Shown: positions 1-64,000 of the stretch, in pieces
Layout of the letters: the number at the start of each line of letters is the position of its first letter
Position numbering within the stretch: position 1 is the stretch's first letter
Source: Parcubacteria group bacterium
Lineage (GTDB): Bacteria; Patescibacteriota; Minisyncoccia; Phycocordibacterales; Phycocordibacteraceae
Reading direction: 5' to 3'
Assembly: GCA_028286525.1 (NCBI GenBank)
Contig: JAQBRL010000020.1
Coordinates: forward strand, 7,444-71,443
Length of the DNA stretch: 64,000 bases
Made by a program: the position numbers and the translations under genes
The notes under the pieces: generated by a model
The model's database searches: none
Told to the model about the DNA's origin: nothing
The model's input: only the letters and a program-made list of their open reading frames with translations

Positions 1-2835
1 GCCCAAGAAAAATGGGAGAAGCTCGACCTGTATGCGACCGATCTCACGGACGATTCGAAGGAGAAGTACTATCTCCTCTTCGAATTCCCGTATCCTTCCG
101 GCGACCTGCATATCGGGCACTGGTATGCCTTCGCGCTGACCGACATCTACGCACGCAAGCTGCGCATGGCCGGGAAGAATGTCCTGTTCCCGATGGGCTT
201 CGACGCCTTCGGCCTGCCCGCCGAGAACGCTGCTATCAAGAATGGCGTGGACCCTAAGAAATGGACGTACGAGAACATGGAGCGCATGCGCACCCAGATG
301 CGCACGATGGGAGCCTCTATGGATTGGAGCAAAGAGGTCGTCACCTGCGATCCCGGCTACTACAAATGGACGCAGTGGCTCTTCGCGAAGCTGTTCGAGC
401 ATGGTCTCGCCGAGCGCAAGAACGCAGCGGTAAAATGGTGCCCCTTCGACAAGACGGTGCTCGCCAACGAGCAGGTGATCGATGGCCATTGCGAACGCTG
501 CGGCCACGAAGTCGAGGAAAAGAATCTCACCCAGTGGTTCCTGAAGATCACCCAATACGCCGAACGCCTCCTGAAGGATCTGGAGCCTCTTCCGTGGCGC
601 GAAGATATCAAGGATGCGCAGCGCGCGTGGATAGGCGAAAGCGAGGGCGCGAAGCTGGTCTTCATGGCGCACACGGGAGAGGAGGATGCACCGGTGCCGC
701 TCGAAGTGTTCACCACCCGCCCGGACACCGTCTTCGGCGCGACCTACCTGGTGCTCGCGCCTGAGCATCCGATGGTCGATGTCTTGATACAGGACGCGCT
801 CAATCCCGAGGCGATACGGGCCTACCAGCGAGAGACCGGTAAAAAGACCGAACGCGAGCGCAGCGAGAACAAGGAGAAGACCGGCGTCGCGCTCGAAGGC
901 ATCACCGCGACGAATCCCGCTACCAAAGAAGAGGTGCCGGTCTACCTGGCTGACTACGTCCTCGCGTCGTACGGTACGGGTGCGGTCATGGCGGTGCCGG
1001 CGCATGACGAACGCGATTTCGAATTCGCGCAGCGTTATCAGCTCCCTATCAAGGACGTCATCGAGCCGGTGTTCGTGCGCACCATCGGCACGGACGCCGT
1101 GCGTCCGGAGGAACCCATGGTAGAGCGCCAGGCGGTGGTCGCTATCGTAAAGCACTGGGGGGAGGACAAGTACCTGTGCCTTCGCTGGAAATCGAACGAC
1201 TGGACCGGCTTCGTCATCGGCGGCATCGAGGAAGGCGAAGAGCCGAGCGTCACGGGCGCCCGCGAGATAACGGAAGAGACCGGCTATAAGAACCCGCGAT
1301 TCGTGCGTGATATGGGAGTGCCCACGCATTCGCAGTTCTATCACGAGGTGAAGCGCCAGAATCGCTTCGCGCATTTCACTCCCCTGTACTACGAGCTTGC
1401 GGACGGCGAGCGCGAGGAACCTTCGGCCGAGGAGCTCGCCATTCACGATATAGAGTGGGTAGCGAAAGAGGATATGGATGCGTATCTTTCACGCGATAAT
1501 GACATCGCCTATATATGGAAGCGTTTCGTCGCTCCTGCGTTCCCATACACGGGCGACGGTATCCTCGCCAACTCGGACAGCTTCGATGGACGCAGCAATC
1601 GCGAAGCGATGACCGAGCTGATCGCGTACGCGGGCGGCGAAGCCGTCAAGCAGTACCGTCTGCGGGATTGGCTCGTCTCGCGCCAGCGCTACTGGGGCTG
1701 CCCGATACCGATCGTCTACGATCCGGAAGGGAATGCGCACCTCGTGCCGAACGACCATCTGCCTTGGCTGCTTCCGGAAGATGTGGATTTCACGCCAGGC
1801 GCCGCGGGTGTCGGTACCTCGCCGCTTTCTACTTCCCGCGAGCTCAAGGAGCGCGTCGAGCGCATCTTCGGTGCGGGTTGGACCCCGGAATACGACACTC
1901 TCGATACCTTCGTCGATTCATCGTGGTACTACCTGCGCTACGTGGACCCCGCGGACGCGCATGATTTCTCGGACCAGGGCTTGCTGAAGAAATGGATGCC
2001 GGTGGATCGCTACTCGGGCGGAAGCGAGCATACGACCATGCATCTTCTCTATGCCCGGTTCTTCAATAAAGCGCTGTACGACCTTGCGCTCGTGCCGACC
2101 TCCGAACCATTCAATGAGCGCTACAACCGCGGCGTCATCCTCGGGCCGGATGGAGCGAAGATGAGCAAATCGAAAGGCAACGTCATCAATCCCGACGAAG
2201 TCGTATCGAAATTCGGTTCGGACGCCGTACGCATGTACCTCGCCTTCATCGGTCCTTATAACGAAACCGGCAGTTATCCCTGGAATCTCGACGGGGCCTT
2301 CGCGATGCGTAAATTCCTGGACAGGGTATACACGCTGTTCGAGGGAACGGCAACGGAGAAATCGAATCCGGAGGTACTCCGTGCGCTCGCGGTAGCTATC
2401 GATAAAGTCACTGCCGATACCGACCGCTTCAAATTCAATACCGCGCTTTCGGCGCTCATGGTGCTGGTTCGGGACCTGGAGAGCCATGCGCAGCTCGCCC
2501 CGGACGCGAAGCGAACGCTCCTCGCCCTGCTTGCGCCGTTCGCGCCTCATCTGGCGGAGCATTTGTGGGAGAAGATGGGCGAGGAAGGAAGCGTGCACCA
2601 AATGGTATGGCCGGAAGCGGACCCCGCACTCCTTTCGGCCAGTGAGATCGTGATAGGAGTACAGGTGAACGGAAAAAAACGCGGCGAAGTGCGCCTGTCG
2701 CTCACTGCTTCTGAAGATGAAGCGCTCATGGAGGCCCGGAAGGTTCCAGCGATCGCGCTGCTCCTCGGAGAGACCGCTCCCGCGCGCGTCGTCTATGTCC
2801 CGGGCCGTATCCTGAACATAGTCACCCAGGGGTGA
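1..2835 (+). CDS. leuS: Leucyl-tRNA synthetase, 5' partial. Carries an internal NUDIX-box insertion of about 155 aa (see findings).
   Basis: Frame-1 translation from nt 1 reads HIGH (LHIGHWY), AVPAHDERDFEFA, YRLRDWLVSRQRYWGCPIPI and KMSKSKGN; the ORF is open at the window start. Confidence 0.95.
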   Translation, partial: AQEKWEKLDLYATDLTDDSKEKYYLLFEFPYPSGDLHIGHWYAFALTDIYARKLRMAGKNVLFPMGFDAFGLPAENAAIKNGVDPKKWTYENMERMRTQMRTMGASMDWSKEVVTCDPGYYKWTQWLFAKLFEHGLAERKNAAVKWCPFDKTVLANEQVIDGHCERCGHEVEEKNLTQWFLKITQYAERLLKDLEPLPWREDIKDAQRAWIGESEGAKLVFMAHTGEEDAPVPLEVFTTRPDTVFGATYLVLAPEHPMVDVLIQDALNPEAIRAYQRETGKKTERERSENKEKTGVALEGITATNPATKEEVPVYLADYVLASYGTGAVMAVPAHDERDFEFAQRYQLPIKDVIEPVFVRTIGTDAVRPEEPMVERQAVVAIVKHWGEDKYLCLRWKSNDWTGFVIGGIEEGEEPSVTGAREITEETGYKNPRFVRDMGVPTHSQFYHEVKRQNRFAHFTPLYYELADGEREEPSAEELAIHDIEWVAKEDMDAYLSRDNDIAYIWKRFVAPAFPYTGDGILANSDSFDGRSNREAMTELIAYAGGEAVKQYRLRDWLVSRQRYWGCPIPIVYDPEGNAHLVPNDHLPWLLPEDVDFTPGAAGVGTSPLSTSRELKERVERIFGAGWTPEYDTLDTFVDSSWYYLRYVDPADAHDFSDQGLLKKWMPVDRYSGGSEHTTMHLLYARFFNKALYDLALVPTSEPFNERYNRGVILGPDGAKMSKSKGNVINPDEVVSKFGSDAVRMYLAFIGPYNETGSYPWNLDGAFAMRKFLDRVYTLFEGTATEKSNPEVLRALAVAIDKVTADTDRFKFNTALSALMVLVRDLESHAQLAPDAKRTLLALLAPFAPHLAEHLWEKMGEEGSVHQMVWPEADPALLSASEIVIGVQVNGKKRGEVRLSLTASEDEALMEARKVPAIALLLGETAPARVVYVPGRILNIVTQG
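1219..1287 (+). other. Canonical NUDIX box (GX5EX7REUXEEXGU) encoded inside leuS
   Basis: The peptide GGIEEGEEPSVTGAREITEETGY fits G-x5-E-x7-R-E-I-x-E-E-x-G-Y exactly. Confidence 0.75.
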
Positions 2836-2836
2836 T

Positions 2837-2865
2837 TTGACGGATATTGATGGATTTGATATAAC
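2837..2865 (+). promoter_or_regulatory. Sigma70-like promoter: TTGACG, 17-nt spacer, TATAAC
   Basis: The hexamers and spacing were read directly from sequence, about 20 nt upstream of the ATG at 2885. Confidence 0.4.
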
Positions 2866-2884
2866 TATAACACACTATTAAACA

Positions 2885-3961
2885 ATGATTATGGCGAAAA
2901 AAGCAGTATCCAAAGGCTCTACGAAGAAGGCGGTGGTCACGAAACTGTCTTTCGACGGGGCGACCCTCGTGAAGAAGCTCCTGGCCGAGGTACCGGACCG
3001 TGCCCGCGAGGTCCTGGTGTACCGGTTCGGTCTGGGCACGTCTTCCGAACGGGAGACCCTCGAGGCTATCGGCGAACGCTGGGGCATCACCCGCGAACGC
3101 GTGCGCCAGATCGAGGCGTCCGGCATCGAAGCCATTCGCCATTCGAATGCATTCCGCGCCTCCGAAGGCGCCTTCGATGAGCTGCGCAATTATATCGAAG
3201 CCCAGGGCGCAGTCGTCCCTGAAGACGTGCTTCTCTCCGGACTCGCCACCGATGAGAAGAGCCGTAATCGCATCCGCTTCCTCCTAGTCGTCGGCAGCTC
3301 CTTCTTCCGCGAACGCGAGACCGACGAGTTCTATGCCCGCTGGCACGTCGACCATCGCACCGCCGAAATGGTGCACGCCGCGCTCACGCGCCTGTACGCT
3401 ACGCTCGACGACGCCGAAGTCCTCTCCGAAGGGGAGATCGTGAACCGCTTCCTTGAGGAATTAAAGGATGTCAACGCCGCGTATCGCAACGAAGAGATAC
3501 TCAAGCGCTGGCTCTCACTCTCGAAGAACATTGCGAGCAATCCGCTGGCCGAGTGGGGCAAGGCGCATGCACCCGCCATCCGCACCAAGGGCATACGCGA
3601 CTACGCCTATCTCGTCATCAAGCAGAAGGGCGAACCGATGCACTTCTCGGAGGTCGCGAAAGCCATTACGAGCGTATTCTCGAAGAAAGCGCATGTAGCT
3701 ACGACGCACAACGAGCTCATCAAGGATTCCCGTTTCGTGCTCGTGGGCCGCGGCCTCTACGCGCTCGCCGAGTGGGGCTACCAGCCGGGCGTCGTCCGCG
3801 AAGTCATTCGCGATGTGCTCAAGAAGAAGCCGCTTACGCGCGATGAAGTCATCGACTCGGTCAAGAAGGTCCGCTACGTGAAAGACAACACCATCCTGGT
3901 GAACCTGAACGACACGCGCTATTTCAAGAAGACTAAGGACGGCAAGTACTCGCTCGTCTAG
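2885..3961 (+). CDS. Sigma-70 region-4-like HTH plus C-terminal HARE-HTH domain protein
   Basis: The N-terminal RERVRQIEASGIEAIRH resembles sigma70 region 4.2. The C-terminal FSEVAKAI...VLVGRGLYALAEWGY is HARE-HTH-like. Confidence 0.55.
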   Translation: MIMAKKAVSKGSTKKAVVTKLSFDGATLVKKLLAEVPDRAREVLVYRFGLGTSSERETLEAIGERWGITRERVRQIEASGIEAIRHSNAFRASEGAFDELRNYIEAQGAVVPEDVLLSGLATDEKSRNRIRFLLVVGSSFFRERETDEFYARWHVDHRTAEMVHAALTRLYATLDDAEVLSEGEIVNRFLEELKDVNAAYRNEEILKRWLSLSKNIASNPLAEWGKAHAPAIRTKGIRDYAYLVIKQKGEPMHFSEVAKAITSVFSKKAHVATTHNELIKDSRFVLVGRGLYALAEWGYQPGVVREVIRDVLKKKPLTRDEVIDSVKKVRYVKDNTILVNLNDTRYFKKTKDGKYSLV

Positions 3962-3995
3962 AATTCGATCGAGTCGAGAGAAAAGATATATACAA

Positions 3996-4024
3996 AAGAG
4001 CCGCGTATTCCGCGGCTCTTTTGG
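3996..4024 (+). terminator. Rho-independent terminator
   Basis: A 10-bp perfect stem (aagagccgcg/cgcggctctt) is followed by a T-run. Confidence 0.6.
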
Positions 4025-4036
4025 TATACTTCCTGC

Positions 4037-5395
4037 ATGTCTTCCGGTGGCTTCGACCTCCTTCACGCAGCGCACGATAAGGGCATCTTCATATCGGCGC
4101 AGCCGTTCATAATCTGCTTCTTGGCCGCGAACTTCGCATTCCTCACCATCGCGCCGCTGCAGACCCTGCACAATTTCGAGTTCCTCGCGCTCACGTCGCC
4201 CGTCTGGCTTCCTATCCTTCTCGGTCGTTTCGCTATCTTGCGGTGGATAAGCGCCAATCGCATGGCATTCCTCTCGAATCAGGAGTACGTCCTGCTTGAG
4301 ATACGAGTCCCGCGCGATGTGCGCAAGACCCCGCTCGCGATGGAAGCGGTATTCTCTTCCATCCACCTCTCTCCCGGAGAATCCACCTGGTGGAAGCGCG
4401 TCGTGATAGGCGCGGTACGTCCTTCCTGGTCGTTCGAGATAGTTTCGCTCGGCGGGCGCGTGCATCTCTATGTGCGCACCCGCGTTGGCTTCAGGCGAGG
4501 CCTCGAGAGCTACATATACGCGCAGTACCCCGAAGTGGAAATAGTAGAGGCGACCGACTACAGCCTCCTCATCGACCCGTCGCATGCTCCGTACGATCTC
4601 TGGGGCACGGAATATAAATTCACGGGCAAGGACGTCTATCCTATCCGCACGTACGCGGAATTCATGAAGCCGGATTCGGCGCTTCCGAAACCCGAAGAGC
4701 AGATAGACCCGCTCGCGCAGATAATCGAATTCCTCGGCTCCCTCTCCCCGAAGGAGCAATTCTGGATACAGATCATGATCCGGGTGAACAAGAACGAGAA
4801 GTATCATGGGAGAAAGACCGCTAGCGGCGATCCGTACACCATCAAGGACGAGCGGAACGACGAGGTGGAGGTCATTCGTACCAGCACCGTCCGCAAGCAG
4901 ACCCATGTGGATCCGGCGACCGGTAAGACCTATGAGACCGAAAGCTTCCCTAATCCGACGAAAGGGCAGCAGAACGCCATGGAAGTCCTCGATCGCAAGC
5001 TTTCGAAGCCGCTATTCGATGTCGGCATTAGATCCCTCTATACGGCTCCGAAAGAGGCATACCAATCGAGCGTCATCAGCCACCTCATCGGCTTGTGGAA
5101 GCCTATCGCGTCGGAGCAGGGAAACTCGCTCGCCATCGCGCGCTGGCACGCCAATTTCGATGATTGGCCATGGGAAGATCGCAAGGGTATCCATCACGCG
5201 CACGTGGCGCACGGTCTCGTGGATTCGTACCGCAGGCGCGCCTATTTCAACGAACCCTATGTCATGCCCTGGCTTATCATGAATACCGAGGAGCTCGCGA
5301 CCATATTCCATATTCCGACCTCGGGGGTCACCACGCCGAGCCTGCCGCGTATACAGTCGTCTACTAGTGAGGCGCCTTCGAATCTTCCTACATAA
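4037..5395 (+). CDS. Hypothetical membrane-anchored protein
   Basis: A long non-Arg-biased ORF with N-terminal hydrophobic helices follows the terminator. No family was recognised. Confidence 0.5.
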   Translation: MSSGGFDLLHAAHDKGIFISAQPFIICFLAANFAFLTIAPLQTLHNFEFLALTSPVWLPILLGRFAILRWISANRMAFLSNQEYVLLEIRVPRDVRKTPLAMEAVFSSIHLSPGESTWWKRVVIGAVRPSWSFEIVSLGGRVHLYVRTRVGFRRGLESYIYAQYPEVEIVEATDYSLLIDPSHAPYDLWGTEYKFTGKDVYPIRTYAEFMKPDSALPKPEEQIDPLAQIIEFLGSLSPKEQFWIQIMIRVNKNEKYHGRKTASGDPYTIKDERNDEVEVIRTSTVRKQTHVDPATGKTYETESFPNPTKGQQNAMEVLDRKLSKPLFDVGIRSLYTAPKEAYQSSVISHLIGLWKPIASEQGNSLAIARWHANFDDWPWEDRKGIHHAHVAHGLVDSYRRRAYFNEPYVMPWLIMNTEELATIFHIPTSGVTTPSLPRIQSSTSEAPSNLPT

Positions 5396-5510
5396 GCATG
5401 CCTATCGCGTCCATCTGCTTCGTTACGGGGCCCGTCCCGCTCATCCGCCGTACTATGAGTACGTCTACTTCCCGTGTCAGCCCGTGCCTCGCATCTGAAA
5501 CCCGCTAGAC

Positions 5511-6521
5511 ATGCTTATGCCAATTACCCAGTGGTTAAAAATAATCTTTTTGGTGCTCAGCATGCATCTTGCGCGTCTCAAATACTGGTACGCGGCGTTT
5601 TTCCTCATCCTCGTTCTCGCGCTGAGCATCTTCTCGTACGTTTTCCTCCTCCCTCCTGCCGGTTTCCATCCGAATACCACGCTCGCGGTCGCGCCGGGCA
5701 CAAGCGTTCGGCATGAGGCTGCGCTCCTGAAGGAGGCGCATGTGATACGCTCCACATTCGTATTCCGTGCGCTCTATCGCCTGATGCCCAGTACGCATGG
5801 CGTGCAAAGCGGTGTCTATGATTTCACGTATCCCATCGGCGAGCTTCGGCTCGCATGGGACTTAGCGCACGGCATTTCCGAAGTGCCCGAGGCTCGAATA
5901 ACATTTCCGGAAGGTACGACGGTCCGGCACATGGGCATGCAGCTCGCCAACACGCTCCCCGGAGTGAACGAACGGGAATTCCGGCAGCTTGCGCTTCCGG
6001 AGGAAGGCTACCTGTTCCCGGACACCTACTTCTTCCGGTCGGACGCTACGACGACAGAAGTGATCGCCATACTCAGATCCAATTTCGAGGACCACTTCGC
6101 AGGGCATGCGGAGCAGTTCGCCGCATTCGGGAAGCCGGAGCGGGAGGTCATCATCATGGCCTCCATTCTTGAAGGCGAAGGCAAGACACTTGAGGACAAG
6201 CGCATCATTGCGGGCATCCTCTGGCATCGCATCGCGCTCGGCATGCCGCTGCAGGTAGATGCGCCGTTCGGGTACGTGCATGGCGCAGCAGGCTATACGC
6301 CTACCGCAGCGGATCTGGCGAGCGATTCCCCGTACAATACCTACCGCACCAAAGGATTGCCGCCCACGCCCATAAACAATCCGGGCGACGTGTCGATACA
6401 GGCAGCCATCACGCCTACGAAGTCCGCGTACCTGTACTATCTGACCGGTACGGACGGGACGATGCATTACGCCAAGACATTCAGCGAGCACATCGCGAAT
6501 CAAAAGAAGTATTTAAAATGA
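5511..6521 (+). CDS. mltG: Endolytic murein transglycosylase MltG/YceG
   Basis: The N-terminal TM segment and the YLYYLTG / GLPPTPI motifs are typical of YceG. Confidence 0.85.
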   Translation: MLMPITQWLKIIFLVLSMHLARLKYWYAAFFLILVLALSIFSYVFLLPPAGFHPNTTLAVAPGTSVRHEAALLKEAHVIRSTFVFRALYRLMPSTHGVQSGVYDFTYPIGELRLAWDLAHGISEVPEARITFPEGTTVRHMGMQLANTLPGVNEREFRQLALPEEGYLFPDTYFFRSDATTTEVIAILRSNFEDHFAGHAEQFAAFGKPEREVIIMASILEGEGKTLEDKRIIAGILWHRIALGMPLQVDAPFGYVHGAAGYTPTAADLASDSPYNTYRTKGLPPTPINNPGDVSIQAAITPTKSAYLYYLTGTDGTMHYAKTFSEHIANQKKYLK

Positions 6522-6942
6522 AAAGTCGCGAGCATGCCGTAGTGGCAGCGGCTCGCGACTCCTCGGCTCTTACCTGGAACATGGCGTCGTTTCCTCGTCT
6601 CGCCGCTCGGTCGACGACCGTTTCTCGATCCTTCCGTCGCGTACGGCCTCTTGGAATTCGCTCTGCGGCAGGCCGCAGCCTCGTTGCTGATCCACGATGA
6701 CCCACGCATGGCCTTGGATGACTCGCGCGCGCCCTATCAGTAAGGCTTTGTTTTCTAAGGGCGCTTCAGGACGGTGGCCATGAGGATGGCGCAGCCGTAT
6801 CACGCGATGGGGTGCTACCGCGAATTCCATCGTTCCAGGTTGTCTATCTTTGGGCAAAGAACTCACCTCCTTTCGATGCAAGCGTAAGGTAACCGCATTA
6901 TTGTTACTTCAGGAAGTTTGTCAAGAATGCTATATAGAATGC

Positions 6943-7974
6943 ATGAAGTATCTCGCTGGAAAAAAGATATTCGTCGGTCTTTCCGGCGGCGTTGATTCCG
7001 CGGTCACCGCCGCGCTCCTGCAGCAAGCGGGCGCTGACGTATACGGCGTATTCATCAAGGGTTGGTATCCCCCGGAGCTCCTGTGCACCTGGGCAAGCGA
7101 CCGTCGTGACGCGATGCGCGTGGCTGCCCATCTAGGCATTCCATTCCATACGCTCGACGCGTCGAAGGAGTACAAGCGATCGGTCATTGACTATCTCGTC
7201 CGTGAGTATGGCGCGGGACGCACTCCCAATCCGGACATTATGTGCAATCGCGACGTAAAATTCGGCGTGTTCTACGAATTCGCCAAAGCCTACGGAGCGG
7301 ACCATATCGCGACCGGGCACTACGCCCGTCAGGAAGGGGGGAGACTTCTCCAAGGACTCGACCCCGAGAAGGACCAGAGCTACTTCTTGTGGGCGATCTC
7401 GCCTCTCGCGCTCTCCATGACCCTCTTTCCGCTCGGCGCGCTCCATAAGAGCGAAGTGCGTACGCTCGCGAAGAGTTTCGATCTTCCGAATGCGGACAAA
7501 AGGGATAGTCAGGGCATCTGCTTCCTGGGGCCGGTTTCCATGGATGATTTTCTCCGCGCCGAGCTCCCGAACCAGCCCGGAAAAGCTATCGATGAGAGCG
7601 GTATCGAAGTGGGCCAGCATGACGGCGTCCTGCTCTCGACGCTCGGTGAGCGCATCGCGCTTAGGAGCGCCGTTCCAGGACCATGGTATGTACTCGAAAA
7701 GGACATTCCGAATAACGTTCTCGTCGTCGCGAAGGAGCGCAGAGCGGAAGCGAGCACGTCCGCACTACACCTTGCAGATGCGAACTGGTTCACCAAACCC
7801 AGCGAGAGCGAAGAAGTGCACGGGCAGTATCGGTATCATGGGCCGTTTGTCGCGGGCGTGCTGCGCGCAGACGTGTTCGTCCCGAACGAACCTGCGACCG
7901 AACCCATCGCGAGCGGCCAATCGCTGGTGCTGTACCAGGGCGACGAAGTACTCGGTGGTGGTATTATCGGGTAA
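6943..7974 (+). CDS. mnmA: tRNA 2-thiouridylase MnmA
   Basis: A PP-loop SGGVDSAV motif is present and the layout matches MnmA. The start was chosen at MKYLAGKK. Confidence 0.9.
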   Translation: MKYLAGKKIFVGLSGGVDSAVTAALLQQAGADVYGVFIKGWYPPELLCTWASDRRDAMRVAAHLGIPFHTLDASKEYKRSVIDYLVREYGAGRTPNPDIMCNRDVKFGVFYEFAKAYGADHIATGHYARQEGGRLLQGLDPEKDQSYFLWAISPLALSMTLFPLGALHKSEVRTLAKSFDLPNADKRDSQGICFLGPVSMDDFLRAELPNQPGKAIDESGIEVGQHDGVLLSTLGERIALRSAVPGPWYVLEKDIPNNVLVVAKERRAEASTSALHLADANWFTKPSESEEVHGQYRYHGPFVAGVLRADVFVPNEPATEPIASGQSLVLYQGDEVLGGGIIG

Positions 7975-8810
7975 TGCCAGTAGAGATAGTTAAAACCGAC
8001 GGAACCACCGAAGCGTTCGATGGCATGAAGCTCGAGTGGTCGCTCCGTCGCGCAGGCGCAACGACGCATACCGCCGAGCGCATCCGGCACACCATCGAAG
8101 CTTCCATTTCGGCCGGTGCGCCCACGCAAGAGATATACAAGCGCGCGTTCCAGATGCTTCGCCATGACGCGCGGCCTGCCGCCGCGCGCTACAGCCTGCG
8201 GCGGGCCTTATTCGAGTTCGGCCCTTCGGGCCATCCGTTCGAGAATTACGTTTCCGAACTTTTCAAGAAAGAAGGATGGTCCGTGGAATATCGCCGCGTC
8301 ATTCCCGGTAAATGCGTATCGCACGAAGTCGACGTGTACGCGACCCGCAATGGGGAATACCTTGCGGCGGAACTCAAATATCATAATGACCCCGGGTACA
8401 AGACCGACGTGAAGACAGCCCTGTACGTGAAAGCTCGCTTCGACGATATCTGGCAATGCGATCCCAAACATGATGAGCACTGTCCGGTCGATCACGGATT
8501 CCTGATAACCAATACGAAATTCACGCGCGATGCGGTGCAGTTCGCCACCTGCTCCGGTATCCAGCTCCTGGGGTGGAGCTACCCCGCAGAGGGAAGCCTC
8601 TATGACCGCATAGTCGCGACCGGTCTCTATCCGGTGACGGCGCTCACCATGCTCAAGAAGACCGAAAAGAGATTGCTTATCGACCAAGGCATCGTTACCT
8701 GCGACCAGGTACGCGAGAACCGCGACGTGCTCCGCGCGCTCAATATCGCTCCGGAACGCATCGGTACTATACTCGCCGAGGCCAACACCCTTTGTAACTC
8801 CTACGCATAA
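7974..8810 (+). CDS. ATP-cone domain fused to an Mrr/PD-(D/E)xK restriction-endonuclease-like domain
   Basis: The N-terminus is ATP-cone-like (VEIVKTDGTTEAFDGMKL...). The middle region has the HEVDVY...ELKYH catalytic signature. Confidence 0.65.
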   Translation: MPVEIVKTDGTTEAFDGMKLEWSLRRAGATTHTAERIRHTIEASISAGAPTQEIYKRAFQMLRHDARPAAARYSLRRALFEFGPSGHPFENYVSELFKKEGWSVEYRRVIPGKCVSHEVDVYATRNGEYLAAELKYHNDPGYKTDVKTALYVKARFDDIWQCDPKHDEHCPVDHGFLITNTKFTRDAVQFATCSGIQLLGWSYPAEGSLYDRIVATGLYPVTALTMLKKTEKRLLIDQGIVTCDQVRENRDVLRALNIAPERIGTILAEANTLCNSYA

Positions 8811-8815
8811 ACGAT

Positions 8816-9601
8816 ATGGCCGACTTCAAGAAGCAGTACAATCCGAATCGGAACGCCGACTGGAACTATGGCGGCCCGAAATGGCGTCTTTCGCGCTCCA
8901 AGATCGAGCTATTCAACGAGTGCCCGCGCTGCTTCTACCTCGATAACAAGCTAGGGACCGCGCGTCCGCGCGGCCCCGCCTTCACTCTCAATATCGCGGT
9001 CGATACGCTCTTCAAGAAGGAATTCGACGCCCACCGGAATGCTGCGACCGCGCATCCGTTGATGACCAAGTACGGTATCGATGCCGTACCATTCGCGCAC
9101 GCGAAGATGGATACGTGGCGAGAGAATTTCGAAGGGGTCGATTACTTCCATGAGCCGACCGGCTTCACCATTTCAGGCGCCGTAGACGATATCTGGGTGA
9201 ATCCTAAAGGCGAGCTCATCGTAGTCGACTACAAGGCGACCTCGAAGGACGGCACCATCACCACGCTCGAGGATTCTTCCTGGAACGAGCAGTACAAGCG
9301 CCAGATGGGGGTGTATCAGTGGCTCCTGCGCAACAATGGATTCGCGGTCTCTTCCACCGGCTACTTCGTATATGCGAACGCACGCTCCGATAAAAAGGCA
9401 TTCGATGGAACGCTCGAATTCGAAGTCACCGTAGTGCCGAGCGAAGGCGACACGAACTGGATAGATGACGTTCTACCCAAGATAAAGGAGACGCTCGATA
9501 GCCAATCCATTCCTCCTTCTGGAAAGGCGTGCGAATACTGCCCGTACCGCGAGGCAGCAGGGAAGAAGCTGCAGGCGATCCACAAAGCAGCGAAGCGGTA
9601 G
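8816..9601 (+). CDS. Cas4/RecB-like PD-(D/E)xK nuclease with four Cys (putative Fe-S cluster)
   Basis: Motifs read as VDDIW, VVDYK and QYKRQMGVYQWLL (QxxxY). Cys pairs are CPRCF at the N-terminus and CEYCPY at the C-terminus. Confidence 0.6.
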   Translation: MADFKKQYNPNRNADWNYGGPKWRLSRSKIELFNECPRCFYLDNKLGTARPRGPAFTLNIAVDTLFKKEFDAHRNAATAHPLMTKYGIDAVPFAHAKMDTWRENFEGVDYFHEPTGFTISGAVDDIWVNPKGELIVVDYKATSKDGTITTLEDSSWNEQYKRQMGVYQWLLRNNGFAVSSTGYFVYANARSDKKAFDGTLEFEVTVVPSEGDTNWIDDVLPKIKETLDSQSIPPSGKACEYCPYREAAGKKLQAIHKAAKR

Positions 9602-9606
9602 GGAAT

Positions 9607-10275
9607 ATGGAAGTCGCGATCGAGCCATCCTGGAAGAAGCATCTGGCGGCTGAATTCGAGAAGCCGTATTTCAAGGAGCTTACCGAGTTCGTTAAAGAGG
9701 AGTACAAAAATACGAAGGTGTATCCGGCTCCGAAGAATATCTTCCGTGCCTTCGAGCTCACGCCGTTCGATACAGTGAAAGTCGTGATTCTCGGACAGGA
9801 TCCATACTTTAATCCGAACCAGGCGCACGGACTGTCGTTTTCGGTCATGGAAGGGGTCCGTAACCCACCTTCGCTGCAGAATATCTTCAAGGAGATCGAA
9901 TCCGATATCGGCGAGAAGCCGAAGAGCGAAAGCGGCGACCTCACGCGATGGGCGACGCAGGGCGTGCTACTTCTGAACGCGACGCTTACGGTGCGCGCGG
10001 GCGCCGCTGGCTCGCACCAATCGCACGGATGGGAAGAGTTCACGGATGCGGTGATACGGACACTCTCGGAGGAACGCGAGCATCTCGTATTCATACTCTG
10101 GGGCAATTACGCTCGTAGCAAGAAAGTCCTCATCGACGCTTCCAAGCATGACATCATCGAGTCGCCGCATCCCTCGCCCTTTTCGGCGCGCAACGGCTTC
10201 TTCGGCTCCAAGCCTTTCAGCAAAGCGAATGCGTATCTGACGGCACATAACGACCTACCGATAGATTGGACCTAA
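9607..10275 (+). CDS. ung: Uracil-DNA glycosylase, family 1
   Basis: The GQDPY, HPSPFS and LLLN motifs are present. Confidence 0.9.
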   Translation: MEVAIEPSWKKHLAAEFEKPYFKELTEFVKEEYKNTKVYPAPKNIFRAFELTPFDTVKVVILGQDPYFNPNQAHGLSFSVMEGVRNPPSLQNIFKEIESDIGEKPKSESGDLTRWATQGVLLLNATLTVRAGAAGSHQSHGWEEFTDAVIRTLSEEREHLVFILWGNYARSKKVLIDASKHDIIESPHPSPFSARNGFFGSKPFSKANAYLTAHNDLPIDWT

Positions 10276-10320
10276 TGCTTCCGTTTTGATTCATATAGTA
10301 AATGCTGATATTTTAGGTAT

Positions 10321-11631
10321 ATGGCTCGCGCATCCGTAAAAAAACAACCGGCCTTCGTCGGCATCACTTTCGTCCGTGAACGGGACGGAATACGTGAGTA
10401 TAAGCTGGAGAAGAACGGCCTCACCATCCTCCTTGCTGAAAATCATGCCGTTCCGGTAGTCGGCTTCATGGTGACTTATCACGTAGGCTCCCGGAACGAA
10501 GCCATAGGCTATACGGGCGCCACGCATCTCCTTGAGCACCTTATGTTCAAGGGTTCGGAGCGATTCAATGCAGATACCGGAAAGGATACTAAGCAATTCC
10601 TCGAATCGCGCGGCGCGTATATAAACGCGACCACATGGTGGGATCGTACTAATTATTTCGAAGTGATGCCGAAACACATCCTGCCGGACGCGATAGCGCT
10701 CGAAGCGGATCGTATGAGGACCGCCCGTATCACCGAGACCGATCGCGAGAGCGAAATGCCCGTCGTACGCAATGAATTCGAACGCGATGAGAATCTTCCC
10801 ATGTCGGCACTCGACAAGCAGATCTGGGCACTTGCCTTCCAGGCGCATCCGTATCATCACAACACTATTGGATGGAAAAGCGACATCGAAGGCGTTTCGA
10901 TCGAGCGTTTGCAACAGTTCTATAACGACTTCTATTGGCCGGATAACGCTACGGTCTCGGTCGCTGGTGATTTCGATGCGGATGAGACCCTCACGCTGAT
11001 TAAGAAGGAATTCGGCCGGCATTCTCGGAATCCAAGTGAGTACCCGCGGGTCTATACCGAGGAGCCGAAGCAGGAAGGCGAACGTCGCGCGATAGTTTCC
11101 CGTGCTGGAAATAACATGGTGGGCGTCGCGCATAAGATACCGAATGCGCATCACGCGGATATGCCCGCACTCCTCGTGCTCATGGCAGTCCTCGACCAGG
11201 GAAAGACGAGTCGTCTCTACCGCGCGCTTGTCGATACCGCTCTCGCGACCGATGTCGCGGTCGCGTGCTACGAGCTCCATGACCCAGCGCTTTTCATTAC
11301 CTACGCATCACTCACGCCAAGCGCGACTCATGAGGAAGTGGAACGAACTATCGTCAAGGAATACGGAATTCTCAAGGAGAAAATGGTTTCGGCGGCCGAG
11401 CTCGCACGCGCGAAACGCCTTCTGCGCACCGAGCTCGCAAAGCGGTGGGATGGCCCGTATCAGTTCCTTTCGTCGCTTAATGAGAGCATCGCTACAGGAG
11501 ACTGGACGCATTTCCTTACCGCGGGCGAAGCGGTGATGCAGGTTACCTCGGCTGATGTGAGACGTGTAGCGAGCACCTATTTGATTTCAGACCAGGCGAC
11601 CGTCGGGCATTTCGTGAATATTGCACCATGA
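10321..11631 (+). CDS. M16 (pitrilysin) family zinc peptidase
   Basis: An HxxEH zinc motif (HLLEHLMFKG) is present. Confidence 0.85.
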   Translation: MARASVKKQPAFVGITFVRERDGIREYKLEKNGLTILLAENHAVPVVGFMVTYHVGSRNEAIGYTGATHLLEHLMFKGSERFNADTGKDTKQFLESRGAYINATTWWDRTNYFEVMPKHILPDAIALEADRMRTARITETDRESEMPVVRNEFERDENLPMSALDKQIWALAFQAHPYHHNTIGWKSDIEGVSIERLQQFYNDFYWPDNATVSVAGDFDADETLTLIKKEFGRHSRNPSEYPRVYTEEPKQEGERRAIVSRAGNNMVGVAHKIPNAHHADMPALLVLMAVLDQGKTSRLYRALVDTALATDVAVACYELHDPALFITYASLTPSATHEEVERTIVKEYGILKEKMVSAAELARAKRLLRTELAKRWDGPYQFLSSLNESIATGDWTHFLTAGEAVMQVTSADVRRVASTYLISDQATVGHFVNIAP

Positions 11632-12899
11632 ATATGAATCGCATCGCTGACCGTATCCTAGAAAAGCAATTCGACGGAGCACGCATCTTCGCAGCGCGCA
11701 CGGGTGTGAAGGATCTCGTCTACATCGAGGGAAGCGTTCATGGAGGATGGAACATGCTTCCGCGCAGGCAGGGCGAGCTCTCCGTACTCGCCGCGGAGCT
11801 ACTCGATGCAGGCACCAAAGGGAAGTCGAAGGACCAAATCCGTGAATCACTCGCGAGCCGTGGTGCGTCGCTGTCGTTCTCATCGGGCGATGAGCGTACC
11901 TATTTCCGCGGCTCCTGCCTTCCAGAAGACATTTCACGCCTTATATCCGTACTCGTGGAGTGTTTGGGCGAGGCATCGTTCCCTCTCGGCGAGGTTAAGA
12001 CGGCGAAGAATCGCATCCATGGCGAGCTCGTCGAGGAGCGAAACGATACACGCGTACAGGCGGCTATCGCGCTCTCACGCCTCATGTACGACCCGAAGCA
12101 TCATAATTACGAAGAGACGACCAACGAGCGCATCGCGGATCTAAAGAAGACAGAACGACCAGGACTCATCGCATTCAAGAAGATGCTTGGATACGGCGGC
12201 CTCGTACTCGCAATAGTCGGCGATATTGATGCCGAGGCAGCACTCATTCTTGCCGAGAAGGCCTTCAAGAAACTCCCAGGCGGGACGAAGGAAGCGCCCT
12301 CTAAGACTCCTAATACCCGCGCGCAGGAAGGGCAGATAACCCTCGTACCTATAACGGACAAAGCGAATATCGATGTATTCATCGGTGCTTCGATTCCTCT
12401 CACGTATAACGATCCTCTCTATCTCCCGTTCATCCTCTTGACCGAGATGCTCGGCGGGCGCGGCTTCACGAGCCATCTCATGGCAACCGTGCGTGAACGT
12501 GACGGACTCACCTACGGGGTCAACTCACGGCCGACCGGCTTCACGGGGGGCGCCGACGGCGCGTTCCAGGTCTGGGCGACGTTCTCGCCAGCAAAATACG
12601 ATGAGAGCGTTGCCGTGCTGCGAAAGGAAATAGATTTCTTCTTCAAGAACGGCATTACGGAGATGGCGCTTGCCGCACGTAAGGAGGAAATGACCGGACT
12701 CTATGCAGTCGGGCTTTCGACTTCGCGCGGGCTTGCGGCAACTCTCCATCAGATAGGTCGCAGGCATCGCGATCTCTCTTACATAGATGATTACCTGACC
12801 CTTCTCCAGGCCGTAACGCTCGATGAGCTTCATAAGGCGGCATCGCTCATTCCCCTCAAGAACCTTTCGCTTGCAGCAGCAGGCACCTTTACAGGTTAG
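11628..12899 (+). CDS. M16 family peptidase, second subunit (probably non-catalytic)
   Basis: It has M16-like architecture without a clear HxxEH motif, and shares a 4-nt ATGA overlap with the upstream M16 gene. Confidence 0.75.
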   Translation: MNMNRIADRILEKQFDGARIFAARTGVKDLVYIEGSVHGGWNMLPRRQGELSVLAAELLDAGTKGKSKDQIRESLASRGASLSFSSGDERTYFRGSCLPEDISRLISVLVECLGEASFPLGEVKTAKNRIHGELVEERNDTRVQAAIALSRLMYDPKHHNYEETTNERIADLKKTERPGLIAFKKMLGYGGLVLAIVGDIDAEAALILAEKAFKKLPGGTKEAPSKTPNTRAQEGQITLVPITDKANIDVFIGASIPLTYNDPLYLPFILLTEMLGGRGFTSHLMATVRERDGLTYGVNSRPTGFTGGADGAFQVWATFSPAKYDESVAVLRKEIDFFFKNGITEMALAARKEEMTGLYAVGLSTSRGLAATLHQIGRRHRDLSYIDDYLTLLQAVTLDELHKAASLIPLKNLSLAAAGTFTG

Positions 12900-12934
12900 T
12901 CAAACGTGTTTGTATATATACCGGAGGAATCGCC

Positions 12935-13150
12935 ATGGCAAAAGGTTTGTTGCACCGTCCTGTCCAGGCTCACGAAGGTTTGGACCTCTATACGCCCCTG
13001 ATGTTCGGGCAGGTAGTATATGCGTGCCCGGAACCAATCCAAAAGGGAACGAGGATGGGTCACGTCGCGGTCAGGCTTGCTGACGACGATATGTCGCCGT
13101 ACTTCTTTATCCCCGAGGAGGCAGTGGACTGGGAAGACACGCTGCGCTGA
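12935..13150 (+). CDS. Small hypothetical protein (71 aa)
   Basis: A strong SD (ggagga) sits 7 nt upstream and a terminator follows immediately. Confidence 0.35.
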   Translation: MAKGLLHRPVQAHEGLDLYTPLMFGQVVYACPEPIQKGTRMGHVAVRLADDDMSPYFFIPEEAVDWEDTLR

Positions 13151-13167
13151 CTCAACCACTACAGGTG

Positions 13168-13205
13168 CCGCCGCAGTCTTCGTAAGACTGCGGCGGTGAA
13201 GTTTT
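13168..13205 (+). terminator. Rho-independent terminator
   Basis: An 11-bp stem (ccgccgcagtc/gactgcggcgg) is followed by gttttct. Confidence 0.6.
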
Positions 13206-13230
13206 CTATACACCGTGATATCTTCATACA

Positions 13231-15213
13231 ATGACCGTTTCAGAAGTACGCACACGTTACCTCGCCTTCTTTGCGGCGCGTGGTCACGTCATAATCCCAT
13301 CAGCACCGATAGTGCCGGGGAACGACCCTACCACGCTCTTTACCTCGTCCGGCATGCAGCCCCTTATTCCGTACCTGCTCGGTAAGGACCACCCGGAAGG
13401 GAAGCGCATCGTTAATTCCCAGATGAGCTTTCGGGCGGGCGATATCGAGGAAGTGGGCGACAATCGCCACACGACGTTCTTCGAGATGCTCGGCAATTGG
13501 TCGCTCGGCGACTATTTCAAGAAAGAGCAGCTACCCTGGTTCTTCGAGTTCATGACGAGCAAAGAAGAAGGCTTAGGACTCGATCCTACGAAACTCTTCG
13601 TCACGGTATTTGCGGGCGACCCCGATACGGGCATGGAGATGGATACCGAAGCCGTGGGCATATGGCAAGAACTCTTCAAGACCAAAGGCATCGATGCCGA
13701 ATTCGCGGATATCGGCAGCGAAGCAGCCGGCTACGAGCACGGCATTAATGGTAACGAACGCATATTCGCTTACGACGCCAAGAAGAACTGGTGGAGCCGC
13801 TCGGGCGTACCTGCCAACATGCCTGCCGGAGAGCCAGGTGGACCGGATTCCGAGGTCTTCTACGACTTCGGTCTTCCGCACGACCCAAAGTGGGGCCCGA
13901 AATGCCATCCGAACTGCGACTGCGGCCGTTTCGTCGAGATAGGGAACTCGGTCTTCATGCAGTTCATAAAGAATGCTGACGGGTCATTCTCGAATCTTCC
14001 GAAGCAGAACGTGGACTTTGGAGGCGGGCTTGAGCGTCTTGCGTTCGCTACGCTCGATAAACCTGACGTTTTTCTCATAGATGTATTTGATACAGCTCGG
14101 AACGCGATTGAATATCTATCCGGAAAAATATATGGGTCAGATGAAAAAATAACAAAGTCTTTCCGCATCATTTTGGATCACATGAGAGCATCCACCTTCA
14201 TCCTTGCTGAAGGTATAGTTCCCGCAAGCACGGAGGCTGGTTATGTCCTTAGGCGTTTGTTGCGTCGCGCAATTCGTGAGACCGATAGATTGGGAGTCAA
14301 GGACAAAGTTCTTGCATCTGTAGCTGAAGAGTTTGCTGACAAATATGCAGACCAGTATCCACGCTTGCAGGAAAATAAGCTCAAGATTTTGGATGAAATT
14401 GCAAAGGAAGAGGAGCAGTTCAGGAGAACACTCGAAACGGGTTTGAAGCAATTCGAGAAGGCAATCAGCATTAAGTCAGGCATTGTTAGCAATGCCGATC
14501 AACGCAAGGAACTTGAAGAACGAGTCTACATTAAGACTCTGGGAGCAGAAACGGTTTTCGAGTTGATGACAACCTATGGCTTCCCAGAAGAACTCATTCG
14601 AGAAGAACTAGCTTCGCACAATATCTCAGTTGATGATTGGGATATGGTCAAAAGCTTGTTCGAAAAACATCGCGAGCTTTCCCGCGCCGGAGGCGCGCAG
14701 AAATTCGCCGGAGGCCTTGCCGACCACTCCGAGCAGACCGTGCGCTACCACACGACGCATCACATCCTACTCAAAGCGCTCCAGATGGTGCTCGGGGACG
14801 AGGTCAAGCAGCGGGGAAGCAATATCACGAGCGAGCGCTTGCGCATCGACTTCTCCTCCCCCGGCAAGATGACTCCAGAGCAGAAAGAAGAGGTAGAGAG
14901 GATAGTGAACGAAATTATCTACCAGGACCTGCCGGTATCGCGCACCGTCATGCCACGGGAAGAGGCCGAGAAGCTCGGTGCCCAGATGGAATTCGGGGTG
15001 AAGTATCCCGACATGGTATCGGTGTATTCGGTCGGTCCTATCCATGCAACAGAGGAGAATCCCGATATTCCGAACGCATTCTCGCTGGAGTTCTGCGGCG
15101 GACCGCATGTGAAGAGCACAAAGGATATCCATGACGGCGGCAAGCGTTTCAAGATACAGAAAGAGGAGGCAGTCGCTGCAGGCATCCGCCGCATCAAGGC
15201 AGTGCTCGAATAA
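13231..15213 (+). CDS. alaS: Alanyl-tRNA synthetase, short form (catalytic, tRNA-recognition and editing domains; no C-Ala domain)
   Basis: Class II AlaRS N-terminal motifs are present. The editing-domain HTTHHILLKALQ and CGGPHV signatures are also present. The protein is 660 aa. Confidence 0.95.
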   Translation: MTVSEVRTRYLAFFAARGHVIIPSAPIVPGNDPTTLFTSSGMQPLIPYLLGKDHPEGKRIVNSQMSFRAGDIEEVGDNRHTTFFEMLGNWSLGDYFKKEQLPWFFEFMTSKEEGLGLDPTKLFVTVFAGDPDTGMEMDTEAVGIWQELFKTKGIDAEFADIGSEAAGYEHGINGNERIFAYDAKKNWWSRSGVPANMPAGEPGGPDSEVFYDFGLPHDPKWGPKCHPNCDCGRFVEIGNSVFMQFIKNADGSFSNLPKQNVDFGGGLERLAFATLDKPDVFLIDVFDTARNAIEYLSGKIYGSDEKITKSFRIILDHMRASTFILAEGIVPASTEAGYVLRRLLRRAIRETDRLGVKDKVLASVAEEFADKYADQYPRLQENKLKILDEIAKEEEQFRRTLETGLKQFEKAISIKSGIVSNADQRKELEERVYIKTLGAETVFELMTTYGFPEELIREELASHNISVDDWDMVKSLFEKHRELSRAGGAQKFAGGLADHSEQTVRYHTTHHILLKALQMVLGDEVKQRGSNITSERLRIDFSSPGKMTPEQKEEVERIVNEIIYQDLPVSRTVMPREEAEKLGAQMEFGVKYPDMVSVYSVGPIHATEENPDIPNAFSLEFCGGPHVKSTKDIHDGGKRFKIQKEEAVAAGIRRIKAVLE

Positions 15214-15233
15214 CCGCATCTCGCGCGTTTCGA

Positions 15234-16382
15234 TTGCTATACTCTGAACACATGGGGTTATTCAAGAAGGCCGGCACCAGTTTTGCGCTCATCGATATCC
15301 GCTCCTCATCCGTTGGCGCGGCGTATGCGGTCATAGATGCCGACCGCGCTCTCACCCTCGTCTACAGCGCGCGCGTACCGCTCGACCCGCACGCCACCGA
15401 ACCGCTGGCCGAAGCGTTGCCGCGCACGCTCGAGAAGGCGCTCGGCCTGCTCGTGAGCGAAGGCGCACCGCTTTTGCACGCCATGGCGGGCACGGGAAAG
15501 GCCGATCATGTCTACGTGACCTTTACGGCGCCCTGGCAGCACTCGGAGGTACGCAGCGCGGTCATCGAGAACGAGAAACCGTTCGTATTCACTCAGGAAC
15601 TCCTCAATGAGTCGGTCGCGGACGAAGAAGGCGAGAACAAGGGACGTACCCGGGTCAGCCAGATGATCATCGCTACGCTTCTGAACGGGTATGAAGTCCA
15701 GAATCCCTTCGGCAAGAAGGTGAACCGCGCGGAGCTCATCCTCCTGTCTTCCTCGCTTCCGGACGATGTCACCGAACTCGTGACGAAGGAAGTGCGCAAA
15801 GCGCTCCACCAGCATCAGATCGAATTCAACGCCTTCATGCCGGAAGCGTTCGTCGCCATGCAGGACCTTTATCCGCATCAACGGGATTTTCTCGTGCTTG
15901 ATGTCGGGAACGACGCCACCGATATGCTGCTCATAAAGCATGGGCTTCTCATATCCATAAGCTCGATGGCCCATGGGGTGAGCGAGATCACGCGTGCGGC
16001 CCAGGGTATGGGGGTTTCCTCCCCGGCAGTCCCGCTTGCTGCGGCGCCGCTCGTCGATATGGGACGCAATACCAGCTTCGCGTCTAAAGTCGAAGAGGCG
16101 GAACGCGAATGGCTTCAGACCATCCGCACCGAGCTGGGCGAGATAGCGAAGCAAGAGCCGCTCCCGCGTACGGTCTTCCTTCTTGCGGAGGAGAACGTGC
16201 GGGACTTCCTCGCGCGCCTGCTCGACGCCCCCGAGCTGCGCTCCCTGTGGCTTTCCGACGAGGCCCTCGCCATCATGCCGGTCCTTCCGATCCATTTCGC
16301 ACCGTTCGTGGGGGTGCAAGGGAACACGGAAATAGACCCGACTCTCGCGCTGCTCGCGCTCTCCGCGGCAAAACGTCTCTAG
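15234..16382 (+). CDS. Hypothetical; actin-like ATPase fold (PilM/FtsA-like)
   Basis: FALIDIRSSSVGAAYAVID and FLVLDVGNDATDMLLI resemble the PilM/FtsA phosphate motifs. Confidence 0.4.
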   Translation: MLYSEHMGLFKKAGTSFALIDIRSSSVGAAYAVIDADRALTLVYSARVPLDPHATEPLAEALPRTLEKALGLLVSEGAPLLHAMAGTGKADHVYVTFTAPWQHSEVRSAVIENEKPFVFTQELLNESVADEEGENKGRTRVSQMIIATLLNGYEVQNPFGKKVNRAELILLSSSLPDDVTELVTKEVRKALHQHQIEFNAFMPEAFVAMQDLYPHQRDFLVLDVGNDATDMLLIKHGLLISISSMAHGVSEITRAAQGMGVSSPAVPLAAAPLVDMGRNTSFASKVEEAEREWLQTIRTELGEIAKQEPLPRTVFLLAEENVRDFLARLLDAPELRSLWLSDEALAIMPVLPIHFAPFVGVQGNTEIDPTLALLALSAAKRL

Positions 16383-16474
16383 CCCCGCGCCGCTCGCGTA
16401 TACCCACCCCGAGCTTTTGACCTTCCCTGCGCTGGTATACTGATTCGCATACTCATCTGTCGGACTCCTTTACT

Positions 16475-17791
16475 ATGCTTAGAGACCTCAACGACATCAT
16501 TCCGCCTTCTCGCCGCCGCTCCATGGAAGGCGGTATGGAGGGCCCTCAGGCCCCAACCCCTGCCGGACAGCCTATAGACATGCGTCCCGCTGCACCCGCG
16601 CCGGTATCGCCTCCGCCTCCGCACGAGGCCCCGCTCCAGCCTGTCCCACCGATGTCGAAGCCTCCGCGCAGGCGCTTCCGCAGCGGCAGCCGCTTTCCGT
16701 TCGCTACCGCGCTCATAGCGCTCGTGGTCATCGCCGCGTGCGCCGGAGTCCTGTACGCGTTCGCGGGGGCGAAAGTCACCATCACGCCCGTTACGAACCT
16801 TGCAACGATACAGAGCGACATGACCGCGACCGCAGGCCAGGGAGATCTCCCATTCCAGCAGATTACGGTCGATAAGACGATGAGCACGAATGTCCCGGCC
16901 GAGAGCACGGTTACGGCAGCGGACCCAGCCAGCGGCAAGATAACCATCACCAATACCCAGACCGCTCCCCAGGCGCTTATCAAGAACACCCGTTTCCAAA
17001 GCGCGAACGGCCTTATTTTCCGCATTCGCGACTCGGTCTCTATTCCTGCAGGGGGCAGCCTCGTAGCTACCGTATATGCGGACGAGGCGGGCGATAAGTA
17101 CAACCTCGCACCGACCACGTTCACCATACCGGGCCTTAAAGGAAGCAAGTCCTTCGACCAAGTGAGCGCTAAGTCGGTCGCAGCGATGACTGGCGGCTTC
17201 TCGGGCTCCCGTCCTTCCGTCTCGCAGGCGACCAAGGATAAGCAGTATGCGGATATACAAGCCAAGCTCGCGGCAGACCTCGCGAAGGACCTTACGGCCA
17301 AGATGCCGGCAGGGTACGTGCTCGTGCCCGGCGCGAGCTTCACGAGCTACAGTCCAGGAACCGATGCGGCTGGAGCCTCAGGTACCGTGACGCTTTCCGA
17401 GACCGGGAACATCACCGCGGTAGTATTTCCTGCGGATGCGCTCGCCCGCGCCATCGCCTTCAAGTCGGTCGGGACCTATGGCGGCCAGCCCGTGACCCTT
17501 AAGGATGTGTCCGGTCTTGCCCTCAAGCCCACGCTCCCGACTCTCGCGCCGGACGCCCAGACCTTCGACTTCAATCTTGCTGGAAATACCACCATTGTCT
17601 GGCAGATAGATCCCGCAAAGATAGCGGCTGCGGTTGCAGGAAAGACGCGCGCCTCCGCTGAAATAGCCCTTAAAAGCTTCCCGGAAGTAGATAAGGGGAC
17701 CCTTCTCCTGCGCCCTTTCTGGGCCAGCAATTTCCCGGGCGATCCCGCCAAGATAAAGGTGATACTGACCAATGTGCCTGCTAGTAAATAA
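16475..17791 (+). CDS. Hypothetical Pro-rich, single-TM extracytoplasmic protein
   Basis: A Pro-rich N-terminus is followed by one TM helix and a T/A/G-rich ectodomain. Confidence 0.5.
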   Translation: MLRDLNDIIPPSRRRSMEGGMEGPQAPTPAGQPIDMRPAAPAPVSPPPPHEAPLQPVPPMSKPPRRRFRSGSRFPFATALIALVVIAACAGVLYAFAGAKVTITPVTNLATIQSDMTATAGQGDLPFQQITVDKTMSTNVPAESTVTAADPASGKITITNTQTAPQALIKNTRFQSANGLIFRIRDSVSIPAGGSLVATVYADEAGDKYNLAPTTFTIPGLKGSKSFDQVSAKSVAAMTGGFSGSRPSVSQATKDKQYADIQAKLAADLAKDLTAKMPAGYVLVPGASFTSYSPGTDAAGASGTVTLSETGNITAVVFPADALARAIAFKSVGTYGGQPVTLKDVSGLALKPTLPTLAPDAQTFDFNLAGNTTIVWQIDPAKIAAAVAGKTRASAEIALKSFPEVDKGTLLLRPFWASNFPGDPAKIKVILTNVPASK

Positions 17792-17852
17792 GGCCGTGCA
17801 TGGAGCTTGCCAGGGAATGCGCCGCGGCTTTCGCTGGCCTCTCGTAGCGTAG

Positions 17853-17881
17853 TTGCAGGATTTTATCGGCTAGGTTACTAT
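17853..17881 (+). promoter_or_regulatory. Sigma70-like promoter: TTGCAG, 17-nt spacer, TACTAT, feeding infA with a very short leader
   Basis: The hexamers were read directly; the -10 ends 13 nt before the infA ATG. Confidence 0.4.
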
Positions 17882-17894
17882 ACGAAGGCTTCAC

Positions 17895-18110
17895 ATGGAG
17901 GAAAAGGCAAGCGATGCGGCAACAGGCACCGTAGAAGAGGTGCTTCCAAATTCGCTATTTCGAGTGCGGATGCCTTCCGGCGAGCTATTGCTCGCCTACC
18001 TTGCTGGGAAGATGCGCTTGCACCGCATTCGCGTATTGGTCGGAGACTCGGTTGAACTGGTCCTCGATCCCTACGGCGGACGCGCCCGCATCGTGCGCCG
18101 TCTTTCCTAA
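17895..18110 (+). CDS. infA: Translation initiation factor IF-1
   Basis: An S1-like IF-1 sequence is present ([20 protein letters not shown]...[16 protein letters not shown]). Confidence 0.9.
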
Positions 18111-18142
18111 AGCCTCACGTAAAGCACTACTTACCCTTACCC

Positions 18143-18259
18143 ATGAAAGTCCGCGCATCCATCAAGGTCCAGCAGCCAGGCGACATCATCGTTCGCCGTG
18201 GCGGTCGCCTGTACCGCATCAACAAGCGCAATCCTCGCCGGAAGGCTCGTCAGGGGTAG
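18143..18259 (+). CDS. rpmJ: Ribosomal protein L36, Cys-less (zinc-independent) form
   Basis: [38 protein letters not shown]; it is not in the ORF track because it is under 60 aa. Confidence 0.8.
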
Positions 18260-18288
18260 TTCGTAATCCTAATTATTTTCTATACAAC

Positions 18289-18669
18289 ATGCGTATCGCA
18301 GGTGTAACTCTTCCCGACGACAAGCAGCTCTATTACGCGCTGCCTCTTATCTATGGCATCGGCTTCACGCGTTCCCGCATCATCCTTAAGGAAGCCGGCA
18401 TCGCCGAAACCAAGAAGGGCAAGGACCTGACCGCAGAGGAAGAGCAGACGATACGCACGCTCGCCGAGGCCTACACCATCGAGGGCGAGCTCAAGCGCGA
18501 AGTGGGCCAGAACGTGAAGCGTTTGAAGGATATCCGCTCCGCACGCGGCGTCCGCCATGAGCGCCGGCTCCCGGTCCGCAACCAGCGCACCAAGACCAAC
18601 TCCCGCACCGTTCGCGGCAACACCCGTAAGACCATGGGTAGCGGTCGCCGCACGCTCGAGAAGACATAA
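18289..18669 (+). CDS. rpsM: Ribosomal protein S13
   Basis: MRIAGVTLPDDKQLYYALPLIYGIG is the S13 signature. Confidence 0.95.
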   Translation: MRIAGVTLPDDKQLYYALPLIYGIGFTRSRIILKEAGIAETKKGKDLTAEEEQTIRTLAEAYTIEGELKREVGQNVKRLKDIRSARGVRHERRLPVRNQRTKTNSRTVRGNTRKTMGSGRRTLEKT

Positions 18670-18695
18670 TCCACGACTCACTACCTTAATTACCT

Positions 18696-19130
18696 ATGGG
18701 AAAGAAACGAATCATCAAAAAGTCGGGACGCGGCATGGATCAGGGACGCAAGGAGCGTGCCCTCGGCAAGGTCGTCAAGAAGCGCGTCGAGCGCGGCGTC
18801 CTGCACGTGGAAGCTACGTTCAATAACACCAAGGCCGTCCTTACCGACGAGAAGGGCAATGCGCTCATGTCCTCTTCCGCAGGAGCCCTCGGCTTCTCGG
18901 GAGCCCGCAAGTCCACTCCGTACGCAGCTGCGAAGGTAGGCGAGCTGCTCGGGGAGCGCGCTATGCAGGTGGGCCTCAAGGAAGCATCGGTCATCATCCG
19001 CGGCGTAGGAGCCGGTCGCGAGTCCACGCTCCGTGCGTTCTCCGGCAAGGGAATCACCATCCGCGCCATCAAGGACGCCACTCCGGTCCCGCACAACGGA
19101 CCGCGTCCGCCTAAGCCTCGTCGCGTATAA
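18696..19130 (+). CDS. rpsK: Ribosomal protein S11
   Basis: An S11 fold sequence is present (GVLHVEATFNNT...ITIRAIKDATPVPHNG). Confidence 0.95.
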   Translation: MGKKRIIKKSGRGMDQGRKERALGKVVKKRVERGVLHVEATFNNTKAVLTDEKGNALMSSSAGALGFSGARKSTPYAAAKVGELLGERAMQVGLKEASVIIRGVGAGRESTLRAFSGKGITIRAIKDATPVPHNGPRPPKPRRV

Positions 19131-19139
19131 CTTTTCAGT

Positions 19140-19754
19140 ATGAAACTAGGACCTAAATACAAGCTTGCAAAGCGCCTCGGAGCAACCATCTTCGAGAAGA
19201 CCCAGACCCAGAAATTCGCGCTTGCGCAGGAGCGTTCGGCGATGAATAAGAAGGGTAGCCGCGGACGCGGACCGACCGAGTACGGCAAGCAGCTCCTCGA
19301 GAAGCAGAAGGTGCGCATCACCTACGGCCTCTCGGAAAGCCAGTTCAGCACGTACGTGGCGAACGCCATGGGCGCGCACGGAGCGAATCCTGCGGAACTC
19401 CTTCATCAAAGTCTCGAGATGCGTCTGGATAATATCGTGTATCGCCTCGGACTCGCGAGCACCCGTCGCTTCGCCCGCCAGATGGTCTCCCACGGCCACA
19501 TCACGGTCAACGGCACGAAGACCACCATCCCTTCGCAAGCGATAAAGATAGGCGACGTCATCGCGGTCCGCGAGGGCTCGAAGTCCCGCGTGCTGTTCGA
19601 GAACTTCGCGGAGAAGTTCGCCGAGCGCCCGCTCCCGTCGTGGCTCCTGTGGGATCCGAAGGCCATGAGCGGGGGCGTGCAACAGCTTCCGACTAGGGAC
19701 TCGGCGGACGCCGCGGGAGATCTGGCGACCGTGTTCTCGTTCTACAGCCGTTAG
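19140..19754 (+). CDS. rpsD: Ribosomal protein S4
   Basis: An S4 N-terminus and S4 RNA-binding domain are present. Confidence 0.95.
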   Translation: MKLGPKYKLAKRLGATIFEKTQTQKFALAQERSAMNKKGSRGRGPTEYGKQLLEKQKVRITYGLSESQFSTYVANAMGAHGANPAELLHQSLEMRLDNIVYRLGLASTRRFARQMVSHGHITVNGTKTTIPSQAIKIGDVIAVREGSKSRVLFENFAEKFAERPLPSWLLWDPKAMSGGVQQLPTRDSADAAGDLATVFSFYSR

Positions 19755-19799
19755 TTCTCGTTCTGATTTATTAATTCGTTAGGTAATTACGATTGAGTT

Positions 19800-20753
19800 A
19801 TGGAATACCACATCACGCTTCCTTCTAAGCCCCGCGTCGTCTCCGAAGAGGGACTTCAGGGCATTTATGAGATCGACTCCCTCTATCCGGGATACGGTCA
19901 TACCCTCGGCAACTCGCTTCGCCGCATTATCCTTTCCTCGCTTACGGGCGCGGCAGTGACCTCCGTCAAGATAGACGGGGTCCAGCACGAGTTCGCCACC
20001 ATCGACGGCGTGCACGAGTCGGTCATGGAGATACTGCTCAACCTCAAGCGCGTGCACTTCGCACTTCATGGGGACGAGCCGCAGACTATCCGCATTTCAG
20101 CTAAGGGGCCTAAGGCCATCACCGCTGCGGACATCAATATGCCGAGCCAGGTTTCCATTACGAACCCCGACCAGCACATCGCTGACCTCGCGGGGAAAGT
20201 ATCGCTCGAGCTCGAAGCGACCATCGAACGCGGTCTCGGCTACGTCGCCCGCGAAGTCCTTACCAAGGAGAAGGTGGACATCGGCACCATCGCGCTGGAC
20301 GCCACCTTTACCCCTATCCGCCGCGTGAACTACGAGGTGGAGAACATGCGTGTCGGCGACCGCACGGACTTCAACCGCCTGCGCATCCTCATCGAGACCA
20401 ACGGCACGCTCACGCCTCGTGAAGCGCTCGAGAACTCGATCGAGATAATGATCCACCAGCTCAAGTCCATCGTCGGCTTCCAGGACAGCGACGAGACGAC
20501 GGAGGGCGAATTCGCGAGCGATTCTTCCGCAGCTTCCACGGGAGGCAAGGACGCCGCGAAGGTGAAGATCGACGAGCTCGGCCTGTCCGCGCGCGTCGCG
20601 ACCGCGCTTGCCGAAGGCGGCATCAAGACGGCTGCTGGCCTCGCCCGCAAGACCCCGAGCGCTCTCAAGGAGCTCGATGGCGTCGGCGACAAGGCCGTCG
20701 GCGAGATAGAGGCAGCGCTTGCTGGCCTCGGCCTCACCCTCAAGGGAGAGTAA
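19800..20753 (+). CDS. rpoA: DNA-directed RNA polymerase alpha subunit
   Basis: Alpha N-terminal-domain motifs and a C-terminal HhH tail are present. Confidence 0.95.
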   Translation: MEYHITLPSKPRVVSEEGLQGIYEIDSLYPGYGHTLGNSLRRIILSSLTGAAVTSVKIDGVQHEFATIDGVHESVMEILLNLKRVHFALHGDEPQTIRISAKGPKAITAADINMPSQVSITNPDQHIADLAGKVSLELEATIERGLGYVAREVLTKEKVDIGTIALDATFTPIRRVNYEVENMRVGDRTDFNRLRILIETNGTLTPREALENSIEIMIHQLKSIVGFQDSDETTEGEFASDSSAASTGGKDAAKVKIDELGLSARVATALAEGGIKTAAGLARKTPSALKELDGVGDKAVGEIEAALAGLGLTLKGE

Positions 20754-20797
20754 TAATTGAGGAAATACGCGACTCGTGATAGGGTACTGAAACTAAT

Positions 20798-21151
20798 ATG
20801 CGACACAGCCACAAAGGACGATCATTCGGACGTGACCATGACCAGCGCACGGCTCTTCTGCGTGGCCTGATGAAGTCGCTTATCATCCACGAGCGTATTT
20901 CCACCACGGAAGCGAAAGCTAAGGAGCTTCGTCCGCTCATCGAGAAGCTCGTGACGACATCCCGCAAGAACACGGTGGCCAATCGCCGCCTCGTAGCAGC
21001 GCGACTCGGCAACGACGACGAGGTCGTGAAGAAGCTCTTCTCGGCTATCGCGCCGCGCTACATGGATCGCGCTGGTGGGTACACCCGCATCACGAAGCGT
21101 CAGTCCACCGCGACCGACGGCCGCAAGACCGCGTACATTTCCTTCGTATAG
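20798..21151 (+). CDS. rplQ: Ribosomal protein L17
   Basis: MRHSHKGRSFGRDHDQRTALLRGL is the L17 signature. Confidence 0.95.
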   Translation: MRHSHKGRSFGRDHDQRTALLRGLMKSLIIHERISTTEAKAKELRPLIEKLVTTSRKNTVANRRLVAARLGNDDEVVKKLFSAIAPRYMDRAGGYTRITKRQSTATDGRKTAYISFV

Positions 21152-21155
21152 CTAT

Positions 21156-21557
21156 ATGGCAGTCAAAACGATAAAGACGAATAAGGGCGGACCGGTGCAG
21201 CCTGGCGAGCACAAGATGTACATCATCGACGCGACAGGGAAATCCCTCGGCCGCGTAGCGAGCGAAGCTGCGTCCATCATTCTCGGAAAGAAGTCGGTGA
21301 ACTACGTTCAGAACGAGGTGCTTCCGGTGGAAGTGACCATTGAGAACGCAGGCGCCCTGAAGATGACCGAGAAGCGCATCGCCATGAAGGAGTACTACAG
21401 CTACACCGGCTACCCCGGAGGCCTTCGTACGCAGAGCATGCAGATGATGATCGATAAGAAGGGCATTTCCGAGGTCCTATACACCGCCGTGGATGGCATG
21501 ATCCCTCGCAACAAGCTCCGCAAGGAACGCATGAAGCGTCTTACTATAAAAGATTAA
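21156..21557 (+). CDS. rplM: Ribosomal protein L13
   Basis: The L13 sequence is present; the start was chosen at MAVKTIKT. Confidence 0.9.
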   Translation: MAVKTIKTNKGGPVQPGEHKMYIIDATGKSLGRVASEAASIILGKKSVNYVQNEVLPVEVTIENAGALKMTEKRIAMKEYYSYTGYPGGLRTQSMQMMIDKKGISEVLYTAVDGMIPRNKLRKERMKRLTIKD

Positions 21558-21559
21558 CT

Positions 21560-21970
21560 ATGGCCGATACCCCTCGTTACACCACGGCCGTAGGCCGCCG
21601 CAAGACCGCAAGCGCACGCGTGAAGGTCACGCCTGCAGCTAAGAACACCATTCTCGTGAATGGCATGTCGGCGCTTGAGTACTTCGGCACCGCAACCCGA
21701 GATTCCATCACCATGGACGTCTTCAAGGCACTCGAGACCAAGCAGAACTACGAGGTCGTGGCTCGCGTGCAAGGAGGCGGCAAGAACGCCCAGGCCGAAG
21801 CCGTACGCCACGCCATGGCCCGCGCGCTCCTCTCTGTGGATGCCGAAGGTCCTGACGCTCGCTCGACCCTCAAGAAAGCAGGATATCTCAAGCGTGATCC
21901 ACGCCACGTGGAGCGCAAGAAGCCAGGTCTTCGGAAGGCTCGTAAGGCCCCGCAGTGGTCCAAACGTTAG
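21560..21970 (+). CDS. rpsI: Ribosomal protein S9
   Basis: The S9 C-terminus ...PGLRKARKAPQWSKR is present. Confidence 0.95.
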   Translation: MADTPRYTTAVGRRKTASARVKVTPAAKNTILVNGMSALEYFGTATRDSITMDVFKALETKQNYEVVARVQGGGKNAQAEAVRHAMARALLSVDAEGPDARSTLKKAGYLKRDPRHVERKKPGLRKARKAPQWSKR

Positions 21971-21976
21971 AGACCG

Positions 21977-22010
21977 CAACCAAAAAACGCCTTCGGGCGT
22001 TTTTTGGTTG
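21977..22010. terminator. Strong, probably bidirectional rho-independent terminator
   Basis: A 15-bp perfect stem (caaccaaaaaacgcc/ggcgttttttggttg) has a ttcg loop and an A-run/T-run on either side. Confidence 0.75.
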
Positions 22011-22047
22011 TAAGGAATCTTCACCCTCGAACGTCTATACAGTATCT

Positions 22048-22521
22048 ATGTGGAAACGGTATTTGATCGTGCTGCTTGCTTTTGTCATCGCTTCGGGAGC
22101 CGCGTACGAATATTACTGGTATCAGCGCGAGCATTCGTCGCTTTCCGACCACGCGCAGGTCCGCATGACCGTGAGCAATCTCGGAGATGTGCTTCAGCAG
22201 GTACCGCTCATAGCGCCCCCTGACATCGTCGCGTTCGCGATGAATAAGTATTACGCGCTCTATGTGCGCCCTGACCTTCTTGCCCAGTGGGAAGCCGACC
22301 CGCTCCATGCTCCCGGCCGCCTTACTTCGAGCCCCTGGCCCGATCGCATCGATACGACGAGCGCGACCAAGAATAAGGACGGTACCTATACGGTGGACGC
22401 TACTATCGTTGAACTCGCCAATGGCGCGCAGGGCCCTCAAACCGCCGACACCATTCATGCACGCTTTACGCTTTCCAAAGGCCCTGACGGCTGGCAGATA
22501 ACGCATTACGAGAAGCTATAG
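22048..22521 (+). CDS. Hypothetical signal-anchored protein
   Basis: An N-terminal TM helix is present; no family was recognised. Confidence 0.5.
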   Translation: MWKRYLIVLLAFVIASGAAYEYYWYQREHSSLSDHAQVRMTVSNLGDVLQQVPLIAPPDIVAFAMNKYYALYVRPDLLAQWEADPLHAPGRLTSSPWPDRIDTTSATKNKDGTYTVDATIVELANGAQGPQTADTIHARFTLSKGPDGWQITHYEKL

Positions 22522-22569
22522 GGCGTTAATCATTCGTTCAGAGGACGAATGACATGATAGCGCGACCAT

Positions 22570-23601
22570 ATGAGGATCGCGCAGATCGCCCCCATCATCG
22601 AACGCGTGCCTCCGACAAAATACGGAGGCACCGAGCGTGTCGTGCATGCGCTTACCGAAGAGCTGGTGCAGCGCGGGCACGAGGTTACGTTGTTCGCGAC
22701 CGGAGACTCCCTCACCTCGGCCACGCTCTCCTCCATCTATCCGACGGCGCTCCGGGAATCGAAGATGAAGGACCTGTACGGCTCGAACGTTTGGAGTCTG
22801 TTCAACCTCGGCAAAGCGTACGAGCGCGCGGAAGAGTTCGATATCATCCATGACCACAATGGCTACTTGGGCTTGCCAGCCGCTAATATTTCGAAGACGC
22901 CGGTCGTCATGACCTGTCACGGCCCCTTTACCCCCGAGAACCGGCATATCTACCGCGAGCTGCGCCATCCGCACCTGGTCACCATTTCGGACTCGCAGGC
23001 GACGGTACCGGGGCTCAATTATGCCGGCACGGTCTACAACGGCCTTGATCTCGAGCCGTATCCGTTCTCGGAGGACCAGGACGGGTACCTGCTTTTCGTC
23101 GGGCGGATATCGCGCGAAAAAGGCCTCCATATCGCTATAGAAGTAGCGCTCAACGTGAATATGCCGCTCATCATCGCCGCAAAGCTCGACGAGACGGATC
23201 GCAATTATTTTACCCAATACGTCGAGCCGTACCTTTCCGAGAAGATACGATGGATAGGGGAAGTGGACGAAGTGGAGCGCAATCAGCTCATGAGCAGGGC
23301 ATTCTGCCTCGTCCATGCAGCAACGTGGCGCGAGCCGTTCGGTCTCACGCTTATCGAGGCGATGGCCTGCGGCGCTCCCGTGCTGGGCACGAATATGGGC
23401 TCCATACCGGAGCTCGTCGAGCATGGGAAGACCGGCTTCGTCGTTAACTCGGTCGAGGAGATGATCGATGCCGTGTTCCAGGTAGAGAAACTCGATAGGC
23501 GTGATTGCCGAGCGCATGTCCTCGGACGATTCTCGGCCGCGCATATGACCGATGGATACGAAGAGGTGTATAGAAAAGCGATCGCTGCGAACCAGCTATA
23601 G
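22570..23601 (+). CDS. Glycosyltransferase family 4
   Basis: A GT-B fold with the EPFGLTLIEAMACGAPV motif is present. Confidence 0.8.
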   Translation: MRIAQIAPIIERVPPTKYGGTERVVHALTEELVQRGHEVTLFATGDSLTSATLSSIYPTALRESKMKDLYGSNVWSLFNLGKAYERAEEFDIIHDHNGYLGLPAANISKTPVVMTCHGPFTPENRHIYRELRHPHLVTISDSQATVPGLNYAGTVYNGLDLEPYPFSEDQDGYLLFVGRISREKGLHIAIEVALNVNMPLIIAAKLDETDRNYFTQYVEPYLSEKIRWIGEVDEVERNQLMSRAFCLVHAATWREPFGLTLIEAMACGAPVLGTNMGSIPELVEHGKTGFVVNSVEEMIDAVFQVEKLDRRDCRAHVLGRFSAAHMTDGYEEVYRKAIAANQL

Positions 23602-24834
23602 CTCCGCGAGCATGGACGCGGCGCTCCAGGCCTGCTTCATGCAGGCGCGCTGGCCGGTTTCAGACACATATTCCGCGAAGCCTTCCTCTGTGGTGTAAAC
23701 AAAAAGCTCGATGGGTGTCTTGAAATGATCCCATGAATGATGCAGGGCCTCGCCAAGCGCCTGCGCCTCCAGGGTATAGCCGAACCTGCGCAGTCCCTCC
23801 GCGACGATAGCGGTGTCATGCGGCCAGATGGAGCCGTTGTGGTAGCTGTTCGGGTCGTACTTGCTCGAGCGCTTGGAAAGGGTGCGGATGCCGGCGTTCG
23901 GCTCGAACAGTTCCGGCGACATGAGAAGGTTCACCAGCTTCGGGATATGCTTCTTCTCGAGAATGGAGTCGGTCTCATGCGCAGCCCAGAGAATGTGGCC
24001 CACGGAAGAGCGGAGCGACGTCAGTCGCGCGCCATCGCCATCGAGCGCGAACGCGATACCGAACTCCGGAGCTTCGGTCACGAAATGCCGATTGAAGCGT
24101 TCCTTCAGTTCGACTGCTTCGCTCTCGATGCTCCAGAGCTTAAGCGCGAGATATGCATAGGCCTGAGCCTCTACGGGCGCTATGGGGTAGGGCGTGGGCG
24201 AGCCATCCTCGTGGAATACGGATTCGCTGCTGTCCATCCAGCTCTGGGTGGCGAGTCCGCCGTGCGTGCGCTCCGGATGGACGCGGTAGGTGAGGAAGCC
24301 GCGTGCATCCGCCTTGATGCTCCCCCGCACCCACGAAAGCGCAGCTTCGATGTTCGGTGCGATGCGCTCCTTGAAGTCCTCGTCCGCGCTCAGGGTCCAA
24401 TAGCGCGCGACCGCGATAAGGAACAACGGCGTGCTGTCCACGCTGTCGTAGATGCGCATCGTACCGTCCGGATAGACGTACCACGGGCGAGCATGATGCT
24501 GCGTCAGGTGCGCATGATTATCCTCGCGGTATTCGTGGATTATCTTGCCCGGCTCCTCGCCGCTTTCGATATTGACTGTAGTGCCCTGAAGCTCGACCAG
24601 GCTCATGAGTATTTTCTTCACGAGCGCGAGCAAGTACGGGTCAGGCGTGCGCTCGTGCGCGGAGAGAAGCTTCAGCGCCGTAATAAGCGAGTCGCGGCCG
24701 AATATGCATCCGTATATCTCCTCTTTACCGGACGCGAGAATGCCTCGAGCGGTCTCGAGCTCTTCGATGGTAGCGCGACCCAGTGTGCGGAGTGCGTCGT
24801 TCATATCTATGTAGACGAGTGTAGTCGACTTCAT
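23596..24834 (-). CDS. Glycogen-debranching-enzyme-like (amylo-alpha-1,6-glucosidase family) six-hairpin glycosidase
   Basis: It has GDE_C-like residues (GSIWPHD, YHNG, GYTLEA) and converges on the GT4 gene with a 6-nt overlap. Confidence 0.65.
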   Translation of the reverse strand: MKSTTLVYIDMNDALRTLGRATIEELETARGILASGKEEIYGCIFGRDSLITALKLLSAHERTPDPYLLALVKKILMSLVELQGTTVNIESGEEPGKIIHEYREDNHAHLTQHHARPWYVYPDGTMRIYDSVDSTPLFLIAVARYWTLSADEDFKERIAPNIEAALSWVRGSIKADARGFLTYRVHPERTHGGLATQSWMDSSESVFHEDGSPTPYPIAPVEAQAYAYLALKLWSIESEAVELKERFNRHFVTEAPEFGIAFALDGDGARLTSLRSSVGHILWAAHETDSILEKKHIPKLVNLLMSPELFEPNAGIRTLSKRSSKYDPNSYHNGSIWPHDTAIVAEGLRRFGYTLEAQALGEALHHSWDHFKTPIELFVYTTEEGFAEYVSETGQRACMKQAWSAASMLAEL

Positions 24835-24909
24835 CTTTCGCGGATAGAGCGATGTCGTGAGCGCTTCATTTTTTGACTAGCTTCATAAATTCAGGCATAT
24901 TCTAGATAT

Positions 24910-25461
24910 ATGCGGGATGAAGACGTGACCATAGAAACCGACGGCTCGGAAGAGCCAGGGGCAAGCGAGGAAGAGCTCGAAGCGGTCGAAAGCCGAGTGG
25001 ATTCGAAGGTGGCAAAGCTGAAAGCCGAGCTCGAGCACGCCAAGAAGGAAAAGCAGGAGTATCTCGACGGCTGGCAGCGCGCCAAGGCCGACTATGTGAA
25101 CGCTCTGAAACGCTTCGAAGAGGACAAACGCTCTGCGATCGCGCTCGGTCAAACCAAAGCGGTACTTCTCTTCATGCCCGCGCTCGATTCGCTCGCACGC
25201 GCGCGCCAAAGCGGCGAGGCTATGCCAGCGGGCTTCGAAGCTATCGCCAAGCAGCTGGAGGAAGCGGGAAAAGCCATCGGGCTCACGCCTATCGGCATCG
25301 TGGGCGAAAAGTTCGACCCGAACCTGCATGAGGCGCTCGGCCAGGATGCAGCAGCTTCAATGGAAGACGATGACACCGTCACCGCCATTCTCGAGCCAGG
25401 CTGGAAGGCGGGAGAAGCTGTTATCCGACCAGCGAAGGTACGCGTCGGACATTTCGAGTGA
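24910..25461 (+). CDS. grpE: Nucleotide exchange factor GrpE
   Basis: An acidic N-terminus, a coiled coil and the GrpE C-terminal beta domain (GWKAGEAVIRPAKVRV) are present. Confidence 0.9.
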   Translation: MRDEDVTIETDGSEEPGASEEELEAVESRVDSKVAKLKAELEHAKKEKQEYLDGWQRAKADYVNALKRFEEDKRSAIALGQTKAVLLFMPALDSLARARQSGEAMPAGFEAIAKQLEEAGKAIGLTPIGIVGEKFDPNLHEALGQDAAASMEDDDTVTAILEPGWKAGEAVIRPAKVRVGHFE

Positions 25462-25476
25462 TAAGCTAGCTCGTAT

Positions 25477-26115
25477 ATGGAAAATGCACCTGACCGGATA
25501 CACGAAGGAGACCGCGGCGCTCAGGCGCTCGACGGAACGTTCGAGAAACTCTATGGCCGCGCACCTGACGGTACCTTTCGTGGCCTTATACCGGATAGCA
25601 ATCTCGATCAAGTGGTCTACTATCACGACGAGACTGGAAAGCCCCATTGGCACTTCATTTCATACGGTTTCAGCCAGTTAGGCGGGCAGCCGCAGGACGA
25701 AGCGGCACCCAGTGACGAGGAAAGCGGTTCCGGTTACGAAGTTACCTTCCGTATCCCACGTACTGATGAGGCAACGGCACCTCAATGGGTAGATCGCGCC
25801 TACAACGACTTCGCGAATTACTCCTTCGAGAATCAAATCGCCTTTCGTCCGTATGACTATGTCGACTACGACTTCGATACGGGAAAGGAGCACGGCTATG
25901 CCGGCTTCATGTTCGTGCAGGATTCACGTCTCAAGGAAATAGAGACGCCCAATGGTACGGTCGCATTCCTACAGGTGGTCCCCGTAAGCGCAGAGCAGCT
26001 CAATACGCTCAAGGTAGCGGAGCCGGATACGCAAGCCTACACGGCTGCAGCCAAGCGCATAATAGAAGAGCTCAAGAGCACTGAGACAGATCTCCTCATC
26101 GCCAACTTTTCATAG
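25477..26115 (+). CDS. SUFU (suppressor-of-fused)-like domain protein
   Basis: HWHFISYGFSQLGG, YEVTFRIPR and AFLQVVPVSAEQL match the SUFU-family HWHY(I/V)SFGLS, (F/Y)E(L/V)TFR(L/I) and FLQIVGV blocks. Confidence 0.7.
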   Translation: MENAPDRIHEGDRGAQALDGTFEKLYGRAPDGTFRGLIPDSNLDQVVYYHDETGKPHWHFISYGFSQLGGQPQDEAAPSDEESGSGYEVTFRIPRTDEATAPQWVDRAYNDFANYSFENQIAFRPYDYVDYDFDTGKEHGYAGFMFVQDSRLKEIETPNGTVAFLQVVPVSAEQLNTLKVAEPDTQAYTAAAKRIIEELKSTETDLLIANFS

Positions 26116-26118
26116 GAC

Positions 26119-26147
26119 TTGAACGCTTCATAATAGAGGCGTAAAAT
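26119..26147 (+). promoter_or_regulatory. Sigma70-like promoter for dnaK: TTGAAC, 17-nt spacer, TAAAAT
   Basis: The hexamers were read directly. The leader is about 55 nt and contains the near-palindrome CGCATTAG-N6-CTAATACG (26175..26196). Confidence 0.4.
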
Positions 26148-26204
26148 ACGAGTACTTGGGCTTTTTCGGGCGAACGCATTAGAAACCGCTAATACGCATT
26201 TCAT

Positions 26205-28109
<1,905 letters not shown>

Positions 28110-28163
28110 CGTACGCTCCTCAACAGCTCCTCGCTTGCCTTTGCGAGCGTCGTATCGCATTGT

Positions 28164-28490
28164 GTGCGAGGACCGAGGGAGGGCCGCATGAAGATAGAAG
28201 ATCGGATACTCCGAACCCTGCGTTTGAGCAATCAGGCGTCATGGCTCACCACGGCAGAGATCATTTCTGCCGCGAAGGGCCGCGATGGCCACGATATGCA
28301 GCTCTACCTGGTCATTGTGGAGCTCGGCAGGCTCGAAAGCCTTGATCTGGTCGAAAGCCGGAAACGTCCCCTTGACGATGAGCTGGAAGTCACCGAGTTC
28401 CATCTCGCCGAAGGCGGAGTAGAGCGTCGTGATTCCGGACCGACCACAGGTCCAGAACCGCATACGCTCAAGCAACGAGAGCTCGCGTAG
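28164..28490 (+). CDS. Hypothetical small winged-helix-like protein
   Basis: About 100 aa, with a predicted HTH-like segment (RILRTLRLSNQASWLTTAEIISAA); the true start may be M at 28188. Confidence 0.4.
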   Translation: MRGPREGRMKIEDRILRTLRLSNQASWLTTAEIISAAKGRDGHDMQLYLVIVELGRLESLDLVESRKRPLDDELEVTEFHLAEGGVERRDSGPTTGPEPHTLKQRELA

Positions 28491-28494
28491 GAAC

Positions 28495-28523
28495 GGGCGG
28501 CATGCGCAAGCAGCCGCCCTTTG
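28495..28523 (+). terminator. GC-rich hairpin (gggcggc ... gccgccc) followed by TTTGCC
   Basis: The stem was read directly. It lies after the wHTH ORF and before paralog 1. Confidence 0.45.
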
Positions 28524-28565
28524 CCTTATCTAAGCGAAAGGGTATAAAGCAGCTGGAGGTGAGCT

Positions 28566-28835
28566 ATGAAGCAACCAAAACCATTCAGTCTGAACGACGC
28601 CGTCACCTGGAAGGCCGCGAGGGATCAGAACTATCGGGTGCGGGAGTATGCACGAGCCTTCCGCACCCATGAAAAAGGTCCGTTCACCGTCGAAGCCCTC
28701 GTCATGCGGAATGTCTGGTGCCTGGTACTGAAAGACGCGAACGGAACGCTCTTCGACCCCGAGAAAACACCTGCGTTGTTGAGAACTCCGGCGTTGTTCC
28801 CCGCGTGCTGGTTCGAACGAGTGTATACGGAATGA
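28566..28835 (+). CDS. Small hypothetical protein, paralog 1 (D-VTW...GPFTVE family)
   Basis: It shares DxVTW-x22-GPFTVE with the ORF at 28912, and a GGAGG RBS sits 8 nt upstream. Confidence 0.45.
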   Translation: MKQPKPFSLNDAVTWKAARDQNYRVREYARAFRTHEKGPFTVEALVMRNVWCLVLKDANGTLFDPEKTPALLRTPALFPACWFERVYTE

Positions 28836-28859
28836 GGGCGGATGCGCACGCATCCGCCC
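28836..28859 (+). repeat. Near-perfect palindrome gggcggatgcgcacgcatccgccc (hairpin or terminator)
   Basis: An 11-bp stem was read directly. It closely resembles the hairpin at 63055..63080. Confidence 0.5.
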
Positions 28860-28911
28860 TTGACCTTTCTCGATGGGTGTATGCTTGACATAGGACAGGA
28901 GGGACGGAGCA

Positions 28912-29184
28912 GTGAAGATGTTTGAGATATTCAATAGAGGCGACCAGGTCACCTGGCGACCCGAGGATGAGTTGCCGGAAGTCATCAAGTCTAATTTGAC
29001 TGACAATGTCGCAGAGTTCGGACTCGGACCCTTTACCGTCGAACGAATCGAGAACGCCCGGAGCTTCGCTGGATTCAATCCGGCACATCCGCAACGTGTC
29101 ATGGTTTCGTTCGAAGGCAAGCTCATTCTCCATCAATTCAGCGGCATTTGTTTCGCGAAAGCGAACCTGGACGGGACGCACTAA
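28912..29184 (+). CDS. Small hypothetical protein, paralog 2
   Basis: GDQVTW...GLGPFTVERIE matches paralog 1, and an SD-like aggaggga lies upstream. Confidence 0.45.
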   Translation: MKMFEIFNRGDQVTWRPEDELPEVIKSNLTDNVAEFGLGPFTVERIENARSFAGFNPAHPQRVMVSFEGKLILHQFSGICFAKANLDGTH

Positions 29185-29203
29185 CGCGCCTCGTCCACCC
29201 TTT

Positions 29204-29232
29204 TTGATACGTTCCGGCATCAGGTATATACT
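29204..29232 (+). promoter_or_regulatory. Sigma70-like promoter for dnaJ: TTGATA, 17-nt spacer, TATACT, giving a leaderless or near-leaderless dnaJ mRNA
   Basis: The -10 ends 8 nt before the dnaJ ATG at 29241. Confidence 0.4.
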
Positions 29233-29240
29233 GCTGCTCT

Positions 29241-30317
29241 ATGGCCAAGAATTACTACGAAACTCTCGGCATCGACAAGAAAGCGAGCCCGGACGATATA
29301 AAGAAAGCTTTCCGCAAGCTTGCCCAGAAGCATCACCCAGACAAGGGCGGGGACGAGGCGAAGTTCAAGGAAATCACCGAGGCGTACTCGGTGCTCGCTG
29401 ACGAGAAGAAGCGCCGCGAATACGACTCGTACGGGCAGACGTTCGCAGGTGGAGCACCTGGCGGCGGGGGATTCGACCCCTCGCAATTTTCAGGCGGATT
29501 CGGCGGAGGCGTCGAGTTCGATCTGAACGACCTCTTCGAGGGATTCGGCGATATCTTCGGAGGCGCAGCAGCCCGCGGTGGCCGCGGCCGCATGAAGCGC
29601 GGGCGGGATATTTCCGTCGATATAGAGATCTCGTTCAAGGAATCCATTCTCGGCGGCAAACGCTCCGTGCTTATCTCGAAAATAGATAAATGCGAGGTAT
29701 GCCAGGGAAGCGGCGCGAAACCAGGAGCCGAGATGGAAACCTGCAAGACCTGCAATGGAGCAGGCCGCATCCATGAGACCCGGGACTCCGTACTGGGAGC
29801 CTTCACGAGCGTGCGCACCTGTCCGACCTGCGAGGGCACAGGCTCGGTACCGAAAGAGAAGTGCGAGAACTGCACGGGCCATGGCGTTCTCAAGAAGGAG
29901 GTGGAGCTCAATATCGACATTCCGCGCGGCATCGACGGCGGAGAGATGATACGCATGCCGGGCATGGGCGAGGCAATAAAGGGCGGCGTCTCCGGCGACC
30001 TCTACGTCAAAGTGCATGTGAAGCCGCACGCCGTATATCGCAAGGATGGCGCGAACCTCATCATGGAGCTTCCGGTGAAGCTTACGGACGCGCTTGTCGG
30101 TACTACCGTCACTATCACGACCATCGACGAAAAGACGCTTGAGGTGAAAGTGCCTCCGATGGCGAAGACCGAGGAGATACTTCGCATCAAAGGTCGCGGC
30201 GTTCACTATGACCAGGCGACCGGCGACCTCCTCATCCGCGTGACCGTGACGCTCCCGAAGAAGCTCTCGAACAAAGCCAAGAAAGCAATCGAAGACCTCA
30301 AGACCGAAGGACTGTAA
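29241..30317 (+). CDS. dnaJ: Chaperone DnaJ (Hsp40)
   Basis: A J-domain with HPD, a G/F region, four CxxCxGxG zinc-finger repeats and a C-terminal domain are present. Confidence 0.95.
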
Positions 30318-30360
30318 TAGCGCGCCAGTCGCTCGTACTACTGCGGTATAATTACGCTTT

Positions 30361-32187
30361 ATGCCGCCACAGGATCCTATTAAAAATACGCGGGCATGGC
30401 CCGTGCTGAAAGATTATACGAAAGCGGCGTTACGCTACCCGAACGCGTTCCTCTTCACGCTCGCGACGGTGATCGGCGTCCAGGTAACGGAGATCATCGC
30501 GCCTCTCTTCCTACGGCAATTCATCGATACCGTCTCAGGTCTTTCCACGCAGCACGTCATTACGCCCGCGGTCATACACTCGTTAGTCGGGTATATATGC
30601 ACCATCGCAGCAACGTGGCTGCTCTACCGCCTTCTTACGCTTGGAGAGATGCGCATCGAGTCTCGCGTGCCGGCGGATCTCACGAACAAGGCATTCGGAT
30701 ACCTCATACACCATAATTACGACTTCTTCGTAAATAACTTCGCCGGTACCCTTACGCGGCGCGTAACGCGGTACGCGCGCGCATTCGAACAAGTGTTCGA
30801 CACCGTGATGTCGAACTTCATTCCGACGTTCGTCTATACCATTGGAGTCATTGTGGTGCTGTATACGCGCAATCATGCGCTCGGCATCGGCCTGTTGCTG
30901 TGGACCCTGTTCTTCCTTGCGCTCATCTACTTCATGACGCAATGGAGGTACAAATATAAGCTCATGCGAGCCGCCGAAGACAGCCGTCTTACGGGGGCCC
31001 TTTCGGATTCCATCGGAAACCATACCGCGGTCCTCTTTTTTGCCGCCGAAGCCCATGAAAAGTCGAGGATAGGGCATATCGTGACCGACTGGTTCGATGC
31101 GAACATAAAGGCCTGGTCCGCCGATCTATGGAACTACACCATCCAGGGGTTCCTTACCCGCGTCGCGCAAGTCAGTTTGCTGCTCGCGGGACTCTATCTG
31201 TGGCAGAAAGGCCTTCTCACCGTCGGCGATTTCATACTCATACAGATCTATATGCTCACCCTTATGGACCGCATCGGGAACATAGGGAGCAGCATGCGGC
31301 GTATCTATGACGCATTCGCTGAAGCCAATGAGATGATACATATCTTCGAGCTGCCGCATGCGATCACGGATGATCGCCTTGCGGTATCGCTGATAGTTTC
31401 TGACGGGAAAGTGGAGTTCGGGAACGTGAACTTCTCGTTCATTCCTGAACGGCCTATCCTCAAGGACTTTTCGCTTACGGTGAAAAGCAAGGAGAAAGTG
31501 GCCCTCGTCGGGCCCTCCGGTGCAGGGAAGTCCACCATTACGAAGCTGCTGTTGAGGCTGTACGATCTCAAAGACGGTGCCATCAAGATCGATAACCTGG
31601 ATATCCGTCATGTGACCCAGAAAACGTTACGCGAGTCCATCTCCTTCGTACCGCAGGAGCCCGTGCTGTTCCATCGCACCCTGCACGAGAACATCGCCTA
31701 TGGCAGGCAGGACGCGAGCCTGGAAGAGATCATCGAAGCGGCGAAGAAGGCCCACGCGCATGAATTCATATCGACATTGCCGCTGGGGTACGACACCTTC
31801 GTGGGAGAACGCGGAGTGAAGCTTTCCGGCGGCGAGCGCCAACGCGTCGCTATCGCGCGCGCCATTCTCAAGAATGCCCCTATCCTCGTGCTCGACGAGG
31901 CGACCTCATCCCTCGATTCGGAGAGCGAGCACCTCATCCAAGAGGCGCTCGATACGCTCATGGGAGGGAAGACGGTCATCGTCATCGCTCACCGCCTTTC
32001 GACCATCATGAAGATGGACCGCATCGTCGTGATGGAGCAGGGGAGCATCGTCGCGCAAGGGACCCACGAGGAACTGCTCGCGCAAGCCGGCTTGTATAAG
32101 AAGCTCTGGAGCATCCAGGCAGGCGGTTTCCTTGGCGGGGAGAAAGAAAGCGGCGAAGAGGAGACCGCAACGGAGGAAGGGGAGTGA
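30361..32187 (+). CDS. ABC transporter, fused permease/ATPase exporter (MsbA-like)
   Basis: Six TM helices, Walker A GPSGAGKST, signature LSGGERQR and Walker B ILVLDEATS are present. Confidence 0.9.
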   Translation: MPPQDPIKNTRAWPVLKDYTKAALRYPNAFLFTLATVIGVQVTEIIAPLFLRQFIDTVSGLSTQHVITPAVIHSLVGYICTIAATWLLYRLLTLGEMRIESRVPADLTNKAFGYLIHHNYDFFVNNFAGTLTRRVTRYARAFEQVFDTVMSNFIPTFVYTIGVIVVLYTRNHALGIGLLLWTLFFLALIYFMTQWRYKYKLMRAAEDSRLTGALSDSIGNHTAVLFFAAEAHEKSRIGHIVTDWFDANIKAWSADLWNYTIQGFLTRVAQVSLLLAGLYLWQKGLLTVGDFILIQIYMLTLMDRIGNIGSSMRRIYDAFAEANEMIHIFELPHAITDDRLAVSLIVSDGKVEFGNVNFSFIPERPILKDFSLTVKSKEKVALVGPSGAGKSTITKLLLRLYDLKDGAIKIDNLDIRHVTQKTLRESISFVPQEPVLFHRTLHENIAYGRQDASLEEIIEAAKKAHAHEFISTLPLGYDTFVGERGVKLSGGERQRVAIARAILKNAPILVLDEATSSLDSESEHLIQEALDTLMGGKTVIVIAHRLSTIMKMDRIVVMEQGSIVAQGTHEELLAQAGLYKKLWSIQAGGFLGGEKESGEEETATEEGE

Positions 32188-32234
32188 TGTGAGTAGCGCG
32201 CGAGGCCTCCAGCCTCGCGCGCTATACTTTACGC

Positions 32235-32756
32235 ATGATCGACCAGTACGCCCTGCAGATAAGCACCCTCGCCACGACCGCGGCGTCCCATTCATGGGCA
32301 CTGGTGAGCAATTTCCTCATTCTGCTCGTCCTGACGGTCCTATTCATACTTTTTTCCTACCGCTCGCGCGGCGGCATCCTCTCGCTCATTCTCGGCTTCT
32401 ACGTCGGCTACGCGCTTTACCTCGTGTTTCCCTACACCTCCATGGTGCTTGGGTTCGGGACCACCCCTCTGCTGAAAGCCATCCTGAGCGTGCTCATGTA
32501 TCTCGTCGCCTGCGTCATCCCGTTCCTATTCGTCGAGCGCATCGTCAGCGGCGGGTACGGCGTCCTCTCGGTGCTTCCGCGCTTCGGGCTTTCGTTCCTT
32601 GCGGCGACCTTCTTGCTTGCGCTTGCCTATCATGTCTTCCATGTAAGCAACATCTACACGTTCCCGGAACCCATGAATACGCTCTTCGCGCCGGACCAGT
32701 ATTTCTTCCTTTGGTTCATCGCGCCGCTAGTCGGTCTGTTACTGCTCGTACACTAG
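32235..32756 (+). CDS. Hypothetical polytopic membrane protein
   Basis: The ORF is hydrophobic throughout, in contrast to the Arg-rich alternative frame 32132..32833. Confidence 0.5.
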   Translation: MIDQYALQISTLATTAASHSWALVSNFLILLVLTVLFILFSYRSRGGILSLILGFYVGYALYLVFPYTSMVLGFGTTPLLKAILSVLMYLVACVIPFLFVERIVSGGYGVLSVLPRFGLSFLAATFLLALAYHVFHVSNIYTFPEPMNTLFAPDQYFFLWFIAPLVGLLLLVH

Positions 32757-32787
32757 ACCCTCATGCCGCTCATGCAAAAGTAACGGT

Positions 32788-32964
32788 ATGGCCGGTATGC
32801 TCATGCGCACAGGACAGATCCTCTTTGTCCTAGGGTTCGTCTATTATTTCTTTTCGCACCATGTGCTTCTCACGGCATTGATAGCCGGCCTCGGCTTCAT
32901 CATTTTCATCCTCGGCGCTGCCCTCTGGAGCCTCGAAACCGGCGGCGACGTCAATTTCAGCTAG
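32788..32964 (+). CDS. Small hypothetical membrane protein (58 aa)
   Basis: MAGMLMRTGQILFVLGFVYYFF... has two predicted TM helices and is absent from the ORF track (under 60 aa). Confidence 0.3.
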   Translation: MAGMLMRTGQILFVLGFVYYFFSHHVLLTALIAGLGFIIFILGAALWSLETGGDVNFS

Positions 32965-33072
32965 TATTTGCTCGCGTCCTCCGCTTGCAATTTAAGTAGT
33001 AGTGTGCTATAGTATATATCACGGTAACGGGTTAGCCGTTACAGCACCTTCCATCCCTGTGGAGAACATCCC

Positions 33073-33540
33073 ATGTCCAAAGGCATCGCTTTTGCGGTTC
33101 TCGCGCCGCTATTCTACGCGCTCGCTAACGTGCTGATCGAGTGGAAGCTCGTTCGCTACAACAACCTCAGCTTGATGGTCGTCTACGCGGCCATCATCGC
33201 CGGTGTGGCGTTCGCCATCCGTCTGGCCGCGCGAGGCGCCGATCCGGCGGCCTATGCGTTCCCGGCCGGCATGAACCTCGTCTGGCTCATCGTCCTCGGT
33301 GTCCTGTTCTTCGTCGCCGACTACCTCTACGTCGGCGCATACACGAGCAACGTGAGCCTGCTCACCATCACGACCATCAGCGTCCTGTTCCCGGTGTTCG
33401 CGTCGCTCATCAAGCTGGTGGGCAGCCGCTTCCTCGCCGGCATGACGTTCACGCCCCCTACTCCCACTCTAGTGATCGCGTACGTCCTTGCGGCGACCGC
33501 GGTCATCCTGGTGGTGAAGGAGGGCATGAAGGCGGCCTAA
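33073..33540 (+). CDS. Small multi-TM membrane protein (DMT/EamA-like)
   Basis: Four predicted TM helices are present; family membership is tentative. Confidence 0.45.
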   Translation: MSKGIAFAVLAPLFYALANVLIEWKLVRYNNLSLMVVYAAIIAGVAFAIRLAARGADPAAYAFPAGMNLVWLIVLGVLFFVADYLYVGAYTSNVSLLTITTISVLFPVFASLIKLVGSRFLAGMTFTPPTPTLVIAYVLAATAVILVVKEGMKAA

Positions 33541-33572
33541 CCGCCGCGCTGCTCTCCACAGGGAAACTATCG

Positions 33573-33606
33573 ACGCCCCGGCTGCACTGGCCGGGGCGTT
33601 TCTACA
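33573..33606 (+). terminator. Rho-independent terminator
   Basis: A GC stem (acgccccgg ... ccggggcgt) is followed by TTTCTAC. Confidence 0.6.
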
Positions 33607-33622
33607 GAGAAGGCACTATTTT

Positions 33623-34030
33623 ATGTTATATAATCCACATACTATGAATTTTGGGGAACACCTGACACTCGACGGATATGGAGGCGATTATGAGCTGCTG
33701 AATGATCGCGAATACGTGCGTTCTTGCTTCGATGAACTCTTGGCCCATCTGGAGATGCATCCCCTTATCGAACCGGTGATCATCGAAGCGCCTGACAACC
33801 AGATCAAGGACCCCGGAGGCTGGAGCGGCTACGTGGTCATCGCAGAGAGCCATATCAGCATCCACACATTCCCGAAACGGAAGTTCATTTCAGCCGATGT
33901 ATACACCTGCCGAAACGGTATGGATAGGGAATATATCACTGAATATTTTAGAACGAAGTTCAAACTGACCGATCTCGAGACTAACTTCATCGTGCGCGGC
34001 ACCCGGTATCCCGAGCATAATCTCGTATGA
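33623..34030 (+). CDS. speH: S-adenosylmethionine decarboxylase proenzyme (pyruvoyl-dependent, SpeH type)
   Basis: LTLDGYGGD and the self-cleavage-site motif VVIAESHISIHTFPK are present; the start is possibly at MNFGEHL. Confidence 0.75.
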   Translation: MLYNPHTMNFGEHLTLDGYGGDYELLNDREYVRSCFDELLAHLEMHPLIEPVIIEAPDNQIKDPGGWSGYVVIAESHISIHTFPKRKFISADVYTCRNGMDREYITEYFRTKFKLTDLETNFIVRGTRYPEHNLV

Positions 34031-34635
34031 CAATACAGGCACTGTTTGGGATTGCCGCCGGCATATTATCGTTCGTCGCATACCCTGTCTACATACGAGA
34101 CATTCTCCGCGGTGAAACGAAGCCGAGCAAGGTAACCTGGTGGGTGCTCGCCTTCCTGAATGCTGCCCTTACCGCGAGCTATTATGCGTCAGGCGCTCGG
34201 GATACGATCTGGATTCCTATCAGTTATACCCTGGGATTCTCTGTCGTAGCGTTTCTTTCTCTCAAATACGGAGAGGGAAATTGGGAAAAGAGCGACTGGA
34301 TCTGCCTTACCGGCGCGGCAGTGAGCTTGTTCTTGTGGTGGTTCCTTCAGTCTGCCGAGGTTGCGCTATATCTTATTATAATCACTGATTTCATTGGTCT
34401 CGTCCCCACTATCTATAAGACGTACAAGAGACCCTGGACAGAGAGCAGGCTCTCTTGGTCAATCGCATTGATCGCCAGCGCGCTGAACGTGATCGCGATC
34501 GAGGATTGGTCTCCCGCAATCAGTTTCTATCCGTTCTATGTAGTGATAACGAATGCTCTTATCGTAGGATTTATATTGTTTCCGAGACATCGTGAACAGC
34601 AGATTGTTGAGCCTCGCAGCGATTCCGGCGCATGA
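34027..34635 (+). CDS. Hypothetical polytopic membrane protein
   Basis: Six or more TM helices are present, with 4-nt overlaps to both the upstream and downstream genes. Confidence 0.5.
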   Translation: MTIQALFGIAAGILSFVAYPVYIRDILRGETKPSKVTWWVLAFLNAALTASYYASGARDTIWIPISYTLGFSVVAFLSLKYGEGNWEKSDWICLTGAAVSLFLWWFLQSAEVALYLIIITDFIGLVPTIYKTYKRPWTESRLSWSIALIASALNVIAIEDWSPAISFYPFYVVITNALIVGFILFPRHREQQIVEPRSDSGA

Positions 34636-35573
34636 TTCCACAATTCCCCGACTTCAAGCAGCTTGAGTTTTCGGACAAAGACGAATTGGAGACATTCGCC
34701 GCTGGATTTTCGCCCTACTCCGATTTTGAATTCGCCAGCTTGTGGGCTTGGAACGTTCAAGAGAACATGGAACTGTCTCTACTACGAAAAAATCTAGTTG
34801 TGCGCTTCACAGATTACGTTACAGGCGCATTTTTTTATACTTTTCTTGGCAAAACCGAACTGAACGATACTGCTGAAGAGCTTATCGCCCTTTCTGAGAA
34901 AAAAGGCTATGGTTCCGTCTTACATCTGATACCAGAGGAGGCTATTACCGGACTTGATACCGACAGATTCGATATTACGGAATCACGTGACCATTTCGAT
35001 TATCTGTACGAAGTGGAGCAGCACGTAACGTATGGCGGCGGGAAGCTCAAATCAAGGCGCAATTTTTTGAATGGCTTCCTGAAGACCTATCCGCATTACG
35101 GTGCCGTACCTCTTGATCTTTCTGACGAGCTCACCCGGCGCGAAGTGCTCGAACTCTGTCGTAGATGGGAAGAGAATAAGGGATTTCCGATCCCTAATGA
35201 GCAGCGGGCTCTGAGCCGTTTTCTCGATGTTGCGCACTTTTTCACGTATAGCGCAGTCGGTATTACGATCGACAGCACGTTGGTAGGCTTCTGCACGACC
35301 GTGTTGCTCCGCGATGGGCGCGCAAACGCGCTTTTCGAAAAAGTAGATATCCGCTATCACGGTATCCATGCGCTGCTTCGGCATGAAGTGGCCAAGAACC
35401 TTATACGCGCGCGCTATACGCATCTTAATTATGAACAGGATCTTGGGATACTCTCTCTTCGCCAGTCGAAGACAGCCTTTAACCCGACCGGCTTCTTGAA
35501 GAAATATAGCGTTTCTCGCAAACGCACGGATGCGTTCGCTTCACAGACTCAACTTCCAGCTGAATTCGACTAG
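34632..35573 (+). CDS. DUF2156 / MprF C-terminal-like (aminoacyl-tRNA-dependent transferase fold) protein
   Basis: Its length and blocks (DFEFASLWAW, GYGSVLHLIPEEA) resemble the LPG-synthase C-terminal domain; the assignment is moderate. Confidence 0.45.
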   Translation: MIPQFPDFKQLEFSDKDELETFAAGFSPYSDFEFASLWAWNVQENMELSLLRKNLVVRFTDYVTGAFFYTFLGKTELNDTAEELIALSEKKGYGSVLHLIPEEAITGLDTDRFDITESRDHFDYLYEVEQHVTYGGGKLKSRRNFLNGFLKTYPHYGAVPLDLSDELTRREVLELCRRWEENKGFPIPNEQRALSRFLDVAHFFTYSAVGITIDSTLVGFCTTVLLRDGRANALFEKVDIRYHGIHALLRHEVAKNLIRARYTHLNYEQDLGILSLRQSKTAFNPTGFLKKYSVSRKRTDAFASQTQLPAEFD

Positions 35574-35630
35574 TGGAGAAGAGTCCTGGACGTTTATTCG
35601 GTTGGTATACTTACATACGAAGCTTGAACA

Positions 35631-35990
35631 ATGCACCGCTCTGCCCATAAAACTACATTCCTCATATGTGTCGGCATATTGGTGTTGATCGTCGCGATAC
35701 ATAATTTCGCTCGCTACTATGTGGCGAAAGATTATCCGTTCCATGTATTTACGAGCTGCGCTCCCTTCATGCACAGCTGCTTTACTGCTGACCCGACCAA
35801 CTCAGATCCGACATTCCAGGGCGGCGCATACGAAAAGGTCATGATCGACGCCGCACATGCACCGATATGCTTAGAGGAGCATACGTGCGCAAATTTCTCT
35901 TGCGATGGGCTCGGCGCACTATGCCAGGTGACGTATTGTTCGCCGGACGCTCTGGAAGATGGCGAAAGCTGCACTAGTTCAACTCAATAG
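35631..35990 (+). CDS. Small Cys-rich secreted or anchored protein
   Basis: An N-terminal TM or signal segment is followed by 9 Cys in about 80 residues. Confidence 0.4.
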   Translation: MHRSAHKTTFLICVGILVLIVAIHNFARYYVAKDYPFHVFTSCAPFMHSCFTADPTNSDPTFQGGAYEKVMIDAAHAPICLEEHTCANFSCDGLGALCQVTYCSPDALEDGESCTSSTQ

Positions 35991-35992
35991 CT

Positions 35993-37639
35993 ATGCTGGC
36001 ATATTTTATACACGCCCAATACTGCTACGAATATCTGGTAAATCAGATCCCGATGGGCCTGCTGCTGTATTCGCACCTACCGACATCGCTTCTTGCCCTC
36101 GCATTCGGGACATATGTGCTCTTCAAGGCACGTACACTTCCAGCCTTTCTCTTCTTCAATGTCTGTCTCATGTTCGCTATCTGGGCAGCATTCGATTTGA
36201 GCGCTTGGTTCGCGTTCCTCGGAGCCGATAATGTCATGTTCACCTGGTCTCTCCTCGATTTCTTTGCGGTACTCATGTTCTTTTTTACGTACTACTTCCT
36301 GTACACGTTCGTGACTGGTAAAGATCTACCGCTCTGGCAGAAACTCATCGGCATCGCTATTCTATTGCCCACAACGGTTATCGCGTTCATGGGAGTGAAC
36401 ATACCGACATACGACCTCAATTCCTGCACCGCGCTTGAGGACAACGCCTACACCATCTACACGTACATTGCCGAAGGGATATACATCCTGGTCACGATAG
36501 CGTTCCTCACTATCGAGTACCTGAAGAAGAAGGAGCGTACGCAACGACGTCGTACTCTCCTCGCCGGTACTGGAGTCCTGATATTCCTCGGGTTCTTCTT
36601 CTCAGCGAGTTTTCTGGTCAGTCTATACGCGAGCAGCGATGCATCTTCATACGTATACAACTATTTGATCTATGGATTATTTGGGATGCCGGTATTTCTC
36701 ATCTATCTTGGGTATCTAATCGTCAGATACCACGCATTCAATCTTAAGACATTCGGGGTACAGGCTCTTGTCGTGGCACTCATTGCAGTCCTCGCTTCTG
36801 AGTTTGCGTTCGTGACTACCCTTACGAGCCGCGTCCTTGTCGCCGTCACGCTTATCCTTACCGGCATTATCGGGACCCAGCTTATCCGGAGCGTTAAACG
36901 TGAAATAGAGCAGCGTGAGCATATAGAAAAACTTGCAGGAGATCTTGAGAAGGCGAATGAGCAGCAAATAGTCCTCATTCATTTCATTACGCACCAGATC
37001 AAAGGCTTCGTAACCAAGTCGCGCAATATCTTCTCGATGGTGCTCGAGGGAGATTTCGGATCAGTGCCAGAGCAAATGAAACCCATGCTCGAAGAGGGAT
37101 TCAGTTCGGACACCAAGGGCATGAACACGATTCAAGAGATTTTGAACGCAGCGAATATAAAAAGCGGGAAGGTCACGTATGCGATGGCGCCATTCGACAT
37201 GAAACTATTCATCGAGGAGATAGCGAAGGAACTCAAGCCTGCTGCCGATGCGAAAGGCCTCGAATTTACGCTTGACCTGGGCATGGGTACCGACGTCGTG
37301 ACAGGAGACCGGGGGCAGCTCGTGAATGTGTTCAAGAACCTCATCGACAACTCCATAAAATACACGCAGAAGGGCACGGTCACGGTACGCCTGAAAAAAG
37401 AAACCGGTAAGGTCATTTTCACGATCGAAGACACGGGTGTCGGGATCACGCCAGAGGATATGAAGAACCTATTCACGGAAGGAGGACACGGGAAGGAATC
37501 CACGAAGGTGAACGTGGAGTCCACTGGTTTCGGTCTCTACATCGTGAAGAACATCATCGATGCCCATAAGGGCAAGGTCTGGGCCGAGTCCGAAGGCGCA
37601 GGGAAGGGGAGCCGCTTCATCGTCGAGCTTCCCGCATAG
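35993..37639 (+). CDS. Sensor histidine kinase with multi-TM N-terminal sensor domain (orphan)
   Basis: About 7 TM helices are followed by an H-box (HFITHQIKG) and HATPase_c N/G1/G2 boxes (NLIDNSIKYT, EDTGVGI, GFGLYIV). Confidence 0.85.
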   Translation: MLAYFIHAQYCYEYLVNQIPMGLLLYSHLPTSLLALAFGTYVLFKARTLPAFLFFNVCLMFAIWAAFDLSAWFAFLGADNVMFTWSLLDFFAVLMFFFTYYFLYTFVTGKDLPLWQKLIGIAILLPTTVIAFMGVNIPTYDLNSCTALEDNAYTIYTYIAEGIYILVTIAFLTIEYLKKKERTQRRRTLLAGTGVLIFLGFFFSASFLVSLYASSDASSYVYNYLIYGLFGMPVFLIYLGYLIVRYHAFNLKTFGVQALVVALIAVLASEFAFVTTLTSRVLVAVTLILTGIIGTQLIRSVKREIEQREHIEKLAGDLEKANEQQIVLIHFITHQIKGFVTKSRNIFSMVLEGDFGSVPEQMKPMLEEGFSSDTKGMNTIQEILNAANIKSGKVTYAMAPFDMKLFIEEIAKELKPAADAKGLEFTLDLGMGTDVVTGDRGQLVNVFKNLIDNSIKYTQKGTVTVRLKKETGKVIFTIEDTGVGITPEDMKNLFTEGGHGKESTKVNVESTGFGLYIVKNIIDAHKGKVWAESEGAGKGSRFIVELPA

Positions 37640-37657
37640 CCCTGGTATAGTGGAGGC

Positions 37658-38890
37658 ATGAACCTCATCGAGGACCTGAAAGCACGCGGACTCGTCGAGC
37701 ATCACTCGGCGGAGCTCGAGAAGATATTCGCGACCAAGCGCACCGTCTACCTCGGCGTAGACCCTTCCGCCGACTCGATGCAAGCTGGCAATCTCGCCGT
37801 GATACTTCTCATGAAGCGTCTTGCGGACGCAGGGCACCGCATCATCCTGCTCGTGGGCGGCGGCACCGGCATGATAGGCGACCCGCGCGAGAGCGGAGAG
37901 CGGACGCTCCCGGACGAACGCGCCATCAAGCGCAACGCGAAAGCGCTTCGCGACCAGATGCAGCGCATCGTGGGCAGCCGGGTGACGCTCGTGAATAACG
38001 CGGACTGGCTGCTGAAGATAAAGCTGGTCGATTTCCTGCGGGATATCGGCAAGCATTTCACCGTGAACGAGCTCATAAAGCGCGATATCATCCGCAAACG
38101 CCTCGAAACGCCGGACGAGAGCATTTCATACACCGAGTTCGCGTACTCGCTTCTCCAAGGCTACGACTATCTGACCCTGAACCAGAAATACGGATGCGAC
38201 CTGCAGGTGGGCGGCTCCGACCAATGGACGAACCTGCTCTCGGGAGTGGAGCTCATCCGCCGCAAGCTCGGCAAGGAGGCCTTTGCAGTGACCATTCCGC
38301 TCGTCACCGACGCAACGGGAAAGAAGTTCGGTAAGTCCGAAGGGAACGCCGTTTGGCTTGCTGCGTCGAGGACCTCTCCTTTCGCGTTCTACCAATTCTG
38401 GCTGAACCAGCCGGATACCGAGGTGGGCAAGCTCATGAAGTTCTATACCTTCCTGTCGCCCATAGAGATAAACGCGCTCATGGAATTGCATGCGCGTAAC
38501 CCTGAACGCCGTACCGCCCAGCGCAAGCTCGCGCTCGAAGTGACCACGCTCGTGCATGGAGAGACGGAAGCGATGCGCGCGGAGAAGTTCACGGACATCC
38601 TGTTCGGGAACGCGTCGCTCGACCAGCTCGCTGCCGCAGAGCGCGAAGCGCTTTTCTCGTCGGTGCCTTCAGCGAGCGTGCCGGACGGCACGAGTATCGT
38701 CGATACGCTCACGAGCACGGAGTTCGTAGCATCGAAATCGGAAGCGAGACGGCTTATAGACGCGAAGGGTATCAGGCTCAACGGCGAAACCGTTACCAGC
38801 GACCGGCCTCTCACCGCATCGGACTTCGAGAAGGGCCTTGCCGTCCTCCAAAAAGGGAAGTCCGAGAAGCTTTTGGTCCGCTTCAAATAG
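37658..38890 (+). CDS. tyrS: Tyrosyl-tRNA synthetase (HIGH motif replaced by QAGN)
   Basis: It is collinear with E. coli TyrRS, including KFGKSEGNAVWL (KMSKS-type) and a C-terminal S4 domain. Confidence 0.9.
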   Translation: MNLIEDLKARGLVEHHSAELEKIFATKRTVYLGVDPSADSMQAGNLAVILLMKRLADAGHRIILLVGGGTGMIGDPRESGERTLPDERAIKRNAKALRDQMQRIVGSRVTLVNNADWLLKIKLVDFLRDIGKHFTVNELIKRDIIRKRLETPDESISYTEFAYSLLQGYDYLTLNQKYGCDLQVGGSDQWTNLLSGVELIRRKLGKEAFAVTIPLVTDATGKKFGKSEGNAVWLAASRTSPFAFYQFWLNQPDTEVGKLMKFYTFLSPIEINALMELHARNPERRTAQRKLALEVTTLVHGETEAMRAEKFTDILFGNASLDQLAAAEREALFSSVPSASVPDGTSIVDTLTSTEFVASKSEARRLIDAKGIRLNGETVTSDRPLTASDFEKGLAVLQKGKSEKLLVRFK

Positions 38891-38892
38891 CC

Positions 38893-39501
38893 ATGGAAAC
38901 CGAATGGGAAGCGACGTTCTGGCCCATCGATAAGGAAAACGTTCGTGCTCGACTTAAAACCGCTGGCGCGTCCCTTATCTTTCCGGAGCGGCGCATGCGA
39001 CGTGTAAATCTATATCCGCCCGACGAAGAGTACGCTCTTCGAGCATGGGTGCGCGTACGGGACGAAGGGGACCGAATCACCCTGAGCCTGAAGGAACGAC
39101 GAGGAGATAATTCGCAGATCGAACACCAAGGCGAGATCGAACTTATCATTGATGATTTCGACCGCGCAGGAGAACTCTTGCGGCACCTGGGATGCCGGGA
39201 TAAGAATTATCAGGAGACCAACCGTGAACTATGGAAATTGCATGGTGCATCGATAACCATCGACGAATGGCCCTGGCTTGAGCCATTGATCGAGATCGAA
39301 GGTATTTCGGAGGAGCATGTGAAAGATGTGAGCACCAGGCTCGGTTTCGATTGGAATGAAGCACGTTTCGATACTGCCGATAAGATCTACGCTCAGAAGT
39401 ATGGTGTCGAGTCTCAGTTCGTAAATCGCAGTATTCCGCGGCTTATCTTCGAGGGAGATAATCCGTTCCAAAATCAAGGCCAAGCTGATATAGTGGCCTA
39501 G
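38893..39501 (+). CDS. CYTH-domain protein (triphosphate tunnel metalloenzyme family)
   Basis: ExExK-like acidic residues lie near the N-terminus (METEWEATF) and the size is about 200 aa. Confidence 0.6.
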   Translation: METEWEATFWPIDKENVRARLKTAGASLIFPERRMRRVNLYPPDEEYALRAWVRVRDEGDRITLSLKERRGDNSQIEHQGEIELIIDDFDRAGELLRHLGCRDKNYQETNRELWKLHGASITIDEWPWLEPLIEIEGISEEHVKDVSTRLGFDWNEARFDTADKIYAQKYGVESQFVNRSIPRLIFEGDNPFQNQGQADIVA

Positions 39502-39505
39502 TTGC

Positions 39506-39588
39506 GCGTCGGTGGTAGAGTGGTCAATTACAACAGGCTGTAAACCTGTCGGCTTCGGCCTACGAAGGTTCGAATCCTTCCCGGCGCA
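39506..39588 (+). tRNA. tRNA-Tyr (anticodon GTA), type II with long variable arm
   Basis: Hand-folded: acceptor GCGTCGG/CCGGCGC; D-arm GTAG...TTAC; anticodon stem ACAGG/CCTGT with loop CTGTAAA; variable arm CGGCTTCGGCCTACG; T-arm GAAGG-TTCGAAT-CCTTC; discriminator A. CCA is not encoded. Confidence 0.8.
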
Positions 39589-39593
39589 CACGG

Positions 39594-39620
39594 AAAGCTC
39601 CCGCAAGGGAGCTTTGTGCA
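39594..39620 (+). terminator. Rho-independent terminator after tRNA-Tyr
   Basis: A 9-bp stem (aaagctccc/gggagcttt) with a gcaa loop is followed by gtgcatat. Confidence 0.55.
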
Positions 39621-39705
39621 TATAGTTGGCAACTTTCCTGGACGGGTGTAGGTTCTACCCATCAACCGGCATGGTACCGGTATTGGACATTCAGTCCGGG
39701 AGGAA

Positions 39706-39966
39706 GTGATGAGCCATCCTATTCAAACCGACCGGCTTGAGCTCGGCCACATCGCCACGTTCCGGTGCGAAGACGGATCGGAAGTCCGCTACCGCATTGG
39801 CGAGGCGAACGATATGACGACCGAGCCCGAGACGCACAGCATCCACTGGCTCGCGCCCTTCGTCGGCAAATGCGTCGGCCATCGGGCCGAGGTCGCCGCT
39901 CCTGAAGGGAACGTCACGTGGATGCGGCTCCTCAAACTGGAGATTCCGGAGCAACTCGCAGCGTGA
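39706..39966 (+). CDS. Small protein resembling the GreA/GreB C-terminal (FKBP-like) domain
   Basis: HWLAPFVGKCVGHRAEVAAPEGNVTWMRLLKLE resembles the GreA C-terminal domain SPLGRALLGKKVGD.V.V..P.G. Confidence 0.4.
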   Translation: MMSHPIQTDRLELGHIATFRCEDGSEVRYRIGEANDMTTEPETHSIHWLAPFVGKCVGHRAEVAAPEGNVTWMRLLKLEIPEQLAA

Positions 39967-40040
39967 GCAGGTTCCTGAACCTTAACCGCCTGGCCGCGCC
40001 CCCACCCGGGACGCGGCCATCGCTTTGCCTGTGCTATCGT

Positions 40041-40997
40041 ATGCCCATGTCCAAACCAGTCCTCCTGTCCGGCATGAAGCCGACCGGCACCGCTCATATC
40101 GGTAACTATTTCGGTGCGCTCAAACAGTGGGTCGACCTGCAAGAGGCAGGTGCCCACGATTGCTTCTTCATGATCGCGGACTACCACGCGCTCAACTTCA
40201 TTCAGGATGCAGGCCAGATGCACGCGCTTACGACGGAACTCGCACGCACCTTGCTCGCCATAGGCCTCGACCCAGAGCGCGTCACCATCTTCAAACAATC
40301 TACCGTCGCGGCTCATACCGAGCTCACGTGGATATTCGATACCATAACCACCATGCCGTATCTCATGCGCGCGCATGCCTTCAAGGATGCCGAGGCGAAG
40401 GATAAGGAAATAAACGTAGGCACCTTCAATTATCCGATGCTCATGGCGGCCGATATCCTGCTCTACGACGCAAAGGCCGTGCCCGTAGGCCAGGACCAGA
40501 AGCAGCATATCGAATACGCACGCGATACCGCGGAGAAATTCAATCGCGTCTTCAATGCCGAAACCTTCATCCTCCCCGAGCCCTATATCATGCCGGAAGT
40601 CGCCATCGTACCAGGTACCGACGGTCAGAAGATGAGCAAATCCTATGGAAACACCATTCCTCTGTTCGCGACACATGAAGAACTCACGAAAGCGGTTATG
40701 GGCATCGTCACTGATTCTTCTGGTGAACGCCCCGGCAACGTATACGCCATCCATCGCCTCGTACGAAGCGAGGATGAACTCGATACGCTCTACGAAGAGA
40801 ACAAGGGCCAGTACAAAGCTCTTAAGGAAGCTCTTATCGAGGACCTCGAAGCATTCATCGCGCCGATGCGCAAACGATACGAAGCACTTGAAGATTCGAA
40901 CGAGATAGACAAAGTACTTACCCGTGGCGCCGAAGTCGCACGAGCGCGAACGGACAAGAAAATGTATGAAGTTCGGTCCGCAATTGGGGTTTCCTAA
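40041..40997 (+). CDS. trpS: Tryptophanyl-tRNA synthetase
   Basis: TGTAHIGNYFGA (HIGH-type) and KMSKSYGN are present. Confidence 0.92.
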   Translation: MPMSKPVLLSGMKPTGTAHIGNYFGALKQWVDLQEAGAHDCFFMIADYHALNFIQDAGQMHALTTELARTLLAIGLDPERVTIFKQSTVAAHTELTWIFDTITTMPYLMRAHAFKDAEAKDKEINVGTFNYPMLMAADILLYDAKAVPVGQDQKQHIEYARDTAEKFNRVFNAETFILPEPYIMPEVAIVPGTDGQKMSKSYGNTIPLFATHEELTKAVMGIVTDSSGERPGNVYAIHRLVRSEDELDTLYEENKGQYKALKEALIEDLEAFIAPMRKRYEALEDSNEIDKVLTRGAEVARARTDKKMYEVRSAIGVS

Positions 40998-41042
40998 TAA
41001 ATTCTGAATAAGGTATCCTCGAATCAGAACAGGAGAGGTTCC

Positions 41043-41318
41043 ATGCCCACACACTGGAATGTGCTATATCTCGTGCTGGCAATCGTGTACGCCGTACCGA
41101 TAGCCTTCTACTGCCGAAATGGCTACTATCTGTTTCGCATCGAGTTCGAATCAATTCCTTCGAAGGAGTACAGGGTTCGGCGTGACGGAAGATATATGAC
41201 CGCGCTTCCTGCTCATTGGATCCGCAAGCTCCGTCGGTTCAGCCGCTACAGTGATCAAATGACGTGGCTGAACATAATCATGGGAGTCCTGCTGGTCGTG
41301 TCGATCCTTGTACCATGA
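41043..41318 (+). CDS. Small hypothetical membrane protein
   Basis: Two hydrophobic segments are present. Confidence 0.35.
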   Translation: MPTHWNVLYLVLAIVYAVPIAFYCRNGYYLFRIEFESIPSKEYRVRRDGRYMTALPAHWIRKLRRFSRYSDQMTWLNIIMGVLLVVSILVP

Positions 41319-41386
41319 AGCGTGGGTTCGGAGCGACCCGGAACGAGAGTTCCGGGTCCTCTCTTTGCGTGCTATTTTAGACCTAT

Positions 41387-42697
41387 ATGCAGGGCCGAAT
41401 ACTGATAGGGGAGCTGGCTTCCCATGTAGGTGAGACCGTGACCATCGCTGGGTGGATAGATGTCCGCCGCGACCAGGGCAAGCTCGTATTCTTCGATTTC
41501 CGCGACCGCAGCGGCCTCGTGCAGGGTGTCATACTTCCGGGCGATGTGACCCTTATGGAGACCGCCAAAAGTACCCGTAACGAGTTCGTCGTGAGCGTAA
41601 CCGGCATCGTGAATAAGCGCCCCGAGAAGAACGTTCAAGAGGGGAAGCTGAACGGGGACATCGAACTCGAAATAAAGGGGATCGAGATACTCTCTAAGGC
41701 AGAAGAACTTCCGTTCGATAAGGACACCGACCTCAATATCGACACGCGGTTCGATTACCGCCCCTACACGCTCCGCAGCCAACGAGATAGAGACATCTTT
41801 ACGGTGCAGGCCACTATACTCGACGCGTATCGCAACTCACTCACGCGCCAAGGCCTCTTGGAATTCGTCGCGCCAGCGCTCGTGGGAGGAGACGCCGAAG
41901 GAGGGGCAGCAGTCTTTAAGGTTGGGTACTACTACGACCAGACCGCGTACCTCGCGACCTCGCCGCAGCTCTATAAGCAGATCATGGTCGGTGCATTCGA
42001 ACGCGTCTTCACCATCGCGAAGATCTTCCGTGCGGAGAAGCACGCGACCACGCGCCATCTTTCCGAGCTGACCCAGATGGACTTCGAGATGGGCTTCATA
42101 CAGGACGAATTCGACGTCATGGCAGTGCTCGAGACCGTAGTTCGCGATACCGTTACTGAAGTAGCGGACAAGCACGCAGCCGAGTTCGAACGCCTGGGCG
42201 CGGAAGTGCCCCAGCTCGGCGAGAAGTTCCCTGTACTTACGCTCGCTGAAGCCCACAAGACGCTCGGAGTCGCTCCGGAAGACGACATGACGCCCGAGCA
42301 CGAGCGCGACATATGCGCGTGGGCGCTCAAGGAGCATGGTTCTGACTTCGTATTCATCACGAAGTTCCCGACCGCTTCGCGCGCGTTCTATACCATGTCC
42401 GACAGAGAGACGCTCAGCCGCGGCTTTGACCTCCTTTTCCGTGGACTCGAGATAAACAGCGGTGCGCAGCGCATCCATGACTATGACGAGATGGTGGCTC
42501 GCATCGTCGAGCGCGGAATGGACCCTGCGAAATTCGCATTCTATCTCCAAGCATTCAAGTACGGCATGCCGCCGCACGGTGGCTGCTCAACGGGGCTTGA
42601 GCGCTTTACGGCGCGCATGCTCGAACTGGGTAACGTGAAAGAGGCGAGTGCCTTCCCGCGCGACATGAATCGTATCGATACGCTCCTCTCCCAATAG
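41387..42697 (+). CDS. aspS: Aspartyl-tRNA synthetase, short (archaeal/non-discriminating-type, 436 aa)
   Basis: Class II motifs 1-3 and an N-terminal OB fold are present, with no GAD insertion. Confidence 0.9.
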   Translation: MQGRILIGELASHVGETVTIAGWIDVRRDQGKLVFFDFRDRSGLVQGVILPGDVTLMETAKSTRNEFVVSVTGIVNKRPEKNVQEGKLNGDIELEIKGIEILSKAEELPFDKDTDLNIDTRFDYRPYTLRSQRDRDIFTVQATILDAYRNSLTRQGLLEFVAPALVGGDAEGGAAVFKVGYYYDQTAYLATSPQLYKQIMVGAFERVFTIAKIFRAEKHATTRHLSELTQMDFEMGFIQDEFDVMAVLETVVRDTVTEVADKHAAEFERLGAEVPQLGEKFPVLTLAEAHKTLGVAPEDDMTPEHERDICAWALKEHGSDFVFITKFPTASRAFYTMSDRETLSRGFDLLFRGLEINSGAQRIHDYDEMVARIVERGMDPAKFAFYLQAFKYGMPPHGGCSTGLERFTARMLELGNVKEASAFPRDMNRIDTLLSQ

Positions 42698-42698
42698 C

Positions 42699-44105
42699 AT
42701 GAAGATCACCCTCGCTAAAGATTCGATAGAGAAGGCACCGAAGGGTTACGTGCGCGTGCGTTTCGTACCGGAGAAAGGAGTAAAGCGCCTCGTGCGGGAA
42801 GGAGGTACGGACACCATCGAGCTCGGCGTCGCTACTCCGATGAATCGCCGGAAGTTCATTACGCTGTGCCGTTCTATCGTCACGACCGCCAAGCAATTCA
42901 AAGCGAAGAAAATCGCCGTCCAGTTCGACACCACGCCGTGGCTCTGGAAAGGCATGGAACAGGTGTCGCCGGAAGACCTTTCCCGTCTCGCTGCAGAGAA
43001 CTATGAGATGGCCAATTTCGAATTCACCAAGTTCAAGACGAAACCGAAGGAAGGATGGAATACCGTGGAGGAAATCATCGTATACGGCCCCTGGGACAAA
43101 GCCGTAGACGCAGGCGCAAAGCGCGGCCAAATGATCGGGGATGAAGTGAATAAGACGCGCTCGCTCGCGAACACTCCGGGAGGCGACATGACTCCCAAAG
43201 GTCTCGCGCAAGCCGCCAAGAATGCCGTACAGGGCCTTCCGGTGACCGTCACCACGCTCACGATGGCGCAGATGAAGTCGCTCGGCATGGGGGCGCTCCT
43301 TGGCGTCGGCAAGGGTTCCATTCATCCGCCGACGTTCACTATCATGGAATACAAGGGCGCGGCGGATGCTCCTATCGTGCTCGCCGGCAAGGGCATTACC
43401 TTCGATTCAGGAGGACTCAATCTCAAGCCATCGAACGCCATCTATGAAATGCACATGGATATGTCTGGAGCGGCCGCGGTCATACACACCGTCGCGCTTG
43501 CGGCACGCCTGAAGCTCAAGAAGCATGTCATCGGCCTCATTCCTTCGGCGGAGAACATGCCCGGGAACGAAGCGTATCGTCCGGGCGATATACTGCGCTC
43601 CATGTCCGGAAAGACCATCGAGGTCCTCAATACGGACGCCGAGGGACGTCTCGTGCTTGCCGACGCCATTACCTATGCAAAGAAATTCAAGCCAAGCGTC
43701 GTCATCGATGTGGCGACGCTTACGGGCGCCGCGCTTTCCGCGCTCGGACTCTACGCAAGCGGCGTCATGAGCCGCGACGAGTCGCTCGCGCAAAACCTTA
43801 CGAAGCTCGGCGAAGAGAGCGGCGATTACGTCTGGCCGCTTCCGCTCTGGGACGAGTACGAGGCAGCGATACAGGGCACCTTCGCGGATATTACCAATAT
43901 CGGCACGGGGCAATCCGGCCGGTACGGCGGCGCTATCGAGGGCGGCATCTTCCTCTGGCAATTCGCCAAGGAGCTTGCGTGCCCCTGGGCGCACCTCGAT
44001 ATCGCTCCGCGCATGACCGCCGCACCGGGCGAGGAGCTCGCCAAGGGTGCCGCCGGCGCACCCGTCCGCCTGCTCATCCGCTTCATCGAGTCATGGAAAC
44101 CGTAA
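42699..44105 (+). CDS. pepA: Leucyl aminopeptidase (M17)
   Basis: NTDAEGRLVLADA and other M17 metal-ligand blocks are present. Confidence 0.9.
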   Translation: MKITLAKDSIEKAPKGYVRVRFVPEKGVKRLVREGGTDTIELGVATPMNRRKFITLCRSIVTTAKQFKAKKIAVQFDTTPWLWKGMEQVSPEDLSRLAAENYEMANFEFTKFKTKPKEGWNTVEEIIVYGPWDKAVDAGAKRGQMIGDEVNKTRSLANTPGGDMTPKGLAQAAKNAVQGLPVTVTTLTMAQMKSLGMGALLGVGKGSIHPPTFTIMEYKGAADAPIVLAGKGITFDSGGLNLKPSNAIYEMHMDMSGAAAVIHTVALAARLKLKKHVIGLIPSAENMPGNEAYRPGDILRSMSGKTIEVLNTDAEGRLVLADAITYAKKFKPSVVIDVATLTGAALSALGLYASGVMSRDESLAQNLTKLGEESGDYVWPLPLWDEYEAAIQGTFADITNIGTGQSGRYGGAIEGGIFLWQFAKELACPWAHLDIAPRMTAAPGEELAKGAAGAPVRLLIRFIESWKP

Positions 44106-44833
44106 TCAAGGAGTCGGGCCTCCACTTCCGCACGGATGCCTACGAAGGCCCGTTCGAGCTCGTGCTCGAACTCATCGAGAAGCGCAAGCTTTCCATAAGC
44201 GACATATCGCTTTCGCAGGTGACGGACGATTACATCCAGCACGTGCGCACGCAGGCGAAATTCCCCATGGAAGACGCAGCGCAATTCATCGGGGTCGCCG
44301 CCACCCTGCTTTTAATAAAATCGAAATCCCTTATCCCTGACTTGGAACTCTCGGAGGAGGAGGAGAGCGATGTGGACGAGCTCAAGCGCAGGCTCACGGA
44401 ATACGAGCGCGTACGCGAGATGATGCGCGAACTCGCGCGTATCTTCGGCCGACAGGTCATGGTCTCGGCAGGGGAACGCGCGCCCGAGGTCGTCTTCGCC
44501 CCCAGCAAAGACCTCACCACTGCGAACCTCACCGAAGCGCTCGCGGATGCGCTGACCGCGCTCGAAAAAGAAGAGAAGCTGCCGGAAGCGCGCGTGCGCA
44601 CCATGATCACCATCGAAGAGATGATGGAGCGGCTGGTTGCGCGCGTGCAGCAGAAACTCACGATGTCCTTCGCCGAATTCGCGGGAGATGCCAAGGAGCG
44701 CGTGGAGGTAATCGTCTCATTTCTGGCGCTTCTCGAACTCGTGAAGCAGGGCGCAGTCGACGCGCTCCAGCACGGTACCTTCGCGGATATCCGCATCACC
44801 AATACCGCCCCCGCGACTCCCTCCTACGGCTAG
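44093..44833 (+). CDS. scpA: Segregation and condensation protein A
   Basis: It has an ScpA N-terminus (FEGPFELVLELIEKRKL) and overlaps the pepA end by 13 nt. Confidence 0.8.
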   Translation: METVIKESGLHFRTDAYEGPFELVLELIEKRKLSISDISLSQVTDDYIQHVRTQAKFPMEDAAQFIGVAATLLLIKSKSLIPDLELSEEEESDVDELKRRLTEYERVREMMRELARIFGRQVMVSAGERAPEVVFAPSKDLTTANLTEALADALTALEKEEKLPEARVRTMITIEEMMERLVARVQQKLTMSFAEFAGDAKERVEVIVSFLALLELVKQGAVDALQHGTFADIRITNTAPATPSYG

Positions 44834-44836
44834 CAT

Positions 44837-45334
44837 ATGAAAACAATTCTCATGATGGTTATGACCGTGAACGGATTCATTGCACGTTTAAACGATGAAG
44901 TACCTTGGTCACCAGAGGAATTCAAGCGTTGCGCCGAATTCGCACGAGAAGCGGGTAATATCATCGTAGGTCGCAAAACCTACCAGATCATGAAGGAGAC
45001 CGACGATATCGACGATGAGATCTTGACGATTGTCATTTCACGAGATGTCTTAGAGCCGCATGGCAATACGGTATATGTGACGTCCCCGACGCACGCGCTT
45101 GCCTATGCCAAAGATAAAGGGTTTGCAACAGCTAACATAGGAGGTGGCACTGCTCTTGTCACCGATTTGCTCACGCGAGGCCTTATAGATGAGATTGTGC
45201 TCGATATCGAGCCGATATTATTCGATAGAGGACTTCCTCTTGCACAAGTTTCTATACCTGATATTCACCTGGAACATCTCTCGACGCAGCAGTTCGGTGA
45301 TACGGTCCGCCTTCGGTACGAGGTCAAGAAATAA
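44837..45334 (+). CDS. Dihydrofolate-reductase-like (RibD C-terminal family) protein, in a lower-GC segment
   Basis: MVMTVNGFIAR...PW and GGGTALVTDLL resemble the DHFR / RibD C-terminal fold. GC is visibly lower than in the flanks. Confidence 0.65.
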   Translation: MKTILMMVMTVNGFIARLNDEVPWSPEEFKRCAEFAREAGNIIVGRKTYQIMKETDDIDDEILTIVISRDVLEPHGNTVYVTSPTHALAYAKDKGFATANIGGGTALVTDLLTRGLIDEIVLDIEPILFDRGLPLAQVSIPDIHLEHLSTQQFGDTVRLRYEVKK

Positions 45335-45388
45335 CAGTGGACAGGAAGGGTTTCCGCGTGTCCCTATACGCGGTATTCTATACGGACT

Positions 45389-45943
45389 ATGGCGCTCCCT
45401 CACTCCGCCCTTCTTGAAGCCGTGCTTTTTGCAGCAGGTGAGCCTCTTAACAAAGCACGGACGACCAAACTGCTTGGTCTTTCCGATGGGGATTTTGCGG
45501 ACGCGGTTATCGCACTCGCCACTGCGCTTGAGGGTAGGGGGCTTGCGCTCATCGAGACCGAGAAAGAGCTTGAGCTTCGCACCGCGCCAGGAGCGGCAGA
45601 CACGATAAAGGCACTGCGCGAGAGCGAGCTTTCGCGCGACCTCGGAAAGGCGAGCTTGGAAACCCTCGCCATGATCCTCTACCGGGGGAGCGCGACCCGC
45701 AGCGAAATAGATTGGGTCCGTGGCGTGAACTCGGCTGCAGCCATCCGCTCGCTTACGCTGCGCGGCCTTATCGAACGCGGCGAGGACGCTACCGATAAGC
45801 GCCGCGCGCGTTACACCGCTACCGTGGATGCGCTCGCCCACCTGGGCGTGAGCAAGAAAGAGGACCTGCCGCGATATGAGGAATTCACCACGACCATTGC
45901 CGCGGAAGAGCGGAAAGGGGAGGAGGACGCGAACGCCATATGA
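45389..45943 (+). CDS. scpB: Segregation and condensation protein B
   Basis: LEAVLFAAGEPL and the tandem winged-helix ScpB layout are present. Confidence 0.85.
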   Translation: MALPHSALLEAVLFAAGEPLNKARTTKLLGLSDGDFADAVIALATALEGRGLALIETEKELELRTAPGAADTIKALRESELSRDLGKASLETLAMILYRGSATRSEIDWVRGVNSAAAIRSLTLRGLIERGEDATDKRRARYTATVDALAHLGVSKKEDLPRYEEFTTTIAAEERKGEEDANAI

Positions 45944-46917
45944 AAGCAGCTGAGCATCCGGACCTGACCACGCTCATCGCGCGCCTCGAGCGGCGTCGAA
46001 GACGCCGCCAAGGCGCGACCACCCTCATGGCCGCCGTCGGCCTCATTGGGTTCGGCGTCATGATGGTACCGGTGCTCGGAAATCATCATTCCTTTTCGGT
46101 GGCGCTGTCCTCCCCGGCGACGAGCACTCCGGCAGCAGGGAATGCCTATGCGCACGTCGCGCTCATCGGGCACGCTGCAGTCGTCTATGATCTATCGACC
46201 GGGCAGATGCTGTACGAAAAGAATGCGGACACGCAATTGCCGCTCGCATCCCTCACAAAACTGCTCACCACCTACGCTGCAGTGACGAATCTTACGCCGG
46301 ATGCACCCGTCGTGATCACCGACACGGCCGTCGCGCAGGAAGGCGATAGCGGCCTTGCCGTCGGCCAGACGTTCGCGCTGAAAGATATCGCGCGTTTCGC
46401 GCTCGTCGCGTCGTCTAACGATGCCGCTGAAGCTATCGCCGAGGCAGCAGCGAGCAGGCACGCGGTCACGAACCAAAGCCTGCTTGCGAGCGCGGCGAGC
46501 GCGGCCGGTCTCACGCAGACCTATGCGCTGAACGGCACGGGGCTCGACGTAAGCGCAAAGGTCGCCGGCGGCTACGGCTCGGCGCACGATATCGCGCTTC
46601 TGGCAGGCGCGCTCCTGAAACAGGCGCCGACGATAGCGCACGCGACGATCGAGTCCGCGATCGCGGTCCGGGACTATACGGGCACCGTGCACACGCTTCC
46701 GAACACCAACCAGGACATCGCACGTGTCCCTAATCCGCTTCTTTCGAAGACCGGATTTACGGACCTCGCTGGCGGTAACCTCGTGGTCGTCTTCGATGCG
46801 GGTATCGACCACCCGGTCGCGGTCGTCGTGCTCGGCTCGACGCGCGATGGCCGCTTCACTGATGTGGAGACCTTGGTAAGCAGTACGCTCGATCATTTCG
46901 CGCAGCTGGCGCCATAG
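45940..46917 (+). CDS. D-alanyl-D-alanine carboxypeptidase (S11, DacA-like)
   Basis: SLTKLLT (SxxK), SNDAA (SxN) and KTGFT (KTG) are present. Confidence 0.8.
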   Translation: MKAAEHPDLTTLIARLERRRRRRQGATTLMAAVGLIGFGVMMVPVLGNHHSFSVALSSPATSTPAAGNAYAHVALIGHAAVVYDLSTGQMLYEKNADTQLPLASLTKLLTTYAAVTNLTPDAPVVITDTAVAQEGDSGLAVGQTFALKDIARFALVASSNDAAEAIAEAAASRHAVTNQSLLASAASAAGLTQTYALNGTGLDVSAKVAGGYGSAHDIALLAGALLKQAPTIAHATIESAIAVRDYTGTVHTLPNTNQDIARVPNPLLSKTGFTDLAGGNLVVVFDAGIDHPVAVVVLGSTRDGRFTDVETLVSSTLDHFAQLAP

Positions 46918-46921
46918 TTCT

Positions 46922-47983
46922 ATGATTTTCAATGCCGCCAGAGTTCTAATCCCTTTCGTTGCTGCGTTCATCATCGGTATCGGCCTTTCGCCCCTGGTCA
47001 CGCATTACCTATATCGCTACAAAGCCTGGAAGAAGATAGGCGGAAAGGGGAGAGGGATGGGCGACGAAACCGGCACGCCTCTCTTCGACTCTCTCCACAG
47101 CGAGCGAGAGGTTTCCACCCCGCGCATGGGTGGCATCGTCGTGTGGGGAGCGACCCTTATTACGGCGCTCCTGGCGATGGTGCTCGCTCAGGCATTCGGC
47201 GGCCCCTTCGTGAATCTCGATTTCGTGAACCGCGGGCAGACGTGGCTCCCGCTCTTCGCGCTCATTGTGGGCGCGCTCGTAGGACTTCTTGATGATATCC
47301 TCGAGGTCACCAAGAGCAGCGGAGGGCTTTCGCTCCGGTATCGCCTCCTGCTGGTGGCGCTTCTTGCCGGGTTTTCCGGGTGGTGGTTCTACGCAAAGCT
47401 CGGGGTCTCCTCCGTCGGTATTCCGTTCTTCGGAGCGATTCCGCTCGGAGTATTTTTCATACCGTTCTTCATCCTCGTCACGCTCGCGCTGTATGCCGGC
47501 GGCGTCATCGACGGCATCGATGGACTTGCCGGCGGCATCTTCGCTATCATTTTCCTCACGTATGCAGCCATCGCATTCGCGCAGAACCAGGTATCGCTGG
47601 CGGCCTTTGCGGCAACCGTTGCCGGCAGCCTCTTCGCCTTCCTCTGGTTCAATATCCCGCCTGCCCGTTTCTACTTATCGGAAACCGGCACCATGGCGCT
47701 CACGGTCGCGCTCGCTATCACCGCCTTCTCGGCGGATGTGCTCGGCGACGGCGTAGGCGTTGCCGTCCTTCCCATCATCGCACTCCCGCTTACGGTGACG
47801 GTCGCAACGAGCGCCCTGCAGGTCATCGGAAAGAAGGTATTCAAGAGGAAGATATTCCGTATCGCGCCTATCCATCACCACTTCGAAGCGCTCGGTTGGC
47901 CGGCCTATAAGGTAACGATGCGCTACTGGGTCATCACTATCATCGCCGGCATCTTCGGTATCTCGATAGCGCTTTTGAAATAG
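46922..47983 (+). CDS. mraY: Phospho-N-acetylmuramoyl-pentapeptide transferase
   Basis: It has the MraY topology and the DD(x)2D-type block GLLDDILE. Confidence 0.92.
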   Translation: MIFNAARVLIPFVAAFIIGIGLSPLVTHYLYRYKAWKKIGGKGRGMGDETGTPLFDSLHSEREVSTPRMGGIVVWGATLITALLAMVLAQAFGGPFVNLDFVNRGQTWLPLFALIVGALVGLLDDILEVTKSSGGLSLRYRLLLVALLAGFSGWWFYAKLGVSSVGIPFFGAIPLGVFFIPFFILVTLALYAGGVIDGIDGLAGGIFAIIFLTYAAIAFAQNQVSLAAFAATVAGSLFAFLWFNIPPARFYLSETGTMALTVALAITAFSADVLGDGVGVAVLPIIALPLTVTVATSALQVIGKKVFKRKIFRIAPIHHHFEALGWPAYKVTMRYWVITIIAGIFGISIALLK

Positions 47984-47984
47984 C

Positions 47985-49094
47985 ATGCGCATTCTCGCTG
48001 GCGATCGTCTGTTCTTCTTCATCGTCCTCATCCTGGTGGTGGGTGGGGCAGCGATGTTCCTTTCCGCTGCGCTTGGACTGCTCGCGCGCCAGAACGCTGA
48101 CCTCGGGCATTTGGCTATCACGCAGCTCGTGCTCGGCCTTATCCCGGGCCTCATTGCGCTCGTCATCATACGCTTCACCCCGCAGAAACTCTTCATGCGC
48201 GGCATCCTCCCGTTCTATATCTTCGCGGTGCTTGCGACCATTCTTGTATTCATTCCCCATGTCGGCGTGCATACCAACGGCGCTACGCGCTGGCTTCAAG
48301 TCGGTCCCGTTACCGTCCAGCCAGCGGAGTTCCTGAAGATAGCGGTCGTGCTCATGTTTGCGAGCTATCTCGCCAAAATGCGCTCCAAGCTCTCTGATAT
48401 GCGGTACGGCCTGCTCGGGTTCGGAGTCATCGTGGGCATCCCTGCCGCGCTTCTCGTCATGCAGCCGAATACCTCTACCTTGCTCGTGCTCGGCGCCACG
48501 ACTGCGGCGATGTACTTCATCGCTGGCGCCCCCTGGCGTGACTTCGCTGTCTTGCTCGTAGTCGCGCTCGTGGGACTCGGCATCATCATCGCCGCGCGCC
48601 CGTACGTGCTGCAGCGCATACAGACATTCGTGCATCCAGCCGATAACTCGCTTACGAGCGGCTATCAGATCCAGCAGTCCTTGATCGCGGTCGGTTCAGG
48701 GGGACTGCTGGGCCGTGGCTTCGGGCAGAGCGTGCAGAAATTCAATTATCTTCCGGCAGCGGTGGATGATGCGATATTCGCGGTATACGCCGAGGAGTTC
48801 GGGTTCGTAGGCGCCGTCTTCCTCGTGCTGCTCTTCCTCGCGTTCGCCGCGCGCGGGCTCATGATAGCGGCGGAGGCGAGCAACGCGTTCGGGACATTCG
48901 CCGCTACCGGACTGACCCTCATCATCACTATCTCGGCCTTCCTCAACATCGGCGCCATGCTTTCCATATTCCCGCTCACCGGGCTTCCGCTGCCATTCAT
49001 CAGTCATGGAGGCACGGCGCTCCTAGCGGCGCTCGCATCCATCGGCGTCATCCTCAATATCGCTGCGAACCGCGCGAAGAAGCGAACGCGTTAG
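47985..49094 (+). CDS. ftsW: SEDS-family peptidoglycan glycosyltransferase FtsW/RodA
   Basis: Ten TM helices and SEDS conserved blocks (PAEFLK, SHGGTALL) are present. Confidence 0.88.
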   Translation: MRILAGDRLFFFIVLILVVGGAAMFLSAALGLLARQNADLGHLAITQLVLGLIPGLIALVIIRFTPQKLFMRGILPFYIFAVLATILVFIPHVGVHTNGATRWLQVGPVTVQPAEFLKIAVVLMFASYLAKMRSKLSDMRYGLLGFGVIVGIPAALLVMQPNTSTLLVLGATTAAMYFIAGAPWRDFAVLLVVALVGLGIIIAARPYVLQRIQTFVHPADNSLTSGYQIQQSLIAVGSGGLLGRGFGQSVQKFNYLPAAVDDAIFAVYAEEFGFVGAVFLVLLFLAFAARGLMIAAEASNAFGTFAATGLTLIITISAFLNIGAMLSIFPLTGLPLPFISHGGTALLAALASIGVILNIAANRAKKRTR

Positions 49095-49098
49095 ATAT

Positions 49099-49578
49099 AT
49101 GACGCTTCCCGAAGCTGAATATTATGCAGGCCTCGCGAAGAAAGGCTGCGGCGCTGCCGTTCTTCTCTTTAATGAGAGAGGCGAACTGCTTATCGTTGAC
49201 CCGAACTACAAACCCGATTGGGGACTTCCGGGCGGTGCGGTCGATGCTGATGAATCGCCGCGACTCGGAGCCCTTCGCGAAGTGCGGGAGGAGCTTGGCA
49301 TCTCCTTATCAACGCTTACGCTCATAGGGGTCGATTACATTCCGAGCAACCCTCCGCGTACCGAGGCGCTCTACCTTACCTTCGATGGAGGTGTCCTGAA
49401 CGGAAAGGAAATCGAATCCATCATTCTGCAGAAAGACGAACTGGACGAGTATCGCTTCGTGGATATCGCTGAAGCCATACAGCTTCTCAATCCACGGCAA
49501 GGAGGAAGATTGCCAGCATGTCTCGAAGCGCGAGCAAAAGGAACGGTCGCCTATACCGAGAATGGTATGCTTACGTAA
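49099..49578 (+). CDS. NUDIX hydrolase
   Basis: A NUDIX box is present (GLPGGAVDADESPRLGALREVREELGI). Confidence 0.85.
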   Translation: MTLPEAEYYAGLAKKGCGAAVLLFNERGELLIVDPNYKPDWGLPGGAVDADESPRLGALREVREELGISLSTLTLIGVDYIPSNPPRTEALYLTFDGGVLNGKEIESIILQKDELDEYRFVDIAEAIQLLNPRQGGRLPACLEARAKGTVAYTENGMLT

Positions 49579-49585
49579 ATAGGCT

Positions 49586-50737
49586 ATGAAAATCGTCTTT
49601 ACCGGTGGCGGCACGGGCGGCCATTTCTATCCGATCATCGCGATCGCGGAAGCTATGCGCGAACTCACGAACGAGCGCCGCTTGCTTGCGCCACAGATGT
49701 ATTTCATCGCTCCTAAGCCCTTCGACCCGGAAGCGCTATTCGAGAACCAGATACAATTCATTGCCTGCCCAGCCGGGAAGATGCGTCGATACAAGAGCCT
49801 TAAGAATTTTACCGACCTCTTTATTACCTTCGGCGGAGTAGTGAGCGCGGTCATTACGCTCTTCCGCATCTATCCGGACGTCGTGGTTTCCAAAGGCGGC
49901 TACACGAGCGTGCCGGTGACCATCGCGGCGAACCTTCTCCATATACCGGTCATCATCCATGAGTCAGATGCGCATCCGGGCCGGGCCAACCTGCTCGCCG
50001 CCAAGCACGCCGCGCGCATCGCCGTCGCGTTCGATTCCGCACGCACGTTCTTTCCTGCAAAAGCCCAAGACAAGATCGCTCGCATCGGCATCCCTATCCG
50101 CAAGGGCGTCGCGTTCGTGGACGCCGAGGGCGCCATACAAGAGCTGGGCCTCGAGCGCACCATCCCGACCATCCTCATCCTCGGCGGCTCCTCCGGCTCG
50201 GCGCACATCAATGAGACGGTGCTGTCGACGCTTCCGGACTTGGTATCCTTCGCGAACGTCATTCACCAGACCGGCAAGGACCTGTTCAAGGAAACGGAAG
50301 GGACGAGCTCCGTTATCCTGCAGGGCAATGAGCACAAGAATCGGTACCATGTCTTCCCATATCTCAACTCGCTCTCGTTGCGCCGCGCCGCAGGCGCGGC
50401 GACGCTCGTCATCTCGCGCGCCGGCTCCACCGCTATTTCCGAGATCTCTCTTTGGAAGAAGCCCGCCATCCTCATTCCTATCCCGGAAGTGGTCAGCCAT
50501 GACCAGCGCACCAACGCCTACGCATACGCCCACACGGGTGCTGCGGTGGTGCTCGAAGAAGGGAACATGACGCCGCACGTGCTCGCGAGCGAAGCGCGCC
50601 GCATCGCGCTGGATCCGGCGGTCGCGAGCGCCATGGCGCTCAAAGGGGCTGATTTCGCGAATCCCGAAGCCGCGCGCATGATCGCGGACGAAGCCCTTTC
50701 TATCGCCCTTGCGCACGAACCGGCGGAAATGGCCTGA
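49586..50737 (+). CDS. murG: UDP-GlcNAc:lipid I N-acetylglucosaminyltransferase MurG
   Basis: GGTGGH at the N-terminus, a GT28 fold and SRAGSTAISE are present. Confidence 0.92.
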   Translation: MKIVFTGGGTGGHFYPIIAIAEAMRELTNERRLLAPQMYFIAPKPFDPEALFENQIQFIACPAGKMRRYKSLKNFTDLFITFGGVVSAVITLFRIYPDVVVSKGGYTSVPVTIAANLLHIPVIIHESDAHPGRANLLAAKHAARIAVAFDSARTFFPAKAQDKIARIGIPIRKGVAFVDAEGAIQELGLERTIPTILILGGSSGSAHINETVLSTLPDLVSFANVIHQTGKDLFKETEGTSSVILQGNEHKNRYHVFPYLNSLSLRRAAGAATLVISRAGSTAISEISLWKKPAILIPIPEVVSHDQRTNAYAYAHTGAAVVLEEGNMTPHVLASEARRIALDPAVASAMALKGADFANPEAARMIADEALSIALAHEPAEMA

Positions 50738-50947
50738 AATGGCCAAATACTTTGTTGCGGGTCCCGCCTCATTTCTCCGTCGTACTATGAGTACGCCTAC
50801 GAAATGCGACTGCCCGCGTCGCGTCTTTGACGCATTGCAGGCACATTTCGAAGAGCGAAGTCGTCCTGCGAAAAATCGACTAAGACTTGGCCAAGCGGCC
50901 CGAAGCGGTCGATTTTTCGTAGGACGACGAAGTGATAAAGTAGCTAT
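50738..50947 (+). other. Structured 210-nt intergenic leader upstream of gltX, containing the shared palindrome motif and a 20-bp stem hairpin
   Basis: The palindrome CGTACTATGAGTACG lies at 50781..50795. The 20-bp stem pairs 50861..50880 with 50907..50926 (one G-U). CCTACGAAA/TTTCGTAGG is a competing helix. Confidence 0.45.
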
Positions 50948-52369
50948 ATGAACGTACGCACAAGGTTTGCGCCCAGCCCCACTGGCTTCATGCATGTAGG
51001 CGGCATCCGCACCGCCCTCTTCTCGTGGCTATACGCCCGCAAGCATGGGGGGCAATTCATATTGCGTATCGAGGATACCGACCAGGAGCGGGAAACGGAG
51101 GGCTCGGTAGGGCACATCATCGAATCCCTGAAGTGGCTCGGTATCGAGTACGACGAGGGTCCGGACATCGGCGGAGCGCATGACCCGTACTTCCAGTCGG
51201 CCCGCCTCGACCTGTACAAGCGCTATGCGGATCAGCTCATCGCGGCAGGGTTCGCGTACGCCGACCCGTTCACCGAAGAGGAAGTGGAAGCACTGCGCGC
51301 GCAGGCGGAAGCCGAGAAGCGTCCCTTCCTGTACCGCGAGCATCGGCCGGAGACGTTCGACGAATGGGACGGCACGCGCCCGCTGCGCTTTCGCGTACCC
51401 GAGGTCAAGCGCTACACCTGGACCGACCTCGTGCGCGGCGAGCTTACGGCGGGTGAGGAAGCGCTCGACGATTTCATACTCATCAAGACGGATGGATTCC
51501 CGACATATAACTTCGCCCATGTCGTGGACGATATAGAAATGGAGATAACCCACGTGATGCGGGGCGAGGAATTCATCTCCTCCACGCCAAAATTCCTCTC
51601 GCTCTACGAGGCGCTCGATACGGCGCCGCCTGCATTCGCTACGATGCCGGTCATCCTCGGACCCGATGGCAAAAAGAAACTTTCGAAGCGCGACGGGGCA
51701 AAAGACATCCTTGAATATCGCGATGAGGGCTATCTGCCGCAGGCCATGCGCAATTTCCTTGCGCTCGTCGGGTGGAATCCGGGTACCGAGCAGGAAGTGC
51801 TCTCGGACGATGAGCTTACTTCCGCGTTCGATATCACGCGCGTCCAGAAGAGCGGGGGAGCCTTCGACGAGCAGAAGCTGCTGTTCATCAATCGCGAATG
51901 GATGCGACGCTTATCGGATGAAGACTTCATACTCGAAGGCGAGCTTGAGGCATCCAGCACCAGCAGATTGCTCGCTGCCGTACCGCTTCTGAAGGAGCGT
52001 GCGTCCACCTTTGCGGAGGCCCGCGGAATGCTTACCAGAGAGCTCGCCTGCCTTTTCTCCACTCCGTCGCCTGAGCGCGACCCGCTCATAGAGAAAGCAC
52101 CGCCCGAAGCCACAAAAGCCCATTTGCAAGCGTTTTTAGGCCTTATAGAGGGGCTTCCGCCGCTTACGCATGCCGATATGGTCAAAGAAGCGCTTATGCC
52201 GTACGCGGATGCGATTCCGAAGGAAGCGGGCGGCCGCGGAGCGGCCCTGTGGCCGCTCCGCTATGCGCTTTCCGGAGCCGAGCGTTCGCCTGACCCCTTC
52301 ACCCTCATCCATATACTGGGCGCAAACGAATCGCTCTCGCGCATCAAGAACGCAATTGATATACTTTAG
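50948..52369 (+). CDS. gltX: Glutamyl-tRNA synthetase
   Basis: PSPTGFMHVGG (HIGH-type) and KLSKRDG (KMSKS-type) are present. Confidence 0.95.
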   Translation: MNVRTRFAPSPTGFMHVGGIRTALFSWLYARKHGGQFILRIEDTDQERETEGSVGHIIESLKWLGIEYDEGPDIGGAHDPYFQSARLDLYKRYADQLIAAGFAYADPFTEEEVEALRAQAEAEKRPFLYREHRPETFDEWDGTRPLRFRVPEVKRYTWTDLVRGELTAGEEALDDFILIKTDGFPTYNFAHVVDDIEMEITHVMRGEEFISSTPKFLSLYEALDTAPPAFATMPVILGPDGKKKLSKRDGAKDILEYRDEGYLPQAMRNFLALVGWNPGTEQEVLSDDELTSAFDITRVQKSGGAFDEQKLLFINREWMRRLSDEDFILEGELEASSTSRLLAAVPLLKERASTFAEARGMLTRELACLFSTPSPERDPLIEKAPPEATKAHLQAFLGLIEGLPPLTHADMVKEALMPYADAIPKEAGGRGAALWPLRYALSGAERSPDPFTLIHILGANESLSRIKNAIDIL

Positions 52370-52372
52370 GGA

Positions 52373-53725
52373 ATGCAGGTACGTTCATTCGGTATTGCCC
52401 TCATCCTGCTCGCACTCTCACTCGCGTTCGTCGGCCCGTTCACGCATAGCGTAGAGGCCCAAGCTGCCGCTGATATCCAGCAGCAGATAGCAGCGCATAA
52501 CAAGCAGATCGCGGACCTCGACGCCGAGATCGCTGCCTACCAGAAGCAGTTGGATGCACTCGGCAACCAGCATCAGACGCTCGCCACTTCCATCAAGTCG
52601 CTCGATACGCAGCGGGCACAGCTCACGACGAAGATCAAATCGTTGCAGCAGCAGATAACGGCGCTCAATCTCGAACTCAAGCAGCTCGGCTATCAGATAG
52701 CGGACAAGCAGCAATCCATCGATCTCAATAAGCGCGCGGTCGCGCAATCGCTGCGCGACATCGCGCTCGCCGATAATTCCTCCGTCGTGGAGCAGGTATT
52801 CTCTTCCAATAATCTCACCGACGCGTGGGCCGCCGTCGATGCGAACGTAACGCTGAACCAAGCGCTCCAAGGGCATACGGCGCAGCTCGTGCAGGTGAAG
52901 CAGGAACTTTCCAATCAGCAGCAGTCGGTCAATCAAACCCAGGCGAAATTAGTGACGGTCACCACCGACCTGGGTACGCAGAAAAAAGCGGTGGACGTTA
53001 CGGTGTCGCAAAAGAGCCAGCTGCTCGCGCAGACCAAGAGCCAGGAGAGCAGCTATCAGAGCCTCATCGCCACGAAGAAGGCGCAGCAGAAAGCATTCGA
53101 AAGCGAACTCACCGCGCTCGAAGGCCAACTGAAATCCGTGGGTACCGCGAGCATCCCGCATGTGGGGCAGGGAATACTCAATTGGCCATTCTCTGCGTCC
53201 TTCGCGCAGCACTGCATCGCGATATCCGGCGTGCTCAAGAACAATTACTGCGTCACGCAATACTTCGGCAATACCGCGTTCGCAGCCTCCGGGGCATATA
53301 ACGGAAGCGGCCATAACGGCATCGATATCGGTATGCCTATCGGCACGCCCGTGCAGGCAGCGCTCTCCGGAACGGTGCTCGGCACCGGCAACACCGACCT
53401 CGCCCATGACGCGGCAGGCAATCAGTGCTACTCATTCGGTAAATGGGTCATGATCAAGCACGCCAACGGCCTTTCCACGATGTACGGCCACCTGTCGCAA
53501 ATAAACGTATCGAAAGGACAGGCCGTCTCTACCGGCGACGTGCTTGGATTCTCGGGCGAGACCGGATACGCGACCGGGCCGCATCTCCATTTCGGCGTGT
53601 ATGCGAGCGCGGGCGTGCAGATACTTACGCTCGGTCAGTTCAAGGGCGGAGCCAGCCCATGCGCGAACGCTTCCATGCCGGTCGCTCCGCTTAACGCATA
53701 CCTGAATCCGACATCGTATCTGTAG
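52373..53725 (+). CDS. M23-family peptidase with long N-terminal coiled coil (EnvC/NlpD-like)
   Basis: A signal peptide is followed by a Q-rich coiled coil and M23 motifs HNGIDIG ... GPHLHFGV. Confidence 0.85.
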   Translation: MQVRSFGIALILLALSLAFVGPFTHSVEAQAAADIQQQIAAHNKQIADLDAEIAAYQKQLDALGNQHQTLATSIKSLDTQRAQLTTKIKSLQQQITALNLELKQLGYQIADKQQSIDLNKRAVAQSLRDIALADNSSVVEQVFSSNNLTDAWAAVDANVTLNQALQGHTAQLVQVKQELSNQQQSVNQTQAKLVTVTTDLGTQKKAVDVTVSQKSQLLAQTKSQESSYQSLIATKKAQQKAFESELTALEGQLKSVGTASIPHVGQGILNWPFSASFAQHCIAISGVLKNNYCVTQYFGNTAFAASGAYNGSGHNGIDIGMPIGTPVQAALSGTVLGTGNTDLAHDAAGNQCYSFGKWVMIKHANGLSTMYGHLSQINVSKGQAVSTGDVLGFSGETGYATGPHLHFGVYASAGVQILTLGQFKGGASPCANASMPVAPLNAYLNPTSYL

Positions 53726-53765
53726 TAGTTCGATCCCTAGTCTCCCCTAACTTATAATTATTCTT

Positions 53766-54209
53766 ATGAGTAAGAAAAAAATATGGCTACCTATAGTAAT
53801 CCTACTGATCATTATAGTTGGTCTGGTAATTGCAATGAATAGGAATAATGCGATATCGGAGCCAGCTTATACAAATGAGACCAATGGTTCTGTCAGTTCT
53901 TCAAATTCATCAACGTCATATGCCCCTACCCCTATTGATCGTTCAAAACTTCTTAGCGGCAAATTTACCGAGAATCGATCTCCGGACGGTAAGTTCATCT
54001 CACACACCTTTGATAATGAACAAGGTGATTCTGGGGTATATCTAAGCACCAGCAGCGGCACTGACGTTAGTGCAACGTACTGTGGCTACTTTAAAGAATG
54101 GTCGCCTGATAGCAAAAAAATAACCGTATTTGTCCCTGAAGAGTGCGGTAAGGGTGTGCCACAGAATGAGACCTTTGAGCTACATGTCGATGGCACTATA
54201 AGTAAGTAA
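53766..54209 (+). CDS. Hypothetical signal-anchored protein (low-GC patch)
   Basis: An N-terminal TM helix is present and GC is much lower than the window average. Confidence 0.4.
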   Translation: MSKKKIWLPIVILLIIIVGLVIAMNRNNAISEPAYTNETNGSVSSSNSSTSYAPTPIDRSKLLSGKFTENRSPDGKFISHTFDNEQGDSGVYLSTSSGTDVSATYCGYFKEWSPDSKKITVFVPEECGKGVPQNETFELHVDGTISK

Positions 54210-54282
54210 GTTTTAAGCGGCACACGATCTCTTACGATCCCGTACCGAATTCCTCGCACCAAAACGTGCTAGCATCGCATAT

Positions 54283-54636
54283 ATGAAAACTAGAACTATG
54301 GTAGAGGTGGTCGGAGCACTACTTCTCATCATTCTCTTTGGCTTCGGATGGGCTCGCCAGCACTCCGCTCCACCTGCCGTGCTGCCTGCACAATCGACGA
54401 GGATCTCGGAAGACGACGCCGCACAGATCGCGCTACAGGCCTACCTTGATTCGAAAAAGAGCACCCTGTCCGCGAGCTGTATTTCTGCAGATACCGTACG
54501 TACGGCAACCGATAGCATCGATTTCAATATACGGGAAATCCATAATGCTGCCTGCGGAGGCGATCCGATGACCGCTCCGCGATTAGAGTCCTATACGGTA
54601 AATCTACAGACGGGTAAGGCAACTCTGGAGCAGTAA
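54283..54636 (+). CDS. Hypothetical signal-anchored protein
   Basis: An N-terminal TM helix is present. Confidence 0.4.
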   Translation: MKTRTMVEVVGALLLIILFGFGWARQHSAPPAVLPAQSTRISEDDAAQIALQAYLDSKKSTLSASCISADTVRTATDSIDFNIREIHNAACGGDPMTAPRLESYTVNLQTGKATLEQ

Positions 54637-54679
54637 TGCTCCAATCTCGTTCCAGCCAACTGCGCTACAATGCCTGCAT

Positions 54680-54898
54680 ATGGCACTAGGGAAGATGGTT
54701 TCGAACCGATTCACGAATGAGAAAGGGAACGATATCTACATACGTGCGAACGAAGAGCCGATACACGGCGTGCCCGGTATCCTTCTGTATATAGCCGGCC
54801 CGGACTCCGACACCGAGATGCACGTCACCCGGCAAGAAGGGCTTGAGCTTCTTATGCTTTTATCGAAGCTTCTGAAACAAGGTCGCCGAACTCGTTAG
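54680..54898 (+). CDS. Small hypothetical protein
   Basis: This is an ORF only, with no RBS; support is weak. Confidence 0.25.
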   Translation: MALGKMVSNRFTNEKGNDIYIRANEEPIHGVPGILLYIAGPDSDTEMHVTRQEGLELLMLLSKLLKQGRRTR

Positions 54899-54965
54899 AA
54901 AGATTCCAGACCGCGTACGCATTGAATTAATGCGCTCTTCATCCTCGCTTGCTAAAGTGAGGTAA

Positions 54966-55862
54966 ATGGAATTAGGCTCCGCGGTAGATCTGCGTACCCG
55001 TAAGATAGGAGCAGTACTGAACACCGCGAGCGGTAGCTGCACGAGTGAATCCGTTCAGGAGATGGAAGCCATCTTCGAAGAATTCGAATTGAGGCCGGTA
55101 CGTATGTGGTGCAGCGCCTCGAACGAGCTTCCGCAGGCATTCGCCGAAGTCGAGAAACGCGACCTCGATGTGCTGGTCGTGCTCGGCGGCGACGGTACCA
55201 TACGGAGCGCCGCGGAACTCTGCAACGAAAACGGCCCGCTTCTCGTGCCGCTTCCGGGAGGCACGATGAACGTGCTTCCTAAGGCGCTCTATGGAAACGG
55301 CTCATGGCAGGACATATTACGCGCCGTACTTTCGAATCCCCAGGTCAAGCCTGTATCGGGAGGGGAAGTCGAGGGGCACCGATTCTTCATCTCCGCCATA
55401 TGCGGGGCGCCTGCGCTGTGGGCGAAGGTGCGGGAATCGATTCGCGAGGGCGAACTCGGCGCAGCCATCGAGCACGGAAAGGCGGCTCTTGACCGCATGT
55501 TCGCGACGAAGATCCACTACCAATTCAATGAGATGCACGAAGGGGAGACCGAGGCGCTCACCATAAGCTGTCCGTTGGTCTCAAGCGCGCTTGAGGATGA
55601 TCGCGAAGTCTTCGAGGCGGCGGTCATAGATGTCAACGATGCGCCAGATGTGCTCGCCTTTGCGACTGCGGCGGCGTTCGGTGCCTGGCGCGAGACCAAG
55701 CAGGTGGCTATCGTCCGTACGAAGAGCGTGACCGTATCTTCCCGCCGGACGCTTCCTATCATCCTGGACGGCGAGACCATGGATGTCGGAAGCGAAGCCC
55801 GCATCGAATTCGTGCCGCATGCATTCAGCGCGCTCGTTCCGACCGATGAAATACTTCCTTGA
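54966..55862 (+). CDS. Lipid kinase of the diacylglycerol-kinase catalytic family (YegS/BmrU-like)
   Basis: VLGGDGT is the DAGK_cat signature. Confidence 0.8.
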   Translation: MELGSAVDLRTRKIGAVLNTASGSCTSESVQEMEAIFEEFELRPVRMWCSASNELPQAFAEVEKRDLDVLVVLGGDGTIRSAAELCNENGPLLVPLPGGTMNVLPKALYGNGSWQDILRAVLSNPQVKPVSGGEVEGHRFFISAICGAPALWAKVRESIREGELGAAIEHGKAALDRMFATKIHYQFNEMHEGETEALTISCPLVSSALEDDREVFEAAVIDVNDAPDVLAFATAAAFGAWRETKQVAIVRTKSVTVSSRRTLPIILDGETMDVGSEARIEFVPHAFSALVPTDEILP

Positions 55863-56406
55863 TTTCGATCGCACGGTATACGACACCGATGCGTTCAAGA
55901 AAAGCGTCGCGCGCCGGCCGACCTTCCTCGAGCTGATACGCCAATTCGAGGCGGCGGTGCTGGAATTCGCACGACCGCACGCGACGATGACGCGGCGTCG
56001 GAGATTCTTGCGCACCTGGGGAACATTCCTAAGCCATGGCCGCTTTACGTTCACGCCCGAAGAGCTCAAGCAGTTCATCTATCCGGACGTCCCGCCGTTC
56101 CTTGCCGCCCACGACTGCACCATCGTCACCTATGGCGTACGCGCATTCATAACCGCGAAAGTTACTACCGCGCTTACGGACCTTCCGCTTACCGATATCG
56201 TGTATACGAGCAGGAAGAAAGGCCGGACTATCGCCCGTCTGTGCGCCCAGGCGGCCGATGACTGCACTTTCATCGACGACATGCTCTTTCAGCTGGCTTC
56301 GGTTGCCCAGTGGTGCCCCGACGTCACCGTAGTGGAGATGCGCCGCAACGGAGGAGCGGGTGACGGTCGCTGGCCGGTCATCCGTTCCCTCGAAGAACTG
56401 CATTAG
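55846..56406 (+). CDS. HAD-superfamily hydrolase
   Basis: Motif I is FLDFDRTVYD (DxDxT). It overlaps the lipid-kinase stop by 17 nt; an alternative upstream start lies at 55783. Confidence 0.55.
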   Translation: MKYFLDFDRTVYDTDAFKKSVARRPTFLELIRQFEAAVLEFARPHATMTRRRRFLRTWGTFLSHGRFTFTPEELKQFIYPDVPPFLAAHDCTIVTYGVRAFITAKVTTALTDLPLTDIVYTSRKKGRTIARLCAQAADDCTFIDDMLFQLASVAQWCPDVTVVEMRRNGGAGDGRWPVIRSLEELH

Positions 56407-57071
56407 GAAGGATTGTCGCGCGTTCGCCAGAGGATGAGGGACGCGAAGGAGCGATGCGGCGACCATTTCGCCGCTATTTCCGTATATACCTCGCGTTTCG
56501 AATTCATAGGTATGCCATACAGCGCTTCCATGGCGCGCACGAGACCGAGATCGCCGACCGAGAACACATCGCTGCGCCCGAGCGCAAAGATAAGGAACAT
56601 TTCGGCCGTCCAGGTGCCGATGCCCCATATGGCGTTTAACCGTAGAATGGCTTCTTCCTCCGGAAGCTTTCGGAGACCCGCAAGATCGAGCTCACCGGAA
56701 CGCACCGCTCGAGAAAGCTCTTTCAGGGTCTTGGATTTCGCCGCCGAAAGTCCTGCCTTGCGCAGGGTAGGGAGGCGCAGCCGGGCAATGGCTTCAGGGG
56801 TGACCGTTCCGCCGCACGCGGTTTCAAGCCGTCCCCAGATGGTGTCTGCCGCTTTCGTGGAGAGCTGTTGGCCGGTCACGGAGCCCGCGAGAGCCGCGAA
56901 CAGCTTCTGGCTGCCGTAGCGCTTTTCGGCGCTCGAAAAATCGCGCACGTGCGCGTAGTGGGCAAGCGCCGCAGCATACAAGATAGGATCCGCCTTCTTG
57001 AGATAGGCGAGGGCAGCGCGATTGCCGTCGAGCTTCTTCGGCAACGCTGTATGGACTCGCTTGGTGGCCAT
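56403..57071 (-). CDS. HhH-GPD DNA glycosylase (AlkA-like 3-methyladenine DNA glycosylase II)
   Basis: The HhH-GPD signature is AIWGIGTWTAEMFLIFALGRSDVFSVGDLGL. The start was chosen at MATKRVH; the track ORF extends to 57218. Confidence 0.8.
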   Translation of the reverse strand: MATKRVHTALPKKLDGNRAALAYLKKADPILYAAALAHYAHVRDFSSAEKRYGSQKLFAALAGSVTGQQLSTKAADTIWGRLETACGGTVTPEAIARLRLPTLRKAGLSAAKSKTLKELSRAVRSGELDLAGLRKLPEEEAILRLNAIWGIGTWTAEMFLIFALGRSDVFSVGDLGLVRAMEALYGIPMNSKREVYTEIAAKWSPHRSFASLILWRTRDNPS

Positions 57072-57083
57072 GGGTGCAGTATA

Positions 57084-57103
57084 GCGTGAACCCGCGTTCA
57101 CGC
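57084..57103. promoter_or_regulatory. Perfect inverted repeat GCGTGAAC-CCGC-GTTCACGC, 13 nt upstream of the AlkA-like start
   Basis: 8-bp arms were read directly; it is a candidate operator or 5'-UTR hairpin. Confidence 0.35.
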
Positions 57104-57313
57104 GGAGCGGGCTTCTCCCAATCTTCATGCGGTAACCGTCACGGTACGGCAGGAAGAGGGAAAGGGAGCGAGTTCTCGATCGCTCATCCCTACCGCGGAG
57201 GCAATTGACATTTTGCATCCTGGTGGGACACTTTTCCTTAGGAACGGCACAGGCCGTGGGGTTCGGATCGCTTTATTCACGCCGCGCTCGCGGCTCGCTA
57301 ACGGTAGTTACCC

Positions 57314-60300
57314 ATGATTCATACAGAAGCTCGTACGTCCCGGCTTTCTCGGAGCCTCGTCGCCCTACAAGCCAGCATCTCCATGCTGAGCCTCATCGCA
57401 TTATCAGTACCGACCAGCGCGCTCGCATCTCCCGTGTTCCATCAGCAGTGCATATTCGTAAGCGACGCTACTACGCAGCAGGGTGGGCATGACTCGGTGC
57501 CGGTCACGCTCCCGCTTAATCAGTACTGGACCGCCACTATCGCTGACGCGGCCTGGATCTGGGGAGAGGATATCTTCGACATCGCCAAATTCGACCCAAG
57601 CGTCAATAAGACCGAGACATTCACCAAGACCTTTACGGTGACCGGAAGCTCCACAGCATCGCTCAATATCGCCGCCGACAACCTCTATACCGCCCGCATC
57701 AATGGCACGGTCGTCGACCAGCATACCGAGGACCCATACCTCGCCAGCAACTTCGAGACGACCCATACCACCGTGATCCCCGCGGGGCTCATCCATCCCG
57801 GAACGAACACTCTCGAAATAGAAGTGACCAACATCGGCGTCGCCACGGATGCGCGCTACAACCCAGCAGGGCTGCTCTACAAGCTCATCGTAGCGGCAGA
57901 CACCTGCGCAGTCGTACCGCCTGTTCCGCCAGGACCCCAGCCGGGACACCTCGTGCTCACGAAGCATGTGGTGAACGACGGTGGCGGGGTCGCTGCTCCA
58001 AGCGATTTCCAGCTCCATGTCATGACGACGGACGAGTCGCCCCTTGATGTCGCTAATAGCCCGCATGCGGGTTCCGATACAGGAATCACGTACGAACTCG
58101 CTCCAGGCGACTATACCGTCTCCGAGGATCCAGGCGCCCACTATCAAACGACCTATTCGGACTTCTGCGCGGGCGGCCATGTGCATATTACGGCGGGCGG
58201 GAATACCGAATGCCTTGTGACCAACACCTTCGTTCCGCCGCCCTCGTGCACCGTCGTAAGCGACCCAAGCACCCAGGAAGCCGGCCATGACTCGGCAGTG
58301 CTCACCTTCATCCATGCGAGCTGGACGCATCTGCTCGATTCCATGGGAGCCAAGTGGATCTGGGGCGAGGACGGCGTCGTTGACCCGGTCGGGAACACGA
58401 CCGAAGTATTCACCAAGGTCGTGCATGTGAACGGCACGCCTTCGAGCGCGACCGTCGACTTCGCTACCGACAATGGCTACCAGGTACGCGTGAACGGCGT
58501 GCTCGTTGGAACCGATCAGATTGCATCTGAGTTCAATTACGGTGCGACCACGACTCTCAACATCCTCCCGAACCTGACCCCGAATGCGGACAACACGATC
58601 GAGTTCACCGTCCATAACTTGGCAATGACAGGCGGCACGCAGCAGACGAACCCTGCCGGCCTCATCTACGCCATCCACATCAATGACAGCACGTGCAGCA
58701 TCCCGGATCCGCATCAGAGTGCGACCATAGTCGCCACGAAGATCGTCTGCGACAGCGATACCGACCTCCCGAACCTCGCCGGGAACTCTCACGCGACCGA
58801 TGCGAACACCGCTTCAGCATTCCTCGCATCGCATCCGTCCTGCCATCTGCAATCTGGCTGGCAGTTCGAATGGGGGAATCAGGATGCAGGGGACGCGGGT
58901 AATGCGCTCATCGGTCCCGCAGGCAATGGCTATACGACCTCAGCGCAAACCGACGGCACAGGCTCGGTCACTATGACGGTGCCGCTCGCGAACGTGAATT
59001 CGATCCATATCCGCGAAGTCCTCAAGAGCGGCTTCATCCCCTTCACGTTCGACTCCGCGAGCTCCACGCCCAATGGAAATAGCGTAAGTGCCGAACTCTC
59101 GTGCCATCAGGACGGCCTCAACTACGATAACCTCGATTACATTAATAGCCCGACCGCGGGAAATACGTATTACTGCGTCGCGTACAACGCGCCAAAGCCA
59201 AGCGAGGGGCCCGGACCAGGAAAGTTCAAGGTCCATATCTTCAAGTATCTTGATAACGGAGACGGCGGGGTAGCGCAGATCCCGAACGATTCGAACGCGC
59301 CGCATTTCCCGATGATCGCGACGTACAGCATCTTCGGTGTAGGGATAAATCTCTTCCCGGGCGATGGCTACGTACTGGGCGACGGTGGGGGAGTGGGAGG
59401 AAGCGATGGAGGCCTGCAATTCGCGGCCAATACCATCCCGCTTTCGCTCGGCGACACGTACGGCACCCATGAGGTGACCGGCGGCGACAGCGTCGTCGTT
59501 GCGAATGCCGATTCCTGCACTCCCGGTAAATACCTGCTCGAGGGATACAAGACCGGCGACACGTTGAGCGATGCGCAATCAGCGACGATAAGCTCCTCCG
59601 CTCCGAATTATCTCGGCATCATGCACGACAAATACGTCATAGTGGTCAACAAGGCGTGCCCGGCAGGGCAGGGCGGAGGCGACACCACGCATACGGACGA
59701 AACCATCGTCGTGCACGCGGGCGACCTGGACACGACCTCTTCTAATCCGCTGCTCGTGATCGTTGCCGGACTCAACAAATGGTTCTTCTACAACGACACG
59801 AACGATACAGTCGACAACACCCTCGGTTCCTTCGTGACCGGTCCTGCGACCGCACCGCTTGGGACCGGGAGCGCGCAGATGACGGATGCGGATGCGAACG
59901 CACGTCCTGACATCGCGACGTATCAATTCTCCGGCACCAAGCTTGCCGATATCACCTCGCTCGCCTTCAGTGCGTATTCGCACAGCGGCGTAGCGGGCGC
60001 AAGCGAATCGCCGTACCTGGTCATGAACGTGGATTTCACGGGCGTCTCGGGCGCCTATCAGCGCCGCCTCGTGTACGTGCCGAGCGATAACGGCAGCGTG
60101 CCGCAGGATGCATGGAATACGAACGATGCCGTGAATGGCGGAGCAGCTAAGTGGGTATATTCAGGTCCGAACTGGCCCGCGACCCTCGTCGGTCCTGATG
60201 CAGGCCTTACGGTACCAGGTACCACCACCCGCACCTGGAGCGCCATACTCGCTGACTATCCGAATGCCCGCCTGCTTCCTTCGGGCGGCTTCGTGGGCGT

Positions 60301-60844
60301 CCGCGTCGGGGAGCCTGGTCCGGCCGCCTACACGGGCAACGTCGACCGGTTCGTCATCGGCGTCAAGACCGGTACCAACATCGATACCAAGACCTATGAC
60401 TTCGAACCGACTGCCATTACTCCCAAGACCGTTATCAATGGTGGCGGAGGAGGAGGCGGAGGTGGCGGGTTCATTACGCGAGCAGGCTCGGTGCTCGGTG
60501 CATCGACTTCCACGCCTGACGTATGCAGTCCTCTGCTTACGAGCTTCCTCAAGCTCGGCTGGAAGAACGACCCTACCCAAGTGAAGAAGCTCCAGCTCTT
60601 CCTCGCGAGCCATCTCGGCATCACGCTTCCGGCTACCGGGGTCTTCGGCCCAGCAACGCTGAACGCGGTGAAGCTCTTCCAGAAAGGCCAGTGGGATAGC
60701 GTGCTTAAACCATGGTTCGGGCAACCGGGTTCCGGCATCTCGAGCGCTGATACGCCGACCGGCTTCGTCTACCAGACGACCAAGTGGCGCATCAATAATA
60801 TCTGGTGCCCCGGAAGCGAAGCGTTTCCAACGACGCTTCAGTAG
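57314..60844 (+). CDS. Large secreted surface protein (1176 aa) with internal duplicated domains, a Gly10 tract and a C-terminal peptidoglycan-binding-like domain
   Basis: A signal peptide is followed by two homologous modules of about 150 aa (…GHDS…WIWGED…NPAGL(L/I)Y…). The C-terminal LFLASHLGITLPATGVFGPATLNAVKLFQ resembles PG_binding_1. Confidence 0.8.
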   Translation: MIHTEARTSRLSRSLVALQASISMLSLIALSVPTSALASPVFHQQCIFVSDATTQQGGHDSVPVTLPLNQYWTATIADAAWIWGEDIFDIAKFDPSVNKTETFTKTFTVTGSSTASLNIAADNLYTARINGTVVDQHTEDPYLASNFETTHTTVIPAGLIHPGTNTLEIEVTNIGVATDARYNPAGLLYKLIVAADTCAVVPPVPPGPQPGHLVLTKHVVNDGGGVAAPSDFQLHVMTTDESPLDVANSPHAGSDTGITYELAPGDYTVSEDPGAHYQTTYSDFCAGGHVHITAGGNTECLVTNTFVPPPSCTVVSDPSTQEAGHDSAVLTFIHASWTHLLDSMGAKWIWGEDGVVDPVGNTTEVFTKVVHVNGTPSSATVDFATDNGYQVRVNGVLVGTDQIASEFNYGATTTLNILPNLTPNADNTIEFTVHNLAMTGGTQQTNPAGLIYAIHINDSTCSIPDPHQSATIVATKIVCDSDTDLPNLAGNSHATDANTASAFLASHPSCHLQSGWQFEWGNQDAGDAGNALIGPAGNGYTTSAQTDGTGSVTMTVPLANVNSIHIREVLKSGFIPFTFDSASSTPNGNSVSAELSCHQDGLNYDNLDYINSPTAGNTYYCVAYNAPKPSEGPGPGKFKVHIFKYLDNGDGGVAQIPNDSNAPHFPMIATYSIFGVGINLFPGDGYVLGDGGGVGGSDGGLQFAANTIPLSLGDTYGTHEVTGGDSVVVANADSCTPGKYLLEGYKTGDTLSDAQSATISSSAPNYLGIMHDKYVIVVNKACPAGQGGGDTTHTDETIVVHAGDLDTTSSNPLLVIVAGLNKWFFYNDTNDTVDNTLGSFVTGPATAPLGTGSAQMTDADANARPDIATYQFSGTKLADITSLAFSAYSHSGVAGASESPYLVMNVDFTGVSGAYQRRLVYVPSDNGSVPQDAWNTNDAVNGGAAKWVYSGPNWPATLVGPDAGLTVPGTTTRTWSAILADYPNARLLPSGGFVGVRVGEPGPAAYTGNVDRFVIGVKTGTNIDTKTYDFEPTAITPKTVINGGGGGGGGGGFITRAGSVLGASTSTPDVCSPLLTSFLKLGWKNDPTQVKKLQLFLASHLGITLPATGVFGPATLNAVKLFQKGQWDSVLKPWFGQPGSGISSADTPTGFVYQTTKWRINNIWCPGSEAFPTTLQ

Positions 60845-60870
60845 GCTTCCTCTCCATCTCGCTTACTCAC

Positions 60871-60900
60871 AACCCCGCCTCTGGCGGGGTTGTCGTTTAC
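60871..60900 (+). terminator. Rho-independent terminator
   Basis: The aaccccgcc/ggcggggtt stem is followed by a T-rich run. Confidence 0.55.
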
Positions 60901-60924
60901 CGGTTCTTGTTATATAAAAGAAGT

Positions 60925-61968
60925 ATGGTGAAATCAAAACCGACGCGCCGCATGCGAGCGCTCCTCCTCGCCGGAGAGTTCGCGGCTCTGGGTGCTGCGT
61001 CGGTCATCCTCCTCGTCTTCCTCGCTTCCTCGCTCGATGGTCTCTTGGTCCGAAGCGGCCAGGGAGCTGCCGTCATCACCTCCATGCTCGTGGACCTCGC
61101 GAATACCGATCGAGGCGTGAATCATGTCGGCGAACTTACTATAAGTCCGACCTTGACCAGCATTGCGCAGGCCAAAGCGAACGACATGGCCGCTCGCGGC
61201 TACTTCGCCCATGTCTCGCCGGAAGGGCACGACCCCTGGTACTGGTTCACGCAGGGCGGCTACCTCTTCTCCTACGCAGGCGAGAATCTTGCCGTGGACT
61301 TCTCTGACTCCGCGGACGTGGAGCAGGCGTGGATGAATTCCCCGACCCACCGTGCGAACCTCCTGAACGGGCATTTCACTGAAATAGGTATCGCGACCGC
61401 CGTCGGCACCTATCAAGGGCACCAGACGACCTTCGTCGTGCAGGAATTCGGTACGCCCGCCCATGCAACCCAAACGGCTGCGATAACGAACGTGACGAGC
61501 CCTACGGCTCCTACCGATATCGCGCTCGCAACGACTATCACCCCTTCGCCTCGACCAGTCGCACGGCCCCTAGCCATAGCGCGGGCGACCACTACTACCG
61601 GAAGCGCGACCGCCACCCCTGCCATTATCCAGCCAGCTGCACCGCACGCGACCGAGGTGCTGGGAGCCGCGGCTACCGGCCTTTCGAACCCGCCTGCGCC
61701 TCAGCAGTTGGGTCTTACCGCGCTCTGGAACGTCTTCGCTGCCTCGCCTAAGACCACGCTGCGCTACGCATACTATCTCTTCGGGCTTCTCATCCTTATC
61801 GCGCTGGTCATCGAGACCGGCATCGAACTCCGCCGGCACCATATGAAGCATGTATTCCTCGCGATAAGCCTCCTCGTCCTCATGAGCGGCCTCTTTATGG
61901 CGGCGAACGCATTCGTATTCACGAATCCCATCATCGCTGACACCGGAGCAACCGTTTCGGGCACTTGA
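60925..61968 (+). CDS. CAP/SCP/PR-1 domain protein with C-terminal TM segments
   Basis: CAP motifs are YFAHVSPEGH, GENLA and HRANLLNGHFTEIGIA. The start was chosen at MVKSKPT. Confidence 0.75.
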   Translation: MVKSKPTRRMRALLLAGEFAALGAASVILLVFLASSLDGLLVRSGQGAAVITSMLVDLANTDRGVNHVGELTISPTLTSIAQAKANDMAARGYFAHVSPEGHDPWYWFTQGGYLFSYAGENLAVDFSDSADVEQAWMNSPTHRANLLNGHFTEIGIATAVGTYQGHQTTFVVQEFGTPAHATQTAAITNVTSPTAPTDIALATTITPSPRPVARPLAIARATTTTGSATATPAIIQPAAPHATEVLGAAATGLSNPPAPQQLGLTALWNVFAASPKTTLRYAYYLFGLLILIALVIETGIELRRHHMKHVFLAISLLVLMSGLFMAANAFVFTNPIIADTGATVSGT

Positions 61969-61987
61969 TACGCTATACTTCCTTCGT

Positions 61988-62188
61988 ATGATCAGATTCC
62001 TCATCATTTTGGCCATATTGATACTCGCCCTGTCCTTTTTCGGCATTTCTATACGCAGCATCGTCCAATCACCGACCGGCCACGACAATTTTACCTTCAT
62101 GTGGGAGCTCATCAGGACCGGCTGGCACATACTGCTTGGCTGGTTCCATGTCTTGGTCGCCACCATCCAGGCAGTGCTTCCGGGGTAA
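61988..62188 (+). CDS. Small hypothetical membrane protein (66 aa)
   Basis: Two hydrophobic helices are present. Confidence 0.35.
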   Translation: MIRFLIILAILILALSFFGISIRSIVQSPTGHDNFTFMWELIRTGWHILLGWFHVLVATIQAVLPG

Positions 62189-62319
62189 TACTCGAGCGCC
62201 ACATACTGGTCTTTTTGTCCAAGATATGGCTTTATAAGGCCATATTCTTGACAAGGAAGCCAGACTTGACGAACCCGAAAGCAGCCCTCTAGGGTTAGGT
62301 GATGGACGGCCCGAACCCC

Positions 62320-62348
62320 TTGACAAAAGAAGCTAAAGCTGCTAGTGT
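62320..62348 (+). promoter_or_regulatory. Sigma70-like promoter: TTGACA, 17-nt spacer, TAGTGT
   Basis: A consensus -35 and correct spacing were read directly. This argues for the 3D-protein start at 62380 rather than 62299. Confidence 0.45.
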
Positions 62349-62379
62349 GGCTTTACGAGGCCGTTTTTCGACCTCTCCT

Positions 62380-63009
62380 ATGAATCTAATCGCTACAGCC
62401 CTAGTAATGGGGATTCTTTTTTTGCCCGGAACGGCATTCGTGCCGGCGCACGTGGAGGCTTCCACGACGCCAGCGACGAATTCCGCTTCGAGTGATGACC
62501 CTTCCCCTATGAAGGCAGCTGCCGCGCCTGCGGTCGCTGCCTCGAGCTACAACGTGAAGCTTACGGCGTATAATGCCGTGGCTTCGCAGACCGACGGTGA
62601 TCCGTCCATAACCGCCAGTGGCGCGGCTTCTAACTCCGAAGTCATCGCGGCTCGCTCGCTCGACCTCGCAAGCGCGCTGCCGTTCGGCACCGTGGTGCAG
62701 ATCACGCGCACGGCAAACGACACGCCCGGCTGTAATTTCCATAAAGTCGAATCCCAGATCGGGTACCGCGTCATTGCGGACACCATGAACGCACGCTGGA
62801 CCAAGCGCGTGGACGTGGAACTCGATGCAGGCAATACCGTGAAGGTCGAGGGTAAATCGATCAATCCCGGCCTTGCGCTTGGCGTATGCAGCACGGTCAC
62901 CGTGAAGGTAGTGGGGCATGTCGCGCTCTCGCGGATACCGGGCACCCAAGCGGAACTCGCGCAGCTCATAGCGCCTACCGCAGCCGGCGCACTCGCGCTC
63001 AATAAATAA
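62380..63009 (+). CDS. 3D-domain (MltA-like double-psi beta-barrel) cell-wall protein
   Basis: After a signal peptide, VKLTAYNAVASQTDGDPSITASGA ... LPFGTVVQI is the 3D-domain signature. Confidence 0.7.
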   Translation: MNLIATALVMGILFLPGTAFVPAHVEASTTPATNSASSDDPSPMKAAAAPAVAASSYNVKLTAYNAVASQTDGDPSITASGAASNSEVIAARSLDLASALPFGTVVQITRTANDTPGCNFHKVESQIGYRVIADTMNARWTKRVDVELDAGNTVKVEGKSINPGLALGVCSTVTVKVVGHVALSRIPGTQAELAQLIAPTAAGALALNK

Positions 63010-63054
63010 TTCCGTAGGTACGTGAAAGAATTCGAGGGATCGAACGTCTAAAAA

Positions 63055-63080
63055 GGGCGGAACGCGCACGCGTTCCGCCC
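63055..63080 (+). terminator. Terminator hairpin gggcggaacgcg-ca-cgcgttccgccc followed by TTTCG; probably bidirectional
   Basis: A 12-bp perfect stem is flanked by an A-run upstream and a T-run downstream. Confidence 0.6.
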
Positions 63081-63116
63081 TTTCGCGTCGTTTGCTATAC
63101 TAAAAAAATACTCGGT

Positions 63117-64000
63117 ATGCATCTCTACCCTCGTCATCTCATCATCCTTGCGGAGATCGCGCTCATCCTCCTGTGCGCCAGCATGCTTTTCAATATCGCC
63201 CCGGACACCGCGCATGCCGTGACCACCACGAAGACGACTACCGCTAAAGCGACTGCCGTGCAGAAGCCAGCACCGCCCGCTCCGGTAGTAGCCAAGACCG
63301 CATTCGAAGTGTCCGGCTGGATACCGTACTGGCGCACCGCGACCGGAACCGCGGACGTTCTGCCGCATCTTTCCCAAATGACGGAAGTGAATCCGTTCGG
63401 CTACACGGTCAAGCAGGACGGAAGCCTCTTTGACGCGATGAAGGTAGCGGACCCCGCATGGCAGAACCTCTTTACGCAAGCGAAAGCGAAGAAAGTCCGC
63501 ATCATTCCGACCGTCATGTGGAGCGATACGAACGCCATTCACACGGTGCTCTCGAACCCGACGCTGCGCGCGGCCCATGAGGACGCTATCGTCGCCATGG
63601 TGAATCAGAATAACTTCGACGGCGTCGACATCGACTACGAAGGCAAGCTTGCGAGCGACCGCGATAATTATTCCGCGTTCCTTAAGGAGCTCTACGCGAA
63701 GATGGGAAAGAAGTGGGTGACCTGCACCACTGAAGCGCGCACTCCTCCGGACTCGCTCTACGCCACTATTCCGAGCACTCTCGAGTACGCGAACGATTAC
63801 AAGGCAATCGCTAAGTACTGCGACCGGGTGAAGCTCATGACCTACGACCAGGAGTCCGCGGACCTCAAGCTCAACAAGGCATCTACAGGCCTCTATACCC
63901 CTATCGCCGACCCGTCCTGGGTGACGAAGGTGGTGAATCTCGCGAGCAAGGACATCCCGAAGTCGAAGATCGAGATCGGCGTGGCTACCTACGGCTATAT
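63117..64000 (+). CDS. Glycoside hydrolase family 18 (chitinase-like), 3' partial
   Basis: Hand translation finds a signal peptide and the GH18 catalytic motif DGVDIDYE. The ORF is open at the window end, so it is not in the ORF track. Confidence 0.7.
   Translation, partial: MHLYPRHLIILAEIALILLCASMLFNIAPDTAHAVTTTKTTTAKATAVQKPAPPAPVVAKTAFEVSGWIPYWRTATGTADVLPHLSQMTEVNPFGYTVKQDGSLFDAMKVADPAWQNLFTQAKAKKVRIIPTVMWSDTNAIHTVLSNPTLRAAHEDAIVAMVNQNNFDGVDIDYEGKLASDRDNYSAFLKELYAKMGKKWVTCTTEARTPPDSLYATIPSTLEYANDYKAIAKYCDRVKLMTYDQESADLKLNKASTGLYTPIADPSWVTKVVNLASKDIPKSKIEIGVATYGY

What the first reader, a model, noticed from the sequence alone, without database searches (positions are those of the whole stretch)
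1072..1545. Complete NUDIX hydrolase domain inserted inside leucyl-tRNA synthetase
In E. coli LeuS only about 15 residues separate IKPVI from the following TEKGVL/YTGDG-equivalent block. Here the equivalent stretch (IKDVIEPVF ... AFPYTGDG) is about 155 residues. It contains a textbook Nudix box (GGIEEGEEPSVTGAREITEETGY = GX5EX7REUXEEXGU) plus flanking sequence of the right size for a whole Nudix fold. A Nudix pyrophosphohydrolase module fused into a class I aaRS, just after the CP1 editing domain, would be an unusual architecture. Speculatively, it could hydrolyse Ap4A or aminoacyl-adenylate-derived dinucleotides, or act in editing. The same window also carries a free-standing NUDIX gene, so this is not simply the organism's only copy.
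Basis: partly seen in the sequence, partly recalled or inferred. Interest (0 to 1): 0.72.

Follow-up and report, generated by a model that had tools for sequence, protein, structure and literature searches.

The report
Nudix hydrolase nested inside leucyl-tRNA synthetase
A complete, apparently active Nudix pyrophosphatase domain sits inside the proofreading domain of this bacterium's leucyl-tRNA synthetase; the fusion is conserved across the ultra-small Patescibacteria, is swapped like a cassette between near-identical enzymes, and I found no paper describing it.

Summary
Window 1-2835 (+) encodes a bacterial-type LeuRS that is cut off at the window start. It is 100% identical to a Parcubacteria MAG protein of 958 aa. 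A 160-aa segment (nt 1066-1545) replaces a 13-15-aa loop of T. thermophilus and E. coli LeuRS. This segment is a complete Nudix domain:
- Pfam PF00293 scores 47.8 bits (cut-off 21.1).
- The AlphaFold2 model has pLDDT 96.
- The 23-aa Nudix box is intact.

One correction: the domain is nested inside the C-terminal part of the CP1 editing domain, not after it.

The fusion is not a one-off. 119 of the 120 nearest LeuRS homologues carry it, as do many Patescibacteria classes and some gut Bacilli MAGs. The three metal-binding Glu residues are 98-100% conserved over 366 domains. The LeuRS synthetic and editing motifs are intact.

New observations:
- The Nudix behaves as a swappable cassette: LeuRS cores 97% identical carry inserts 37% identical.
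- Relatives nest up to three Nudix domains plus Ham1, HAD and serine-hydrolase domains in LeuRS.
- Free-standing family members often lie next to leuS.

The most likely function is an active nucleotide-derivative pyrophosphatase (ApnA or NTP house-cleaning type) carried on LeuRS. The substrate is unknown. I found no paper on it.

The parts
1..2835 (+). leuS, leucyl-tRNA synthetase. The 5' end (14 codons) lies outside the window; the stop codon is included.
   Evidence: NCBIfam TIGR00396 leuS_bact scores 872 bits (cut-off 548). 100% identical to P0121, 958 aa, named 'leucyl-tRNA synthetase [Parcubacteria group bacterium]'. Pfam domains.
109..120 (+). HIGH signature of the class I catalytic domain
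   Evidence: Translates to HIGH. Invariant in the 60-sequence full-length alignment A4.
622..1065 (+). CP1 editing domain, N-terminal three quarters. Includes the T-rich motif TTRPDT (712-729) and HDERD with the conserved editing Asp (1003-1017).
   Evidence: PF13603 scores 184.6 bits over profile positions 1-143 of 185. Motifs translated. They are invariant or nearly invariant in the alignments A1 and A4.
1066..1545 (+). Nested Nudix domain with its linkers (P0121 residues 370-529)
1219..1287 (+). Nudix box GGIEEGEEPSVTGAREITEETGY. The metal-binding Glu residues are E436, E439 and E440 (P0121 numbering).
   Evidence: Conservation over 366 domains: E436 99%, E439 98%, E440 100%.
1546..1668 (+). 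C-terminal remainder of CP1 (YTGDGILANS...YRLRD), leading back into the catalytic domain
   Evidence: Aligns to T. thermophilus LeuRS from residue 377 on. In the insert-less P0127, PF13603 covers this stretch continuously.
2158..2172 (+). KMSKS signature of the class I catalytic domain
   Evidence: Translates to KMSKS. K734, M735, S736 and K737 are invariant in A4 and the last Ser (S738) is at least 90% conserved.
2885..3961 (+). Downstream neighbour: a Sigma70_r4 + HARE-HTH protein. This is conserved synteny with leuS, not part of the enzyme.
   Evidence: Pfam. The same gene type follows a Nudix-bearing leuS on another contig.
49099..49578 (+). Free-standing Nudix gene of a different subfamily. 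It is not the source of the insert.

Best explanation
The gene encodes a bifunctional enzyme. It is a fully competent bacterial LeuRS: HIGH, KMSKS, and the CP1 editing motifs TTRPDT and HDERD are all present. A surface loop of its CP1 editing domain hosts a complete, folded and probably catalytically active Nudix pyrophosphohydrolase.

The Nudix domain belongs to a family centred on Patescibacteria. That family also exists as free-standing proteins of 160-190 aa, several of them encoded next to leuS.

Inferred mechanism: the Nudix helix glutamates (E436, E439, E440) bind divalent cations and hydrolyse a pyrophosphate bond in a nucleoside-polyphosphate compound. The most likely substrates are dinucleoside polyphosphates (Ap3A, Ap4A and the like, which aaRSs themselves make as by-products) or non-canonical (d)NTPs. 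This would be a nucleotide house-cleaning activity riding on an abundant, essential protein. It would not be a step in leucylation or proofreading.

What is shown: the domain, its nesting site, its predicted fold, conservation of its catalytic residues, its wide distribution, its cassette-like exchange, and its co-occurrence with other house-cleaning hydrolases in LeuRS.

What is inferred: catalytic activity, the substrate class, and independence from the LeuRS reactions.

For: Catalytic residues over 366 family domains: E436 99%, E439 98%, E440 100%, G421 99%, K465 98%, W500 97%. E436, E439 and E440 are the only invariant columns among the positions of the 197-aa query fragment in a 95-sequence alignment.

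LeuRS is intact: TIGR00396 872 bits, and the editing motifs are at least 90% conserved in Nudix-bearing homologues.

The fusion is lineage-wide: 119 of 120 nearest clusters, and about 74 of 80 GTDB loci carry it at the same site.

Free-standing members sit next to leuS: P0255 and P0389 lie directly upstream of it. In L087 an insert-less LeuRS sits in a same-strand cluster metG-tatD-Nudix(family)-YfbR-like nucleotidase-Nudix-leuS.

Other house-cleaning hydrolases are nested in LeuRS of relatives: Ham1/ITPase at 191 bits, HAD_2, Ser_hydrolase, and extra Nudix copies.

Clostridial stand-alone proteins keep the Nudix glutamates but have lost the CP1 editing residues. They sit among cytidylate kinase, CYTH, Ham1 and His-phosphatase genes.

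The nearest solved relatives include ApnA hydrolases (3i7u, Ndx1, CT771, Rv2985) and RppH. ApnA are by-products of aaRSs and are removed by Nudix enzymes (PMC4734340).
Against: There is no biochemical evidence. No named Nudix subfamily model reaches its cut-off; the best is RppH at 20 bits against a cut-off of 118. Identity to any solved Nudix protein is only 14-21%, so the substrate class is a guess.

About 20% of family members have lost the first box Glu (E427 to Q or M) together with R435 (to K or A). Those members may be altered or inactive.

The strict conservation of one nesting site within CP1, across two different LeuRS backbones (Patescibacteria and Bacilli), and the retention of a CP1 remnant in the stand-alone clostridial proteins both hint at a functional tie to CP1. 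Pure 'hitch-hiking' does not explain that.

Confidence: 0.6

Rival explanations
1. The Nudix domain is mechanistically coupled to LeuRS. It destroys products or substrates at the enzyme itself: Ap4A/Ap3A made from Leu-AMP plus ATP, a mis-activated adenylate derivative, or a 5'-triphosphate or cap on tRNA(Leu) lying next to the CCA end that CP1 handles.
For: The nesting site is always the same CP1 loop, in both Patescibacteria-type and Bacilli-type LeuRS backbones. Clostridial stand-alone proteins keep a degenerate CP1 half attached to the Nudix. One free-standing copy overlaps pth, and others lie near proS or within a metG-leuS cluster. RppH and ApnA hydrolases are among the nearest neighbours. 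aaRSs make ApnA (PMC4734340).
Against: The close relative P0127 (78% identity over the aligned 45% of the query) and the L087 LeuRS lack the insert. Extra Nudix copies are nested at other LeuRS sites, together with unrelated hydrolases. Aminoacyl-adenylate has no pyrophosphate bond for a Nudix enzyme to cut (general enzymology). From my own recollection, not checked here, LeuRS is not among the main Ap4A producers.
Confidence: 0.2
2. The nested Nudix is a variable immunity or conflict cassette. It hydrolyses nucleotide-type toxins or signals, for example adenylate-mimicking antibiotics aimed at LeuRS, or phage- or competitor-derived nucleotides. Its subtypes are exchanged under diversifying selection.
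For: Core and insert identities are uncorrelated (Spearman 0.026 over 7021 pairs). Near-identical LeuRS backbones carry inserts only 24-37% identical, with sharp boundaries at the insert. Multi-Nudix LeuRSs combine different subtypes. A clostridial relative sits beside a kinase with weak viperin-associated-kinase hits (VakA 36 bits) and CYTH; a radical-SAM gene is called in the related L084 cluster. The insert has a weak PADLOC candidate hit, PDC-S07 at 21 bits.
Against: There is no known defence-system membership. The PADLOC hit is at generic Nudix level. No toxin or partner gene sits next to leuS in the window. The swapping could be neutral recombination through very conserved flanks.
Confidence: 0.1
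3. The domain is a non-catalytic ligand sensor or structural module. It binds a nucleotide (Ap4A, ADP-ribose or an alarmone) or tRNA and tunes LeuRS, as Nudix-like domains do in NrtR regulators.
For: NrtR and AraR Nudix-like regulators appear among the structural matches. About 20% of members have lost E427 and R435. The window LeuRS lacks the leucine-specific domain found in T. thermophilus and E. coli, so an extra tRNA-contacting module is conceivable.
Against: The three metal-binding glutamates are 98-100% conserved, including in free-standing members. That is the signature of catalysis rather than binding alone.
Confidence: 0.07
4. The insert is a neutral or selfish insertion with no function, or an assembly artefact.
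For: Patescibacterial proteins often carry lineage-specific insertions (general knowledge). The insert evolves faster than the core, 37% against 70% mean identity.
Against: It is found in hundreds of independent assemblies from NCBI, JGI, ENA and Logan. The reading frame is intact and the composition matches the host gene: GC3 0.74 against 0.76. The predicted fold is confident and functional residues are strictly conserved.
Confidence: 0.03

Closest known systems
Bacterial LeuRS with a CP1 editing domain (T. thermophilus 1H3N/2BYT; E. coli 4AQ7/3ZGZ)
   Same: The proteins are collinear over the whole length: 645 bits to T. thermophilus and 595 bits to E. coli. HIGH, KMSKS, the T-rich motif, the editing Asp and the C-terminal domain are all present.
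   Different: A 160-aa Nudix domain replaces the 13-15-aa loop at T. thermophilus 364-376. The leucine-specific domain (T. thermophilus about 592-636) is absent. A 2026 survey of domain insertions reports PF13603 only as an inserted domain, with no instance of it acting as a host (PMC13114784). Here it is the host.
Small bacterial Nudix hydrolases: E. faecalis MutT/nudix 2azw, T. thermophilus Ndx1 (Ap6A hydrolase) 1vc8, A. aeolicus Ap4A hydrolase 3i7u, E. coli RppH
   Different: Identity is only 14-21%. Sequence E-values are at best 3e-4. The domain scores below every NCBIfam subfamily cut-off. It is nested in another domain and has family-specific conserved residues (W410, K465, N468, E492, W500).
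Other aaRSs carrying an extra enzymatic domain, for example IleRS with a GNAT domain (NCBIfam NF040702) and ProRS with an INS/YbaK-type editing domain
   Same: A class I or class II synthetase serves as host for an additional catalytic module. The NF040702 model exists in the library and matches only through its synthetase part.
   Different: The added domain here is a pyrophosphatase with no known role in aminoacylation fidelity. It is nested two levels deep: Nudix inside CP1 inside the Rossmann fold.
House-cleaning nucleotide pyrophosphatases (Nudix MutT type, Ham1/ITPase, HAD and HD nucleotidases)
   Same: Relatives nest Ham1, HAD_2 and further Nudix domains in LeuRS, or encode YfbR-like HD nucleotidases beside leuS.
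   Different: These enzymes are normally free-standing. Collecting them inside one synthetase has, as far as I could find, not been described.

Membership tests
Bacterial leucyl-tRNA synthetase (TIGR00396 leuS_bact) | Whole-protein score above the curated cut-off | tested here: met
   872.1 bits against a cut-off of 548.4, in two stretches split by the insert.
Bacterial leucyl-tRNA synthetase (TIGR00396 leuS_bact) | Class I signatures HIGH and KMSKS | tested here: met
   HIGH at nt 109-120 and KMSKS at nt 2158-2172. Both conserved in A4 (HIGH invariant; KMSK invariant, final S at least 90%).
Bacterial leucyl-tRNA synthetase (TIGR00396 leuS_bact) | CP1 editing domain with the T-rich motif and the conserved Asp | tested here: met
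   PF13603 scores 184.6 bits. TTRPDT at 712-729 and HDERD at 1003-1017. Both at least 90% conserved.
Bacterial leucyl-tRNA synthetase (TIGR00396 leuS_bact) | Leucylation and editing activity | not testable with these tools
   Needs enzyme assays.
Nudix hydrolase superfamily (Pfam PF00293) | HMM score above the gathering threshold | tested here: met
   47.8 bits for the insert alone and 42.2 bits in the whole protein, against 21.1.
Nudix hydrolase superfamily (Pfam PF00293) | Nudix box GX5EX7REUXEEXGU | tested here: met
   Exact match at nt 1219-1287. The REx2EE glutamates are 98-100% conserved over 366 domains.
Nudix hydrolase superfamily (Pfam PF00293) | Alpha/beta/alpha sandwich fold | tested here: met
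Nudix hydrolase superfamily (Pfam PF00293) | Metal-dependent pyrophosphohydrolase activity | not testable with these tools
   Inferred only from residue conservation.
Nudix ApnA (Ap4A/Ap6A) hydrolases | Significant similarity to characterised members, plus an aromatic (Tyr) residue about 16-18 residues after the box. The Tyr rule is recalled from Dunn et al. 1999 and was not re-read here. | tested here: inconclusive
   3i7u matches at E 3e-4 by sequence. Ndx1, CT771 and Rv2985 are among the fold hits. F/Y occupies position +17 in 97% and position +18 in 93% of domains. There is no subfamily model to score against, and identity is at most 21%.
RppH RNA pyrophosphohydrolase (NCBIfam NF001935/36/38) | Score above the curated cut-off | tested here: not met
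   17-20 bits against cut-offs of 116-259.
MutT 8-oxo-dGTPase (TIGR00586 / NF008044) | Score above the curated cut-off | tested here: not met
   No hit for the insert at E<=0.01. Only MutT1 of mycobacteria appears, at 16.6 bits against 475.
Known anti-phage defence proteins (PADLOC-DB) | Match to a defence-system model | tested here: inconclusive
   Only the candidate model PDC-S07 at 21 bits, E 4.5e-5, which is generic Nudix similarity.

The most novel reading that the evidence does not exclude
In Patescibacteria, and in some genome-reduced Bacilli, LeuRS serves as a modular platform. Exchangeable nucleotide-hydrolase cassettes are nested into it: one to three Nudix subtypes, Ham1, HAD and serine hydrolase. 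The CP1-nested Nudix is swapped between near-identical LeuRS backbones the way immunity genes are. This could be because it neutralises nucleotide-type toxins, antibiotics or signals at the enzyme they target. Alternatively, it could tailor nucleotide-pool sanitation in cells that must scavenge all their nucleotides.
Probability: 0.15. Interest if true: 0.85.

Novelty: new variant of a known kind. Interest (0 to 1): 0.7.

Why it matters
Aminoacyl-tRNA synthetases are among the best-studied enzymes. Their CP1 editing domain is regarded as a pure insert that never hosts other domains (PMC13114784). Here a second catalytic domain is nested inside CP1, and it is conserved across a large part of the bacterial tree.

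If the Nudix is active, these organisms physically couple tRNA charging with pyrophosphate hydrolysis of some nucleotide. That gives a concrete, testable entry point into two questions: ApnA and non-canonical-nucleotide metabolism in Patescibacteria, which are thought to depend on scavenged nucleotides, and why essential enzymes of ultra-small cells accumulate extra domains.

The cassette-like exchange of the insert between nearly identical LeuRS genes is a clean natural example of domain swapping inside an essential gene.

On the practical side, many of these proteins are labelled only 'class I tRNA ligase family protein'. Their annotation could be improved.

Tried and rejected
1. The window's free-standing Nudix (49099-49578) as source of the insert: rejected. 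The two are similar only in the box.

2. Recent foreign acquisition: rejected. GC and GC3 of the insert equal those of the rest of leuS.

3. The many 200-430-aa 'LeuRS+Nudix' hits as split genes: mostly explained otherwise. No hit exceeds 433 aa (about 1.75 times the query length), which I took to be a length limit of the search. Other causes are short contigs and UGA-recoded lineages (L028 and L037 need code 25). L081 may be a real split or a frameshift.

4. Assigning a named Nudix subfamily through NCBIfam: nothing reaches its cut-off.

5. Defence-system membership through PADLOC: only a weak generic hit.

6. The search for related loci with the diverse alignment A2 failed because it had no conserved stretch. 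The narrower alignment A3 worked.

7. The AFDB Foldseek library was not available.

8. The window's own contig could not be fetched to see what lies upstream of leuS, because P0121 is not on record.

9. Model coordinates are not exposed. I could not measure distances between the Nudix cleft, the editing pocket and the tRNA path.

10. Six literature searches and three paper look-ups found no description of a LeuRS-Nudix fusion.

11. The third homologue search, with the A2 profile, returned only 8 proteins because of the word-index limits.
Full report
**1. Observation**

The window begins inside a long frame-1 ORF that ends at nt 2835. The first 100 codons already contain PYPSGDLHIGH, so the gene starts upstream of the window. 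The translation is 100% identical to a 958-aa protein deposited as 'leucyl-tRNA synthetase [Parcubacteria group bacterium]' (P0121). Window nt n corresponds to P0121 residue 15+(n-1)/3.

It carries GGIEEGEEPSVTGAREITEETGY at nt 1219-1287. Pfam PF00293 scores 47.8 bits (E 1.9e-12, cut-off 21.1) on the segment and 42.2 bits in the whole protein.

phmmer alignments to solved LeuRS structures break at residue 369 and resume at 530. T. thermophilus goes from 363 to 377, and E. coli (tagged numbering) from 380 to 396. So 160 residues replace 13-15.

**2. Exact position**

The insert is nested in CP1, not placed after it. PF13603 matches profile positions 1-143 of 185 before the insert. In P0127, a close relative without the insert (808 aa, 78% identity over the aligned 45% of the query), the same profile runs continuously over positions 1-182 across the junction.

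The editing motifs TTRPDT and HDERD lie upstream of the insert. They are at least 90% conserved in Nudix-bearing homologues, as are HIGH and KMSKS. NCBIfam TIGR00396 scores 872 bits against a cut-off of 548. The host is therefore a complete LeuRS with an intact editing site. It lacks the leucine-specific domain of T. thermophilus and E. coli.

**3. The insert is a whole Nudix fold**

AlphaFold2 on residues 358-554 with a 95-sequence alignment gives pLDDT 96.1 and pTM 0.90, with the strand-helix-strand order of a Nudix domain. In the full-length model (pLDDT 85.7, pTM 0.74) the insert stays at 84-96 per ten-residue block.

Identity is only 14-21%. The best sequence match in the PDB is 3i7u at E 3e-4. 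No NCBIfam Nudix subfamily comes near its cut-off; the best is RppH at 20 bits against 118. Superfamily membership is therefore firm, while subfamily and substrate remain open.

**4. Distribution**

Of the 120 best full-length LeuRS homologues (61-76% identity, 940-1134 aa), 119 carry PF00293. Where named, they come from Parcubacteria, Paceibacterota or Patescibacteria MAGs.

A scan of one genome per GTDB species, using a Nudix-only alignment, gave 132 confirmed loci, of which 80 were kept. In about 74 of these the match lies inside a LeuRS ORF of roughly 940 to 1735 aa (shorter where the contig ends) that is collinear with P0121 across the insert. The record titles include Kaiser-, Taylor-, Moran-, Berkel-, Magasanik-, Buchanan-, Adler-, Peri- and Gracilibacteria; the last two need genetic code 25. 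The set also includes about a dozen gut MAGs titled Bacilli, Erysipelotrichaceae or Mycoplasmatota. Their LeuRS core is Firmicute- or Mollicute-like: L072 scores 615 bits to Mycoplasma mobile LeuRS, against 449 bits for the window protein. I did not verify the binning of those MAGs.

A profile search of 1.84 billion cluster representatives found 160 proteins at E<=1e-30 and 475 at E<=1e-10.

**5. Conservation**

Over 366 family domains the frequencies are as follows:

| Residue (P0121 numbering) | Conservation |
|---|---|
| E436 | 99% |
| E439 | 98% |
| E440 | 100% |
| G421 | 99% |
| G442 | 98% |
| K465 | 98% |
| W500 | 97% |
| N468 | 91% |
| E492 | 90% |
| E427 | 79% (otherwise mainly Q or M) |
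| R435 | 81% (otherwise mainly K or A) |

E427 and R435 are less conserved, and in the alignment they are replaced in the same subclades. The same pattern holds in free-standing members. This is the conservation profile of an enzyme, not of a spacer.

**6. Cassette behaviour (new)**

Across 119 homologues, mean identity is 69.5% in the LeuRS core and 37.3% in the insert. The two are uncorrelated (Spearman 0.026, 7021 pairs).

Among the 27 pairs with cores at least 85% identical, insert identity is bimodal: 17 pairs at 71-99% and 10 pairs at 24-50%. P0164 and P0226 are 100% identical over residues 305-345 and 549-620 but only 5-40% identical between about 355 and 535. The window protein and P0122 behave the same way, 85% against 34%.

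Distinct Nudix subtypes are therefore exchanged between near-identical backbones. The likely route is recombination through the highly conserved flanks. The window's insert has the same GC and GC3 as the rest of leuS.

**7. LeuRS as a hub for hydrolases (new)**

- P0154, L007 and L011 have two family Nudix domains.
- P0241, P0242 and L017 have three.
- L017 (1735 aa) adds a serine/alpha-beta hydrolase and a HAD_2 domain.
- L019 adds a complete Ham1/ITPase (191 bits).
- L051 has two Nudix stretches, only one of which matches the family profile, plus a serine hydrolase.
- P0177 and L031 (Pfam-confirmed) carry serine hydrolases; the L005 and L008 ORFs show a similar alpha/beta-hydrolase-like insert by eye, which I did not scan.

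**8. Free-standing relatives and gene context**

Proteins of 160-190 aa from the same family exist, including the N-terminal linker motif. They score E 1e-40 to 1e-50 against the profile.

- P0255 and P0389 lie directly upstream of a Nudix-bearing leuS.
- In L087 the LeuRS lacks the insert. It sits in a same-strand cluster: metG, tatD, a family Nudix (186 bits), a YfbR-like HD nucleotidase, a second unrelated Nudix, and leuS.
- One copy overlaps the end of pth, near hisS, def and fmt.
- One lies near proS.
- Two have uninformative contexts.
- In Clostridia, 273-290-aa proteins combine a degenerate C-terminal CP1 half with an intact Nudix. In them HDxRD has become HVKEH or HIPEH, and TTRPDT is lost. 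They sit among cytidylate kinase, CYTH, Ham1 and histidine-phosphatase genes, with a radical-SAM gene in the L084 cluster.

**9. Interpretation**

The best-supported reading is a bifunctional protein: a normal LeuRS plus an active Nudix pyrophosphohydrolase. The Nudix most plausibly acts on dinucleoside polyphosphates or aberrant (d)NTPs, that is, nucleotide house-cleaning. The supporting points are the enzyme-like conservation, the company of other house-cleaning hydrolases, the nucleotide-metabolism context of stand-alone forms, and the kind of nearest structural neighbours. ApnA are aaRS by-products removed by Nudix enzymes (PMC4734340).

Direct participation in editing is unlikely. The editing site is intact, close relatives do without the insert, and aminoacyl-adenylate offers no pyrophosphate bond. 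Even so, the invariant nesting site and the CP1 remnant kept by the clostridial proteins leave room for a functional tie to CP1 or to the tRNA acceptor end. The cassette-like exchange leaves room for a conflict or immunity role. The substrate is unknown, and I could not inspect model coordinates.

**10. Novelty**

Both parts are known families, and the fusion is already visible in precomputed Pfam annotations of public proteins. Six full-text searches and three look-ups found no description of it. A 2026 survey of domain insertions states that the LeuRS editing domain never acts as a host (PMC13114784). I rate it a new variant of a known kind, with interest 0.7.

Noticed in passing
P0164 vs P0226, P0157 vs P0211, P0151 vs P0187, and window LeuRS vs P0122 (P0121 residues about 355-535 = window nt about 1021-1563): The Nudix insert behaves as a swappable cassette. 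LeuRS cores are 85-97% identical while inserts are 24-37% identical, with sharp boundaries at the insert. Core and insert identities are uncorrelated over 7021 pairs (Spearman 0.026).
   Followed up: partly
L017:2738-7942 (Taylorbacteria, 1735 aa); L019:2717-6796 (1360 aa); L051:2426-6340; L031:2852-6487; P0177; P0154; P0241; P0242: LeuRS of relatives hosts several nested hydrolases: up to three Nudix domains, Ser_hydrolase/alpha-beta hydrolase, HAD_2, and a complete Ham1/ITPase. L019 has a further insert of about 140 aa that I did not identify.
   Followed up: partly
L060, L063, L066, L070-L078, L080 (for example L072:2897-5713): Gut MAGs titled Bacilli, Erysipelotrichaceae or Mycoplasmatota have a Firmicute/Mollicute-type LeuRS with a Nudix nested at the same CP1 loop. 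Their Nudix resembles the 'ELGGRL-VGGT' subtype of some Parcubacteria. This suggests transfer of the cassette between phyla. Binning was not verified.
   Followed up: partly
L040:3686-4549, L055:3686-4546, L084:4001-4822 (P0392): Clostridial stand-alone proteins of 273-290 aa consist of a degenerate C-terminal half of CP1 (editing residues lost) plus an intact Nudix. They sit in clusters with cytidylate kinase (weak viperin-associated-kinase hits), CYTH, Ham1 and histidine phosphatase genes; the L084 cluster also has a radical-SAM gene. There are at least 9 cluster representatives.
   Followed up: partly
L087:482-8549 (GCA_023245955.1, JAHFJI010000005.1): A 'Rosetta-stone' arrangement. This LeuRS has no insert. 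It is preceded on the same strand by metG, tatD, a free-standing family Nudix, a YfbR-like HD nucleotidase and a second, unrelated Nudix that ends 4 nt before leuS.
   Followed up: yes
L081:25-3898 and the P0255 contig (JGI 3300071358): Free-standing family Nudix genes lie directly upstream of Nudix-bearing leuS. In L081, leuS is called as two overlapping ORFs that break inside the N-terminus of the nested, divergent Nudix. This could be a frameshift, a sequencing error or a true split.
   Followed up: partly
L029:3364-4447: A free-standing family Nudix overlaps the 3' end of pth (peptidyl-tRNA hydrolase), in a neighbourhood that includes hisS, def, fmt and lepB.
   Followed up: no
window about 2150-2180 (around KMSKS): The window LeuRS lacks the leucine-specific domain present in T. 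thermophilus (about 592-636) and E. coli LeuRS. The alignment joins directly across it.
   Followed up: no
window 13231-15213 (+): The AlaRS is only 660 aa (tRNA-synt_2c plus tRNA_SAD). From my recollection, typical bacterial AlaRS is roughly 870 aa with an extra C-terminal region, which seems to be missing here. I did not check this.
   Followed up: no
window 7974-8810 and 8816-9601 (+): An ATP-cone domain fused to an Mrr-like restriction-endonuclease fold is followed by a PD-(D/E)XK/Cas4-like nuclease, directly after mnmA (6850-7974).
   Followed up: no
window 4037-5395 (+) and 15234-16382 (+): Two large ORFs (452 and 382 aa) have no Pfam match. The first lies between the sigma70_r4/HARE-HTH gene and mltG (YceG, 5511-6521).
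   Followed up: no
P0125, P0137, P0173, P0177 and others: NCBI names many of these proteins only 'class I tRNA ligase family protein'. This may be because the insert splits the LeuRS model match, but I did not test that.
   Followed up: no

Follow-up and report, generated by a model that had tools for sequence, protein, structure and literature searches.

In the 64,000-nucleotide stretch of Parcubacteria DNA analysed here (the window), two intergenic gaps share a sequence. A 100% match of its MltG on a 78-kb contig assigns the window to a Parcubacteria MAG. The first lies between a gene for a DUF8128-family protein (4037-5395) and mltG, encoding YceG/MltG (5511-6521), the second between murG (49586-50737) and gltX (50948-52369), and both sites precede plus-strand genes, as the first-pass annotation had reported. 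That annotation described a 35-nt motif, quoted as CCCGCTCATCCGCCGTACTATGAGTACGTCTAC at 5436-5468 and as CCCGCCTCATTTCTCCGTCGTACTATGAGTACGCCTAC at 50763-50800, and both strings are found at these positions. Both contain the 15-mer CGTACTATGAGTACG, which occurs exactly twice in the window against 0.03 occurrences expected from dinucleotide-preserving shuffles; no further match is found in the window at up to two mismatches. The description of the 15-mer as a perfect palindrome holds for the 6-bp inverted repeat around the ATG and fails at the loop: as ATG reads CAT on the opposite strand, the sequence is not palindromic throughout. The in-frame translations, RRT-MSTST and RRT-MSTPT, were read correctly. 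The length of 35 nt was not: the similarity between the two copies runs ungapped over ~119 positions of the covariance model described below, at 59% identity, and each copy is a hairpin of 124-131 nt. The shared motif is the apex (tip) of a larger hairpin-forming repeat of ~125 bases (Table 1).

Table 1. The two element copies of the window and the features next to copy 2 (CM R1, covariance model R1).
Feature	Position	Strand	Details
Element copy 1, complete imperfect hairpin of 131 nt	5390..5520	-	CM R1 match 5397-5515, 118.8 bits
Apical stem-loop of copy 1 (palindrome of the first-pass annotation)	5449..5463	-	RNA CGUACU-CAU-AGUACG
Element copy 2, complete imperfect hairpin of 124 nt	50726..50849	-	CM R1 match 50729-50847, 113.7 bits
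Apical stem-loop of copy 2, identical 15-mer	50781..50795	-	Lies between GUAGG (5') and ACGGA (3')
Terminator-like hairpin of 21 bp with A5/T5 arms, outside the element	50860..50928	+	Inverted repeat, 95% complementary
Extended -10 box TGATAAAGT (50933-50941), 6 nt, then gltX ATG (50948)	50933..50950	+	Leaderless promoter arrangement

Copy 1 fills the gap from the stop codon of the DUF8128-family gene (TAA, 5393-5395) to the start codon of mltG (ATG at 5511 or 5517). The arms of its closing stem lie at 5391-5410 and 5500-5519, and within them CATAAGCATG (5391-5400), which includes the TAA, pairs with CATGCTTATG (5510-5519), which includes both candidate mltG start codons. On either side of its apex is a conserved purine loop, GUAGA at 5' and GCGGA at 3'. 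Copy 2 starts on the stop codon of murG (TGA, 50735-50737). Folding energies are lower for the minus strand in both copies, at -54.9 kcal/mol (z -4.64) versus -35.6 kcal/mol (z -2.05) for the plus strand of copy 1, and at -53.6 kcal/mol (z -3.98) versus -46.6 kcal/mol (z -2.62) for copy 2. The strand of the covariance model is minus in the window, opposite to the strand on which the motif had first been read.

A first scan with the motif and its 3' flank, covering one genome per species, returned four matches in Patescibacteria MAGs together with unrelated ones, and a metagenome scan with the motif added further copies. The aligned Patescibacteria copies have ~100 nt of conserved blocks, and the segments between these differ yet stay complementary, as in the copy of L003 (aatgatattc ... 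gaatatcatt). A covariance model, R1, was built from a MAFFT alignment of ten copies and an RNAalifold consensus. In that alignment, which was made without reference to structure, 88.1% of pair cells are paired, compared with 27-42% in registers slid by 1-3 columns, and both-sided changes occur in 25 of the 37 pairs, compared with 13.5 +/- 2.3 in shuffles. R1 found eight more full copies, all lacking the exact 15-mer and outside the seed, at 45-102 bits (E ~1e-10 to 1e-26). Across all 18 copies, 90.4% of the cells are paired against 28-40% in slid controls, and compensatory changes are found in 28 of 37 pairs; this alignment was fitted to the model and so leans towards structure, for which the MAFFT result provides an independent check. 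The 18 copies recovered by the covariance model, 117-140 nt long, come from ~10 related Parcubacteria genomes or contigs, which bears out conservation in relatives. They form a discrete conserved unit whose pairing is kept by compensatory changes. The earlier suggestion of a small dispersed repeat pointed in the right direction, with the unit being ~125 nt rather than 35 nt.

The consensus begins with a closing stem that is weakly conserved in sequence (RYAUGYCUAAAAG...CUUUUAGGCAUG) and continues through stems P2-P5. Two purine-rich internal loops are conserved, GAGGC opposite CAACGAAG and GUAGR opposite RCGGA, and the apical stem, CGUAY/RUACG, has 5-6 bp and carries a variable loop of 3-6 nt. 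The best-conserved nucleotides, ugCgaGGCgcggg, AG-N-CGUA ... UACG-N-cGgA and cgcAACgaaGcAg, are those of the unpaired purine-rich loops and the apical stem, such that the interior loops and apex of the element are its most conserved parts and the termini its least. Below the apical stem lies an unpaired GUAG tag, exact in half of the copies (9/18), followed by one unpaired purine and the stem of 5-6 bp; the remaining copies have GCAG, ACAG, AGAG, GGAG, GAAG or a shifted (G/A)UGAG in its place, giving an overall consensus of NNAG.

The element has a pronounced strand polarity. Among the consensus pairs of the 18 copies, G-U pairs on the model strand outnumber A-C mismatches by 44 to 7, where an A-C on the model strand is a G-U on the complementary strand, and wherever both strands of a copy were tested (n=12), the more stable fold was that of the model strand. 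The excess of G-U pairs is found in copies antisense to the flanking genes (32:4, n=13) and in sense copies (12:3, n=5), and the G-U pairs and the purine loops share one strand irrespective of the direction of the neighbouring genes. Given that sense and antisense copies have the same polarity, it is a property of the element and not of host transcription. No link between orientation and replication was seen, since the GC and AT skew of the loci have no consistent sign, and both orientations are found within 7 kb on one contig. As both window copies are antisense, the mRNA would bear the weaker, complementary hairpin. A structured RNA, as the first-pass annotation had also proposed, was right in direction, but the structure is selected on the opposite strand and is tied to the 3' end of the upstream gene rather than to the 5' end of the one that follows.

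Two other proposals had been made for the palindrome, an operator common to mltG and gltX, or a leader peptide opened by the ATG in the loop. Nine copies have CAU in the apical loop, which gives ATG on the opposite strand; each of these was recovered by search patterns that contain the ATG, and the triplet is absent from each of the nine copies found without such a pattern. Given that the ATG is absent wherever it did not serve as bait, neither the start codon nor the peptide is conserved. Deviating apices in copies found only by the covariance model include CGUAUGCGCUAUACG, CGUAUGGGUAUACG, CGUAUUCAACAUACG and CGUACUAGUGCGUACG, and the copies without the ATG include that at the orthologous mltG locus of L026, where the loop is AGCGC and the MltG of the genome is 80% identical. 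The putative uORFs have different lengths (17 and 54 codons), and the substitutions track base pairing, not codons. Copy 2, in addition, is outside the gltX 5' UTR, and the leader peptide was rejected.

Local promoters consist of TGnTAnnnT boxes located 5-8 nt ahead of the ATG, a spacing that implies leaderless mRNAs. Such boxes precede 12 of the 29 plus-strand gene starts with an intergenic gap of at least 30 nt, and the same arrangement is conserved at the sigma-like/DUF8128 junction of six genomes, beside ordinary A-tract/hairpin/T-tract terminators. The palindrome is 138 nt upstream of the gltX -10 box, and between the two is the strong 21-bp hairpin (-45.9 kcal/mol, z -7.39), whose inner stem and T-run are flagged as terminator-like. 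To place the motif upstream of gltX was correct in that gltX follows, but misleading with regard to expression: given that the terminator-like hairpin and the leaderless promoter intervene, copy 2 belongs to the murG 3' UTR. No promoter of its own was found for mltG adjoining the motif site, and a TGgTATACT promoter follows the element in L002 and L024. It could be argued in favour of an operator or leader that conservation within the element peaks in the arms CGTAY/RTACG and that unrelated genes start at an identical palindrome, namely XRE-type genes (L011, L014) and a Puia gene (L004-L006). However, this is very improbable: the palindrome is not at promoters, copies occur in both orientations behind stop codons without a common downstream gene, and conservation extends beyond the palindrome over ~119 positions and 37 pairs, so that ~30 flanking covarying base pairs would be left unexplained. 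On these grounds the transcription-factor operator was rejected, and the first-pass interpretation as a whole is partly supported.

What the copies do have in common is their position. Each of the 18 starts between -9 and +9 nt from the stop codon of the upstream gene, and in L002 and L024 the lepA stop codon is inside the UAAAAG box of the element; the distance from the element to the downstream start is 0-120 nt. Relative to the flanking genes, 13 copies are antisense and 5 are sense. The flanking genes themselves vary (lepA, ftsA/ftsZ, hisS, sugar transferase/epimerase, GH18, gltX/M23 peptidase), with lepA, ftsA, hisS, gltX, murG, GH18 and sugar transferase genes among those upstream. Ordinary terminators in this genome may begin 6 nt behind the stop codon and, given that terminators too are near stops, the adjacency of the element to stop codons partly reflects the compactness of the genome. 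No U-tract follows the element on either strand, as one would in an intrinsic terminator, and the canonical A-tract/T-tract terminators are features separate from it.

This placement raises the possibility that the host has selected the element, where genes end, as a hairpin acting in cis on the RNA: it could protect 3' ends, offer a processing site to an RNase or couple translation. Either orientation would serve, since both strands form a hairpin, and the plus strands of the window copies fold at the energies given above. The closing stem of copy 1, which joins the DUF8128 stop region to the mltG start codons, together with the stop codon abutting all 18 copies, is consistent with such a role, and there is a precedent in the REP and ERIC elements, which are found at gene 3' ends, are co-transcribed and affect mRNA stability (PMC3184786; PMC3733652). 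However, we consider this quite unlikely for three reasons: first, a generic hairpin would conserve neither the loop sequences nor a polarity that is independent of the mRNA. Second, close relatives are without the element at identical junctions. Third, normal A-tract/T-tract terminators are also present.

Related genomes differ in what they carry at orthologous intergenic sites: a copy, no copy, a partly deleted one or one in the opposite orientation. The DUF8128-mltG junction is filled in the window, L026 and L028, contains an internally deleted remnant between CGTTATG direct repeats in L027, and is empty in L029, L030 and L034 (gaps of 1-11 nt); in L041 the called genes are separated by 1 nt, and no copy is found by the covariance model. 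The closeness of the two genes in the element-free relatives, where the DUF8128 stop codon is 1-11 nt from the mltG start codon, indicates an operon. The murG-gltX junction is filled on the minus strand in the window and on the plus strand in L043, with 47% identity between the copies and 83% between the GltX proteins, and the oppositely oriented copy at this orthologous site is of a different subfamily. No copy was found at the murG-gltX junction of L044, L045 and L046 (GltX 80-84% identical), and in L046 the gap is 25 nt. The gltX-M23 junction, in turn, is filled in L043 and L045 and empty in the window, L044 and L046. Density also differs between related genomes: it peaks at 5 copies over 42 kb of a single contig (L028 and L043), the covariance model with filters off finds 2 copies in the 64-kb window, and five other 21-kb samples contain none.

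Copies within a single genome are 41-65% identical, and there is therefore no sign of recent transposition. The orthologous copies of the window and L028 are 78% identical, compared with 66% for their MltG proteins, and differ by at least two compensatory pair changes. The higher identity of the copies than of the protein, together with the compensatory changes, argues for selection in place, as expected of a host function, and against a purely selfish element.

These observations also bear on the possibility of a multi-copy structured sRNA family, expressed from its own promoters or by processing of 3' UTRs, that acts in trans or as part of a ribonucleoprotein, in which case the purine-rich loops and the apical stem would form a protein- or RNA-binding surface. 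The strong conservation of unpaired purine-rich loops, the covarying stems and the clear strand polarity are all consistent with such a family, as are the compensatory changes between orthologous copies and the retention of the core blocks even between genomes whose MltG is only 50% identical. Nevertheless, we consider an sRNA family unlikely. No conserved promoter precedes the model strand: a consistent -10 box is lacking there in the other copies, and the sole candidate for a minus-strand promoter, CTGACA-17-CATAGT inside copy 1, was discarded because it uses a variable stem and is not conserved. Copy 2 is just 13 nt from the 21-bp hairpin on its model-strand 5' side, and the 5' ends of the sense copies are 0-9 nt from the stop codon. 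At the other end, the U-tract of a terminator is missing behind the element. The gain and loss of loci, with one gap holding opposite orientations in relatives, would be unusual for sRNA genes.

Neither does the element match a known RNA family. Searched with Rfam 15 at the gathering threshold, the window contains tRNA-Tyr only; permissive local Rfam scans of the window gave chance-level matches only, and an Rfam search of nine related loci gave no match on the element. Literature searches on the core sequence and on repeats or sRNAs of CPR bacteria came back empty. Given its absence from Rfam 15 and the searchable literature, the element is currently unannotated. Several individual candidates were rejected on structural grounds. 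The element is too short for 6S RNA and has no central bubble leading into a long terminal stem; the GGAA and AGCA motifs of 4.5S/SRP RNA are absent, and the CCCGCAACG that the two have in common is on the wrong arm. An anticodon-loop mimic of tRNA-Met (CUCAUAG) is excluded by a loop that is not conserved across copies, a sarcin-ricin loop (CUCnUAGUACGA) by the pairing of those bases within the apical stem, and a T-box specifier by both strand and architecture.

The element may instead be compared with the known families of dispersed repeats. The ERIC/IRU sequences of Enterobacteriaceae are imperfect palindromes of ~127 bp that are classed as MITEs; their features are described in PMC3184786 and, reportedly, in Hulton 1991 and Wilson & Sharp 2006. 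Like them, the element is a short non-coding unit, dispersed and insertion-polymorphic, whose ~120-130 bp form one imperfect hairpin over the whole length, and it too is patchy at orthologous sites, with a copy number that varies widely among related genomes. A further likeness is the intergenic yet transcribed location, with copies of both orientations between cistrons and at the 3' ends of genes (PMC3184786). By size, whole-length hairpin, position, orientations and patchy presence, ERIC is the nearest known analogue. The differences are as clear: the element, found in Parcubacteria, has a REP-like tagged apex and a strong strand polarity, has no clear terminal inverted repeats and no TA target duplication such as that of ERIC, and has no sequence similarity to ERIC by blastn against E. 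coli. That search, in distant mode over 5,426 complete E. coli genomes, gave no match, nor did plasmids or phages. No target-site duplication or target motif was found in the flanks of the 18 copies, and the consensus of terminal inverted repeats is weak.

The likeness to REP sequences is concentrated in the apex. REPs and REPINs with a GTAG tag are mobilised by RAYT tyrosine transposases (Y1 HUH). The apex of the element, with a stem of 5-6 bp and a short loop, is a short palindromic unit of this kind, and in the 9 of 18 copies with an exact tag the stem is preceded by GUAG and 1 nt. In the REP format, an unpaired GTAG tag accompanies a stem of 6-13 bp with a loop of 2-3 nt; G-T pairs are found in the stems, most REPs are downstream of coding regions, and a genome typically holds >100 copies, often as inverted dimers (PMC3733652). 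The element differs in that a single tagged hairpin is centred in a much larger hairpin, in place of a unit of 20-40 bp or an inverted doublet. Among the copies, the apical unit was never found as an inverted dimer, and the number per genome segment does not exceed the 5 in 42 kb given above. A transposase, RAYT, reverse transcriptase or integrase was found neither among the scanned proteins of the window nor in the Pfam lists of the fetched loci. Membership of the ERIC or the REP family is not supported.

Other MITEs, among them Correia/NEMIS and RUP, are likewise short, non-coding, dispersed, hairpin-forming, co-transcribed with their neighbours and insertion-polymorphic. MITEs have conserved terminal inverted repeats with target-site duplications and a less constrained interior, whereas in the element it is the interior loops and apex that are constrained and the termini that vary. 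Integron attC sites, such as the VCRs of ~124 bp, have the core sites R'' (RYYYAAC) and R' (GTTRRRY). They resemble the element as imperfect hairpins of similar size right behind a stop codon, with structure conserved over sequence in parts and with one functional strand. However, the base of the element (RYAUGYCUAAAAG/CUUUUAGGCAUG) is without R'' and R', its orientation relative to the ORF is not fixed, and in place of cassettes it has housekeeping genes of conserved synteny as neighbours, with no integrase seen. With the core sites absent and an orientation of 13 antisense to 5 sense, attC was rejected.

Beyond the Parcubacteria, an identical apical 15-mer is carried by three non-CPR metagenome contigs (L012, L013 and L019). 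There it forms part of a module, NGAG-N-CGUACUCAUAGUACG-N-CGGAG plus GCAACGAAG, within a different, larger repeat of ~230 nt that has its own conserved outer stem; L012 scores 27.8 bits with the covariance model. One non-CPR contig encodes an apparent cytochrome bd subunit, CydA, as judged by its N-terminal sequence only. To go by these sequences, the apical module may predate the Parcubacteria element or have a wider distribution. All other exact-pattern matches are unrelated, lying in an Olsenella coding sequence, at Puia and Chitinophagales gene starts, at an XRE gene start and in assorted coding regions. In IMG/VR, a degenerate apex pattern gave six matches, none of them a family member by the covariance model.

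In summary, the explanation to which we give somewhat better than even chances is a new ERIC/REP-like dispersed palindromic element, intergenic and belonging to one Parcubacteria (Paceibacteria) clade, the function and spread of which we infer. The element would have spread as a non-autonomous mobile sequence via a strand-specific single-stranded intermediate, either ssDNA or RNA. Such an intermediate would explain a polarity that ignores host transcription, and antisense copies may predominate because a strong hairpin is more disruptive when it is read in the mRNA sense. Both window copies would ride passively in the mRNA as the weaker complementary hairpin: copy 2 as a putative passenger in the murG 3' UTR, ahead of the terminator-like hairpin, and copy 1 within the DUF8128-mltG operon, where the closing stem is predicted to loop the insert out and leave the stop and start codons adjacent. 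If the element affects its neighbours, it most likely does so through the stability or processing of 3'-end or intercistronic RNA, or through translational coupling. Given that near-identical copies were not found, nor a mobility enzyme among the proteins and loci scanned, and that there are signs of selection in place, both the sRNA family and the host-selected cis hairpin stay live as alternatives.

There is a smaller chance, which we would not put high, that the family is a new functional class of structured nucleic acid rather than a passive repeat. It could be an RNA, as part of a ribonucleoprotein or with a ribozyme-like fold, whose purine-rich loops act where translation terminates, or the cis-acting substrate of a novel insertion mechanism that is strand-specific (HUH-type or RNA-mediated) and directed to sites just after stop codons in the streamlined genomes of CPR bacteria. 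The presence of the apical module in non-CPR contigs hints that it is recognised by something widespread.

For annotation, the element matters because it yields spurious small ORF calls, such as a 34-codon gene on the L028 copy and the uORF of the first-pass annotation, and misleads the regulatory interpretation of neighbouring genes; the covariance model can be used to annotate it across CPR genomes. The enzyme or partner recognising the element could be traced through three features, namely the strand polarity, the position at stop codons and the REP-like tagged apex. Patescibacteria (CPR) genomes are ~1 Mb in size and tightly streamlined, with few intergenic gaps. That a conserved, structured element of 125 nt has been copied into these gaps calls for an explanation, be it selfish persistence in the face of strong deletion pressure or a use that the cell makes of it.

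The element, an imperfect hairpin repeat of about 125 nt, is reduced in one relative (L027) to a remnant that retains the first ~35 nt and then runs directly into the mltG leader. This deletion is bounded by direct repeats of CGTTATG, both of which are found in the intact copy of a related locus, L026. In two related genomes (L002 and L024), lepA is flanked at either end by one copy of the element, both in the same orientation. Small ORFs of 34, 36 and 80 codons have been called on the element by gene callers and in ORF lists, and these are almost certainly not genes.

On metagenome contigs from outside the candidate phyla radiation (CPR), a repeat of ~230 nt shares with the Parcubacteria element the exact apical 15-mer, a CGGAG box and GCAACGAAG. 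Its outer stem, ACCAAGUUGC...GCAACUUGGU, is conserved, it carries an additional GC-rich hairpin, and no match was found among Rfam families. Separately, in Puia and Chitinophagales MAGs a conserved gene of 260 aa opens with an identical 20-mer (MSTATG...), with a GTACTAAAAGTAC hairpin upstream; these loci are unrelated to the Parcubacteria element. The ATG within the apical palindrome also serves as start codon for a protein of 91 aa in which an XRE-like helix-turn-helix was recognised by eye only; there the palindrome could be a genuine autoregulatory operator of that unrelated organism.

Among the neighbouring genes, the order Sigma70 region 4/HARE-HTH, DUF8128, MltG is constant across all relatives examined. 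The leucyl-tRNA synthetase (LeuRS) has a NUDIX domain inserted at residues 322-439, a fusion kept in several relatives, and the 808-aa LeuRS of L028 is without it; the window also encodes a second, stand-alone NUDIX protein.

Coordinates of features in the window and in comparison loci
Feature	Position	Remark
Element remnant	L027 2521-2569	
Element copies bracketing lepA	L002 1-66 / L024 2603-2720; L002 1911-2030 / L024 677-798	
ORFs called on element	L028 8302-8406; window 5398-5508; window 50709-50951	34, 36 and 80 codons
~230 nt repeat	L012 about 690-900; L013 about 1020-1260; L019 about 640-830	
20-mer, 260-aa gene	L004 6765-6784; L005 1208-1227; L006 5120-5139	
Palindrome, 91-aa gene	L014 13230-13244; L011 317-331	
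LeuRS-NUDIX	window 166-2835; L030 4606-7443; L034 4572-7415; L041 4611-7478	
Stand-alone NUDIX	window 49099-49578	
Sigma70 region 4/HARE-HTH; DUF8128; MltG	window 2885-3961; 4037-5395; 5511-6521	
Hairpin	window 50860-50928	21-bp, A5/T5 arms; 95% complementary; -45.9 kcal/mol, z -7.39
Extended -10 box and ATG (examples)	window 4022-4039, 10300-10323, 13210-13233, 41365-41389, 50933-50950, 54262-54285, 54945-54968	
GltX	window 50948-52369	473-aa ORF

A further hairpin separates element copy 2 from the gltX promoter; it has a T-run after the inner stem and none after the full stem, and is probably the terminator of the murG operon. The database lists a GltX of 459 aa for this contig, whereas the ORF that opens at the ATG of the leaderless promoter has 473 aa, in keeping with its homologues; the annotated start was probably placed 14 codons too far downstream. 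At many gene starts in the window the ATG is preceded at 5-8 nt by an extended -10 box (TGnTAnnnT), with no -35 consensus evident and no Shine-Dalgarno sequence. This arrangement implies that leaderless mRNAs are widespread in this Parcubacteria genome.

Follow-up and report, generated by a model that had tools for sequence, protein, structure and literature searches.

An alaS gene of a Parcubacteria group bacterium with a probable recombination-derived mosaic structure and an orphan tRNA-recognition domain

The alaS gene of an uncultured Parcubacteria group bacterium is, as assembled, a mosaic, in which a low-GC tract of foreign ancestry lies in frame between two native parts, the breakpoints are sharp and the functional motifs are largely conserved. 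We consider it a natural mosaic, the result of a partial horizontal transfer in which recombination took place at conserved motifs, with a probability of roughly 0.7. The gene was examined in the window, that is, the whole 64,000-nucleotide stretch of DNA analysed here. The original prediction had read the low-GC segment as a recombination-derived mosaic, to be refuted by the same dip in sister genes or by a segment phylogeny congruent with the flanks. This reading is supported, and neither of the two tests went against it.

The alaS ORF encodes 660 aa, and its product is 100% identical to MDB5195251.1, 'MAG: alaS [Parcubacteria group bacterium]'. Pfam tRNA-synt_2c matches residues 5–503 (E = 8e-109) and tRNA_SAD matches residues 596–655, while the alignment with E. 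coli AlaRS (3HXU) gives E = 4e-70. The editing-domain zinc motifs HxxxH and CxxxH are present, as in class II AlaRS, and H507, H511, C622 and H626 do not vary across the family alignment. The C-terminal oligomerisation domain C-Ala (DHHA1-like) has no Pfam match in the protein, which stops at residue 660, straight after the editing domain. The gene is of the short Patescibacteria form, and all family members are 630–660 aa long. Its parts are as follows.

13231..15213, + strand: alaS, alanine--tRNA ligase (ORF list; Pfam tRNA-synt_2c and tRNA_SAD).
13231..14016, + strand: native 5′ part, class II catalytic (aminoacylation) domain to motif 3 (GC3 0.62–0.78; 94% identity to P0002–P0004; modelled beta strands to aa 266).
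14017..14055, + strand: 5′ junction zone within the conserved motif FGGGLERLAFA (GC3 change point 14017; mismatch change points 14047–14050; codon alignment).
14050..14686, + strand: replaced tract, the whole helical tRNA-recognition domain, aa ~274–485 (GC3 0.43–0.44; sister mismatch; 48–60% protein identity; E. coli alignment; model helices 267–483).
14227..14229, + strand: Ser333, codon AGC, at the E. coli Asn303 position (alignment to 3HXU).
14464..14532, + strand: ~21-aa lineage-specific insertion AISIKSGIVSNADQRKELEERVYIKT, hypervariable loop of the tRNA-recognition domain (alignments; pLDDT <55).
14569..14571, + strand: Thr447, codon ACA, at the E. coli Asp400 position (alignment LYDTYGFP vs LMTTYGFP).
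14670..14698, + strand: 3′ junction zone at the conserved linker RELSRAGGAQ (GC3 change point 14670; mismatch change points 14686–14698; codon alignment).
14699..15213, + strand: native 3′ part, editing domain with HTTHH and CGGPH motifs, tRNA_SAD (GC3 0.64–0.80; 95–97% identity to P0002–P0004).

Residues ~275–485 align to E. coli AlaRS ~245–438. In the AlphaFold model the tract is an all-helical block (helices 267–483); the last catalytic strand, which ends at aa 266, precedes it, and the editing domain follows from aa 501. Alignment and model agree with the predicted place of the segment between the catalytic core and the editing domain, and the tract encodes the entire helical tRNA-recognition domain from class II motif 3 to the editing-domain linker. 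It folds confidently in prediction (pLDDT 81–93 over residues 270–410), and the linker residues 481–499 have low pLDDT. The key motifs RIILDH, GYVLRR, KEEEQF and TYGFP are all intact in the tract. The loop of AISIKSGIVSNADQRKELEERVYIKT carries unrelated insertions in many relatives.

The low-GC segment at 14065–14675 is real and its frame is unbroken as claimed, with a GC of 0.434 against the window mean of 0.574 (sd 0.037 in 611-bp windows; z = −3.7) and the 660-aa ORF intact. The flanks, put at about 60% GC by the original prediction, are indeed higher than the segment but slightly lower than that value, at 0.53–0.60. GC3 is 0.44 in the tract (92/211 codons) and 0.71 outside it (310/436; Fisher p = 3e-11). 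Since the GC drop is seen at synonymous sites, amino-acid composition alone is insufficient to explain it.

Such a drop is exceptional both in the family and in the genome neighbourhood. Among 130 homologous loci, the domain-minus-flank GC3 averages −0.05 (sd 0.05), and the window at −0.285 is the extreme case (z = −4.9). Of the well-conserved genes (protein identity of 60% or more) in the ~23 kb that are syntenic with a sister contig, alaS alone shows a GC3 deficit beyond −0.25 over 40 codons, and its deficit reaches −0.45. A poorly conserved minus-strand ORF at 6573–6872 (100 aa, 42% identity) reaches −0.30. Elsewhere in the window, the other low-GC patches are whole accessory genes and none is intragenic.

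The edges of the tract are abrupt. The GC3 change points are at nt 14017 and 14670, and the nucleotide-mismatch change points against three sister genes are at 14047–14050 and 14686–14698. A few codons beyond either boundary, GC3 is back to 0.75–0.80. The breakpoints are statistically significant, with a maximum chi-square of 188–224 against the three sister genes and a permutation maximum of 21. Nucleotide mismatch to the sisters is 0.44–0.46 within the tract and 0.15 outside.

The sister genes do not share the dip. In the sister alaS loci L081, L082 and L083, whose flanks are 94–97% identical to the window, the mid-domain GC3 is 0.61–0.70 against flanks of 0.70–0.74, while the window has 0.43 against its own flanks of 0.70–0.74. 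L081 has two small low-GC3 patches of its own but nothing domain-wide.

The ancestry of the tract also differs from that of its flanks. The flanks are 94–97% identical in protein to P0002–P0004 and group with them in 98/100 bootstraps, whereas the tract has no supported tree position by neighbour-joining (≤5/100 bootstraps), so that segment and flanks are incongruent. Regardless of flank identity, the tract is 48–60% identical in protein to all relatives (119 first matches; >230 relatives). Other pairs with 94–97% flank identity have tracts 72–96% identical, and the window is the most extreme outlier among 237 sequences. The flanks retain 14/16 sister-specific residues (chance expectation 2.5), the tract 1/11 (chance expectation 1.3).

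As neighbour-joining could not place the tract, the donor position was estimated only indirectly, through departures from the core-clade consensus. These amount to 12 of 76 conserved sites in the tract and 2 of 279 in the flanks. Counts of 11–14 are typical for lineages whose flanks are only 60–76% identical to the window.

A second whole-domain replacement was found in an independent assembly (P0051/L138, Logan SRR29078203, contig 798). It occupies the same alignment columns, with a GC3 of 0.20–0.47 against flanks of 0.6–0.75, and is a different low-GC orphan sequence from the window tract. As the two replacements are only ~51% identical to each other, each requires its own unsampled donor. 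Partial patches occur in L101, L034, L038, L074 and L081, and at each dip, protein identity to the nearest flank relative collapses as well. Across the family, the gene evolves fastest in the C-terminal third of the tRNA-recognition domain, which carries the hypervariable loop.

The donor was sought widely. Scans of back-translated peptides reached at best 54–55% in 185,579 GTDB species genomes and 53–56% in JGI metagenomes, and gave no donor in viral contigs. Exhaustive HMMER of 1.84 billion 50%-cluster representatives yielded none either, the best match being 59% over 121 aa. When the window and P0051 mid-domains were concatenated as a query against 5.8 billion proteins, full-length proteins were recovered but none exceeded 61%, and the score fell from 455 bits for the self-match to 241 bits for the next. 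When the mid-domain alone was run against the same set, all matches were to proteins of ≤380 aa, at ≤54%, targets much longer than the query being apparently dropped. A sliding 50-aa best-match scan of the tract gave no sub-block with a close match.

With no match above 61% anywhere, the donor is either unsampled or non-existent. The predicted low-GC donor fits the composition, but no donor lineage was matched, so 'low-GC donor' describes composition alone. The exact window protein has been seen only in a single contig belonging to one MAG and has no record in the contig index. Neither blastn nor tblastn detected a second copy or template of the tract in the 64-kb window, where only the tract itself was hit. 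With no template repeat near the tract in these searches, a target of a diversity-generating retroelement (DGR) was rejected.

The imported domain differs at the residues that read the tRNA identity pair. In E. coli, G3:U70 is read via Asn303 and Asp400; Asn303 contacts U70 and rejects G3:C70 tRNAs, and Asp400 contacts G3 in the minor groove (PMC6055181). The window AlaRS lacks both and has Ser333 and Thr447 instead. Asn occupies the Asn303 position in 232 of 237 family sequences; the other five, the window and P0051 among them, have Ser. The Asp400 position is T, S, Q, A or E in all 229 Patescibacteria sequences, and D is found only in Clostridia loci. By analogy with E. coli N303A, Ser for Asn303 could relax the rejection of G3:C70 tRNAs. 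A search for a tRNA-Ala gene, for its 3:70 pair, found none in the window and only one odd candidate in 139 loci.

We propose that the replacement took place after the lineage had split from its closest sampled relatives P0002–P0004. About 650 bp carrying the complete tRNA-recognition domain would have been swapped in frame for the homologous part of an alaS that is divergent, of Paceibacterota type and from a genome of lower GC. The joins would lie in motif 3 (FGGGLER) and the SRAGGAQ linker, the best-conserved stretches on either side of the domain, and the native catalytic and editing domains would have been left unaltered. Foreign DNA was probably taken up and then integrated by double crossover or gene conversion at these short conserved stretches. 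Judged from the consensus departures, the donor may be about as distant as relatives with flanks 60–75% identical to the window, and the hybrid AlaRS is presumed active. Experiments on cultured Patescibacteria have only recently demonstrated natural competence (PMC10633639).

An assembly chimera is the most probable of the alternatives, although we regard it as unlikely. The contig would combine reads from two Paceibacterota populations that occur together, the assembler switching to a lower-GC relative at motif 3 and back at the SRAGGAQ linker, and no cell would have the gene. The sequence does come from a MAG, the protein occurs in a single contig, and both junctions lie in the gene's most conserved stretches, where assemblers mis-join. 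Furthermore, a lower-GC member (L016, isolate RYN_393) is apparently from the same project as L027/P0291 (isolate RYN_397), whose NCBI entry has the window protein's 'alaS' product name; that the window MAG belongs to this project is suggested by the naming. However, the window junction zones share exact nucleotide runs of at most 17–18 nt (median 8–9) with 29 low-GC3 homologues, below the usual assembler k of 21–141. The same ≤18-nt matches, counted here against a k-mer chimera, are also scant homology for RecA-type recombination. A chimera requires two switches inside 650 bp, and no comparable patch is seen in the other well-conserved genes along 23 kb of synteny. Also, a co-occurring donor abundant enough for assembly should have public relatives, and none is above 61%. 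A different sample and assembler (Logan SRR29078203) gave the same architecture with another sequence, and partial patches are found in further independent assemblies.

The remaining two explanations dispense with foreign DNA. A burst of very fast AT-biased evolution in place, by local hypermutation or relaxed constraint, would also account for the absent donor, both whole-domain cases being orphans in all databases searched. It agrees with the fast C-terminal third of the domain and its hypervariable loop, and with the tract's departure from the family consensus at unusually many conserved sites. Yet the shift at synonymous sites is as sharp as that in the amino acids, and GC3 recovers within a few codons. 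To our knowledge, no mutational process has such sharp edges over 650 bp. If the tract had diverged in place, about half of the sister-specific residues would be expected at ~55% tract-sister identity, but their retention is at chance level (1/11). Moreover, the window without a template or second copy gives no DGR-like support, the key motifs are intact and the fold is predicted confidently, so we find this explanation quite improbable. The other is a conserved compositional feature, the domain being AT-rich for a function such as mRNA structure or translation pacing. The domain GC3 of 130 homologues does average 0.05 under the flanks and several high-GC members have local dips. However, this idea is already largely refuted and hardly credible, as the three sister genes keep a mid-domain GC3 of 0.61–0.70, the window deficit lies 4.9 sd away from the mean of the family, and the dips go with protein-identity collapse, not expected from pure composition constraint.

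A natural mosaic, our preferred reading, allows a broader conjecture, which we hold as doubtful. The tRNA-recognition domain of the Paceibacterota AlaRS may be an exchangeable cassette, repeatedly replaced in whole or in part from unsampled lineages and always ending at the same linker. Imports without Asn303 into a family without Asp400 would then imply that the rules of tRNA-Ala recognition differ and are reshuffled by recombination, possibly with diversifying selection on the hypervariable loop.

If confirmed on reads, the mosaic would mean that an essential translation enzyme tolerated a ~45%-divergent relative's domain, which bears on AlaRS modularity and domain-by-domain rebuilding. On the same condition, genome-reduced Patescibacteria would be exchanging DNA across deep divergence, and tRNA-Ala recognition may differ here, since Ser for Asn303 in the window and P0051 and the family-wide absence of Asp400 touch the textbook G3:U70 identity rule. 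Compositional dips inside MAG core genes are a useful flag for real mosaics or chimeric assembly. In the literature searched, earlier accounts of mosaics at the domain level were found neither for alaS nor for the candidate phyla radiation (CPR, Patescibacteria).

The closest known systems are mosaic genes that arose through intragenic (homeologous) recombination or partial horizontal gene transfer, for instance penA/pbp in Neisseria and Streptococcus (PMC10926701; methods PMC3241670). They are alike in the in-frame foreign block within a native gene, the sharp and significant breakpoints, the phylogenetic incongruence of block and flanks, and the block composition unlike that of the host. They differ in that the window block is ~45% divergent in protein and nucleotide, compared with roughly 15–25% typical of pbp/penA mosaics, and coincides exactly with one structural domain. 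Unlike them also, the window alaS has no matched donor, encodes an essential aminoacyl-tRNA synthetase and faces no evident selective agent comparable to an antibiotic.

Whole aminoacyl-tRNA synthetase genes, though essential, move between lineages because they are largely self-contained modules with their tRNA. From such whole-synthetase transfer (review PMC7373986) the window differs in that one domain was exchanged, while the catalytic and editing domains keep the host history.

The canonical bacterial AlaRS (E. coli, PDB 3HXU) has the same class II core, helical tRNA-recognition domain and editing domain as the window enzyme, and its contact-residue motifs P-x-x-T-E-A-G-Y-V-L-R-R and T-Y-G-F-P are conserved there. 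The window enzyme differs from it by Ser for Asn303 in the imported domain, Thr for Asp400 and no C-Ala match; the Asp loss is Patescibacteria-wide and not window-specific. The nearest precedent for this loss comes from Nanoarchaeum equitans, whose AlaRS carries Ile there and is G:U-independent on minihelices (PMC11392972).

The alaS gene of the window encodes a protein identical to MDB5195251.1 of a 'Parcubacteria group bacterium' MAG, and its source is a single 78-kb contig. The features concerned are as follows.

13231-15213, + strand: alaS (alanine--tRNA ligase, 660 aa), with Pfam tRNA-synt_2c at residues 5-503 and tRNA_SAD at 596-655
14464-14532: 21-aa insertion in a hypervariable loop, where relatives have unrelated insertions of 5-40 aa
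14569-14571: Thr447, at the position of E. coli Asp400

The original prediction of a sharp low-GC segment in alaS holds: GC is 43.4% at 14065-14675 vs 57.4% in the window (z = -3.7 among windows of equal size). The drop is carried by synonymous sites: third-codon-position GC (GC3) is 0.44 in the tract as opposed to 0.71 in the rest of the gene (Fisher p = 3e-11), and its change points lie at 14017 and 14670. The frame runs unbroken through the low-GC stretch, as had also been claimed, and the 660-aa ORF is intact. The predicted coincidence with the tRNA-recognition domain is borne out too. The tract aligns with E. coli AlaRS residues ~245-438 and forms an all-helical block (267-483) in the AlphaFold model, which follows the last catalytic strand (motif 3) and ends at the flexible linker preceding the editing domain; thus it is the complete tRNA-recognition domain. 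It is predicted to fold well, with pLDDT of 81-93 at residues 270-410, and keeps the main motifs RIILDH, GYVLRR, KEEEQF and TYGFP.

Two other stretches of the window are low in GC. A 4-kb island at 33600-37500 (~46-52% GC) consists of whole accessory genes, namely those for an S-adenosylmethionine decarboxylase, a 202-aa ORF without Pfam match, a phosphatidylglycerol lysyltransferase C-terminal-like protein, a 119-aa ORF and a histidine kinase, and was probably acquired horizontally. The window's lowest GC (37-45%) is found at 53700-54300, covering a 147-aa ORF (53766-54209) without Pfam match directly behind an M23 peptidase gene.

The tract and the flanks of alaS differ sharply in their relatedness. 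The three closest relatives (P0002, P0003 and P0004) are 93-97% identical to the window protein in both flanks vs 54-55% in the tract. The tract is 48-60% identical to all 119 first hits regardless of flank identity (81-96%); other pairs with 94-97% flank identity share 72-96% of the tract, and the window has the most extreme identity gap of 237 sequences. Nucleotide mismatch against the three sister DNAs is 0.44-0.46 inside and 0.15 outside, with maximum chi-square breakpoints at 14047-14050 and 14686-14698 (chi-square 188-224 vs a permutation maximum of 21). By neighbour-joining, the flanks join the sisters in 98/100 bootstraps and no placement of the tract within the broad family is supported, so their phylogenies are not congruent. 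Of the residues specific to the sister clade, the flanks keep 14/16 and the tract 1/11, where chance would give 2.5 and 1.3, respectively. The gene's own ancestry has thus left no mark on the tract.

The replacement is not confined to the window. Protein P0051 (Logan SRR29078203, locus L138, 3001-4935), whose sample and assembler differ from the window's, is 93% identical to P0042 (L139, 184-2103) in the flanks but 58% in the mid-domain, and over the alignment columns of the window tract its GC3 is 0.20-0.47, down from 0.6-0.75. Here too a whole alaS domain has been replaced, independently of the window. Partial patches of low GC3 and collapsed identity occur at residues ~262-485 (window numbering) in alaS of other high-GC family members (L101, L034, L038, L074 and L081). 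In L101, for example, residues ~400-485 are 0.29-0.52 identical to L121 vs 0.94 in the flanks, with GC3 of 0.34-0.43 vs 0.75-0.83. The divergent stretch stops at the same linker (~residue 485) in the window, L138, L101, L034 and L038. Between the sister genes L082 (10001-11920) and L083 (3001-4920), the last ~130 codons are 99-100% identical in nucleotides vs 71-90% upstream, which points to putative recent recombination between those lineages. From the patches, the shared linker end and this identity step, recombination within alaS looks frequent in the family. Moreover, the loop at window residues 412-434, adjoining the TYGFP tRNA-contact motif, is an insertion/deletion hotspot with unrelated insertions in many lineages and one type common to L007, L034 and L099.

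No donor of the tract and no close match to it was found. Among 185,579 species, each represented by one genome, its back-translated peptides reached 54-55% at most; they reached 53-56% in the JGI metagenomes and had no match in viral contigs. An exhaustive search of cluster representatives yielded nothing close, a protein search queried with just the tract gave only short proteins, and none of its 50-aa sub-blocks had a close match. The P0051 domain is likewise an orphan, ~51% identical to the window's. A concatenated query of both domains recovered full-length proteins, but its best match other than the self-hits of both domains (455 and 426 bits) had 241 bits and 61% identity. Deviations from the core-clade consensus affect 12/76 conserved sites in the tract vs 2/279 in the flanks, and 11-14 of them are typical of family members with flanks only 60-76% identical to the window. 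On these sequence comparisons, the simplest reading is that the donor would be a lower-GC, so far unsampled lineage about as deep as those members. Low GC is usual for most Patescibacteria.

Partial horizontal transfer best explains the window tract, at a probability of about 0.7. Foreign DNA would have entered the cell and replaced the native segment in frame, with the conserved stretches of motif 3 and SRAGGAQ as the sites of a double crossover or gene conversion. A capacity for natural competence is documented in cultured Patescibacteria (PMC10633639). A contig joined wrongly in assembly is an unlikely source of the mosaic: the gene is indeed carried by one contig only, but the junction zones share exact matches of at most 17-18 nt with 29 low-GC3 homologues, the other well-conserved genes of the synteny block are all unaffected, a co-occurring donor ought to have sampled relatives, and independent assemblies show the pattern again.

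Divergence in place without foreign DNA is less probable still; it accounts for the absent donor but not for the sharp synonymous-site boundaries, the lost ancestry markers or the lack of a template copy of the tract in the window. Least credible is a conserved compositional feature of the domain, refuted by the sister genes, whose mid-domain GC3 is 0.61-0.70 with no comparable dip; L081 has two small low-GC3 patches of its own. Domain GC3 follows flank GC3 in 130 homologous loci (mean difference -0.05, sd 0.05), where the window's -0.285 is the extreme, and alaS alone among the well-conserved genes has such a local GC3 deficit in the 23 kb whose synteny is shared with the sister contig L082. 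The recombination-derived mosaic originally proposed is thus supported, and neither of the two findings named at the outset as refuting it emerged; the block spans an entire structural domain of an essential gene.

The imported domain differs at a tRNA-identity residue. Ser333 occupies the position of E. coli Asn303, which is Asn in 232/237 relatives, and P0051 has the same Asn-to-Ser change. Asn303 contacts U70, and the E. coli N303A mutant charges G3:C70 tRNA-Ala (PMC6055181). No tRNA-Ala gene lies within the 64-kb window. The sole tRNA-Ala call among the fetched loci is an ARAGORN candidate of unusual length (98 nt, anticodon TGC) at 7705-7802 of L052, a Paceibacterota-type locus.

An intragenic mosaic is a kind of event already known. 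This one goes beyond routine in that the imported block is deeply divergent, matches one structural domain exactly, has no sampled donor and is paralleled in a second lineage, where the tRNA-identity residue shows the same rare change.

Asp400 is described as a strictly conserved, positive G3 contact. It is absent from 229/229 Patescibacteria AlaRS examined (loci L001-L139, proteins P0001-P0120), which have T (199), S (22), Q (6) and A or E (2); D (LYDTYGFP) is found only in the 8 Clostridia/Christensenellaceae loci of the set. This residue pattern suggests that acceptor-stem recognition in Patescibacteria may be of a different mode. The nearest precedent is the AlaRS of Nanoarchaeum equitans, with Ile at this position and G:U-independent activity on minihelices (PMC11392972).

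Follow-up and report, generated by a model that had tools for sequence, protein, structure and literature searches.

A Suppressor-of-fused-like gene between grpE and dnaK in a Parcubacteria genome: an apparent accessory insertion with a possible immunity-type role

In the 64,000-nucleotide stretch of Parcubacteria DNA analysed here (the window), an open reading frame resembling eukaryotic Suppressor of fused (SUFU) stands between grpE and dnaK, raising the question of whether a new component has joined the Hsp70 system or an unrelated gene has settled in a chaperone operon. A preliminary description of the locus had proposed either co-expression with the Hsp70 system or a selfish insertion; of these alternatives, insertion of an accessory or selfish gene is favoured by the analysis below, whereas a functional tie to Hsp70 found no comparative support. 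The flanking genes were as it had described them, with grpE upstream (24910–25461, + strand; 183 aa, the Hsp70 nucleotide exchange factor; PF01025, E = 1.8e-29) and dnaK downstream (26205–28109, + strand; 634 aa; PF00012, E = 1.6e-241).

The SUFU-like ORF (25477–26115, + strand) starts with ATG and encodes a single-domain protein of 212 aa that has the fold of the Suppressor-of-fused N-terminal domain. The three blocks on which its identification had been based are literally present (HWHFISYGFS, aa 57–66; YEVTFRIPR, aa 87–95; AFLQVVPVSAEQL, aa 163–175), and membership of the SUFU family was upheld by Pfam, by a PDB sequence search and by a fold search. The Pfam SUFU profile PF05076, which the preliminary description had named as a check, matched the ORF with a score of 81.5 bits, the gathering cutoff being 25 (E = 8.6e-23; profile positions 7–149 of 172), and the matched region (25609–26019, + strand; aa 45–181) includes the HWHFISYGFS, YEVTFRIPR and AFLQVVPVS blocks. 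A phmmer search of all PDB sequences returned Suppressor-of-fused entries only, the best being the human N-terminal domain 1m1l (E = 3.7e-17, aa 56–177). An AlphaFold2 model built from 30 single-domain homologues had a mean pLDDT of 89.3 and a pTM of 0.86, and when it was compared with the PDB by Foldseek the top 23 matches were all SUFU (21 human and 2 Drosophila; E = 4e-14 to 2e-11, TM 0.74–0.77); the SUFU-like protein 3k5j of N. gonorrhoeae was also recovered (E = 2.4e-5), ranked after the animal SUFU structures. SUFU was the only domain found by Pfam, NCBIfam gave nothing significant, and neither collection revealed a co-chaperone domain (J domain, GrpE fold, NEF, TPR and the like) in the ORF.

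Among 1.84 billion representative proteins, searched exhaustively with HMMER, 594 homologues were found, many of them single-domain proteins of about 190–250 aa and many two-domain proteins of about 350 aa. In the alignment of 30 single-domain homologues, G64, E88, W104 and D149 were invariant, as was G64-F-S66, and all are retained in the SUFU-like ORF, which thus shows the conserved features of the family, namely GxS after HWH, the E of the GFELTFR block and a conserved W and D. The published signature "GxS, E, E, DxxR" could be mapped in part, GxS and one E being clear and DxxR not identified. Taken together, the Pfam, PDB, fold, homologue-length and invariant-residue results show that the ORF is an intact and complete member of the SUFU family and not a fragment. 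We had considered that it might be a truncated two-domain SUFU protein; this was rejected, because single-domain forms of about 190–250 aa are common and the model is a complete domain. The closest homologue anywhere (P0004) is only about 40% identical to the window protein, and a neighbour-joining tree without support values placed the two in a short SUFU subclade together with P0005, P0006, P0066 and P0105. As an observation apart, P0006 has about 1.3 kb downstream of its gene a diversity-generating-retroelement-like pair (bAvd and an RVT_1 reverse transcriptase; L007:9555–10953). The window protein is identical to NCBI entry MDB5195267.1, from a Parcubacteria group MAG, whose public name is "branched-chain alpha-keto acid dehydrogenase subunit". 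The results from Pfam, the PDB and the fold search contradict this name, which is probably a misannotation that has been propagated.

How the gene is expressed can be approached from the anatomy of the locus. A consensus scan detected promoter-like sites only before grpE, dnaK and dnaJ. The site upstream of grpE (24873–24901, + strand; TTGACT, a 17-nt spacer and CATATT) has a −10 element that ends about 8 nt ahead of the ATG, so that the grpE transcript would be nearly leaderless; a block TTTTGACnAGCTTCA...GGCATATTCTA upstream of grpE is conserved in six related loci, and the site is the presumed promoter for grpE and the SUFU-like gene. The two genes are separated by a 15-nt spacer (25462–25476, + strand), in which the grpE stop codon TGA is followed by TAA, and which bounds the insertion on the left: when the junction was aligned with four relatives, the DNA proved homologous only as far as the stop codon of grpE. 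The right boundary is formed by the conserved region upstream of dnaK (26116–26204, + strand; 89 nt), which has a promoter-like site of its own (26119–26147; TTGAAC, a 17-nt spacer and TAAAAT) and leaves a dnaK leader of about 55 nt 5′ of the ATG. A block of this region, CTTGAAsnnTTCAT...GCGTAAAmTA, is conserved in seven loci and intact in the window, and it reads as a TTGAA −35 element, a 17–18-nt spacer and a TAAAAT or TAAACT −10 element. Among relatives with an empty site, the dnaK block starts 0–3 nt past the grpE stop codon in four of five; in the fifth (L011), the end of grpE was read a few bases later.

The consensus scan found no promoter-like site belonging to the SUFU-like gene itself, and no + strand terminator was predicted between grpE and dnaK. 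Given these two results and the 15-nt gap, the SUFU-like gene probably shares a transcript with grpE, as its second gene, and is read from the grpE promoter, as judged solely by consensus scans.

Compared with the canonical hrcA-grpE-dnaK-dnaJ heat-shock operon, the window retains the same order of grpE, dnaK and dnaJ on one strand (dnaJ, 29241–30317, + strand, 358 aa) but differs in having no hrcA gene upstream of grpE, no CIRCE operator or CIRCE-like site anywhere in the window, separate promoter-like sites for dnaK and dnaJ (the latter at 29204–29232), and lineage-specific ORFs in both the grpE-dnaK and the dnaK-dnaJ spacers. CIRCE/HrcA control was rejected on account of the missing CIRCE-like site. 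Since the hrcA gene is likewise missing upstream, heat-shock control in this lineage may involve an undescribed operator. We also observed that a near-palindrome, TGAAG-N-CTTCA, covers the −35 element in the conserved dnaK promoter block. The dnaK-dnaJ spacer carries three small lineage-specific ORFs (28164–29184, + strand; 108, 89 and 90 aa) that had no Pfam, NCBIfam, PADLOC or PHROGs match; homologues of the 89- and 90-aa ORFs lie at the same place in three relatives (L010, L094 and L093). These two ORFs share a D.VTW...GPF.VE motif by eye, and blastp between them gave no match at E ≤ 0.01. With small lineage-specific ORFs present between dnaK and dnaJ as well, the spacers of the chaperone operon evidently accumulate accessory genes, and the region is tolerant of them.

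Whether the SUFU-like gene is a conserved resident of the operon or a newcomer was decided by synteny. GrpE homologues with 75–90% identity occur in related Parcubacteria/Patescibacteria contigs, and the genomic context was read for seven of them (L096, L010, L094, L093, L011, L012 and L009). In L096 (GrpE 90% identical), L010 (88%), L094 (87%) and L093 (86%), dnaK follows grpE after 87–90 nt with no gene between them, and in L011 and L012 (75%) it follows after 68 nt, again with a junction that holds no gene. By this comparison five relatives lack an intervening gene and a sixth, L009 (GrpE 89% identical), has an unrelated one, a 192-aa protein with a hydrophobic N-terminus encoded at L009:8545–9123 (the counterpart of 25462–26115 in the window), at the same junction, after the grpE stop codon and ahead of the dnaK promoter; the insertion into grpE-dnaK that had been suggested for the window is thereby supported. 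The 192-aa protein had no Pfam, PADLOC or PHROGs match. The cargo of the window and that of L009 each fill exactly the space from the grpE stop codon to the dnaK block, and each ends in a TAG stop codon 2 nt before CTTGAA. The two cargo genes had seemed to share their 5′ ends; the apparent similarity was lost on alignment, and homology ends at the grpE stop codon. L009 also shares with the window a glycosyltransferase/GDE_C pair upstream of grpE, with 81% identity, and for this reason looks like a sister genome. This pair (22570–24834 in the window), in which a GDE_C/MGH1-like glycoside hydrolase gene converges on that of a GT4 glycosyltransferase, lies between a conserved 188-aa ORF and grpE; it is common to L009 only and missing in the other relatives, and from this distribution we take it to be another lineage-specific insertion beside the chaperone operon.

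The adjacency of grpE and dnaK had been called near-universal, which was overstated: it is the norm, but among 47 diverse metagenomic loci with both genes grpE directly preceded dnaK (gap up to about 160 nt) in 32, the remaining 15 consisting of 6 loci with dnaK before grpE, 6 with gaps of 250–550 nt and 3 with gaps of more than 1 kb, where all gaps are approximate because they were taken from tblastn ends. These 47 loci came from a GrpE-seeded metagenome scan that was dominated by the conserved GrpE motif, and most of them are distant.

Approached from the other direction, the SUFU family showed no link to chaperone genes. None of the GrpE-centred loci contained a SUFU gene, and the gene cannot be present in the genomes of these GrpE relatives, since the best SUFU homologue reaches only the identity given above for P0004 although GrpE relatives of 86–90% are on record. 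A scan of the genome collection with the single window protein found no relatives; a scan seeded with a four-sequence alignment gave 80 genome loci, mostly from Paenibacillus, Lysinibacillus and Brevibacillus, and not one of the 80 had GrpE, DnaK or DnaJ within 4 kb of the SUFU homologue. Altogether, grpE, dnaK or dnaJ was nearby in none of about 90 SUFU-homologue loci examined, and the closest homologues stand in contexts unrelated to chaperone genes. The composition of the SUFU-like gene (GC 0.543, GC3 0.606) lies below that of its chaperone neighbours in both measures (grpE 0.600 and 0.679; dnaK 0.601 and 0.767) and resembles that of other accessory-looking genes of the window. From the boundaries, the relatives and the composition, we conclude that the gene is, as far as genome comparison can tell, an accessory insertion of a single genome and not a conserved member of the operon.

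The vehicle of the insertion was sought among known mobile elements. No repeats bracketing 25462–26115 were found, and Pfam revealed no integrase or transposase within about 10 kb of the ORF; with neither flanking repeats nor an adjacent recombinase, the insert shows no signature of mobile-element cargo (IS, transposon or integron cassette). A defence-system or phage origin was rejected, as the ORF had no PADLOC or PHROGs match. Elsewhere in the window, two patches of low GC were noted against a mean of 0.57, one at 33623–37639 (0.49–0.51), which includes an LPG_synthase_C-like protein and a histidine kinase, and one at 53766–54209 (0.41); they may be further acquired segments. A leucyl-tRNA synthetase ORF at 166–2835 has an unusual architecture, in which an inserted NUDIX domain (PF00293, E = 9.9e-11, aa 322–439) separates the editing domain from the remainder of the catalytic core.

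What might such a gene do? The bacterial SuFu superfamily was proposed, and then surveyed in detail, as a group of immunity proteins of polymorphic toxin systems (PMC3113570, PMC3482391), in which it is the second most versatile immunity-protein superfamily, behind SUKH in the range of linked toxins (Zhang et al. 2011, PMC3113570; 2012, PMC3482391). SuFu proteins hold the immunity position beside HNH/EndoVII-fold and other toxins and are thought to act through a versatile protein-binding surface (PMC3113570, PMC3482391); SuFu is also a prominent domain in polyimmunity proteins, whose operons usually have no associated toxin gene (PMC3482391). The preliminary description had seen no toxin nearby, and this held for the 43 ORFs of the window scanned against Pfam, none of which had a polymorphic-toxin domain or a second immunity domain; no toxin cassette lay near the SUFU-like gene. 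The window covers 64 kb of the genome, and a cognate toxin may be encoded elsewhere in it. PADLOC gave no match on the locus. Imm-SuFu genes are recognised by their context, either because they directly follow a polymorphic toxin gene or cassette or because they belong to a polyimmunity locus. This defining signature is missing here, where the ORF is flanked by grpE and dnaK. Pfam found no polymorphic-toxin domain next to the closest SUFU homologues either, and the neighbours of the 80 genomic homologues were heterogeneous (DUF6138 14 times, GerE 11 times, Xre_MbcA_ParS_C 8 times); the top neighbour families included no classical polymorphic toxin. As a separate observation, adjacent nuclease-type ORFs, one with ATP-cone and Mrr_cat (restriction-endonuclease-like) domains and one PD-(D/E)XK/Cas4-like, occupy positions 7974–9601 of the window and are followed by a UDG-family protein.

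The explanation we favour overall, and hold to be reasonably probable, is that of a recent lateral acquisition: a single-domain, Imm-SuFu-like orphan binder of the toxin-immunity type, co-transcribed with grpE. An accessory SUFU-family gene would have entered this uncultured Parcubacteria (CPR/Patescibacteria) lineage recently, its point of entry being exactly the gap that separates the stop codon of grpE from the promoter of dnaK. It would be read as the second gene of the grpE transcript, in a strongly expressed operon, while dnaK would retain its own conserved promoter, for which reason the insertion should cost the chaperone system nothing. By analogy with what has been published on Imm-SuFu, the protein would then be a non-enzymatic binder, sequestering toxin domains that arrive from competing or host bacteria. 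It has the fold, the size, the patchy distribution and the lack of catalytic motifs expected of an Imm-SuFu protein, and among possible mechanisms that of an orphan Imm-SuFu-like binder is the most likely by this analogy, with about an even chance of being the right one.

The position of the gene invites a different reading, namely that the protein is an Hsp70 accessory (a co-chaperone, substrate adaptor or regulator) recruited to work with GrpE, DnaK or DnaJ. The gene does lie inside the operon, 15 nt after grpE and probably co-expressed with it, and SUFU domains are versatile protein-binding scaffolds (PMC3113570). Yet five close relatives do without the gene and a sixth has an unrelated gene at the site, neither the 80 genomic SUFU loci nor any closest homologue adjoins an Hsp70-system gene, and we found no open-access paper joining bacterial suppressor of fused and dnaK. 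Because the synteny tests failed, a role in the Hsp70 system is unlikely, indeed very improbable in our estimate, and nothing in the data speaks for a new part of the Hsp70 machinery. It is also conceivable that a recently acquired gene has no function at all and is a neutral passenger, possibly on its way to decay. Its presence in one genome only, a GC3 lower than that of core genes and the want of functional partners nearby would fit such a passenger; the ORF, however, is intact, of full length relative to its homologues and in possession of all family-invariant residues, its predicted fold is complete and confident, and its GC by codon position (GC1 0.62, GC2 0.40, GC3 0.61) follows the pattern of a coding gene, all of which make an inert passenger improbable.

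A binder with the SUFU fold need not confer immunity, and the protein could instead be, for example, a CPR-specific regulator or tether whose genes use housekeeping operons for constitutive expression. This is suggested by the distinct short subclade that the window protein forms with P0004, P0005, P0006, P0066 and P0105 in the tree without support values, by the lack of a recognisable toxin neighbour for any of its members, and by the fact that two of them are encoded within 15 nt of housekeeping genes, grpE here and pheT in L177. There, P0105 (210 aa; L177:8301–8933, also in L178 and L179) is appended 11 nt after pheT in the pheS-pheT operon; the same contig also encodes a sortase and VanY. 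We regard a non-immunity role as a serious alternative but as rather unlikely, given that no partner gene is conserved in any context, that patchiness even among near relatives typically marks conflict or accessory genes, not core regulators, and that immunity is the role known for the family in bacteria. The attachment to housekeeping operons leads to a bolder proposal. Two sister genomes carry different genes at the same junction, the SUFU-like gene here and the gene for the 192-aa protein with a hydrophobic N-terminus in L009, and the placement of the cargo TAG before CTTGAA is similar to that of the ancestral grpE stop codon. The stretch from the grpE stop codon to the −35 element of dnaK might be a recurrent site of cargo capture in this Parcubacteria clade or, alternatively, the short SUFU clade might have a CPR-specific function that needs stress-coupled expression; we think this distinctly unlikely. 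If true, such capture could reflect an unrecognised route by which CPR bacteria with reduced genomes attach orphan genes for defence or interaction to the transcripts of housekeeping genes.

For the favoured reading, that of a laterally acquired orphan binder, the SUFU family and orphan SuFu genes are already known; what is particular here is the Parcubacteria host, the closeness to animal SUFU and the site between grpE and dnaK. No open-access paper was found that combines "suppressor of fused", "bacterial" and "dnaK", and a SUFU protein in CPR bacteria was the subject of no title or abstract among the open-access SUFU/Patescibacteria papers, which were covered at the level of titles and abstracts. 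The analysis clears up an apparent oddity without revealing a new Hsp70 partner, and it shows how accessory genes can settle in the core-operon spacers of a streamlined CPR genome without breaking the operon, in this case with the insert placed upstream of dnaK's own promoter and probably borrowing that of grpE. It also corrects the public annotation of MDB5195267.1, adds Parcubacteria to the range of the SUFU/Imm-SuFu family and delineates a short subclade whose unusual closeness to animal SUFU may interest work on the bacterial origin of eukaryotic SUFU.

Among known systems, the Imm-SuFu proteins (PMC3113570, PMC3482391; prototype 3k5j) resemble the window protein in belonging to the same Pfam family, in their alpha+beta fold, in being standalone cytoplasmic proteins of about 200 aa and in having no enzymatic motifs. 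Its gene is like theirs in a patchy distribution that looks laterally transferred, and it is an orphan without a toxin, as polyimmunity operons usually are (PMC3482391). In contrast to Imm-SuFu genes, it adjoins neither a toxin gene or cassette nor another immunity gene and is embedded in a chaperone operon, and the phylum of its host, CPR/Parcubacteria, is absent from the published phyletic range (PMC3482391). The two-domain bacterial "suppressor of fused domain proteins" of about 353 aa (Paenibacillus, Lysinibacillus, Brevibacillus and others) have an N-terminal domain homologous to the window protein (31–38% identity, E = 1e-23 to 4e-29); they differ in an extra C-terminal half of about 140 aa that the window protein does not have (75 of the 80 are 350–399 aa long) and in their DUF6138, GerE or Xre_MbcA_ParS_C neighbours, and the window protein falls in the separate short subclade. 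Human SUFU, with 484 aa against 212, likewise has a C-terminal domain that is missing here. In SUFU, the C-terminal and N-terminal domains together clamp GLI; to our knowledge, bacteria have no Hedgehog pathway. It is nonetheless the N-terminal domain of eukaryotic SUFU (1m1l, 4km9, 4bl8) that gives the best match of all (TM 0.76, 24% identity over about 220 aligned columns): the HWHxISxG and FLQ(I/V)VG-like blocks are common to both, and in sequence as well as in structure the window protein stands far nearer to animal SUFU than to the prototype 3k5j from Neisseria.
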